From a virus (Duplodnaviria; Heunggongvirae; Uroviricota; Caudoviricetes): a stretch of 13,326 bases of DNA. Under the pieces are notes generated by a model that made no database searches, was not told where the DNA came from, and saw nothing but the letters and a program-made list of their open reading frames with translations. Below are positions 1 to 13,326 of the stretch, one piece after another. The first letter of the stretch is position 1, and every line of letters starts with the position of its first letter. The stretch is from the IMG/VR virus record IMGVR_UViG_2690316062_000002. One strand, written 5' to 3'. The translations under genes and the position numbers were made by a program.

Positions 1-78
1 CACCTCTGACTGAGAGTTTACTCACTTAGCCGCGTGTCCACTATTGCTGTGTAAGATCAAATCTCATCGGAAGAGGGG

Positions 79-270
79 ATGACGACACAGCAGAAAAAAG
101 AAATGGCTGCATTGGTACAGAAGCAAATTGAAAGCCTCAGGGCTCAACTGGAGCAGTTGTTAAGGCAGCAGGCAGAGAAAAAGAATAAAGACGCGACAGT
201 TCAGCCTGATAAAAAAGAAGAGAAAAAAGACGATACAAATACCGCTGGCACCATTGATATTTACGTCTAA
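79..270 (+). CDS. hypothetical small protein, 63 aa, coiled-coil-like N-terminus and Lys/Glu-rich tail
   Basis: ATG at 79; frame closed upstream by stops at 7-9 and 52-54; AGAGGGG purine tract abuts the ATG (spacing suboptimal); followed by a hairpin plus T-tract at 285-308. No family recognised. Confidence 0.35.
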   Translation: MTTQQKKEMAALVQKQIESLRAQLEQLLRQQAEKKNKDATVQPDKKEEKKDDTNTAGTIDIYV

Positions 271-284
271 GTGACAGCCGTATT

Positions 285-308
285 GTGGCCCTCATCGGGC
301 CACTTTTC
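285..308 (+). terminator. Rho-independent terminator candidate
   Basis: GTGGCCC (285-291) pairs with GGGCCAC (297-303), 5-nt loop, followed by TTTTCG. Confidence 0.5.
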
Positions 309-706
309 GCCATCAGCCTTTTCTTTAAAGACATATTATCTTTGTATCATTTCTGATAGTTAACATTACAAGATATAAGTAATGGACGCACTCCCAATTA
401 GTCTATTTAAATCGCCACGAGTTTAACTGACAACCCATGATCAATTATGAATTGCAACTATTTCTGTAGTCACTTTTGTGGGGACAGTCCACAAAACTGC
501 CAACTTCCGCTTCTTGCTCTTAGCGGACATTAGCATAGGCTATTTACCATAACGCCTCATTACGCGCACCGCCCAGACTGACTCAGCGCGTTTCTGGCAT
601 ATCCCCGGTAAAACAAGTAACAAACCACCCGAAAATGAACACCAGAAACGCGACTTAAGAATCTACCCTATGAATGGATATGCACTCAACCGAATCGATC
701 TTGGTT

Positions 707-1639
707 TCAATCTTTTTTATCGGGATCAGGCTTCTTTTTAGGTAACTTCGGGGGCTTAACTTGCTGATGACTTTGCGTTCGGCGCGTAAGCCAGGGATGG
801 TCAGCTTTAGGTTTAACATAGTATTTTGAGCGTAAATCAATACGGGCATTATCCACTCGTTCATGGACACTCTTTTCATCATCCAGTGGTATAGGCTCCG
901 GGCCATCAACATACTTTTCCCAGCCCAGCGCTTTCCCGTCATACAGAACGTTAATTTCACCGTCAAAGTTCTCGCATACAGTAACAACCGAATGCCTAAG
1001 TCGATATCCCCGGCCCTCACTGCGTACCTGAAACGCACTGCTTTTGTACTGGAAAGTGAGATTTTTAGACAGAACGCGCTTCGCCTGTAGGCTGAAGATA
1101 TAACCCAGTTCCTCTTCAGAATGGTGCACATCAAGATGAGCATTATCAGTAGTACGAGGCGACGTAGCGAACCGGTTGTTATAGGCTTCAATAAAGGTCG
1201 GCAACCATGCATTTGCTGTTTCAATATCACTGATATTCTGAAGCCGCATTTCTTTGACCAGCCTGTCCTGTAGTGTCTGATTGGCGCGCTCTACCCGCCC
1301 TTTTGCCTGCGGGCTGTTGGCATGGATTGGCTCGATGCCCAGTGTCTTTATCGCACGAGTGAACTGGGTCAGCTCACCTTCCCGCTCTGGGTTATTTACC
1401 CTGAATATACTGTGTCTATCAGAGTAGAGAGCGAGCGGTACGCCATGATCATTAAGGTAACCCCGGAGGGTTTCCATGTAAGCCCGGGTTGTTTCAGCAG
1501 GCACAAAACGCAACGCCATCAACGCACTGGTGGCATCATCAATGAAAACGATCAGTGTACATCTGGGGCCTCGATTTTCAAACCAGTCATGAGGTGAGCC
1601 ATCAATCTGGATCAGTTCACCGTAAGATGGTCGTCGCAT
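707..1639 (-). CDS. transposase, DDE (rve-type) integrase catalytic core part (OrfB-like)
   Basis: Candidate catalytic residues in IQIDGS, LYSDRHS and GRVERAN with typical D-D-E order. The frame is open upstream to 1696 and overlaps the OrfA frame across a G6 run (C6 on the plus strand, 1687-1692); removing one G would fuse the two as ...MIEEGVWRERRRK... Confidence 0.7.
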   Translation of the reverse strand: MRRPSYGELIQIDGSPHDWFENRGPRCTLIVFIDDATSALMALRFVPAETTRAYMETLRGYLNDHGVPLALYSDRHSIFRVNNPEREGELTQFTRAIKTLGIEPIHANSPQAKGRVERANQTLQDRLVKEMRLQNISDIETANAWLPTFIEAYNNRFATSPRTTDNAHLDVHHSEEELGYIFSLQAKRVLSKNLTFQYKSSAFQVRSEGRGYRLRHSVVTVCENFDGEINVLYDGKALGWEKYVDGPEPIPLDDEKSVHERVDNARIDLRSKYYVKPKADHPWLTRRTQSHQQVKPPKLPKKKPDPDKKD

Positions 1640-1676
1640 GCGGCGTTGATATATACGGGCAATTTTACGACGGCGT

Positions 1677-2048
1677 TCACGCCATACCCCCCTCTTCTAT
1701 CATCCACTTTCTGAGAGTTTCAACGGATAAAGATAAACCGTGTATCTCGCGCAATTTTTCGCACGCAAACGTAGGTCCAAAATCAGCGTAACGGCCTTTG
1801 AGGAGTGAAATTACTGTTGCTCTGAATTCAGTAGAAAAGGAATTATTAGGACGCTTTCCACGTCGGTGGGAAACCAGACCAGAAGGCCCTTCATTTCTAT
1901 ACCGTTGCACCAGACGTTTAACCTGCCGAATAGAAATGCCAATGCGTGCCGCAGCTTGTTCCTGAGTAATATGTCGATTAATTGACTCCTGAATAATCTG
2001 AAGTCGGTGGAGTTCCTTATGACTCATCGTAACAGTTTCTTTGGTCAT
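1677..2048 (-). CDS. transposase, N-terminal helix-turn-helix part (OrfA-like), out of frame with the catalytic part
   Basis: 123-aa ORF with an HTH-like segment (AARIGISIRQVKRLVQRY); ATG at 2048-2046; purine-rich GGGGGA 7 nt upstream lies inside a hairpin arm (2057-2076). Confidence 0.7.
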   Translation of the reverse strand: MTKETVTMSHKELHRLQIIQESINRHITQEQAAARIGISIRQVKRLVQRYRNEGPSGLVSHRRGKRPNNSFSTEFRATVISLLKGRYADFGPTFACEKLREIHGLSLSVETLRKWMIEEGGMA

Positions 2049-2382
2049 GAAAAATCCCCCAGAGAATTGTCTGGGGACATTTTAGAATGGTTCAAAGGGG
2101 ACATTACAGCTTGGTGTTAACAATAGCCTGCTTCTCCTTGCCTTTCGGCACGTAAGAGGCTAACCTACATGTGTCTGGCATGAAATTGGCCTCAGATTAA
2201 TGTTAAGCGTCTTGCAGGACGCGTAATGTTAACTGGGGCTTTTCTCTACCTGCCGTTGGTGTTCGTGCCCGAGGCAGATAGCCTCAAGCACCCGCAGTCA
2301 TTCTACTTAACTAAGATTTCCCCGCAAACCGTTTTTGTCCAGCACAGTAAATATCCAACTAAACCAATGGAGTTCGCTGTAT

Positions 2383-2562
2383 TTACCGCCAGTATTCAAT
2401 GCACATGACCGCCATGAACACCCCTAAAAAAAGGGCATTTATATATCCAAATATTAATATCAAAACATCAACTTTTTCCATATACCTTGCTGTGAAGATG
2501 ATGGGCATACATGATGCGAACAACCAGAACGCAACAAACAAAAACTGCAATGCGTTTTTCAT
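2383..2562 (-). CDS. hypothetical small membrane protein, 59 aa, two predicted transmembrane helices
   Basis: ATG at 2562-2560 preceded by a perfect AGGAGG (2572-2567) with 4-nt spacer; translation MKNALQFLFVAFWLFASCMPIIFTARYMEKVDVLILIFGYINALFLGVFMAVMCIEYWR has two hydrophobic segments; sits in an AT-rich stretch. No family recognised. Confidence 0.35.
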   Translation of the reverse strand: MKNALQFLFVAFWLFASCMPIIFTARYMEKVDVLILIFGYINALFLGVFMAVMCIEYWR

Positions 2563-2816
2563 TATTCCTCCTACAATCAATGTGCAATTACATTTAAACA
2601 CACCTCAATTTGGCCGGACATATAAATATCTAAACCAGAAAAAATCACTTACATAGCGTTACAAACTCTTTAGTCTAAAGGTTCATCGTAAAACATTCCC
2701 CATACTTATCAGTCCGTTCCGCGCCAGGTAGCTCATTGCCTTATCTGGCAACCTGTAATCAGGTTTCCGCTTTTTCAGTTGGCTGGTCGTTTAACCGACA
2801 TAGTTAACCCATTAAT

Positions 2817-3104
2817 CTAGTTGCCGGATGTTGGTGGATTTTCGCGTTTTAGTTGTTCATAAAAGTGCACAGCTTTAACCAATTCTTCTGATGTAACCGG
2901 GACTGGTGAGGCAGTGAATAAGGCCTGAATTTGATAGTTCGGCCTGTCGTTACAATCCTCTTTTTTCGGTACATATTTCCAGTCACCAGACCACTACTTC
3001 CCCTGAAAGTCCGTAACGCCTTTTTTCACGTAGCGATATCGCCATGTCACTGGTTTTGCTTGCCCCGCCGTTTCATGCCCTTCCTGATAATTAATCTCGC
3101 TCAT
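2817..3104 (-). pseudogene. small phage-type ORF interrupted by an in-frame amber codon (TAG at 2996-2994); 36 codons before and 58 open codons after
   Basis: ATG at 3104-3102; MSEINYQEGHETAGQAKPVTWRYRYVKKGVTDFQGK, then TAG, then WSGDWKYVPKKEDCNDRPNYQIQALFTASPVPVTSEELVKAVHFYEQLKRENPPTSGN with no internal start; final stop TAG at 2819-2817. Confidence 0.3.
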
Positions 3105-3292
3105 TCATCGCCCCACTCATCACAATATGCTTCGACCGGAGTTTTTCCCGCTTCATAGTCATCACGCTAGGATTCGACATCAGCAGCACTTCCACCGCGT
3201 AACTCACCATAGTCCATTAATAGTTCATCCCGCTCTTCAAAACTGATGTTATATTTAGCTGAACAAAAATCAGCCACTTTGTTCTTCCTCAT
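3101..3292 (-). pseudogene. small ORF interrupted by an in-frame amber codon (TAG at 3169-3167); the read-through frame ends in a TGA that overlaps the ATG of the next ORF
   Basis: ATG at 3292-3290 (weak RBS); 41 codons, TAG, then 21 open codons RDDYEAGKTPVEAYCDEWGDE ending in TGA at 3103-3101, which forms an ATGA junction with the ATG at 3104. Confidence 0.2.
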
Positions 3293-3341
3293 CGTCTTTT
3301 ATTTCGTGGTATGAGTAATTGCAGTAGTTAAAGAAAATTTC

Positions 3342-3452
3342 TTATGCTCCGTCATGAATTTCATCAGGTGTTGCGTCATCGTCCACTTCGAATACATCCT
3401 CAAAATCTCCACCAGCTATTCCCGTTTCAATAATAATTTTGAACTTTCGCAT
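3342..3452 (-). CDS. hypothetical 36-aa acidic peptide
   Basis: ATG at 3452-3450, stop TAA at 3344-3342; translation MRKFKIIIETGIAGGDFEDVFEVDDDATPDEIHDGA; GGAGG lies 23 nt upstream, separated from the ATG by a GAAA-loop hairpin. Weak support. Confidence 0.15.
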   Translation of the reverse strand: MRKFKIIIETGIAGGDFEDVFEVDDDATPDEIHDGA

Positions 3453-3459
3453 TTCACTA

Positions 3460-3475
3460 CCGCCCTTTCGGGCGG
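3460..3475 (-). other. perfect 6-bp hairpin with GAAA (GNRA) tetraloop on the minus-strand transcript
   Basis: Minus strand reads GGAGG-CCGCCC-GAAA-GGGCGG-UAGUGAA-AUG; no U-tract follows, so it is not a canonical terminator. Confidence 0.4.
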
Positions 3476-3530
3476 CCTCCTGATGTTCTGAGGGTGCAGA
3501 AATCCATCCGGTTAAGGATTAAGTTTTATT

Positions 3531-3570
3531 TACAGAACTGAATTTAATTATTCAGATATACGTATCTGTA
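3531..3570. promoter_or_regulatory. cluster of nested inverted repeats, candidate operator/promoter region
   Basis: TACAGA (3531-3536)/TCTGTA (3565-3570); CTGAAT (3538-3543)/ATTCAG (3550-3555); CAGATA (3553-3558)/TATCTG (3563-3568). Confidence 0.3.
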
Positions 3571-3646
3571 ACCTTACGAATCTACTCACTGGATGCCTCT
3601 TTCATAAAAATAGTCCAGTGGGTTTTATCGTTTTTTCCCTGTTCGT

Positions 3647-3674
3647 TGACAGATAACAGGCTTTCTATCTGTCA
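3647..3674. repeat. 9-bp inverted repeat TGACAGATA / TATCTGTCA with 10-bp spacer
   Basis: Perfect 9-bp arms at 3647-3655 and 3666-3674; shares the CAGATA/TATCTG half-site with the palindrome at 3553-3568. Confidence 0.4.
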
Positions 3675-3714
3675 GTGCCAGAATCTGGCTTACCGGTATT
3701 TGCGTTTCATTCCA

Positions 3715-4071
3715 TTAAAAAATCAGAACGCCGTGCGGCCTCAACACCCGAAAAGCTTCTTTAAATCTCTGTCGCAAATCATCACGCCAGGCATCTTTAT
3801 TCAGCCGTCCATATTTCTTTCCCATCCAGGCGTTATCACCAACACGCTCAAGATGCGGAGGGTCTAATACAACCATCGAAAAAGATGCGTCTGCAAATGA
3901 TAATGCACGAAAATCTGCGATAATGTCAGGGCTGATAATCAAGCGTCTCCCATTGCGTAATGTGTATCCTTCTTTTCTGATATCGCTGAATATCGCCCGT
4001 TTGTCAGACTTATCGAACCAGAACATGCGGCTGCCACAGCACATATCAAGAATGGTTGCCGGTGCACTCAC
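3715..4071 (-). CDS. SAM-dependent N-methyltransferase-like protein (118 aa), possibly truncated
   Basis: GTG start at 4071-4069 overlapping the upstream TGA (GTGA junction); glycine-loop-like ILDMCCGS near the N-terminus and VLDPPH about 58 residues later, the order seen in amino-methyltransferases; 118 aa is short for a complete fold and the frame stays open for 30 codons past the TAA. Confidence 0.55.
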   Translation of the reverse strand: MSAPATILDMCCGSRMFWFDKSDKRAIFSDIRKEGYTLRNGRRLIISPDIIADFRALSFADASFSMVVLDPPHLERVGDNAWMGKKYGRLNKDAWRDDLRQRFKEAFRVLRPHGVLIF

Positions 4072-4490
4072 TGCGCCACGTCCTGAAAATTACCCTGATA
4101 GAAAGCCAGTATGCGCTGCATAACTTCGCTCTTCCGGCACTCGCGACAGATTATGTTTAGGCGACTGTCGTAGCGACGTATTTCTCCGTCAGGTGATGAC
4201 CAGATAAGGTCCGGATCAACCACAGCAGGTTTCTTCACCTTTGCCCTCGAGAGTTTTTTGCGGGCGTTTTGCCAGTCCTTACGCGCCTGTTCAGAGGGGA
4301 ATAACCCGTAGCCGGAGTTGTATACATCGCCACTGGCTACCAGCTCTCTGGCAAGAACGCTCATCAGATATCTAGTCGCACCTGTTTTAGCTTCCAGTTG
4401 CCGTAACGTCTCACGGCCGCTCTGGCGCACGAGTTCCACCACCTGCCATTTAATTTTTTCCCGCTCTTCTTGTGTAAAAACTTTTGCCAC
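4068..4490 (-). CDS. hypothetical protein (140 aa) with putative winged-helix DNA-binding segment, translationally coupled to the methyltransferase
   Basis: GTG start at 4490-4488 with strong AAGGGGG 5-6 nt upstream; segment RETLRQLEAKTGATRYLMSVLARELV looks HTH-like; stop overlaps the next start. Confidence 0.55.
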   Translation of the reverse strand: MAKVFTQEEREKIKWQVVELVRQSGRETLRQLEAKTGATRYLMSVLARELVASGDVYNSGYGLFPSEQARKDWQNARKKLSRAKVKKPAVVDPDLIWSSPDGEIRRYDSRLNIICRECRKSEVMQRILAFYQGNFQDVAQ

Positions 4491-4530
4491 CAGTCCCCCT
4501 TAAAATTACCTCATGACCTGAAATCAACAC

Positions 4531-5496
4531 TTATCCTCTGAAACCAGGCGGAATTTCTGTATCCGGTTCAGAAATATGATTAACACAACGCTGTACAGGT
4601 GAACGTCCCAGGCGGATGACCAGTTCGTCCCATTTTTCGCGGAGCTTTGACGGGCTCATGATGTTTTTTACCCAGAATGGATCTCGCTGAACCCGACCAA
4701 ACATTTCGCAAATTTGGCTGTGGCTTCTGCCATCCAGCATCCGCATTGTGCGCACGTCATTGGCCCAGGCAGTCCAGTTAGGCTCTTTTGGTCGCATGAT
4801 CTCGCCATCATCACTGGCTGCCTGTTCGTAGAGACCCACGATCCGCCCCCAGATCCACTGCGCACACGCCAAATCCTCCCTGCTACCCCACTGGCGTTTT
4901 TTCGCACTAAACACAACCGCGTCGGAGTTCCGGGTTAAAGAATCCTGTTCAGTCGTCTGCGGGTCCGGTTGCGAAGCTTCCGGACGAAAAGTGTTTTTAT
5001 TCTCTGTAGTAATCTCTGTTGTATTCTCTGTAAGATCATCAGGCCATTTTGACCCGATGACATTGGGTCGTTTTGAACTAATGGAGCGTTTCATTTTGAC
5101 CTCTTCCATCGTGTCATTTTGACCTGATGGAGCGGCGCATTTTGAACCGATGGATTCGCTCAATTTGCCACCATCTAAAAGCTCGCTCCCATAGTTGATC
5201 GTGTAGAAATTGGTCATATCGCGCTTTGATTTATTGAGCTTTTCACAACGCAAAAGCCCCAGCGTTTTCAGACTTGCAAACGCGCGCTTTAACGTTGACT
5301 CTGACCAGAATGGGAACTGTTCCAGCCATTGTTCCGTTGTGTTATAAATCCAGCGAACACCATCACATTCCATGCCGGAGTTGGTATCTCTCAACCAGTA
5401 GTGCAGTTGTTGCAAAACAATGGCTTCGTTTAAGCCAATTTTCATTGCCAGCTGCGTGTTTATAACCAGTGGGCGTTCAGCAAAAAGAAGGCTCAT
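4531..5496 (-). CDS. phage replication initiator (lambda O-like replisome organizer) carrying an internal iteron origin
   Basis: ATG at 5496-5494 preferred over the TTG at 5550; N-terminal NEAIVLQQLHYWL-type organizer motif; low-complexity linker encoded by the iteron region; conserved C-terminal domain. Confidence 0.75.
   Translation of the reverse strand: MSLLFAERPLVINTQLAMKIGLNEAIVLQQLHYWLRDTNSGMECDGVRWIYNTTEQWLEQFPFWSESTLKRAFASLKTLGLLRCEKLNKSKRDMTNFYTINYGSELLDGGKLSESIGSKCAAPSGQNDTMEEVKMKRSISSKRPNVIGSKWPDDLTENTTEITTENKNTFRPEASQPDPQTTEQDSLTRNSDAVVFSAKKRQWGSREDLACAQWIWGRIVGLYEQAASDDGEIMRPKEPNWTAWANDVRTMRMLDGRSHSQICEMFGRVQRDPFWVKNIMSPSKLREKWDELVIRLGRSPVQRCVNHISEPDTEIPPGFRG
4999..5034. repeat. 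three tandem 12-bp repeats (ATTCTCTGTAGT / AATCTCTGTTGT / ATTCTCTGTAAG) beside the iterons
   Basis: Tandem units at 4999-5010, 5011-5022 and 5023-5034 in an AT-rich stretch; plausible DNA-unwinding or accessory-factor element of the origin. Confidence 0.4.
5045..5159. repeat. five direct iterons (consensus CATTTTGAMCYGATGG), putative prophage replication origin
   Basis: Iteron starts at 5045, 5069, 5092, 5115 and 5138 (spacing 22-25 bp), inside the initiator gene as in lambda ori. Confidence 0.6.
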
Positions 5497-5998
5497 AATT
5501 CCATCCAGCTTTTTGTTGGTATTGCTGTCGATACGCAAGCTTGAAAGCAATTGCTTTTTCTATAAGTTCGTCAGTTTCACGATCCACTACGGCAGGATCA
5601 GCAAAAAGCAGTCCGGACTCCACCACATCGCCATATTCTTTGTTTAACCCGGCGATCATGCACGTGATGCTTTTTCCGTCAGTAATTTCACGATACAACC
5701 TGAAATCACTAATCCGGATAGCCTCCATAATCGCAGGCACTAGCGCCGTGAACTTTTCACGCTTATCCCTGGTGTCGATAGCCTTCCAGCGTTCGAATAT
5801 CTTCACTCGATTAACACCAAGCGCTCGCTGATCAACCGCGCCACCTTCATCTGTGACACGCTGAACATCGATGTTCGGGCGCTCTTTCAAAGCCCAGAAT
5901 GCTTCAGTGATTAATATCGTCGCCTGCTCCTGTGTCATTCCTGGTCGACATATCCAGGCATCCAGAGCCTCACGAGCCTGTTCAGGAGTGATTTTCAT
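5477..5998 (-). CDS. YdaT-like prophage protein (173 aa) in the cII position
   Basis: ATG at 5998-5996; lies between the Cro-like gene and the replication initiator, overlapping dicC by 17 nt and the initiator by 20 nt; family assignment is from recalled similarity to Rac-type YdaT, unverified. Confidence 0.6.
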   Translation of the reverse strand: MKITPEQAREALDAWICRPGMTQEQATILITEAFWALKERPNIDVQRVTDEGGAVDQRALGVNRVKIFERWKAIDTRDKREKFTALVPAIMEAIRISDFRLYREITDGKSITCMIAGLNKEYGDVVESGLLFADPAVVDRETDELIEKAIAFKLAYRQQYQQKAGWNYEPSFC

Positions 5999-6212
5999 TG
6001 TTCAACCACCCCGCCCGCTTCGTCTTACGATATTCATCATAAACTTTGGGATCATACTGAAGCTCCCCGCCAGATGCCTCCTGTAGACGCATCGCGCGAC
6101 CTTCGGGAACTAAATCCCCTTTCCAGCTATAAAGCGAAGCCAAACGAATACCTGCTGCTTGTGCAAGTTTTGTTTTTGAACCGAAATACAAAAGAGCGTC
6201 AGTTTTAAGCAT
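5982..6212 (-). CDS. dicC: DicC, Cro-like repressor of the division-inhibition operon
   Basis: 76 aa, MLKTDALLYFGSKTKLAQAAGIR... HTH; divergent from dicA; AAAGGTG RBS 6 nt upstream; length and sequence match my recollection of K-12 DicC. Confidence 0.8.
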   Translation of the reverse strand: MLKTDALLYFGSKTKLAQAAGIRLASLYSWKGDLVPEGRAMRLQEASGGELQYDPKVYDEYRKTKRAGWLNNENHS

Positions 6213-6295
6213 TTAAAACACCTTTATTGTTAGTCATAACTAACAAGATAGATGTTAACAAAAACATAGTCAATACGATTTAGCATTAGCTAACT
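6213..6295. promoter_or_regulatory. divergent dicC/dicA promoter-operator region
   Basis: Operator palindromes TGTTAGT-CATA-ACTAACA (6228-6245) and TTAGC-ATTA-GCTAA (6280-6293); central palindrome TGTTAACA (6253-6260); leftward promoter with -35 TTGACT (6273-6268), 17-bp spacer and -10 TATCTT (6250-6245) overlapped by the first operator. Confidence 0.6.
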
Positions 6296-6703
6296 ATGGA
6301 AACAAAAAATTTAACTATCGGCGAACGCATCAGGTATCGTCGGAAAAACCTCAAACACACCCAAAGGTCTCTTGCTAAAGCCCTGAAAATCTCCCATGTG
6401 TCTGTATCACAATGGGAACGGGGTGATAGTGAACCTACAGGGAAGAACCTTTTTGCCCTCAGCAAAGTATTGCAATGCTCACCAACATGGATTCTATTTG
6501 GCGATGAAGACAAGCAACCAACACCACCTGTTGAGAAGCCAGTTGCCTTATCCCCCAAAGAACTAGAGCTCCTTGAGCTGTTTAATGCACTGCCAGAATC
6601 AGAACAGGATACCCAGCTCGCCGAAATGCGAGCTCGAGTAAAAAACTTCAATAAACTCTTTGAAGAATTACTAAAAGCCCGTCAGCGGACAAATAAAAGA
6701 TAA
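6296..6703 (+). CDS. dicA: DicA, CI/C2-like HTH repressor
   Basis: 135 aa; N-terminal XRE-type HTH (RIRYRRKNLKHTQRSLAKALKISHVSVSQWERG); position and length match my recollection of K-12 DicA. Confidence 0.85.
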   Translation: METKNLTIGERIRYRRKNLKHTQRSLAKALKISHVSVSQWERGDSEPTGKNLFALSKVLQCSPTWILFGDEDKQPTPPVEKPVALSPKELELLELFNALPESEQDTQLAEMRARVKNFNKLFEELLKARQRTNKR

Positions 6704-6763
6704 CATCATCAATGAGTTATCTTTTACCACATCAATTATGTTAGCTATAGCATACAAAATCAC

Positions 6764-6792
6764 TTGACCGATATGTTAGTCATGGCTAATCT
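6764..6792 (+). promoter_or_regulatory. candidate dicB-operon promoter with embedded operator
   Basis: -35 TTGACC (6764-6769), 17-bp spacer, -10 TAATCT (6787-6792); a third copy of the operator motif, TTAGT-CATG-GCTAA (6776-6789), lies in the spacer and -10. Confidence 0.45.
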
Positions 6793-6869
6793 TGTTTGCA
6801 TCAACACACCGCACGGTGTTCTCAGCAAACAGTTCCGCTACCCCAGCGTTAAGGGGAAATGAGGTCCGC

Positions 6870-7025
6870 ATGGATACTATCGATCTTGGCAACAACGAAT
6901 CTCTGGTGTACGGCGTGTTTCCAAACCAGGACGGTACGTTCACCGCGATGACGTATACCAAAAGCAAAACGTTTAAAACCGAAAATGGTGCCCGTCGCTG
7001 GCTGGAAAGAAACTCAGGTGAGTGA
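6870..7025 (+). CDS. ydfA: YdfA-like small protein, 51 aa
   Basis: ATG at 6870 with GAGG 5 nt upstream; MDTIDLGNNESLVYGVFPNQDGTF...; the six-frame ORF from 6792 is an upstream extension without RBS; length matches recalled K-12 YdfA. Confidence 0.7.
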   Translation: MDTIDLGNNESLVYGVFPNQDGTFTAMTYTKSKTFKTENGARRWLERNSGE

Positions 7026-7026
7026 T

Positions 7027-7155
7027 ATGGATTTCGACACAATCATGGAAAAAGCTTACGAAGAATACTTCGAAGGTCTTGCCGACGGCGAAGAAGCTCT
7101 CAGCTTCAACGAATTTAAACAGGCGCTTTCCAGTTCGGCAAAATCTAACGGCTGA
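7027..7155 (+). CDS. ydfB: YdfB-like small protein, 42 aa
   Basis: ATG at 7027, 1 nt after the ydfA stop; MDFDTIMEKAYEEYFEGLADGEEALSFNEFKQALSSSAKSNG; below the 60-aa cutoff of the ORF track; length matches recalled K-12 YdfB. Confidence 0.6.
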   Translation: MDFDTIMEKAYEEYFEGLADGEEALSFNEFKQALSSSAKSNG

Positions 7156-7184
7156 TAAGCGAAACAGCACCGCGAGGAATCAGT

Positions 7185-7403
7185 ATGCAGAAACGAGAAC
7201 CCGTCATCATCGCGCCAGACTATACCGATGATGAACTTTATGAGTGGATGCGCCAGAAAATTAATGCAGCGCAGGATCTGAAATGGGCCAATGAAGCCAG
7301 GGCTAAGCAGGCTGAAAATCTGTCCGCTCTGGAGCAGGATATCACCAATCTGGAAAAAGCAGCGGCATTAAGCATTGCCAGAATGATTACATACCCGCGT
7401 TAA
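7185..7403 (+). CDS. ydfC: YdfC-like small protein, 72 aa
   Basis: ATG at 7185 with GAGG 7 nt upstream; coiled-coil-like sequence; length matches recalled K-12 YdfC. Confidence 0.7.
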   Translation: MQKREPVIIAPDYTDDELYEWMRQKINAAQDLKWANEARAKQAENLSALEQDITNLEKAAALSIARMITYPR

Positions 7404-7743
7404 TAGCTAACCAACGAAGCTAAGGTTGGTAATTAAGGAGTTCTCCACGGGTGAGGTGGAGTGCGTGCGCCGGACACGGGTGAGCATCCGGCACTGACAG
7501 TTTACTGAAAGGATATTTCCCTGAAAAGTCAGACCATAACGCGAAAGCGCACGGCGAGGTAGCTGGTTCATAGATAGCCTGTCGTTAAATTTTCGTCGAC
7601 CGTGCGCTTCCGGTTGTGGCAACCCGCGAAATGGTGCGGCGGTAAGTATGGCGGGGTTATTTCTTCCCCGTTGAGGACACCGGGTTGTCAGGTTGACCAT
7701 ACGCTTAAGTGACAACCCCGCTGCAACGCCCTCTGTTATCAAT

Positions 7744-7796
7744 TTTCTGGTGACGTTTGGCGGTATCAGTTTTACTCCGTGACTGCTCTGCCGCCC
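7744..7796 (+). ncRNA. dicF: DicF small regulatory RNA (53 nt)
   Basis: TTTCTGGTGACGTTTGGCGGTATCAGTTTTACTCCGTGACTGCTCTGCCGCCC matches the DicF sequence as I recall it; lies between ydfC and dicB as in the known operon; followed by a T5 tract. Confidence 0.7.
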
Positions 7797-7801
7797 TTTT
7801 T
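7759..7801 (+). terminator. DicF 3' stem plus U-tract (intrinsic terminator-like)
   Basis: GGCGG (7759-7763) pairs with CCGCC (7791-7795), followed by TTTTT (7797-7801). Confidence 0.5.
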
Positions 7802-7970
7802 AAAGTGAATTTTGTGATGTGGTGAATGCGGCTGAGCGCACGCGGAACAGTTAAAACCAAAAACAGTGTTATGGGTGGATTCTCTGTATCCGGCGTTAAT
7901 TGTTAACTGGTTAACGTCACCTGGAGGTACCAGGCACTGCATCACAAAATTCATTGTTGAGGACGCGATA

Positions 7971-8159
7971 ATGAAAACGTTATTACCAAACGTTAATACG
8001 TCTGAAGGTTGTTTTGAAATTGGTGTCACTATCAGTAACCCAGTATTTACTGAAGATGCCATTAACAAGAGAAAACAAGAACGGGAGCTATTAAATAAAA
8101 TATGCATTGTTTCAATGCTGGCTCGTTTACGTCTGATGCCAAAAGGATGTGCACAATGA
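7971..8159 (+). CDS. dicB: DicB, cell-division inhibitor (MinC-dependent), 62 aa
   Basis: ATG at 7971 with GAGGA 8 nt upstream; MKTLLPNVNTSEGCFEIGVTISNPVFTEDAINKRKQERELLNKICIVSMLARLRLMPKGCAQ; the listed ORF from 7866 is a GTG-started extension. Confidence 0.8.
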   Translation: MKTLLPNVNTSEGCFEIGVTISNPVFTEDAINKRKQERELLNKICIVSMLARLRLMPKGCAQ

Positions 8160-8347
8160 ATTCAGCATTTGTGCTTGTTCTGACAGTTTTTCTTGTTTCC
8201 GGAGAGCCAGTTGATATTGCAGTCAGTGTTCACAGGACAATGCAGGAGTGTATGACTGCAGCAACCGAACAGAAAATTCCCGGTAACTGTTACCCGGTCG
8301 ATAAAGTTATTCACCAGGATAATATCGAAATCCCGGCAGGTCTTTAA
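8156..8347 (+). CDS. ydfD: YdfD-like small membrane (lysis-type) protein, 63 aa
   Basis: ATG at 8156 overlaps the dicB stop (ATGA junction); N-terminal hydrophobic segment AFVLVLTVFLVSG. Confidence 0.75.
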   Translation: MNSAFVLVLTVFLVSGEPVDIAVSVHRTMQECMTAATEQKIPGNCYPVDKVIHQDNIEIPAGL

Positions 8348-8439
8348 AACAGTTCCGTAATAAATATCCGGTTTCATTCTTATATGCCAGCAATGGCAGG
8401 GATTTGTTCATCCTTAAATCTGTCATGAGGTTAAAACAA

Positions 8440-10911
8440 ATGAGTAAAGTCTTTATTTGCGCCGCTATTCCTGACGAACTGGCAACAAGGGAAGAAGGCG
8501 CTGTGGCTGTAGCCACAGCCATTGAAGCTGGCGACGAACGCCGTGCTCGAGCAAAATTTCACTGGCAATTCCTGGAACATTATCCGGCTGCTCAGGACTG
8601 CGCTTATAAATTTATTGTCTGCGAGGATAAACCTGGCATACCCCGCCCTGCCCTCGATTCATGGGATGCTGAATATATGCAGGAAAACCGCTGGGATGAG
8701 GTGTCTGCTTCTTTTGTCCCGGTTGAGACTGAATCCGATCCGATGAACGTCACTTTTGACAAGCTGGCCCCTGAAGTACAGAACGCTGTCATGGTTAAGT
8801 TCGACACATGTGAAAACATCACCGTTGATATGGTTATTAGCGCACAGGAATTGTTGCAGGAAGACATGGCAACATTCGACGGACATATCGTTGAAGCGTT
8901 GATGAAAATGCCAGAAGTTAACGCCATGTATCCGGAGCTTAAGTTGCACGCCATTGGGTGGGTTAAGCATAAATGTATTCCTGGTGCTAAATGGCCCGAA
9001 ATTCAGGCAGAGATGCGCATCTGGAAAAAACGTCGCGAAGGTGAACGCAAGGAAACCGGAAAATACACGTCTGTTGTTGATCTCGCCCGCGCCAGAGCCA
9101 ATCAACAGTACACTGAAAATTCAACAGGAAAAATCAGCCCGGTCATTGCTGCCATTCATCGCGAATACAAGCAGACATGGAAAACACTGGATGACGAACT
9201 GGCCTACGCTCTCTGGCCTGGTGATGTGGATGCCGGAAACATTGACGGCAGCATCCATCGCCGGGCAAAAAATGAAGTTATCGACAACGACCGCGAAGAC
9301 TGGAAGCGTATCTCGGCATCAATGCGCAAACAGCCTGATGCCCTTCGCTACGACCGCCAAACTATTTTTGGCCTTGTCCGTGAGCGTCCGATCGACATTC
9401 ACAAAGATCCCGTAGCACTGAACAAATATATCTGCGAATACCTGACGACAAAGGGCGTGTTTGAGAATGAAGAAACAGACCTGGGCACTGTTGATGTTCT
9501 CCAGTCATCAGAAACACAAACTGATGCAGTGGAAACTGAGGTATCTGATATCCCAAAAAATGAAACCGCGCCGGAAGCTGAACCATCTGTAGAGCGTGAG
9601 GGGCCGTTCTATTTCCTCTTCGCAGATAAGGACGGAGAAAAATACGGTCGCGCAAACAAACTTTCTGGTCTGGATAAGGCACTGGCTGCTGGCGCCACTG
9701 AAATCACAAAAGAAGAATATTTTGCCCGAAAAAATGGCACATACACGGGCTTACCGCAAAATGTAGATACCGCTGAAGATTCAGAACAACCAGAGCCGAT
9801 AAAAGTTACCGCTGACGAAGTAAACAAAATTATGCAGGCAGCCAATATCATCCAGCCTGACGCCGATAAGTTGCTTGCTGCATCACGTGGTGAATTTGTT
9901 GAAGGGATTAGTGACCCGAATGATCCGAAATGGGTTAAGGGGATCCAGACCCGCGATTCTGTGAACCAGAACCAGCATGAATCGGAACGGAACTACCAAA
10001 AAGCGGAACAAAACAGCCCAAATGCGTTACAAAACGAGCCAGAAACGAAACAGCCTGAATCAGTGGCGCAACAGGAAGTGGAAAAAGTCTGCACCGCCTG
10101 CGGTCAGACCGGCGGCGGCAACTGCCCTGATTGTGGCGCGGTAATGGGCGACGCAACATACCAGGAAACATTCGATGAAGAGTATCAGGTTGAAGTTCAG
10201 GAAGATGATCCGGAGGAAATGGAAGGCGCTGAACATCCACACAAGGAGAACACTGGCGGCAATCAGCATCACGATAGCGATAATGAAACTGGCGAGACGG
10301 CAGATCACTCAATTAAGGTGAACAGTCATCAAGAAATCACATCCACCAGCAGGACGTGTGACCATCTAATGATCGACCTTGAAACCATGGGAAAAAATCC
10401 TGATGCCCCGATCATCTCAATAGGTGCAATATTTTTCGATCCGCAAACCGGAGATATGGGACCGGAATTTAGTAAGACTATCGATCTGGAAACTGCTGGC
10501 GGAGTCATTGATCGGGACACCATTAAATGGTGGCTTAAGCAATCACGCGAAGCGCAATCTGCCATTATGACCGATGAAATCCCGTTAGATGATGCACTGT
10601 TACAATTGCGGGAATTTATCGACGAAAACTCCGGTGAATTTTTTGTTCAGGTCTGGGGAAATGGAGCCAACTTCGACAACACGATTTTGCGCCGTTCATA
10701 CGAACGGCAGGGGATCCCCTGCCCGTGGCGTTACTACAACGATCGCGATGTACGCACAATCGTTGAGCTGGGGAAAGCCATAGACTTCGATGCCAGAACG
10801 GCTATTCCATTCGAAGGTGAGCGCCATAATGCACTTGATGACGCCCGTTACCAGGCAAAATACGTTTCAGTTATCTGGCAAAAACTGATCCCGAGTCAGG
10901 CTGATTCTTAA
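8440..10911 (+). CDS. large prophage exonuclease (823 aa): N-terminal domain of unknown fold, acidic linkers, C4 zinc ribbon, C-terminal DEDDh-type 3'-5' exonuclease domain
   Basis: ATG at 8440 with GAGG 9 nt upstream (the track ORF starts at an upstream TTG); C-terminal motifs DLETMG, NFDN and HNALDDARY; CTACGQTGGGNCPDCG (C-x2-C-x7-C-x2-C) near nt 10088-10137; corresponds to the gene I recall as the IS2-truncated ydfE in K-12. Confidence 0.8.
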   Translation: MSKVFICAAIPDELATREEGAVAVATAIEAGDERRARAKFHWQFLEHYPAAQDCAYKFIVCEDKPGIPRPALDSWDAEYMQENRWDEVSASFVPVETESDPMNVTFDKLAPEVQNAVMVKFDTCENITVDMVISAQELLQEDMATFDGHIVEALMKMPEVNAMYPELKLHAIGWVKHKCIPGAKWPEIQAEMRIWKKRREGERKETGKYTSVVDLARARANQQYTENSTGKISPVIAAIHREYKQTWKTLDDELAYALWPGDVDAGNIDGSIHRRAKNEVIDNDREDWKRISASMRKQPDALRYDRQTIFGLVRERPIDIHKDPVALNKYICEYLTTKGVFENEETDLGTVDVLQSSETQTDAVETEVSDIPKNETAPEAEPSVEREGPFYFLFADKDGEKYGRANKLSGLDKALAAGATEITKEEYFARKNGTYTGLPQNVDTAEDSEQPEPIKVTADEVNKIMQAANIIQPDADKLLAASRGEFVEGISDPNDPKWVKGIQTRDSVNQNQHESERNYQKAEQNSPNALQNEPETKQPESVAQQEVEKVCTACGQTGGGNCPDCGAVMGDATYQETFDEEYQVEVQEDDPEEMEGAEHPHKENTGGNQHHDSDNETGETADHSIKVNSHQEITSTSRTCDHLMIDLETMGKNPDAPIISIGAIFFDPQTGDMGPEFSKTIDLETAGGVIDRDTIKWWLKQSREAQSAIMTDEIPLDDALLQLREFIDENSGEFFVQVWGNGANFDNTILRRSYERQGIPCPWRYYNDRDVRTIVELGKAIDFDARTAIPFEGERHNALDDARYQAKYVSVIWQKLIPSQADS

Positions 10912-10983
10912 TGTTCAACTGTCGCCGGTTGTGACTGGTATTCTGCAACCGGCGCTCGTCTGATGTAAGAGATAAAGAAATCG

Positions 10984-11235
10984 ATGAGCGAAGTAATCAT
11001 GATTGTCTCTCCCGGCAAATGGGTATCCGAAGAGCAGTTAATTGCGCTGAAAGGAATAAAAAAAGGTACGTTAAAAAAGGCCCGGGAAAAATCGTTTATG
11101 GAAGGAAGGGAATATAAGCATGTCGCTCATGACGGTATGCCATGGGATAACAGTCCATGCTTTTACAACCTGGAAGAAATTGATCGCTGGATTGAGCGCC
11201 AGGCATCAGCAAGACCAAGACGTCATCTTACTTGA
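10984..11235 (+). CDS. excisionase-like protein (Xis), 83 aa
   Basis: Small basic protein immediately upstream of the integrase; the start is ambiguous (ATG 10984 or 10999), neither with a strong RBS. Confidence 0.55.
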   Translation: MSEVIMIVSPGKWVSEEQLIALKGIKKGTLKKAREKSFMEGREYKHVAHDGMPWDNSPCFYNLEEIDRWIERQASARPRRHLT

Positions 11236-11269
11236 CTAAAAGCCACACTAACTAATGAGAGAAGTTGAA

Positions 11270-12550
11270 ATGAAATATCCGACAGGCGTGGAAAACCATG
11301 GAGGGAAATTACGTATCTGGTTTGTTTATAAAGGCGTAAGAGTCAGGGAAAACCTGGGGGTTCCTGACACAGCAAAAAACAGGCGCGTTGCAGGTGAGCT
11401 ACGCGCCTCTGTTTGTTACGCAATAAAAACTGGTGTTTTCGACTATGCAAAACAGTTTCCCTCCTCACGCAATCTGGAAAAATTTGGTGAGACTCGACAA
11501 GATTTAACCATAAAAAAACTGGCTGAAAAATTTCTGGCACTGAAAGAAACTGAAGTCGCAAAAACATCACTCAACACATACCGTGCCGTCATCAAAAATA
11601 TCCTGAGCATAATCGGTGAAAAAAATCTTGCCTCATCGATTAATAAAGAAAAATTACTGGAGGTTCGTAAAGAGCTACTGACTGGATACCAGATCCCCAA
11701 AAGTAACTATATTGTTACACAACCAGGGAGATCGGCTGTAACTGTAAATAATTACATGACAAATCTTAACGCCGTGTTCCAGTTTGGTGTTGATAACGGT
11801 TACCTGGCAGATAACCCGTTTAAGGGGATCTCGCCATTAAAGGAATCAAGAACCATTCCGGATCCTCTTTCGCGGGAGGAATTCATCCGTCTTATCGATG
11901 CGTGCAGAAATCAGCAAGCCAAAAATTTATGGTGTGTTTCTGTTTATACTGGCGTTCGCCCTGGTGAGCTGTGTGCACTTGGATGGGAGGACATAGATCT
12001 GAAAAATGGAACAATGATGATCAGGAGAAATTTAGCAAAAGACCGTTTCACGGTACCAAAAACACAGGCGGGAACCAATCGGGTCATTCATCTTATTAAG
12101 CCAGCAATCGACGCTCTCCGGAGTCAGATGACATTAACGAGACTGAGCAAAGAGCATATCATTGATGTTCACCTCAGAGAGTATGGCAGAACAGAAAAAC
12201 ATAAATGCACCTTTGTTTTTCAACCTGAAGTGTCAGCGAGAGTAAAAAATTATGGTGACCATTTTACCGTTGACTCAATAAGGCAGATGTGGGACGCAGC
12301 GATAAAACGTGCCGGACTCCGCCATCGAAAATCATATCAGTCGAGACATACTTATGCCTGCTGGTCGCTGACAGCTGGTGCTAATCCGGCATTTATAGCA
12401 AACCAGATGGGCCATGCAGATGCGCAAATGGTATTTCAGGTATACGGAAAATGGATGTCTGAAAACAATAATGCACAGGTAGCTTTGTTAAATACACAGT
12501 TAAGCGAGTTTGCCCCAACCATGCCCCATAACGAAGCAATGAAAAATTAA
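11270..12550 (+). CDS. intQ: phage tyrosine integrase (lambda-type), about 426 aa
   Basis: C-terminal catalytic signature (R in TGVRPGE, HxxR in HTYACW, Y in VFQVYGKW); ATG 11270 preferred over 11255; symbol by synteny with the Qin locus. Confidence 0.85.
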   Translation: MKYPTGVENHGGKLRIWFVYKGVRVRENLGVPDTAKNRRVAGELRASVCYAIKTGVFDYAKQFPSSRNLEKFGETRQDLTIKKLAEKFLALKETEVAKTSLNTYRAVIKNILSIIGEKNLASSINKEKLLEVRKELLTGYQIPKSNYIVTQPGRSAVTVNNYMTNLNAVFQFGVDNGYLADNPFKGISPLKESRTIPDPLSREEFIRLIDACRNQQAKNLWCVSVYTGVRPGELCALGWEDIDLKNGTMMIRRNLAKDRFTVPKTQAGTNRVIHLIKPAIDALRSQMTLTRLSKEHIIDVHLREYGRTEKHKCTFVFQPEVSARVKNYGDHFTVDSIRQMWDAAIKRAGLRHRKSYQSRHTYACWSLTAGANPAFIANQMGHADAQMVFQVYGKWMSENNNAQVALLNTQLSEFAPTMPHNEAMKN

Positions 12551-12737
12551 TTTAATATTTGTCAAATAGTTGACACGTATGACTCTTGAAATCCATAAAT
12601 TCAAGCGCAGTGCCCAGCCATCCCGATACTGCTGCTTTCACCAAATCCTTAGTGCTTCTTTCGTGTTTTTCTATTGTCATAATGGTTATCTCTAAAAAAG
12701 AGGTAAGATGCGTACTACTTACTCGCCGTTATTGGTA

Positions 12738-13326
12738 TTATTCAGAAAAAGTGAGTAAGACTTTGCAGCAATGTTTTTGATCCTGTTCAAATAAACTAAT
12801 GGCATCAGCAACATGCTGGAAATCAAACGTATGGGTAATTAATTTTTCTGGTTTAATTAACCCTTTACTTAACCAGTCGATAACGACCGGGAATTTATTT
12901 GCATTTAAGCGTGAAGAGAAAATAGAGAGTTCTTTTCCGGTAATTCCTTGCTGAATCACTTCAGACGGTTCACTGGAGAAACCCATCAATACAATACGTG
13001 CCGCTGGAGAAGCCAGCGTTACGGCCTCTTTCAGGATAGAAGGATGACAAGCCGCATCAATAATTAATGTCGGCTTGATGCCTTTTTCAGTGAAAATCTC
13101 GCCAAGCGGTGTCTGGCTGTTATTAATCGCCCAGTCAGCCCCGCTCTCTTTCGCTTTTTCCAGTCGTTCATCAATGCGATCGGCAACAATCACATTTTTA
13201 ACGTTATAGACGCCTTTTAATACCTGAACGATCGTCAGGCCGATTGGACCGGCACCATAAACCAGAACGGGGTGATGCTGCCAACTTACTGATTTAGTGT
13301 ATGATGGTGTTTTTGAGGTGCTCCAG
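12738..13326 (-). CDS. rspB: Zn-dependent medium-chain dehydrogenase, C-terminal part (N-terminus beyond the window edge)
   Basis: Frame open to the window edge on the minus strand; GAGPIG Rossmann motif encoded near 13250; the rspB symbol comes from recalled K-12 synteny (intQ next to rspB), not from sequence identity. Confidence 0.7.
   Translation of the reverse strand, partial: WSTSKTPSYTKSVSWQHHPVLVYGAGPIGLTIVQVLKGVYNVKNVIVADRIDERLEKAKESGADWAINNSQTPLGEIFTEKGIKPTLIIDAACHPSILKEAVTLASPAARIVLMGFSSEPSEVIQQGITGKELSIFSSRLNANKFPVVIDWLSKGLIKPEKLITHTFDFQHVADAISLFEQDQKHCCKVLLTFSE

Follow-up and report, generated by a model that had tools for sequence, protein, structure and literature searches.

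A short open reading frame (ORF) on the minus strand of a Qin-type lambdoid prophage of E. coli is very probably a genuine gene that starts at an ATG codon and usually goes unannotated. The stretch of DNA that was analysed (the window, 13,326 nucleotides) is a part of this prophage. According to the explanation that we prefer, the ORF is a real gene, its product forms a hairpin in the inner membrane, the gene is the first cistron of an AT-rich moron, and the protein acts by helix-helix contacts. We estimate the probability of this explanation as a whole at about 0.6. The ORF founds a new orphan family, and as a kind of gene it is ordinary.

The ORF occupies positions 2383-2562 of the minus strand. 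It consists of 59 sense codons, from the ATG at 2562-2560 to the TAA stop at 2385-2383, and its translation is MKNALQFLFVAFWLFASCMPIIFTARYMEKVDVLILIFGYINALFLGVFMAVMCIEYWR. The Shine-Dalgarno sequence AGGAGG (2567-2572, minus strand) is separated from the ATG by the 4-nt spacer AATA. A preliminary description of this DNA called it the strongest ribosome-binding site in the window. AGGAGG occurs in the window four times on the minus strand and not at all on the plus strand, and only the copy of the ORF lies 3-10 nt before a start codon; this claim is therefore fair. In about half of the related copies the fourth base of the motif is changed from A to G (AGGGGG). The same description had recognised two hydrophobic helices together with the strong Shine-Dalgarno sequence, and both stand; it had left the strand unnamed, and the strand is the minus one. 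The location in AT-rich DNA was also described correctly, with a G+C content of 0.353 over 2401-2700 versus 0.44-0.55 in most of the window.

The neighbourhood was likewise confirmed as lying between an insertion sequence (IS) and decayed small genes. On the low-coordinate side of the ORF there is an ISEsa1-family IS fragment (about 977-2122). On the high-coordinate side there are frameshifted small genes (pseudogenes), followed by the replication genes and dicC. All of these high-coordinate genes have the orientation of the ORF, and so does the antiterminator gene ydfT. The region 2200-2800 (601 nt searched) is 100% identical to E. coli IAI1 and to several further strains. The antisense sRNA DicF, which is expected in a Qin prophage, was found on the plus strand at 7745-7796 (Rfam RF00039, 76.7 bits).

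The length of the ORF is not significant against chance: when the 647-nt module was randomised by dinucleotide shuffling, the longest ATG ORF reached at least 59 codons in 42% of cases. The GRAVY value of the product is 1.27; random ORFs of equal composition give 0.59 ± 0.41, and 4.6% of them reach 1.27. Thymine is concentrated at the second codon position (52%, versus 38% at the first and 23% at the third). What is beyond chance is the pairing of the Shine-Dalgarno sequence with the ATG, taken together with a reading frame that is conserved in a homologue of 41% identity.

This homologue was obtained when 1.84 billion representative proteins were searched exhaustively with phmmer. Beyond close relatives, the search gave one distant relative, P0037, a protein of 59 amino acids that aligns without gaps over residues 1-59 of both sequences (41% identity, E 1.2e-8). 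P0037 is a member of a sister clade, B (E. coli 83972, HMPREF0358_2809); the ORF in the window belongs to clade A. The nucleotide sequences of the two clades are 59% identical, and over the 180 nt there is no indel, and the start and stop codons are aligned. The values of pN and pS between the clades are 0.35 and 0.70. Alignment of the approximately 170 nt upstream of the ORF with clade B needs 8 indels, and about 25 nt past the stop codon are conserved in clade B. The six-frame check demonstrated that only the frame of the ORF is open in both clades. When random substitutions were introduced to an equal divergence (30,000 trials), the frame stayed open in 2.6% of cases, and the ATG and the stop codon were also kept in 0.13%. 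None of the open simulated frames had the observed 25 identical residues (mean 17.2, maximum 24). Homologues lacking a conserved reading frame had been named in advance as grounds for rejecting the ORF; the 41%-identical homologue keeps the frame, the start and the stop, and so the comparison fails to refute it. The Shine-Dalgarno sequence itself is not conserved in clade B, where GGGA is found 7 nt before the ATG.

Two other readings of the locus were rejected. In some GenBank records the clade A ORF is labelled as a hypothetical or "membrane" protein, often from a GTG start that gives 72 amino acids. The extension to the GTG is not open in clade B, and a suitably spaced Shine-Dalgarno sequence is missing. 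On the opposite strand there is an 85-codon ORF (2399-2656, plus strand), known from the annotation of phage records, which we judge to be spurious. It contains 5 stop codons in clade B and has no family match in Pfam, NCBIfam or PHROGs. Three phage GenBank records annotate this strand ("hornerin" or hypothetical protein, 83-85 amino acids, located in two of the loci, L002 and L003, at 5907-6158 of the minus strand), which looks like a mis-annotation.

Relatives of clade A (more than 90% identity) were found in 1567 of the 5426 complete E. coli genomes (about 29%), in Shigella and in three phage records. Clade B is present in 1045 of the 5426 genomes (about 19%), with one copy per genome. No RefSeq annotation covers the locus in any of the 65 genomes listed, that is, in 40 of 40 for clade A and 25 of 25 for clade B. 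In strain JJ1886 the clade B ORF lies between ttcA and uspF (NC_022648, about 1588698-1588877; 7230-7409 of our locus L090), and a second clade B locus carries it at 829-1008 (L087). In the prophage remnant of JJ1886 it is the sole intact frame; the integrase, the DUF1627 gene, hok and the metal-ABC permease are fragmentary or frameshifted. For further relatives, a word-indexed search with the single sequence and with a profile of clades A and B, and searches of GTDB genomes and metagenome contigs, gave only these two clades. The tblastn search of phage and plasmid records likewise gave nothing outside them, and the plasmid matches look like chromosomal fragments. Both clades are confined to E. 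coli and Shigella. Since the family consists of two clades only, the comparative case rests on a single deep comparison.

No family match to the product was obtained in scans of Pfam, NCBIfam, PHROGs and PADLOC at E values up to 1-10, and the holin families of Pfam and PHROGs did not match either. This agrees with the earlier impression that the protein is not Hok, Ldr, a holin or another named small toxin. The PDB sequence search gave no match to the product. Peptide strings of the product were found in no paper in the literature. A Ribo-seq preprint on strain CFT073 (bioRxiv 10.64898/2026.09.28.754932) describes small membrane ORFs; one of them, SMP7, maps to the microcin/sfa island.

The sequence, the homologue and the AlphaFold model all lead to the prediction of a two-helix hairpin in the inner membrane. 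Using an alignment of both clades, AlphaFold placed helices at residues 2-24 and 30-58 with a mean pLDDT of 71. In such a 59-residue hairpin, the first transmembrane segment (TM1) would span residues 4-25 approximately, and the second (TM2) residues 33-55 approximately. The loop RYMEKVD between them contains acidic and basic residues. The residues that are invariant between the clades include W13, S17-C18, P20-I21-I22, T24, F38-G39, N42-A43-L44, G47, I55-E56 and W58-R59. In TM2 the pattern G39-x-x-N42-A43-x-x-x-G47 is thus kept as a face of small residues with an asparagine. Both ends of the protein are probably cytoplasmic (N-in, C-in), as suggested by the positive-inside rule. The charges that bear on this are K2 or R2-K3 at the N-terminus and R59 at the C-terminus, and the loop is acidic in clade B. 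When the AlphaFold model was compared with viral structures using Foldseek, only generic helical hairpins were found, all at E > 0.9.

The ORF travels as a part of a small unit. There are 29 loci that share with the window only the stretch 2769-2123, and this places the left mosaic border at about 2769 and the other border at the IS junction. Homology to hokW of VT2-Sakai starts at position 6230 of the phage locus L003, which corresponds to window position 2333. Thus, the unit of the ORF extends roughly from 2334 to 2769. In composition and mosaic structure it is like a moron, with sharp borders, presence or absence among related phages, and a G+C content of 0.35 versus 0.44-0.55. In the explanation that we propose, a small AT-rich moron is placed between the replication genes and Q in Qin/Rac-type lambdoid prophages, and the ORF would be its first cistron. 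The ORF lies on the strand of the early-right operon, and the protein would be made when this operon is transcribed.

The upstream stretch that accompanies the ORF as its leader or regulatory region (2563-2769, minus strand) was delimited from the border of the shared loci and from the alignment with clade B. It contains a 13-nt palindrome, CTTTAG-N-CTAAAG, at 2668-2680, about 110 nt upstream of the ATG. In clade B the palindrome reads CTTCAG-T-CTGAAG, so that a paired change on both sides preserves the symmetry. The palindrome is unique in the window and lies inside a 43-nt block without a single SNP among 27 haplotypes. It could serve as an operator. Promoter scans found no sigma-70 consensus promoter for the ORF.

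Directly downstream of the ORF there is a known toxin-antitoxin cassette. The leader of hok/sok (2122-2293, minus strand, with a mok-like start at 2181) was identified by Rfam RF01794 with 99.8 bits versus a gathering score of 59, over model positions 1-157. It starts about 90 nt downstream of the ORF on the same strand. The ISEsa1-family IS interrupts hok within its ATG (junction 2122/2123), and the coding region of hok is lost. The preliminary description had regarded the surroundings of the ORF as the usual setting of morons or small toxins. The moron-like character holds; the toxin-like setting is explained by this truncated hok/sok neighbour, which had gone unseen, and not by the ORF.

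We found no terminator in the spacer between the ORF and hok/sok (2334-2382, minus strand). In the phage vB_EcoS-640R1 (L003), the ORF (6001-6180) is followed by mok/hok (6383-6595) and a terminator (6664-6681), with none in between, and the hok terminator is the sole terminator of the intact module. As no terminator separates them, the ORF and hok/sok probably share that of hok. The order of the ORF and then hok/sok was observed in all 80 IMG/VR loci that were retrieved with the protein; in about half of them hok/sok is intact, and in about half it is cut by the IS. Three IMG/VR loci retain the distal part of hok beyond the IS. In clade B, a 3' fragment of hok is found downstream (81% identity over 62 nt), and about 270 bp, comprising sok and the 5' portion of hok, have been deleted. 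The reverse association does not hold. Of the 110 phage records with a hok/sok of the same type, only 3 contain the ORF, so the pairing of the two is not obligatory. At the hokW locus of VT2-Sakai and at that of phage Tritos, no analogous membrane ORF lies upstream, and the paper on hokW-sokW is silent on neighbouring genes.

In the predicted hairpin, barely ten residues would remain outside the bilayer, and the protein would act by association of helices within the membrane. We infer action through helix-helix contacts because so little protrudes from the bilayer and because TM2 presents the G39-A43-G47/N42 face. Our leading guess, a tentative one, is that self-association of the hairpin would perturb the permeability or the energisation of the membrane, as a second membrane hit beside Hok. 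In size and hydrophobicity, two known kinds of membrane protein besides Hok resemble the product. GhoT and OrtT are 57-amino-acid two-helix membrane toxins of E. coli; they are similar in size, have two predicted transmembrane helices and scarcely any soluble part. The product differs from them in having no Pfam or NCBIfam match, and there is no ghoS-like neighbour. The pinholin S21 and class II holins are, like the predicted product, phage-encoded hairpins of two transmembrane segments. The N-in, C-in topology of class II holins is, for the product, suggested by the distribution of its charges. A glycine-zipper face has been reported for TMD2 of the pinholin, and the G39-A43-G47 face recalls it. 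In contrast to class II holins, the product has no charged C-terminal tail (EYWR only), and its gene has a single ATG without a dual-start motif. The lysis cassette essD-ydfR-rrrQ-rzpQ is more than 8 kb away from the ORF, beyond the antiterminator gene.

Nearly as likely as self-association, and also to be taken as tentative, is that the product may bind an inner-membrane protein of the host, in the manner of exclusion or lysogenic conversion. As an alternative to our explanation, such a protective or regulatory role is possible: the ORF would be a real gene whose hairpin binds a host inner-membrane protein, for example a sensor or a transporter through which phage DNA enters. Precedents are small membrane regulators and superinfection-exclusion proteins. 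This role is consistent with clade B, where the ORF alone is intact in a decayed remnant after the deletion of hok; a toxin without regulation should have disappeared together with hok. The scans revealed nothing that resembles an antitoxin, and the composition and borders are moron-like. In common with the morons that encode small membrane proteins for exclusion or lysogenic conversion, the ORF is rich in AT, is inserted among conserved early genes and has mosaic borders of its own. Consensus scans found no promoter of its own, and its product has no homology to described exclusion proteins. Moreover, PADLOC and the other family searches gave no match, no partner protein is indicated, and clade B copies differ by only about 1%, so that the intactness of the ORF in this clade could be due to chance.

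We also considered whether the gene is under selection at present. The ORF is intact in 112 of 116 copies of a sample anchored on the upstream DNA and unbroken in 266 of 268 full-length copies. Among the segregating sites of clade A (268 copies, 13 alleles) 11 are non-synonymous and 1 is synonymous; in clade B there are 3 and 0. This pattern within the clades fits near-neutral recent evolution and not an omega of about 0.2. Since recent polymorphism is almost wholly non-synonymous, present-day constraint appears to be weak. With 9 sites in 180 nt, the ORF has about half the SNP density of its flanks (9 in 85 nt upstream and at least 5 in 60 nt downstream). The near absence of synonymous variation next to more polymorphic flanks may be due to weak constraint, to limited sampling or to some constraint on the nucleotide sequence itself. 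At the sites of the common variants A16V, V31I, I37M, Y40H and M53T, the two clades differ from each other as well, and the variants at clade-invariant positions are singletons.

Truncated versions of the ORF occur in individual strains with several different junctions, which indicates that its loss is tolerated. The truncated proteins P0038 and P0080, from clades A and B, share the ending GDAANLLI directly before the stop codon. This ending looks like a translation of the terminal repeat of IS1, which suggests independent IS1 insertions into this AT-rich gene in both clades. A frameshifted copy of the ORF next to an intact hok ORF was found in E. coli ECMA0423 (CP178302, locus L086), a GTDB species representative. 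In comparison with other loci, this one contains many scattered indels of 1-3 nt at 2700-3800. They look like assembly errors rather than true divergence, and we left this copy out of the evidence.

These data bear on a second alternative, in which the ORF is a former gene that functioned in ancestral phages and now drifts under relaxed selection in cryptic prophages. Neutral evolution could account for the 14 non-synonymous and 1 synonymous sites within the clades (P about 0.17, binomial estimate). The neighbours of the ORF in the window are pseudogenes, hok is cut by the IS, the truncations have several junctions, and the Shine-Dalgarno sequence varies between AGGAGG and AGGGGG. However, the SNP density is reduced to about half of that in the flanks, the common variants avoid clade-invariant positions, 97-99% of the copies are intact, and the ORF is also found in three phage records. 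We consider drift of a former gene unlikely.

If we return to the preferred explanation of a membrane-active hairpin, a closer partnership with Hok can be imagined. In it, the product of the ORF and Hok would form a two-peptide membrane module, expressed from a 5'-extended hok mRNA. Cleavage directed by Sok and the 3' fold-back of hok would also govern the stability of the ORF message. A pinholin-like permeabilising hairpin of a new family would then work with Hok or modulate it during prophage induction or abortive infection. We regard such a module as quite unlikely.

The preliminary description had suspected a small toxin with an antisense RNA, that is, an unrecognised type I pair. The ORF is small, encodes a hydrophobic product, lies in AT-rich prophage DNA and adjoins a known type I system. 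Like the product, members of the Hok/Gef family are small inner-membrane peptides of high hydrophobicity from E. coli prophages. They have a single N-terminal transmembrane helix and a periplasmic tail with a conserved Cys. Hok thus combines one helix with a periplasmic C-terminal domain, whereas the product of the ORF has two helices and almost no tail outside the membrane. A product with two helices would be unusual among type I toxins. The Hok/Gef profile (PF01848) did not match the product in the Pfam search at E up to 1. We found no overlapping mok-like frame, sok-like RNA or fold-back elements of the Hok type for the ORF. On the antisense strand near the ORF, neither clade has a consensus promoter or a conserved terminator, in consensus scans that by their nature cannot exclude one. 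No Rfam RNA covers the ORF, the fold of the leader RNA is unremarkable (z = -1.5), and reading of the leader and ORF sequence revealed no anti-Shine-Dalgarno element of the CCTCC type. On the plus strand, an RNA antisense to the leader could terminate at a weak terminator-like hairpin (2750-2765), but this hairpin coincides with the mosaic border and is not intact in vB_EcoS-640R1. With no antisense signals, no RNA family and an unremarkable leader fold, a type I toxin is improbable, even more so than the two-peptide module.

Least probable of all is a chance ORF on a T-rich strand or a true gene on the opposite strand: the length is not significant, T-rich strands yield hydrophobic translations (4.6% of random ones reach the same GRAVY value), RefSeq shows no feature in the 40 clade A genomes listed and three phage records annotate the other strand, but frame, length, start and stop kept at 41% identity are very unlikely to arise by chance, the opposite-strand ORF has its 5 stops in clade B, the enrichment in T is specific to the second codon position, and the sole AGGAGG of the window that is correctly spaced from a start codon belongs to this ORF.

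The ORF illustrates how genes for small membrane proteins are missed in annotation. It is a conserved candidate for the little-understood accessory functions of cryptic prophages, located beside a classic toxin-antitoxin system. If its product is membrane-active or interacts with Hok, it would be a new component in the biology of hok/sok; otherwise, it would be another orphan prophage gene.

Follow-up and report, generated by a model that had tools for sequence, protein, structure and literature searches.

Four adjacent, probably decayed genes in a Qin-type prophage of Escherichia coli

The decay of cryptic ("grounded") lambdoid prophages of Escherichia coli, such as Qin, Rac, and DLP12, has been reviewed (PMC6379469). 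The locus that we describe here resembles these elements in three ways: its chromosomal site and gene set are those of Qin (dicA/dicC-type immunity genes, ydfA-D, relBE, hokD, rem, ydfU, and pinQ); nonsense mutations, small indels, short-repeat deletions, and IS insertions are mixed in it as they are in those elements; and its accessory genes are decaying while some other genes stay intact. We see no difference in kind. Bobay et al., in a 2014 study that is cited in that review, reportedly described pseudogene decay in cryptic prophages. The Qin variant considered here includes a replication-side module, which comprises an O-like gene, a DUF977 gene, a methyltransferase gene, a DUF7167 gene (gene A), and two genes that we call B and C. 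To our knowledge, Qin of E. coli K-12 does not contain this module.

Many in-frame stop codons in bacterial genes have been argued to be transient and to be read through (Belinky et al. 2021; PMC7918605). The stops at this locus are similar in that TAA or TAG occurs in frame within a recognizable coding sequence and in that the downstream frame is kept in genes A and B. However, they are limited to one near-clonal lineage, neighboring genes contain frameshifts and deletions, and there is no clear purifying selection downstream of the stops. Another relevant system is nonsense polarity in operons: classically, a premature stop leads to Rho-dependent termination in the untranslated mRNA that follows it. 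As in such operons, the genes at this locus lie close together on one strand and their stop and start codons overlap, although here we infer polarity from the sequence.

The Qin-type prophage and its relatives

Gene content and closest matches identify the window, by which we mean the whole stretch of DNA that was analyzed (13,326 nucleotides), as a Qin-type lambdoid prophage from E. coli. The window's own genes include integrase, excisionase, exonuclease, ydfD-A, dicA/dicC-type, cII-like, O-like, and DUF977 genes. Over positions 1-5720, the window matches E. coli strain 81 at 99.97% identity. In strain 81, the element is at the Qin locus: it adjoins rspA/ynfA and contains relBE, hokD, rem, ydfU, cspB/F/I, and pinQ (PGAP annotation). 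Positions 1987-12603 are 99.1% identical to PhiR42_1 of ECOR13, a full-length Qin-like prophage in which the stops are identical. We base the assignment to Qin on how PGAP annotates the 99.9%-identical region in strain 81 and on the annotation of PhiR42_1; both the gene set (dicA/dicC, ydfA-D, relBE, hokD, rem, ydfU, and pinQ) and the chromosomal site (the rspAB/ynfA side) agree with it. A literature search on PhiR42 found nothing. Strain 81 was rejected as a stand-in for positions 5721-8046, where it contains an IS66 element; there, the window retains the immunity region, like ECOR13. The decayed haplotype described below occurs in the full-length prophage of ECOR13 as well as in the degraded prophage of strain 81.

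Lesions in the four genes

The original prediction was that four consecutive frames on the minus strand each end at a stop codon that is followed by an open run in the same frame, and a recount bore this out. The features are as follows.

3582-4071, minus strand: probable pseudogene of a SAM-dependent methyltransferase (about 157 aa in the intact family), with its frame-corrected end at TAG 3584-3582
3715-3717, minus strand: nonsense TAA at methyltransferase codon 119, which is AAA (Lys) in intact homologs
3637-3639, minus strand: one extra G in a run of G (+1 insertion; GGG versus GG), which shifts the frame of the last ~12 methyltransferase codons
3270-3452, minus strand: gene A, probable DUF7167 pseudogene, 60 aa when intact
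3342-3344, minus strand: nonsense TAA at gene A codon 37, which is AAA (Lys) in relatives
3101-3277, minus strand: gene B, probable pseudogene, 58 aa in its intact form, without a Pfam family
3167-3169, minus strand: nonsense TAG at gene B codon 37, which is TGG (Trp) in relatives
2683-3104, minus strand: gene C, probable pseudogene, 171 aa in its intact form, without a Pfam family, natural stop TGA 2685-2683
2994-2996, minus strand: first nonsense TAG of gene C, at codon 37, which is CCG, CAG, ATG, CTG, or TGG in intact alleles
2830-2840, minus strand: junction of a 90-nt in-frame deletion between direct repeats AATCC(A/G)CCAG, with ~30 codons of gene C gone
2817-2819, minus strand: second nonsense TAG of gene C, which is CAG (Gln) in intact alleles
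2785-2786, minus strand: junction of a 4-nt deletion (CGACTGGTCAG to CGAC----CAG), which puts the last ~34 codons of gene C out of frame
977-2048: IS fragment, ~600 nt downstream

The details of the runs needed some correction. The methyltransferase does end at a TAA (3717-3715), but this is followed by 29 open codons instead of 30, and the TAA (3344-3342) of the 36-aa ORF in gene A (3452-3342) is followed by 23 open codons instead of 22, up to a TGA at 3272-3270. The other two counts were right. In gene B, TAG 3169-3167 is followed by 21 open codons up to TGA 3103-3101, which is the TGA of the ATGA overlap with the start of gene C; in gene C (36-aa ORF at 3104-2994), TAG 2996-2994 is followed by 58 open codons, which are closed by the second nonsense codon (TAG 2819-2817). 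The 41-codon ORF that was reported for gene B has the correct stop (TAG 3169-3167), but its ATG at 3292 is lineage specific and lies upstream of the homologous start at 3277. The joint probability of such run lengths is about 1e-3 given the window's own six-frame run-length distribution and about 1e-4 given shuffles of the region, so the rough chance estimate of 0.002 that accompanied the prediction was close to the recomputed values (1e-3 to 1e-4).

The ORF of the methyltransferase begins at GTG 4071, and PGAP places the start at ATG 4026. When the intact 157-aa homolog from L008 was used as a tblastn query (88% identity), residues 1-146 matched in one frame and residues 145-157 matched in another. 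The insertion site reads CAGGGAAAAAACGATAAAACC in the window versus CAGGAAAAAACGATAAAACC in L008, and the extra G creates the TAA that closes the open run after the nonsense codon. That nonsense codon costs the protein its last 38 of 157 residues. Codon 119 is TAA in 22 of 22 members of the window's lineage and AAA in both intact comparators. For the repaired methyltransferase, tblastn of phage records gave a continuous match over at least 80% in 244 of 253 records. In the identical sequence of strain 81, PGAP labels this gene as "frameshifted; internal stop."

An intact copy of gene A (640R1) matches Pfam DUF7167 from end to end (E = 7.9e-15), and the 60-position profile extends across codon 37, the site of the stop. 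All 14 of the phage tblastn matches to the read-through product of gene A were in a single piece with at least 93% coverage; 13 of the 14 included residues 1-60. Stop codons in genes A, B, and C were counted in an alignment of 127 loci (MAFFT, fast setting). At the stop in gene A, 100 of these loci have AAA and 23 have TAA, which is found only in the lineage that is at least 99% identical to the window. Gene A does not contain a frameshift, its frame is open past the stop to the natural end, and PGAP labels it as "DUF7167 family protein, internal stop."

Gene B shares 8 nt with the end of gene A and 4 nt (ATGA) with the start of gene C. At its stop, 101 of the 127 loci have TGG and 23 have TAG, and one lineage member has TAA in place of TAG. 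TAG also occurs at this codon in 606R7, but the neighboring bases differ. As in gene A, there is no frameshift, and the frame past the stop is open to the natural end. However, the start codon (3277-3275) is GTG in the window versus ATG in 102 of 104 outgroup loci, and gene B has 13 lineage-private codon changes, one of which replaces the invariant Trp16 with Arg.

The 90-nt deletion, second TAG, and 4-nt deletion of gene C were identified from a DNA alignment with four intact 171-codon alleles. The first stop costs 135 of the 171 residues, and the shifted tail (SQLKKRKPDYRLPDKAMSYLARNGLISMGNVLR, followed by a stop) is visible in another frame. At exactly these coordinates, PGAP reports a "hypothetical protein, frameshifted; internal stop." The first stop is TAG in 48 of the 127 loci and a sense codon in 78. 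This TAG is common to the window's lineage and to a 640R1-like sister lineage, in which gene C is also frameshifted, and hence it predates the stops in genes A and B. Decay is still ongoing within the window's lineage, with a 1-nt deletion (6 loci) and a +2 insertion (1 locus) at or beside the A run of gene C. Pfam contains no family for gene B, gene C, or the O-like protein, and NCBIfam contains no family for gene A, B, or C.

The original prediction also stated that no frameshifts were visible, which was mistaken, given the +1 insertion in the methyltransferase and, in gene C, the 4-nt deletion along with the 90-nt deletion and the second nonsense codon. The statement that the large neighboring genes are intact is true of the O-like, DUF977, exonuclease, and integrase ORFs, but there is an IS fragment at 977-2048. 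In each of genes A, B, and C, the first premature stop is at codon 37. We considered whether tandem paralogy among gene A, gene B, and the start of gene C might explain this, but by eye the proteins are not alike, and the stops have no flanking motif in common. We treat the shared position as a coincidence, though we have no explanation for it.

Gene decay and the alternatives

The original prediction proposed a tBLASTn comparison of the read-through products; in our searches, the homologs are continuous across each stop, and none of them ends naturally there. The four genes have intact, full-length homologs that continue across the lesions, and in gene A a lesion truncates a conserved domain. 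Independent disabling lesions are present in the methyltransferase, gene B, and gene C, in addition to the indels within the lineage. The combination of TAA, TAG, and TAG in genes A, B, and C is found only in sequences that are 99.0-100% identical to the window, and the lesions in the methyltransferase, gene A, and gene B are confined to one lineage with at least 99% identity. This lineage is common: 377 of 5,426 complete E. coli genomes (~7%) contain a match to at least 80% of the query; among the matches listed, nine have full coverage, and each of those is at least 98.7% identical. PGAP already calls three of the four genes pseudogenes (the methyltransferase, DUF7167, and C) in a genome that is identical to the window over these genes, and at least for gene C, it does so in three other genomes of the lineage.

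Overall, the four neighboring genes, which make up the distal end of the early-right (replication-side) block of a Qin-type prophage, are very probably pseudogenes that arose by ordinary decay. Each derives from a full-length gene that remains intact in related prophages. Point mutations converted sense codons to stops (AAA to TAA in the methyltransferase and DUF7167, TGG to TAG in gene B, and, in gene C, TAG in place of a sense codon at the first site and of CAG at the second), and the same genes acquired further disabling lesions (the +1 insertion, the 4-nt deletion, the 90-nt deletion, and the loss of an ATG start). The long open run after each stop is what is left of the former coding sequence, which can still be recognized. 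Of the two readings offered by the original prediction, nonsense-only pseudogenization and suppression, the first is supported as to pseudogenization but wrong as to "nonsense-only," since two of the genes are also frameshifted or partly deleted and the start codon of a third is mutated.

Why would the lesions be in consecutive genes? Accessory genes of a resident prophage are probably under weak selection. Furthermore, the genes are packed so closely that stop and start codons overlap (ATGGCTGA and ATGA), and a first premature stop should therefore lower the expression of the genes downstream, by nonsense polarity and by the loss of translational coupling. This loss of expression would relax selection on the downstream genes, which may be why the lesions cluster. 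Gene C probably decayed first, because its first stop is common to the sister lineage. This gives a likely order of decay for one Qin module and may be a small natural example of lesions piling up in coupled genes. More broadly, simple decay of genes in a resident prophage can account for a striking pattern of stops with long open frames behind them, and a reading of one sequence by itself can overlook the frameshifts that accompany the stops; the main value of the result is correct annotation.

Substitution patterns are informative about selection, but they have low power here. We rejected dN/dS against the outgroup consensus as a test for relaxed selection, as that distance is mostly old functional divergence, and instead relied on comparisons to the nearest alleles, lineage-private codons, and variation within the lineage. 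Against the nearest intact alleles, pN/pS is 0.28, as compared to 0.11-0.12 among intact alleles, although much of this distance predates the lesions. Genes A, B, and C together have 15 nonsynonymous, 2 nonsense, and 4 synonymous lineage-private codon changes, at codons that are otherwise common to ~75-100% of 104 relatives. Within the lineage, 12 of 23 SNPs are nonsynonymous and 11 are synonymous, while the neutral expectation is ~16 to 7 given the observed transition bias (P = 0.06). Given 23 SNPs, weak residual constraint may thus persist, and the pN/pS is raised but well below 1.

We also considered whether inactivation was selected: the intact genes might be costly or toxic when their expression leaks from the prophage, and the knockouts would then have swept as one haplotype. 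This would fit with damage that affects four consecutive genes but leaves the O-like, DUF977, exonuclease, and integrase genes open, and with the frequency of the decayed haplotype (the 377 complete genomes), which is found in both full-length and degraded prophages. Also, 2 of the ~24 private nucleotide changes in genes A and B are nonsense, where ~1 would be expected. However, an excess of this size does not reach significance (Poisson P ~ 0.26 of at least 2 given 1 expected), and intact alleles are in the majority in other E. coli prophages (100-101 of the 127 loci), which argues against general toxicity. Polarity and neutral decay would account for the clustering of the lesions without selection, and we consider selected inactivation to be unlikely.

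It seems quite improbable that the genes are expressed by stop-codon suppression or programmed read-through, with the stops acting to tune down expression or as switches conditional on a suppressor host. The frames of genes A and B are intact past the stop to the natural end; all 22 of the lineage members keep the stops over ~1% divergence, with one change from TAG to TAA and no reversion; and the 12:11 ratio within the lineage is slightly under the neutral expectation. The argument of Belinky et al. (2021; PMC7918605) for read-through of many in-frame stops in bacterial genes would also favor suppression. However, the stops in the methyltransferase, gene A, and gene B are missing from all divergent homologs, and the TAG in gene C extends to just one sister lineage. 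Having both TAA and TAG would demand an ochre-type suppressor, and ARAGORN found no tRNA gene within the window. The +4 contexts of the four stops (TAA-T, TAA-G, TAG-C, and TAG-T) do not share a leaky context, and UAAU and UAAG are strong terminators in E. coli. Suppression could not repair the frameshifted methyltransferase or gene C, with its second stop and its 4-nt and 90-nt deletions; a complete protein would be restored for genes A and B only, and gene B additionally lacks its ATG and an invariant Trp. Thus, the suggestion of suppression-dependent expression is not supported: three of the stops are limited to one lineage, two of the genes are not restorable, and the window has no tRNA. 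A phage genome with a reassigned stop codon was rejected as well, as there are two types of stops and the large ORFs (835, 431, and 339 aa) run uninterrupted under the standard code; the standard code of the host, E. coli, also counts against it.

In principle, genes A and B could still give full-length products at trace levels via near-cognate read-through. It is very doubtful, though, that their stops are retained "dimmer" alleles, with trace read-through and weak purifying selection, or that the 36-codon stubs of genes A, B, and C might be selected. Functional low-level read-through, if it occurred, would be a natural case for the debated claim that many bacterial in-frame stops are read through.

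Finally, a sequencing or assembly artifact, or a chance run of open codons, can practically be dismissed: the same lesions are present in 22 independent assemblies (from IMG/VR and GenBank), the lineage is represented by 139 E. coli records with at least 99% identity, the open runs have a joint probability of just 1e-3 to 1e-4, and they align codon for codon to intact homologs.

Premature stops and other lesions in four adjacent genes

We translated the minus strand of 2500-4100 in three frames. All four premature stops lie where the original prediction placed them; two of its counts of the open codons that follow were off by one, and the rest were correct. In gene order, the stops are as follows.

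3717-3715, minus strand: methyltransferase stop, TAA, then 29 open codons
3344-3342, minus strand: stop in gene A (the DUF7167 gene), TAA, then 23 open codons
3169-3167, minus strand: gene B stop, TAG, then 21 open codons to TGA 3103-3101, which overlaps the next start as ATGA
2996-2994, minus strand: gene C stop, TAG, then 58 open codons to a second TAG at 2819-2817

The joint chance of such open runs is about 1e-3 given the window's own six-frame run lengths, or about 1e-4 given shuffles, so the pattern is real and not noise.

As the original prediction had proposed, we asked if homologues are continuous across the stops. We took 120 IMG/VR loci that exactly match a 31-nt anchor where B meets C and aligned them with phage and genome loci, for a total of 127 sequences. 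The codon at stop A is AAA in 100 sequences and TAA in 23; at stop B, it is TGG in 101 and TAG in 23; and at stop C, it is a sense codon in 78 (CCG, CAG, GCA, ATG, CTG, TGG, or CGA) and TAG in 48. The combination TAA/TAG/TAG is restricted to sequences that are 99.0-100% identical to the window. When intact, gene A encodes 60 amino acids and matches Pfam DUF7167 over the whole profile (E = 7.9e-15), gene B encodes 58 amino acids, and gene C encodes 171 amino acids in many loci and 119 in others. The methyltransferase is 88% identical to an intact homologue of 157 amino acids, which has lysine (AAA) at the stop position. Using tblastn, the repaired methyltransferase was found in 253 phage records, spanning many host genera, and 244 of these align without a break to at least 80% of the protein, including both lesion sites. 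The read-through DUF7167 protein was found in 14 phage records, all of which match it as a single segment over at least 93% of its length (13 cover residues 1-60). None of the homologues compared ends naturally at these stop positions. Thus, the stops arose by nonsense mutation in genes that were once full length.

Phage 606R7, a prophage that is only about 87-90% identical, also has TAG at the same tryptophan codon of gene B (window 3169-3167). Because the flanking bases differ from the window's, the codon apparently either mutated independently from TGG to TAG or arrived in a small recombined patch.

The original prediction saw no frameshifts and offered nonsense-only decay as one of its two readings. 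Neither description fits: the locus also has indels and an altered start for gene B. The methyltransferase alignment switches frame near residue 145 due to one extra G (GGG instead of GG, 3639-3637). The extra G is common to all 22 members of the lineage (sequences at least 99% identical to the window, with the same lesions) that cover the site, and the TAA that closes the methyltransferase's open run results from this +1 frameshift. Compared to four intact 171-codon alleles, gene C has these lesions.

Codon 37, minus strand: TAG
Junction at about 2840-2830, minus strand: 90-nt in-frame deletion between direct repeats AATCC(A/G)CCAG
2819-2817, minus strand: second nonsense codon, CAG to TAG
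2786/2785, minus strand: 4-nt deletion

Past the 4-nt deletion, the conserved C-terminus of gene C (...SQLKK...NGLIS...VLR*) resumes in another frame and continues to TGA 2685-2683. Of 104 relatives, 102 start gene B with ATG, whereas the window has GTG; the ATG at 3292, which had been taken as the start of ORF B, is a lineage-specific Glu-to-Asp change within gene A.

With the homologous starts (3452, 3277, and 3104), codon 37 is the site of the premature stop in each of A, B, and C. This leaves three consecutive stubs of 36 amino acids, whose stops are separated by 175 and 173 nt. A different codon was mutated in each gene, and no flanking motif common to the three stops was apparent by eye. 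The naive chance of this is about 1e-4, which is a post hoc figure; we treat the shared position as a coincidence, and it is the remaining oddity.

Age of the lesions and selection

Every lesion is common to all 22 lineage members, yet about 30 sites in 1.39 kb vary among them, so the lesions predate the lineage's diversification. The first TAG of gene C is also present in a sister lineage (640R1-like, 90-93% identical), and we infer that it is older than the stops in A and B. The sister lineage carries the 90-nt deletion in gene C too, and in the one such genome that we fetched, PGAP flags gene C as "frameshifted; internal stop." Decay is ongoing within the lineage: at or beside the A run in gene C, there is a 1-nt deletion in six loci and a +2 insertion in one, and stop B has changed from TAG to TAA in one locus. 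A 981-nt query was matched over at least 80% of its length in 377 of 5,426 complete E. coli genomes; in a spread sample, the nine full-coverage matches were all at least 98.7% identical.

In the sister lineage (640R1 2382-2639 and about 16 IMG/VR loci, corresponding to 3026-2945 of the window), the poly-A run in gene C is A8 (A7 in some loci) instead of A6. The +2 shift skips the TAG and opens an out-of-frame ORF of 85 codons, which has been annotated as a protein. At 14 codons beyond the TAG, CGA AAA AAG sets the classic A_AAA_AAG slippery heptamer in phase in the shifted frame, where a -1 slip would restore the original frame. This is probably a coincidence.

Across A, B, and codons 1-95 of C, the codon changes private to the lineage are nonsynonymous in 15 cases, nonsense in 2, and synonymous in 4, and several alter codons that are identical in 100-102 of 104 relatives (such as Trp16 to Arg in gene B). 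pN/pS is 0.28 relative to the nearest intact alleles, versus 0.11-0.12 among intact alleles. SNPs within the lineage are 12 nonsynonymous to 11 synonymous, where about 16:7 is expected under neutrality given the observed 20:3 transition bias (P = 0.06). These counts have low power and point only tentatively toward relaxed selection. A and B show no clear excess of nonsense changes: of about 24 private nucleotide changes in these genes, 2 are nonsense, and about 1 is expected.

Explanations for the row of stops

Overall, the locus is a case of ordinary pseudogene decay within a Qin-type prophage, already annotated as such in public genome records. In E. coli strain 81, which is identical to the window over these genes, PGAP labels the methyltransferase and gene C (3104-2683) as "frameshifted; internal stop" and the DUF7167 gene as "internal stop." In three other lineage genomes that we fetched, gene C is flagged likewise in all three and the DUF7167 gene in two; the methyltransferase stub of 118 amino acids is annotated as an ordinary protein in two. 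Gene B carries no annotation in these genomes.

A premature stop in an upstream gene of an operon is expected to lower downstream expression, via Rho-dependent polarity and loss of translational coupling. We infer that decay proceeded by this route: the four are accessory genes in a resident prophage, and their stop and start codons overlap in a tightly packed block, so a premature stop upstream would reduce expression of the genes downstream, selection on them would relax, and lesions would build up in consecutive genes. A possible but unlikely alternative is that inactivation was selected because the genes are costly; against it, most loci in other E. coli prophages carry intact alleles. Expression by stop-codon suppression, the other reading originally offered, is very improbable. 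Read-through could in principle give full-length protein from A and B alone, whereas the methyltransferase and gene C would stay broken even with suppression. Both TAA and TAG occur among the stops, and their +4 contexts (TAA-T, TAA-G, TAG-C, and TAG-T) have nothing in common. Divergent homologues do not conserve the stops, and ARAGORN found no tRNA genes in the window. Belinky et al. (PMC7918605) argue that read-through events of this kind are common but for the most part transient and deleterious.

The prophage and neighboring features

By Megablast, the region belongs to E. coli lambdoid prophages. Window 1-5720 and 8047-13326 are 99.9% identical to strain 81 (NZ_CP088131.1), and 1987-12603 is 99.1% identical to "Escherichia phage PhiR42_1" of ECOR13. 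The strain 81 element is the Qin cryptic prophage: it adjoins ynfA/rspA and contains ydfD, relBE, hokD, rem, ydfU, ydfT, cspB/F/I, essD, rrrQ, and pinQ, along with several IS elements and truncated dicB, nohA, and tail-fiber genes. Qin is highly variable and mutation prone, according to reviews of "grounded" prophages (PMC6379469). The ECOR13 copy, a prophage of 48.7 kb, is full length and has a complete set of lambda-like head and tail genes. Like PhiR42_1, the window retains a dicA/dicC-type immunity region and ydfA-C-like genes (5721-8046), whereas an IS66 element replaces this segment in strain 81; thus, the window is from a different strain and is less degraded there.

Features around the four genes are as follows.

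Minus strand, in order: Cro/DicC-like, cII-like, O-like (5550-4531), DUF977/LygF (4490-4068), methyltransferase, A, B, C
2399-2656, plus strand (opposite): conserved 85-aa ORF just downstream of gene C
977-2048: IS fragment, beyond the plus-strand ORF

The 85-aa ORF is annotated in PhiR42_1 and 640R1 as "hornerin," which is probably a mis-annotation. A 310-codon open frame (707-1639, minus strand) fuses a transposase fragment of the ISEsa1 family (IS1202-like, 1639-977) in frame with the short ydfW ORF (856-707); PGAP splits it into a truncated transposase pseudogene and a separate YdfW protein.

The leader of gene A (3481-3450) contains a strong hairpin with a GNRA loop, GCCGCCC-GAAA-GGGCGGU (3476-3459, minus strand; centroid -15.5 kcal/mol), between AGGAGG (3481-3476) and the ATG (3452). 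The linear spacing of 23 nt would be reduced by the hairpin, an arrangement that recalls known hairpins that bring a Shine-Dalgarno sequence near the start codon. Its sequence is nearly unchanged in four aligned phages (one stem base differs, in 606R7), and the roughly 100 nt upstream of gene A has short stand-alone matches beside unrelated genes in many E. coli genomes.

Follow-up and report, generated by a model that had tools for sequence, protein, structure and literature searches.

The initiators of RepA_N-type plasmids bind iterons through a winged-helix domain and have their origin iterons inside the rep gene itself, and for iteron plasmids without loader genes (pSC101, F, P1, RK2) helicase delivery via DnaA is the established solution. 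Among enterobacterial lambdoid phages, 34 of 314 (~11%) have O-only modules, i.e. an O-type gene with neither helicase nor loader, and how these replicate 'is not yet understood' (PMC12315714, Genome Res 2025). The text of this survey holds 0 occurrences of DnaT, the host protein whose C-terminal stretch has been described elsewhere as a highly flexible 20-residue tail (PMC5778457).

Our reading of the window (the whole stretch of 13,326 nucleotides analysed here, IMG/VR record IMGVR_UViG_2690316062_000002) is that of an mEp460/HannyBb-type lambdoid prophage of E. coli with a vegetative replication origin within its own initiator gene, a reading we consider likely with the mechanism below included; that 4531-5496 contains a functional origin-initiator pair seems to us very likely. 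The initiator matches PHROG 391 'replication initiation O-like' (E = 7e-91), and it is annotated as the O-like gene in three phages that are 97-99.6% identical to the window in the replication region (PhiR42_1, HannyBb and mEp460_ev081). The gene occurs in 1849 of 5426 complete E. coli genomes (about one third), and its RefSeq label is 'hypothetical protein' in all records among the matches listed. Searches of Pfam and NCBIfam assigned it to no family, the sole match being a 20-residue DnaT tail far under the curated cut-off. Reading from a pR-like promoter in the cI-cro gap, the gene order is cro - cII/YdaT-like - initiator, and this putative promoter, a consensus match only, may direct transcription through all three genes and hence through the origin (Table 1). 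The window prophage also has an IS element and a truncated methyltransferase gene and may itself be defective.

Table 1. Coordinates of the origin, its initiator gene and neighbouring elements in the window (iteron sequences are those of the gene strand).
Feature	Position	Strand	Remarks
Replication initiator gene	4531-5496	-	321 aa; ATG at 5496, TAA at 4531-4533
N-terminal winged-helix domain	5194-5469	-	residues ~10-101; AF2 topology H-H-b-H-H-hairpin, pLDDT 60-80
Degenerate iteron 1, possible	5153-5175		GATGGTGGCAAATTGAGCGAATC; uncertain
Iteron 2	5130-5152		CATCGGTTCAAAATGCGCCGCTC
Iteron 3	5107-5129		CATCAGGTCAAAATGACACGATG; full dyad, self-complementary at 16/23
Iteron 4	5084-5106		GAAGAGGTCAAAATGAAACGCTC; half-site
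Iteron 5	5061-5083		CATTAGTTCAAAACGACCCAATG
Iteron 6	5037-5059		CATCGGGTCAAAATGGCCTGATG; full dyad; lowest variation of all units across alleles
Three tandem 12-mers	4998-5033		gene strand TACAGAGAATAC / AACAGAGATTAC / TACAGAGAATAA; A-rich, AT-rich; found by TRF and repeat search
Helical C-domain	4609-4890	-	residues ~203-296; AF2 helices, pLDDT 60-80
Disordered C-terminal tail	4534-4608	-	residues 297-321; disordered in AF2 model
Spacer between initiator and lygF	4491-4530	-	40 bp; site of DnaC-like gene in sibling prophages
pR-like promoter	6245-6273	-	TTGACT-17-TATCTT in cI-cro gap; consensus match only

The N-domain of the initiator is a winged-helix family other than PF04492 (Phage_rep_O), a profile matched by lambda O, P22 gp18 and Gifsy-2 O (1e-30 to 1e-38) but not by the window initiator even at E <= 10. 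From the AF2 model, which has a mean pLDDT of 50.7 on a shallow 15-sequence alignment, we took only domain boundaries and winged-helix topology. With the modelled N-domain as Foldseek query all top matches are winged-helix DNA binders; the best of them, 5kbj and 4pql (which we take to be the N-domain/iteron complex of staphylococcal pSK41/pTZ2162 plasmid RepA), are weak (E ~0.015, TM 0.52-0.55) and obtained on a model of low confidence. On this modelling evidence the N-domain is presumed to be the iteron-binding domain. The central region between the two domains encodes a disordered linker in the same model, and the C-domain is, judged by its sequence, homologous to that of lambda O (33% identity between initiator residues 147-294 and lambda O 135-270 by BLASTP, E = 4e-25; PHROG 2357 common to both).

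Five direct repeats had been described in an earlier note on this DNA. All five are there, with the core C[A/G]TTTTGA[A/C]C starting on the + strand at 5045, 5069, 5092, 5115 and 5138 (successive spacings of 24, 23, 23 and 23 bp), but the full 16-mer given in that note is exact only at 5115 and 5138: the copy at 5045 differs in its last base, the one at 5069 has two changes and the one at 5092 retains the 5' half only. The repeats are better seen as five clear and one degenerate dyad-symmetric units of 23 bp (5037-5175) that adjoin the 12-mers, the unit being a near-palindrome with the gene-strand consensus CATCAGGTCA-AAA-TGACCCGATG, self-complementary at 18 of 23 positions. The degenerate unit, at 62% identity to the repeat family, lies in phase at 23 bp and is more variable across alleles. 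Chance as the origin of this cluster is ruled out, as an exact 8-mer occurring four times in 120 nt arose in none of 1000 dinucleotide-preserving shuffles (the maximum was three copies, in 2.8% of the shuffles). Neither is the repeat driven by protein: since a period of 23 bp is not a multiple of 3, successive iterons fall into different frames and, using all three, are translated as IGSKC, SGQND, EVKMK, ISSKR and IGSKW. In one complete sibling phage genome, full iterons are found nowhere outside the initiator gene. Iterons differ with the type of N-domain while their layout is kept, as seen for Gifsy-2, Tritos and LLS; a repeat search that missed the short GTCACG iterons of Tritos found no convincing internal iterons in Rac ydaU, the Klebsiella ST11 phage or SPN1S.

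The 12-mers of the earlier note are likewise present, but their order relative to the iterons has to be reversed, because in gene orientation (minus strand) the iterons come first and the 12-mers after, as in lambda. This block is the presumed DNA-unwinding element, an assignment made from its sequence: the lowest-stability 36 bp of the whole initiator gene are 4993-5028 (~2.8 SD above the gene mean), and the gene strand of 4998-5033 has a composition (A 0.53, AT 0.71, purine 0.67) close to that of the lambda AT-rich region (0.57, 0.74 and 0.68). The 12-mers are in frame, encoding the peptides TENT/TEIT/TENK, and their third-position diversity is 0.003 as compared to 0.13-0.17 in the domains. 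Phage Tritos has the same 3x12 ACAGA block after different iterons, and DNA homology to a Klebsiella phage with a different C-domain begins exactly at 4998; N-domain, iterons and 12-mers have been inherited as a single block with another C-domain in that phage.

How the region varies across 56 initiator alleles separates DNA from protein. The N-domain has variable-site fractions of 0.07/0.05/0.52 at codon positions 1/2/3 and the C-domain of 0.12/0.17/0.60, a periodicity of the flanking domains that is absent from the iterons (0.21/0.30/0.21) and the 12-mers (0/0.17/0.08). Purely synonymous changes affect 4 of 47 iteron codons versus 50 of 107 N-domain codons, and variation at third positions is seen in 11 of 59 sites within the origin and 151 of 262 outside it (Fisher p = 4e-8). 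Amino acids of the iteron region vary at 38% of codons with synonymous sites almost frozen, and this combination with aperiodic variation shows selection on the DNA rather than the protein at iterons and 12-mers. DNA-level selection, the least stable DNA of the gene and iterons unique to it in a complete sibling genome all uphold the proposal, made in the earlier note, of an origin within the initiator gene.

As for helicase loading, the window gave no tblastn match to lambda P, to any of three DnaC-like loaders or to P22 gp12, PHROG scans identified none of the other window ORFs as a replication protein, and in the complete HannyBb genome, which is 98% identical where the replication regions were compared, no gene is annotated as helicase, loader, primase or polymerase. 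By these searches, window and HannyBb have what defines an O-only module, an O-type gene without helicase or loader. The earlier claim that no P-like or DnaC-like gene follows the initiator is upheld, with the refinement that about a quarter of near-identical sibling prophages have a DnaC-like gene at this very place. This YdaV-type gene begins 6-7 bp past the initiator stop in 19 of 73 sibling loci and is followed by ydaW and/or lygF, as in Rac, next to an initiator that is 93-95% identical; in 50 other siblings lygF comes directly after the spacer (41-43 nt by script count). No fixed amino-acid difference distinguishes the initiators with (19) from those without (50) the YdaV-type gene. With roughly one sibling in four having a DnaC-like gene, the loader is optional rather than foreign to the module, and the spacer shows a weak resemblance to the 3' end of the DnaC-like gene plus the lygF ribosome-binding site. 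We also considered LygF/DUF977 as a hidden loader and rejected it, as it lies downstream in DnaC-type modules too, and the gene next in line is an unrelated one in other O-only modules (DUF1064, PerC, methyltransferase).

What the initiator does have is a DnaT-like end. Its last 21 residues (VQRCVNHISEPDTEIPPGFRG; tail peptide VNHISEPDTEIPPGFRG) correspond to the flexible tail at the C-terminus of host DnaT, with residues 301-321 aligning to DnaT 159-179, 14 of 21 identical to E. coli DnaT and PD..IP.GFRG-COOH invariant; hits include PDB entries 2ru8, 6aep and 9zbt_D and positions 160-179 of 179 in NCBIfam NF002770. The tail is invariant in seven initiators otherwise ~20% identical, as well as in Salmonella DnaT, its third codon positions vary at 76% with the peptide conserved, and it stands in place of the 29-residue end of lambda O. 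When 1.8 billion representatives were searched by phmmer, the last 40 residues gave only 24 matches, mostly fragments, the query being too short for this database. PF17948, the DnaT three-helix bundle, has no match in the window protein but is present in DnaT and the SPN1S initiator, and SPN1S-type initiators contain an entire DnaT C-domain (65% identical, E = 8e-43). Given that homology to the whole domain, we rejected pure molecular mimicry as the only reading of the tail. In the DnaT literature we searched, no residue-level contacts of residues 160-179 were found.

Initiator ends follow the loader type. Lambda-P modules end their initiator in ...WIYGV[DE]L (75 of 75), DnaC-type modules whose upstream ORF has 150 aa or more do so in ...IP[PS]GFRG (73 of 73), and in a motif-based survey of 103 tail-ending initiators the next gene was DnaC-type for 50, of no tested type for 53 (none of three tested loader/helicase families within 1.5 kb, so that a novel loader is possible) and lambda P or gp12 for 0 each, all of these being phylogenetically non-independent counts. 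The surveyed tail-ending initiators represent 10 N-domain/C-core combinations, and every O-only initiator examined has the DnaT-type tail. As a mark of O-only modules the tail was nonetheless rejected, because Rac, Gifsy and Stx phages have it beside DnaC-like genes. Since the lambda-type C-core is found with both types of end, the choice of loader tracks with the last ~27 residues. YdaV and DnaC share 49% identity, and in the host dnaT is separated by 2 bp from the neighbouring dnaC. The suggestion that helicase recruitment would use the initiator C-terminus or a host factor gains substance from the DnaT-like tail. That the tail recruits DnaB-DnaC-type complexes is our tentative preference, which we put at slightly short of an even chance; the wider notion that the ...PD..IP.GFRG-COOH peptide, common to DnaT and many initiators of phages, acts as a portable docking signal for complexes of DnaB with DnaC-type loaders is possible, if doubtful.

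Based on this, we envisage that transcription from the pR-like promoter would pass through cro, the cII/YdaT-like gene and the initiator gene, and that dimers of the initiator N-domain would bind the five or six dyad iterons (5037-5175). The resulting nucleoprotein complex could then destabilise the adjoining A-rich 3x12-bp block (4998-5033), and the tail may dock host DnaB-DnaC - or a phage DnaC-type loader if present - on the opened origin. Its part would be that of the lambda O C-terminus towards lambda P. Three reports speak against this model of the tail: a preprimosome paper proposes that DnaB/DnaC is recruited by the N-terminal domain of DnaT and not by its C-tail (PMC13377028), loss of DnaT 154-179 acts mainly on ssDNA affinity and cooperativity (PMC4132743), and DopC, a cellular O-like protein with a DnaT_C motif, lies beside a lambda-P-like gene and may be a counter-example (PMC5509034).

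An alternative, which we regard as unlikely, is that the tail recruits the PriA-dependent restart primosome by mimicking the contact of DnaT with PriA (or PriB), whereby PriA would come to sit at the opened origin, or at an R-loop formed in pR transcription, and DnaB would be loaded through the host pathway. This would be in line with a 2026 cryo-EM study of the preprimosome, in which DnaT contacts PriA HD2/CTD with its C-terminal domain by way of a conserved, hydrophobic interface (PMC13377028), with the hydrophobic nature of the conserved tail end IPPGF, with SPN1S-type initiators having the entire DnaT C-domain and with an origin that, going by the pR-like consensus match, may lie within an active transcript. 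The same study, however, does not assign the PriA contact to DnaT residues 160-179, the window protein has the tail only (no three-helix bundle by PF17948), and the tight pairing of the tail with phage DnaC-type loaders is more simply seen as a contact with loader or helicase.

It is quite unlikely, to our minds, that the tail is an ssDNA-binding or self-association element by which the initiator, in the manner of DnaT, would coat the unwound strand and keep it open, with the helicase arriving by another route (or, in a variant, that it binds host DnaT by imitating a DnaT-DnaT contact). DnaT without residues 154-179, i.e. cut at residue 153, mainly shows a lower ssDNA affinity, which is halved, and a lower cooperativity (PMC4132743). 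Yet a generic aid of this kind would not be expected to be absent from lambda-P and P22-type modules (0 of 103), nor to be the sole element kept when all other parts of the initiator are exchanged. Delivery of the helicase by host DnaA at the origin, with the tail irrelevant, we hold to be very unlikely: one-mismatch sequences resembling DnaA boxes occur at 4898-4906 and 5239-5247, but boxes are not enriched (38 versus 31 expected), no exact one lies in or beside the origin, and the sole exact match to the relaxed consensus (4471-4479) is inside lygF. Lambda-type origins are not known to have their helicase delivered by DnaA. That the repeats are no origin at all is hardly credible: a by-product of a repetitive low-complexity linker could be suspected where the region encodes a disordered linker and the 12-mers are in frame, and sites for autoregulation or incompatibility alone could be suspected because plasmid iterons also act in copy control, but the iteron period is out of frame with amino acids varying over frozen synonymous sites, the adjoining minimum-stability, A-rich, lambda-like block is needed by an origin and not by an operator, and lambda and P22 have annotated origins of the same layout.

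The origin described here is of ordinary, textbook design, and its value is mainly for annotation; the loader-less module is a recognised class, and for this the tail offers a testable mechanism, recruitment of host DnaB-DnaC. What makes the gap testable are near-identical initiators with and without a phage DnaC-like gene, the tail on the O-only initiators examined and its complete absence from lambda-P and P22-type modules. If the docking-signal reading were true, O-only lambdoid phages would rely directly on host DnaC, the DnaC-like gene of phages being dispensable. In that case, the PriA-PriB-DnaT preprimosome would also recruit DnaB-DnaC through this tail, as the element termed unknown in recent structural papers, and as a corollary, the host dnaT-dnaC operon would descend from a phage initiator-loader gene pair. 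As the same peptide occurs on DnaT, one binding assay could inform on DnaB-DnaC recruitment in phage and host alike.

Compared with known systems, the ori-in-O arrangement of lambda, recognised in the earlier note, is recovered in order, relative position, core, strand composition and a homologous C-domain (E = 4e-25). In both, the origin lies inside the initiator gene between a DNA-binding N-domain and the C-domain (relative position 0.33-0.52 in the window, 0.39-0.53 in lambda) and in the pR operon after cro and cII, with several dyad-symmetric iterons about two helical turns apart, a central TCAAAAYG and an A-rich AT block directly after the iterons along transcription. They differ in that the N-domain of lambda O is PF04492 and that of the window belongs to another family, the window iterons are 23-bp units with different arms and number five or six instead of four, and the window AT block consists of three exact-phase 12-mers. 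The last ~27 residues are DnaT-type in the window (...IPPGFRG) as opposed to ...TDWIYGVDL in lambda, and there is no P gene.

The Rac YdaU-YdaV, Gifsy-1/2 O-DnaC and Stx-phage (75/02) modules share an initiator with a DnaT-type tail, but the window lost or never had the loader gene and lygF directly follows; N-domains and C-cores are different as well (PF04492 for the Gifsy N-domain, PHROG 2509 for YdaU). Phage LLS, which is viable, resembles the window in having a single O-type gene without helicase or loader, and its O has internal iterons and ends in ...IPEGFRG. It differs in its N-domain, its 15-bp iterons and a C-core of Phg_2220_C type. The closest cI/cro relative of LLS, mEp460_4F5, has an initiator of the window family. 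RepA_N-type plasmid initiators (4pql, 5kbj) are the best, albeit weak, structural matches of the window N-domain, without sequence similarity to it and with a different C-domain and different host factors. DopC joins an O-like HTH N-terminus and a DnaT C-terminal motif in one protein, a combination already on record in the paper describing it (Brezellec et al. 2017, PMC5509034). DopC, however, is chromosomal, lies off origin and has no iterons, its neighbour DopE is lambda-P-like rather than DnaC-like, and its DnaT_C motif may be the terminal peptide or the bundle alone. Finally, the window protein lacks the three-helix bundle and N-domain of DnaT and is predicted to be an origin-binding initiator, not a restart factor; what it shares with DnaT is the matching end of ~20 residues and, in sibling loci, a place beside a DnaC-type gene, just as in the dnaT-dnaC operon of the host.

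The initiator gene, assigned to PHROG 391 ('replication initiation O-like') at E = 7e-91, lies in a typical lambdoid early-right operon, and a pR-like promoter in the cI-cro gap (consensus match only) is directed through it. The window forms one end of a prophage, which may be decaying or itself defective since an IS has inserted downstream of the replication module and a neighbouring gene is truncated; despite both, origin and initiator are intact and share 98-99.6% identity with their counterparts in phage genome records. Identity to phages PhiR42_1, HannyBb (whose record gives bird faeces as the source and E. coli as the isolation host) and mEp460_ev081 amounts to 97-99.6% over 4400-5700. 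Of 5426 complete E. coli genomes, 1849 carry the initiator gene at a coverage of at least 80%. Its PGAP label is 'hypothetical protein' only, in eight of eight E. coli records among the matches listed, and some protein records (448 aa) appear to join it with the upstream YdaT-like ORF.

Features of the initiator gene and its surroundings (gene positions count along the initiator gene)
Feature	Position	Strand	Sequence or remark
initiator gene	4531-5496	minus	966 nt, 321 aa; origin repeats inside
degenerate iteron unit	gene position 322	gene strand	GATGGTGGCAAATTGAGCGAATC
iteron unit	gene position 345	gene strand	CATCGGTTCAAAATGCGCCGCTC
iteron unit	gene position 368	gene strand	CATCAGGTCAAAATGACACGATG
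iteron unit	gene position 391	gene strand	GAAGAGGTCAAAATGAAACGCTC
iteron unit	gene position 414	gene strand	CATTAGTTCAAAACGACCCAATG
iteron unit	gene position 438	gene strand	CATCGGGTCAAAATGGCCTGATG
three tandem 12-mers	4998-5033		TACAGAGAATAC, AACAGAGATTAC, TACAGAGAATAA; begin four bases past last iteron
cI-like repressor	6296-6703	plus	divergently transcribed from operon
cro-like	5982-6212		early-right operon
cII/YdaT-like	5477-5998		early-right operon, between cro-like and initiator
lygF/DUF977	4068-4490		after initiator
truncated methyltransferase gene	3715-4071		adjoins lygF; 118-aa fragment
integrase	11255-12550		then host dehydrogenase fragment
IS-type transposase	707-2048	minus	two ORFs, 1677-2048 and 707-1639 (PHROG 8463), as IS3-family orfA/orfB

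The five repeats and three 12-bp tandem repeats that the earlier note had described were both recovered by repeat search and TRF, as a 23-bp family and a 3x12-bp tandem. In the iteron consensus, CATCAGGTCA-AAA-TGACCCGATG, 18 of 23 positions are self-complementary, an arrangement expected where a dimer binds, and four exact CATTTTGA copies within 120 nt were reached by none of 1000 dinucleotide-preserving shuffles. Throughout the complete HannyBb genome, full dyad iterons are confined to the initiator gene (2 matches vs 0.05 expected). The 12-mers do lie in AT-rich DNA (AT 0.71), and the minimum-stability 36 bp of the entire gene fall at 4993-5028, about 2.8 SD above the gene mean. Elsewhere, a perfect 6-bp stem palindrome (TGGCTTCGTTTAAGCCA, 5421-5437) with a terminator-like score on both strands sits in the N-domain coding region, and TRF returned two-copy tandem repeats at 7975-7999 (13-bp period) and 12852-12874 (12-bp period), which are probably due to chance or related to an attachment site.

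Since a period of 23 bp is not divisible by three, successive iterons are read in different frames, translating as IGSKC, SGQND, EVKMK, ISSKR and IGSKW; 4998-5175 holds no overlapping ORF of 50 aa or more in any other frame or strand. We compared 56 distinct alleles from 80 IMG/VR loci with initiators 93-99% identical (at least 596 such loci exist). Fractions of variable sites at codon positions 1/2/3 are 0.07/0.05/0.52 in the N-domain and 0.12/0.17/0.60 in the C-domain vs 0.21/0.30/0.21 in the iterons and 0/0.17/0.08 in the 12-mers, so that both domains carry a protein-selection signature while iterons and 12-mers do not. Third-position diversity, 0.13-0.17 in the domains, drops to 0.026 for iterons and 0.003 for 12-mers, and variable third positions number 11/59 in the origin vs 151/262 elsewhere (Fisher p = 4e-8). 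Purely synonymous changes affect 4 of 47 iteron codons vs 50 of 107 in the N-domain, and 38% of iteron codons show amino-acid-changing variation. From this codon-position and synonymous-site pattern it follows that the origin sequence is kept as DNA, the encoded peptide being free to vary. The AF2 model agrees with this, placing a disordered stretch (residues 109-202, pLDDT ~25) between two folded domains, where the earlier note had described a low-complexity linker.

That no P-like or DnaC-like gene follows was likewise borne out: tblastn with lambda P, three DnaC-like loaders and P22 gp12 helicase found nothing in the window at E <= 1, with all positive controls detected, 'no loader' here meaning none of the three tested families. 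Its remaining ORFs are regulators, transposase, exonuclease, integrase and unknowns, and the annotation of HannyBb (45,272 bp, 90 CDS) lists neither a helicase nor a loader, primase or polymerase. The module belongs to the O-only class (O-type initiator gene, no helicase or loader gene) described in a 2025 Genome Research paper (PMC12315714). Phage mEp460_4F5, Klebsiella phage ST147-VIM1phi7.2 and Citrobacter and E. coli relatives are O-only too, over the 2.5-3 kb downstream examined.

Homology to lambda O stops at window residue 294 (lambda residue 270), past which 27 residues stand in place of lambda's 29 ending ...TDWIYGVDL. The last 21 (VQRCVNHISEPDTEIPPGFRG), here called the tail, align with the final residues of E. 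coli DnaT (PDB 2ru8, 6aep, 9zbt) and with positions 160-179 of 179 in NCBIfam NF002770. The pattern R.VN....PD..IP.GFRG-COOH is invariant in Salmonella DnaT and in seven phage initiators that share about 20% identity elsewhere, and among the 56 alleles 76% of third codon positions in the tail vary with the peptide kept. More distant relatives have a changed upstream part and keep [IV]-P-x-G-F-R-[GS]-COOH, among them a phage whose C-domain is entirely different and the O-only phage LLS (O protein ending ...IPEGFRG), whose publication mentions neither iterons nor DnaT in its accessible text.

Loader type correlates with the last ~27 initiator residues, not with N-domain or C-core, across loci whose counts are not phylogenetically independent: in loader-anchored samples, the initiator ends in ...WIYGV[DE]L in 75/75 lambda-P-type modules (33 distinct sequences), and in ...IP[PS]GFRG in 73/73 DnaC-type modules whose upstream ORF reaches 150 aa (50 distinct; two further loci have no such ORF). 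In the DnaC-type set there are no fewer than three classes of N-domain and two of C-core, and one of the latter, the lambda-type, is thus common to both end types. A motif-anchored sample, unbiased by loader, came from an IMG/VR scan for I-P-P-G-F-R-G-stop that kept 103 initiator-sized ORFs with sufficient downstream sequence; a DnaC-type loader is next in 50 (10 different N-domain/C-core combinations), 53 are without any tested loader within 1.5 kb, and lambda P or a gp12-type helicase follows none of the 103. Among 73 prophage loci with initiators near-identical to that of the window, 50 run straight into lygF and 19 have a gene for a DnaC-like protein of the YdaV (Rac) type 6-7 bp past the initiator stop, with zero fixed amino-acid differences between the two groups of initiators and the same tail. 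Both forms were seen for several other initiator types. The 40-bp initiator-lygF spacer (4491-4530) resembles the last codons and stop of these DnaC-like genes plus the lygF ribosome-binding site, a hint that the loader-less form may have arisen by deletion of the loader gene. Four such loci carry no DnaC-like gene behind the initiator and no lygF in its normal position.

Lambda genetics has established that P is contacted by the C-terminal part of O. By analogy, the DnaT-type tail might be the contact for DnaC-type loader-DnaB complexes, O-only phages simply using host DnaC, a reading we put at slightly below even chances; host DnaC, homologue of the dispensable phage loader, would then serve in its place. 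Host dnaT and dnaC are adjacent (2-bp gap), and because an SPN1S-type initiator carries the complete DnaT C-domain beyond the tail alone (65% identity over 94 residues, E = 8e-43, PF17948; Salmonella phage SPN1S 2248-3063 vs Salmonella dnaT 2024-2563) and YdaV is 49% identical to DnaC (E = 9e-91), comparison suggests that the host operon and phage initiator-loader pairs may share ancestry. Against a tail-loader contact stands a 2026 paper on the preprimosome structure (PMC13377028), in which the DnaT N-domain is the proposed recruiter and the C-domain docks on PriA and forms filaments on ssDNA. The tail may instead recruit PriA or the restart primosome. It may also serve in ssDNA binding or oligomerisation, given that tail truncation chiefly weakens ssDNA binding (PMC4132743). 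Nor does the O-like DopC, whose DnaT_C motif was noted in 2017 in this cellular protein, fit easily with a tail-loader contact, as it adjoins a P-like gene (PMC5509034). For a further alternative, DnaA-assisted helicase loading, neither DnaA-box enrichment nor an exact box was found at the origin. RAST-style annotations name some such initiator genes 'primosomal protein I', yet no paper in the literature searched ties the tail to loader choice or O-only phages, which makes the association - computational, as are all our results - a new, testable lead.

Origins inside O-type genes are textbook knowledge, and the lambda ori-in-O arrangement proposed in the earlier note holds for layout, core, unwinding-block composition and C-domain. 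Lambda has four annotated iterons at gene positions 349-433 of 900, then an AT-rich region; the window has iterons at 322-460 of 966, then 12-mers at 463-498. Lambda iterons (ATCCCTCAAAACGAGGGA) share the central TCAAAAYG with those of the window but differ in the arms, the unwinding blocks are almost alike (A/AT/purine on the gene strand 0.53/0.71/0.67 vs 0.57/0.74/0.68 in lambda) and lambda O 135-270 has its homologous counterpart in window residues 147-294 (33% identity, E = 4e-25). PF04492, the N-domain matching lambda O, P22 gp18 and Gifsy-2 O with E-values of 1e-30 or lower, has no match in the window initiator even at E <= 10. Residues 10-101 are instead predicted, from a weak structure model, to adopt a winged-helix topology, and all top Foldseek matches are winged-helix DNA binders, the best (weak scores) being 5kbj and 4pql, which we take to be the N-domain of a staphylococcal plasmid RepA, bound to iteron DNA in one of the two. 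Iteron sequence changes with N-domain type under an unchanged layout: Gifsy-2, with PF04492, has ATCCCCGAAAACGGGGA units, and LLS (PQ299149, 7516-7589) has an O gene with about five 15-bp units, roughly GCNTCAAAANCTGAYG. Same-N-domain relatives (mEp460_4F5, Citrobacter prophages, the Klebsiella phage) keep both the iteron cores and the three ACAGA 12-mers at the same gene positions, even with a replaced C-domain, and DNA homology to the Klebsiella phage starts precisely where the 12-mers have their outer edge, at 4998. Tritos shares the origin layout, with five GTCACG repeats (2383-2463, 10-11 bp spacing) directly upstream of 3x12-bp ACAGATAAAGAT inside the initiator gene, but its iteron and N-domain are unrelated; these short iterons were missed by automated repeat search. 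The window origin is a known design in a distinct combination, a loader-less module that joins a non-PF04492 N-domain, 23-bp dyad iterons and a 3x12-bp unwinding block to a lambda-type C-core and a DnaT tail.

Follow-up and report, generated by a model that had tools for sequence, protein, structure and literature searches.

A RecE-like prophage protein of Escherichia coli with a predicted DEDDh exonuclease domain at the place of the RecE nuclease

An 823-amino-acid protein encoded by lambdoid prophages of Escherichia coli is, judging from its sequence, a RecE relative whose nuclease cassette has been swapped. Its gene was analysed within a window of 13,326 nucleotides (the whole stretch of viral DNA under study, IMG/VR record IMGVR_UViG_2690316062_000002) and is the full-length counterpart of ydfE, which is truncated by IS2 in strain K-12. 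Folded domains make up residues 1-345 and are homologues of the amino terminal part of RecE, itself of no known function. Residues 346-640 compose an acidic and polar linker with a four-cysteine ribbon, a close match to RecE residues 455-591. Residues 641-823 are a complete DEDDh domain of the DexA/Rv2179c type, found where RecE has its 5'-3' PD-(D/E)XK nuclease. The protein is best read as a nuclease that would trim 3' ends in phages relying on the RecBCD enzyme of their host, a tentative assignment to which a probability of roughly 0.4 is given.

The gene and its distribution

The open frame extends from position 8404 to 10911 on the + strand and codes 823 amino acids followed by a stop when counted from the ATG at 8440 (Table 1). 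Two other in-frame initiation codons, ATG 8425 and TTG 8404, are available. RefSeq annotates the same coding sequence and names the 100% identical copies 'exonuclease', while the match to PHROG 2082 spans residues 1-822 of the 823. A first reading of the window made from its letters (the sequence-only reading) had described an intact ORF of this length and given the K-12 copy as broken by IS2. Both statements proved correct, ydfE being annotated as a 921-nt pseudogene cut by IS2E.

Between about 80 and 90% of complete E. coli genomes contain the gene (a match is found in ~88%). It is also carried by the viable phages Tritos, at 99.1% identity, and HannyBb. Homologues show precomputed matches to the Pfam families PF27430 and PF27432, which are assumed to be located in the amino terminal region, and RefSeq names for the copies include '3'-5' exonuclease' in addition to 'exonuclease'. 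The literature on ydfE consists of passing mentions, and a literature search by the Pfam accession numbers found nothing. Being already annotated and catalogued, the gene is less novel than the sequence-only reading implied.

Table 1. Positions in the window of the exonuclease gene, its parts and its neighbours
Feature	Position	Strand	Basis
DicF sRNA	7745-7796	+	Rfam RF00039, 76.7 bits
dicB	7971-8159	+	Pfam DicB; RefSeq
ydfD	8156-8347	+	Pfam DUF1482; RefSeq
GAGG, Shine-Dalgarno-like	8427..8430	+	Read from sequence; ATG 8440 starts 9 nt later
Complete gene, RecE-like scaffold and predicted DEDDh exonuclease	8440..10911	+	ORF and start; RefSeq; PHROG 2082
Small alpha/beta subdomain, residues 1-100	8440..8739	+	
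Helical subdomain, residues 101-205, with basic helix 185-205 at its end	8740..9054	+	AF2 pLDDT 89-98
Helical 'mid' domain, residues 246-340	9175..9459	+	AF2 block pLDDT 92-97
Acidic, probably flexible linker, residues 341-470, with short conserved motif (GPFYFLFADKDGEKYGRANKL...)	9460..9849	+	Composition
DNA block common with K-12 recE, codons 471-622, including ribbon and acidic linker	9850..10305	+	Local nucleotide alignment
Putative zinc ribbon C551-x2-C554-x7-C562-x2-C565	10090..10134	+	Sequence
Chi site (5'-GCTGGTGG-3' on minus strand) between recE-like block and DEDDh domain	10343..10350	-	
Predicted DEDDh 3'-5' exonuclease domain, residues 642-813	10363..10878	+	Pfam PF16473 (DexA/Rv2179c type)
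Exo I motif D646-L-E648	10375..10383	+	Sequence; DexA alignment
Exo II motif N744-F-D746	10669..10677	+	Sequence; DexA alignment
Exo III motif H796-x4-D801 ('h' of DEDDh)	10825..10842	+	Sequence; DexA alignment
Excisionase (xis)	10984-11235	+	Pfam DUF1233; RefSeq
Integrase (int)	11270-12550	+	Pfam Arm-DNA-bind_2, Phage_integrase; RefSeq

The RecE-like scaffold

The sequence-only reading found the amino terminal region of about 370 residues unassignable. This did not hold, as that region and the ribbon region both have their homologues in the non-catalytic portion of RecE, which is exonuclease VIII of the Rac prophage and the partner of RecT. BLASTP aligns residues 262-625 with RecE 278-591 (E 1e-62). 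Comparison of the family alignments with hhalign pairs residues 18-260 with RecE 15-274, the PF06630 region (probability 99.3%, E 1.7e-20), PF06630 itself giving no direct detection in the 823-aa protein by Pfam search. In the alignment with RecE that the sequence-only reading had proposed, residues 1-625 match the whole non-catalytic part of RecE (1-591) and the similarity stops where the PD-(D/E)XK domain begins. The two proteins have in common a remote PF06630-type amino terminus, a helical mid domain, and the ribbon with its acidic linker. The NCBIfam RecE model NF007259 scores the 823-aa protein at 283.8 bits against a cut-off of 1269, and its match covers residues 246-625 only, corresponding to profile positions 271-602 of 877.

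The amino terminal scaffold is predicted by AlphaFold2 to be well folded (mean pLDDT 90) and is constrained, with dN/dS of 0.09-0.20; a single-sequence AlphaFold2 prediction of the whole protein had a mean pLDDT of 34 and was unusable. Ten basic residues are concentrated within residues 191-220. The mid domain is common to all family members, including RecE, and is present in nearly all long representatives. Foldseek searches with the amino terminal model gave no match in the PDB (best E 0.76) or in BFVD (best E 0.17), so that its fold yields no functional clue.

The composition of residues 341-470 indicates that this linker is probably disordered or flexible; its dN/dS is 0.34, and a motif resembling the short conserved one listed in Table 1 is also found in P0126. 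Acidic linkers had been proposed to flank the ribbon on both sides. A strongly acidic stretch indeed follows the ribbon (residues 571-600, with 13 acidic and no basic residues), but the Q/N/E-rich segment directly before it, at about 505-548, is mildly acidic only, and the second acidic stretch is found at residues 341-370 (10 acidic and no basic residues), so that the proposal is approximately but not exactly correct. The C-x2-C-x7-C-x2-C motif stands as a putative zinc ribbon. All four cysteines are retained in 68 of 73 full-length homologues, with a variable spacer between them, and the motif is also present in RecE at 518-532.

Similarity to recE in this part of the gene extends to the DNA. 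Codons 471-622 are 86.9% identical in nucleotides to codons 451-588 of K-12 recE, and this block stops ~40 nt short of the junction with the nuclease cassette. The identity of the proteins, taken in 30-residue windows, is 77-90% at 480-509, 540-569 and 570-599, 50-57% at 510-539 and 600-629, and 13-47% upstream.

The carboxyl terminal DEDDh domain

The carboxyl terminal domain aligns over the whole PF16473 profile (Rv2179c-like 3'-5' exoribonuclease domain; residues 642-813 against profile positions 2-177 of 177) with an E-value of 2.4e-67 and 226.5 bits, the cut-off being 27. The RNase_T family of Pfam gives a weak match of 21.4 bits, under its cut-off of 24. Residues D646, E648, D746, H796 and D801 occupy columns that are invariant across T4 DexA and four family members, and a sequence search of the PDB retrieved the T4 DexA entries 8KEL/8KEN (E 1.6e-6). 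The DLE, NFD and H-x4-D motifs recognised in the sequence-only reading are therefore those of a DEDDh domain, with all five catalytic residues in place. Its exclusion of a PD-(D/E)XK fold also agrees with the Pfam search, in which no family of that fold matches the 823-aa protein, while K-12 RecE matches PF12684 at 615-850. The domain has a dN/dS of 0.24. It is predicted to be a metal-dependent 3'-5' exonuclease, the polarity and the substrate, DNA or RNA, being deduced from family membership.

Exonuclease A of phage T4 (DexA; PDB 8KEL/8KEN) and its E. coli homologue EcD ('HREX') belong to the same DEDDh family, and the catalytic columns are all conserved between T4 DexA and the protein studied here. 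DexA is a single-domain protein that lacks the 640-residue scaffold, and the same is apparently true of EcD. The best-scoring Pfam family was founded on Rv2179c of Mycobacterium tuberculosis, a free-standing bacterial exoribonuclease of ~170 aa, whereas the protein described here is a phage multidomain protein. The host enzymes ExoI, ExoX and RNase T are members of the same catalytic superfamily and also trim 3' single strands at DNA ends, the task proposed here for the phage protein, but phages do not encode them and they lack a scaffold of the RecE kind.

Cassette exchange

Among representatives taken at 50% identity, one amino terminal module is found with three alternative carboxyl termini: the DEDDh domain, the RecE-type PDDEXK nuclease, or a domain of ~260 amino acids. 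NCBI gives stand-alone homologues of the latter the name Rad52/Rad22 family, and for one of them a PF04098 match is precomputed. Near-threshold Pfam matches and an hhalign comparison with human RAD52 support the Rad52-like assignment; searches of the PDB with the cassette, by sequence and by profile, gave no match. The Rad52-family fusions (PHROG 2489) have the same amino terminal and mid domains as the 823-aa protein and their genes occupy the same place in the early left operon, ahead of xis-int, but they end in a Rad52/Rad22-family annealase instead of a nuclease. Sipho_Gp157 is encoded after the fusion gene in 8/8 loci and a homologue of Gam before it in 4/8. These fusions possibly correspond to the 'RecE-2' proteins of Zheng et al. 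2025 (PMC12315714).

A Chi site is present at the cassette junction in 73 of 74 full-length homologues. This conserved Chi may mark the site of cassette exchange. A broader proposal, in which the non-catalytic body of RecE (~600 residues) is a portable delivery module for three effectors (a 5'-3' nuclease, a 3'-5' nuclease and a Rad52-type annealase) and its DEDDh form trims 3' tails in Gam-less, annealase-less and Chi-rich lambdoid phages, allowing RecBCD of the host to load on the phage DNA ends and to recombine them at Chi, is conceivable though doubtful.

Genetic context

DicF, dicB and ydfD are the upstream genes of one leftward early operon that includes the exonuclease gene. No other gene separates the latter from xis-int in this DicA-controlled operon of Qin/Tritos-type lambdoid phages, and no plus-strand sigma-70-like site was seen between it and ydfD. 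The recE gene also lies in a leftward early operon near xis-int, but it is followed by recT while the 823-aa gene is not. The sole genes found between dicB and xis by Pfam and in RefSeq are ydfD and the exonuclease gene, which bears out the absence of a RecT/Bet-like gene from this interval reported in the sequence-only reading. The adjacent, co-transcribed annealase gene of two-component phage recombinases is thus missing.

The order exo-xis-int was also observed in 80 viral loci from IMG/VR that encode the DEDDh fusion. Xis-int follows the fusion gene in these loci, and neither RecT, a Rad52-like domain or PDDEXK, nor a homologue of the L087 Gam or of gp157, was found within 6 kb. No annealase is annotated in the complete genomes of Tritos and HannyBb. 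Chi is strongly enriched on one strand of the 80 loci, with 200 sites opposite to the gene against 8 on its coding strand and ~11 expected per strand; as the loci are redundant enterobacterial prophages, these figures and those on gene context are not independent observations.

Lambdoid recombination modules that include DnaQ-like nucleases were described by Zheng et al. 2025 (PMC12315714), who assign to Tritos a module type with a nuclease, no annealase, no SSB, no anti-RecBCD protein and many Chi sites. They propose that lambdoid phages devoid of Gam and rich in Chi use RecBCD. Tritos has the order dicF-dicB-ydfD-exo-xis-int, as in the window, and its module type agrees with the annealase, Gam and Chi counts made here. 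The account of Tritos in the available text of that paper does not describe the chimera of a RecE scaffold and a DEDDh domain, nor its function.

A possible role at phage DNA ends

The protein would be made on induction or infection and not in the stable lysogen. Its scaffold might direct it to the DNA ends or partner proteins to which RecE is directed, since in relatives this scaffold bears a nuclease of the RecE type or an annealase of the Rad52 family. Recombination of the phage would be left to the host RecBCD and RecA, as suggested by the lack of annealase and Gam and by the abundance of correctly oriented Chi sites. The enzyme would then act as an accessory factor trimming 3' tails or flaps at phage DNA ends, rather than as half of a two-component recombinase. 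RecBCD requires blunt or nearly blunt ends, which host single-strand exonucleases such as ExoI and ExoX help to supply. One possibility is that 3' trimming by the phage enzyme blunts the ends so that RecBCD can load.

Several observations run counter to this role. Zheng et al. 2025 (PMC12315714) quote that 3'-5' exonucleases generally inhibit homologous recombination, and consider that DnaQ-type genes near int may fall outside the recombination module. A stand-alone copy of the DEDDh domain is found at a xis-adjacent position in another E. coli prophage. The gene also remains intact within heavily decayed prophages such as the one in the window, which could mean that the host, and not the phage, gains from it. 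The site beside xis also houses accessory genes in lambdoid phages.

Other readings of the gene

Another reading is prophage defence or superinfection exclusion, the DEDDh domain degrading incoming phage DNA and the gene being kept in E. coli because it protects the lysogen. This reading is rather unlikely, although several lines of evidence speak for it. The target could be, for instance, the hydroxymethylcytosine DNA of T-even phages, as for the DexA homologue EcD. Kang et al. 2025 (PMC12153337) report that EcD carried on a plasmid attacks T4 DNA but not unmodified DNA and gives protection against T4. In the same paper Escherichia accounts for the largest share of bacterial DexA homologues, with none in K-12, a distribution that fits the loss of the DEDDh part from ydfE. 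The domain was found in 4228 of 5426 complete E. coli genomes (78%), at up to 8 places per genome, and the gene is intact and under purifying selection in defective prophages. DicB, encoded in the same operon, confers phage resistance.

EcD differs in sequence, however. The EcD cloning primers encode a protein starting with MIDTET, and neither the primer sequences nor this peptide were found in any of the sequences compared. EcD is also probably not a fragment of the 823-aa gene, as the primers encode another amino terminus and have no match among those sequences. The DEDDh domain studied here is only 28% identical to DexA. In their alignment, where a one-residue shift is possible at this level of identity, DexA D90 corresponds to D718 and DexA S87 to P715; the Asp at the D90 position, which serves tetramer formation in DexA and is kept in the domain studied here, is replaced by Ala in EcD. 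The region around DexA D169, involved in 5hmC recognition through a Trp and an acidic residue, aligns poorly. The gene ends a repressed early operon and has no promoter-like site of its own, PADLOC returned no meaningful match (12 bits only), and the scaffold is held in common with recombination proteins. The 823-aa gene is also intact, and at the same place, in E. coli B, classically the permissive host of T-even phages, which argues indirectly against defence.

Alternatively the domain could act on RNA, like Rv2179c, with host or phage transcripts or short oligonucleotides as substrates during lytic growth. The best Pfam family bears the name of that exoribonuclease and some RefSeq copies are called '3'-5' exoribonuclease domain-containing protein'; a name of this kind is annotation and does not amount to a test. 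The DicF sRNA arises by processing of the transcript of the operon to which the gene belongs. T4 DexA, the phage relative that is closest among those characterised, is nevertheless a DNA exonuclease and the scaffold is common to two DNA-recombination effectors, which makes an RNA substrate improbable.

A canonical pair of exonuclease and annealase whose annealase went unrecognised is very improbable. Annealases are diverse and often missed, and unassigned small ORFs are found upstream in related loci. The same-strand upstream ORFs are, however, short proteins or a Rha/Ash antirepressor, xis-int comes directly after the gene in the 80 loci, and RecT or Rad52-like matches are missing from these loci, as are annealase annotations from HannyBb and Tritos. 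Resection in the 3'-5' direction would moreover not make the 3' tails used by known annealase systems. Among the upstream ORFs of related loci, candidates that were examined and set aside are one of 284 aa, which is the Rha/Ash antirepressor, and others of 200-216 aa, which have no Pfam match.

The prophage around the gene is defective: it contains a fragment of ISEsa1 and three pseudogenes at ~2683-4026, and its right edge has an IS1. That the gene is itself an artefact, with two genes fused in assembly, or a dead remnant decaying in a cryptic prophage, is nevertheless refuted by the presence of the intact ORF in viable phages with complete genomes and in 3537 of 5426 complete E. coli genomes (at least 80% coverage), by dN/dS of 0.09-0.39 in every region of the gene, indicative of purifying selection throughout, and by the conservation of the catalytic residues and of the four cysteines.

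Significance

Few prophage genes of E. coli are as widespread as this one. That the copy in the laboratory strain K-12 is broken may explain why the gene escaped study. Its anatomy offers a practical entry to an old question, the role of the amino terminal two-thirds of RecE: with three effectors found on one scaffold, a single nuclease mechanism is unlikely for that region and targeting or partner binding is more likely. If the protein were to act like EcD, most E. coli strains would harbour a dormant anti-phage nuclease. Read as a 3'-end-trimming nuclease, it is a candidate for an accessory factor in the class of lambdoid phages, proposed recently, whose recombination relies on Chi and the RecBCD of the host.

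Prophage locus and conservation of the exo gene

The window is a decayed lambdoid prophage of the Qin type adjoining rspB in E. coli, with the plus-strand order dicA, ydfA, ydfB, ydfC, DicF, dicB, ydfD, exo gene, xis and int. No sigma-70-like site was found between ydfD and the exo gene. The open frame of the exo gene begins at 8404, and two in-frame codons ahead of the annotated ATG 8440, TTG 8404 and ATG 8425, are alternative starts. ATG 8440 is favoured by a GAGG at 8427-8430, 9 nt before it.

Features from DicF to int (window coordinates)
Feature	Coordinates	Strand	Remarks
DicF sRNA	7745-7796	+	Rfam RF00039, 76.7 bits; intact; upstream of dicB, same operon as exo gene
dicB	7971-8159	+	
ydfD	8156-8347	+	
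exo gene	8440-10911	+	823 aa
xis	10984-11235	+	
int	11270-12550	+	

The prophage is defective, with an ISEsa1 transposase fragment at 977-1639 and three pseudogenes at about 2683-4026 (a hypothetical gene, a DUF7167 gene and a SAM methyltransferase); at the right edge (12738-13326) rspB is truncated, beside IS1 in the matching genome. The exo gene is intact despite these surroundings. The K-12 copy is broken by IS2, as the sequence-only reading had it: IS2E cuts ydfE, a pseudogene of 921 nt. An E. coli B derivative (NZ_CP117043.1, 1616798-1619269) has an intact 823-aa copy, 98.7% identical in the DEDDh part, in the order dicB-ydfD-exo-xis-int(frameshifted)-rspB; K-12 has only the cut ydfE.

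RefSeq holds copies 100% identical to the query under the name 'exonuclease'. Of 5426 complete E. coli genomes, 4800 have a match to the full gene (3537 at coverage of at least 80%) and 4228 contain the DEDDh part, at a median of 2 places per genome and up to 8. Complete genomes of phages HannyBb, Tritos, PhiR42_1, mEp460_ev081 and PPompW carry the gene as well. Comparison by region with 30 homologues of 80-99% identity gave dN/dS values of 0.09 (residues 1-100), 0.20 (101-260), 0.17 (261-345), 0.34 and 0.39 (linkers) and 0.24 (DEDDh domain).

DEDDh domain and putative zinc ribbon

The carboxyl terminus matches the whole PF16473 profile (Rv2179c-like 3'-5' exoribonuclease domain) at residues 642-813 (E 2.4e-67), and the three motifs D646-L-E648, N744-F-D746 and H796-x4-D801 are present. 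No Pfam family of the PD-(D/E)XK fold matches the query, while K-12 RecE matches PF12684. T4 DexA is 28% identical to the domain, with invariant catalytic columns. The DEDDh assignment first made by eye thus stands: judged by sequence, the protein is in every respect a member of the PF16473 family. Family membership and DexA homology point to a 3'-5' exonuclease, and this biochemical identity is very probable.

The C4 ribbon (C551-x2-C554-x7-C562-x2-C565) was also recovered. Its flanks had both been described as acidic linkers, which holds after the ribbon (13 acidic and no basic residues at 571-600); the stretch before it is polar and mildly acidic, and a second acidic stretch spans residues 341-370. 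The spacer varies, while 68 of 73 full-length homologues retain all four cysteines. Among 64 distant representatives the ribbon is limited to the query's own cluster, so it is a lineage-specific insert that E. coli RecE shares. In P0003, a 527-aa cluster representative known from one metagenome-assembly sequence, residues 1-385 are joined straight to the DEDDh domain and the linker of ~250 residues with the ribbon is missing, either by a natural deletion, the linker then being dispensable, or by an assembly error.

A RecE-like N-terminal body

The N-terminal region, which the sequence-only reading could not assign, is homologous to the non-catalytic body of RecE. K-12 RecE 278-591 aligns with query 262-625 (BLASTP, E 1e-62), and profile-profile comparison of 20 query-type with 25 RecE-type N-terminal sequences aligns RecE 15-274 with query 18-260 (99.3% probability, E 1.7e-20), although Pfam detects no PF06630 (RecE) in the first 260 residues of the query. 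Together, these alignments equate query 1-625 with RecE 1-591, so that only the catalytic cassette differs. Identity is 13-47% as far as about residue 470; over residues 480-600 it is 77-90% in the best 30-residue windows and 50-57% in others. Query codons 471-622, which hold the ribbon and the acidic linker, share 86.9% DNA identity with recE codons 451-588, and similarity ends just ahead of the RecE PD-(D/E)XK domain. The two proteins have the entire non-catalytic body in common, but the query is not a RecE since it lacks a PDDEXK domain, scores below the curated cut-off and is not followed by recT.

Homologues have precomputed matches to PF27430 and PF27432. AlphaFold2, run on a 40-sequence alignment, models residues 1-350 at a mean pLDDT of 90. 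In the model, residues 1-100 form an alpha/beta subdomain and 101-205 a helical one; a basic linker, poorly predicted, leads to a helical domain at 246-340. The model gave no useful structural likeness among solved or viral predicted structures.

One scaffold, three C-terminal cassettes

Query residues 1-370 have only 171 relatives among 1.84 billion cluster representatives. Mapping segments of the query and RecE onto the long relatives revealed that either N-terminus type, followed by the shared mid domain, can precede a DEDDh domain, a RecE-type PDDEXK domain or a third domain of ~260 aa. The latter is present in 22 representatives (including P0130, P0131 and P0139) and bears the signature KKSLTDAxKKALSxLGFSADVxLGLYD. 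It is read as a Rad52-family annealase because 13 of 17 members match Pfam Rad52_Rad22 weakly (best E 1e-3, 18.8 bits against a cut-off of 20.3), it is colinear with human RAD52 including both signature motifs (hhalign E 0.009), and several stand-alone homologues of 40-74% identity are named 'Rad52/Rad22 family DNA repair protein' at NCBI; one has a precomputed PF04098 match.

The Rad52-type fusions are about 700-790 aa long on the same RecE-like scaffold (e.g. L087:5989-8337, on a viral contig). PHROG 2489 labels them 'exonuclease', which looks like annotation transferred from the shared scaffold. Sipho_Gp157 follows the fusion in all eight such loci (L087-L094, viral contigs) and a Gam homologue occurs in four, directly upstream in L087. 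PMC12315714 mentions 'RecE-2 proteins lacking a nuclease domain', with which these fusions may be identical.

An unfused DEDDh cassette occupies the same operon position in another E. coli prophage (L098:3989-4561, strain D97-1, NZ_CM161509.1): this stand-alone 190-aa PF16473 exonuclease (MNNLMIDLETMGKN...) comes after yfdP-yfdQ-yfdR, directly ahead of a PrtN/excisionase-like gene.

Genomic context and Chi sites

A scan of IMG/VR yielded 80 DEDDh-fusion loci, 38 with the query-type and 42 with the RecE-type N-terminus. Within 6 kb, not one of these loci contains RecT, a Rad52-like or PDDEXK domain, or a protein homologous to the L087 Gam or gp157. The fusion gene is followed by an excisionase of 67-92 aa and then an integrase; same-strand upstream ORFs are short or encode a Rha/Ash antirepressor. 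The query protein is not a two-component recombinase.

Chi occurs 200 times opposite the gene strand and 8 times on the coding strand of these loci, with about 11 expected per strand. As the loci are redundant, neither these nor the context counts are independent. HannyBb has 5 and 2 sites against 0.85 expected per strand. One Chi (GCTGGTGG, minus strand) lies at 10343-10350, in query codons 635-637, between codon 622, where the recE-like DNA block ends, and codon 646 in DEDDh motif I. At this junction it occurs in 73 of 74 full-length homologues, and K-12 recE has no Chi. The junction Chi may mark where recombination swapped the cassettes, or coding constraint may have retained it.

According to Zheng et al. 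2025 (PMC12315714), DnaQ-like 3'-5' nucleases occur in lambdoid recombination modules, and the 'Tritos' type (4 phages) has a nuclease, many top-strand Chi and no annealase, SSB or anti-RecBCD protein; Gam-less, Chi-rich lambdoids are proposed there to use RecBCD for recombination-dependent growth. The context of the DEDDh loci matches this description, and Tritos itself carries the exo gene at 99.1% identity in the gene order of the window.

Possible function

The dicB operon ends with the exo gene, whose domain anatomy is established and whose catalytic residues are intact; neither annealase nor Gam is present. The gene is probably expressed on derepression of the operon, judging from the operon structure in K-12 and the lack of a sigma-70-like site between ydfD and the gene. 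As the scaffold carries three unrelated effectors, its role may be delivery or partner binding. RecBCD loading requires nearly blunt ends, a demand that host single-strand exonucleases help to satisfy. Recombination in the Chi-rich phages would be done by the host RecBCD/RecA machinery, and the DEDDh enzyme would trim the ends of phage DNA by removing 3' tails or flaps, for instance so that they become nearly blunt and RecBCD can load. Such an accessory role is tentative; the explanation as a whole, biochemical identity and role combined, is given a probability of roughly 0.4.

Protection of E. coli by the nuclease is rather unlikely. Retention of the gene in decayed prophages keeps this idea alive, and Kang et al. 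2025 (PMC12153337) show that the E. coli DexA homologue EcD cuts 5hmC DNA and gives protection from T4. However, the EcD primers encode a MIDTET start, so EcD is a different sequence from the query, which moreover has Asp at the DexA D90 position; the exo gene lies in a repressed operon, and an intact copy occupies this locus in E. coli B, the classical host of T-even phages. An RNA substrate, suggested mainly by the Pfam family name, is less likely still. A hidden annealase is highly improbable, none being present between dicB and xis as was first noted by eye, and an assembly fusion or dead gene was rejected on intact copies in many genomes and phages, dN/dS of 0.09-0.39 and the kept cysteines.

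Databases and the 2025 survey cover the exo gene and the 'nuclease-only' module, which are thus already known, though uncharacterised. In the accessible literature no description was found of the end-to-end homology to the non-catalytic region of RecE, of the exchange among three cassettes (Rad52-type annealase fusions being one outcome), or of the Chi conserved where scaffold and cassette meet. These three features leave the gene in the category of the already known and make the function of the RecE N-terminus more testable.
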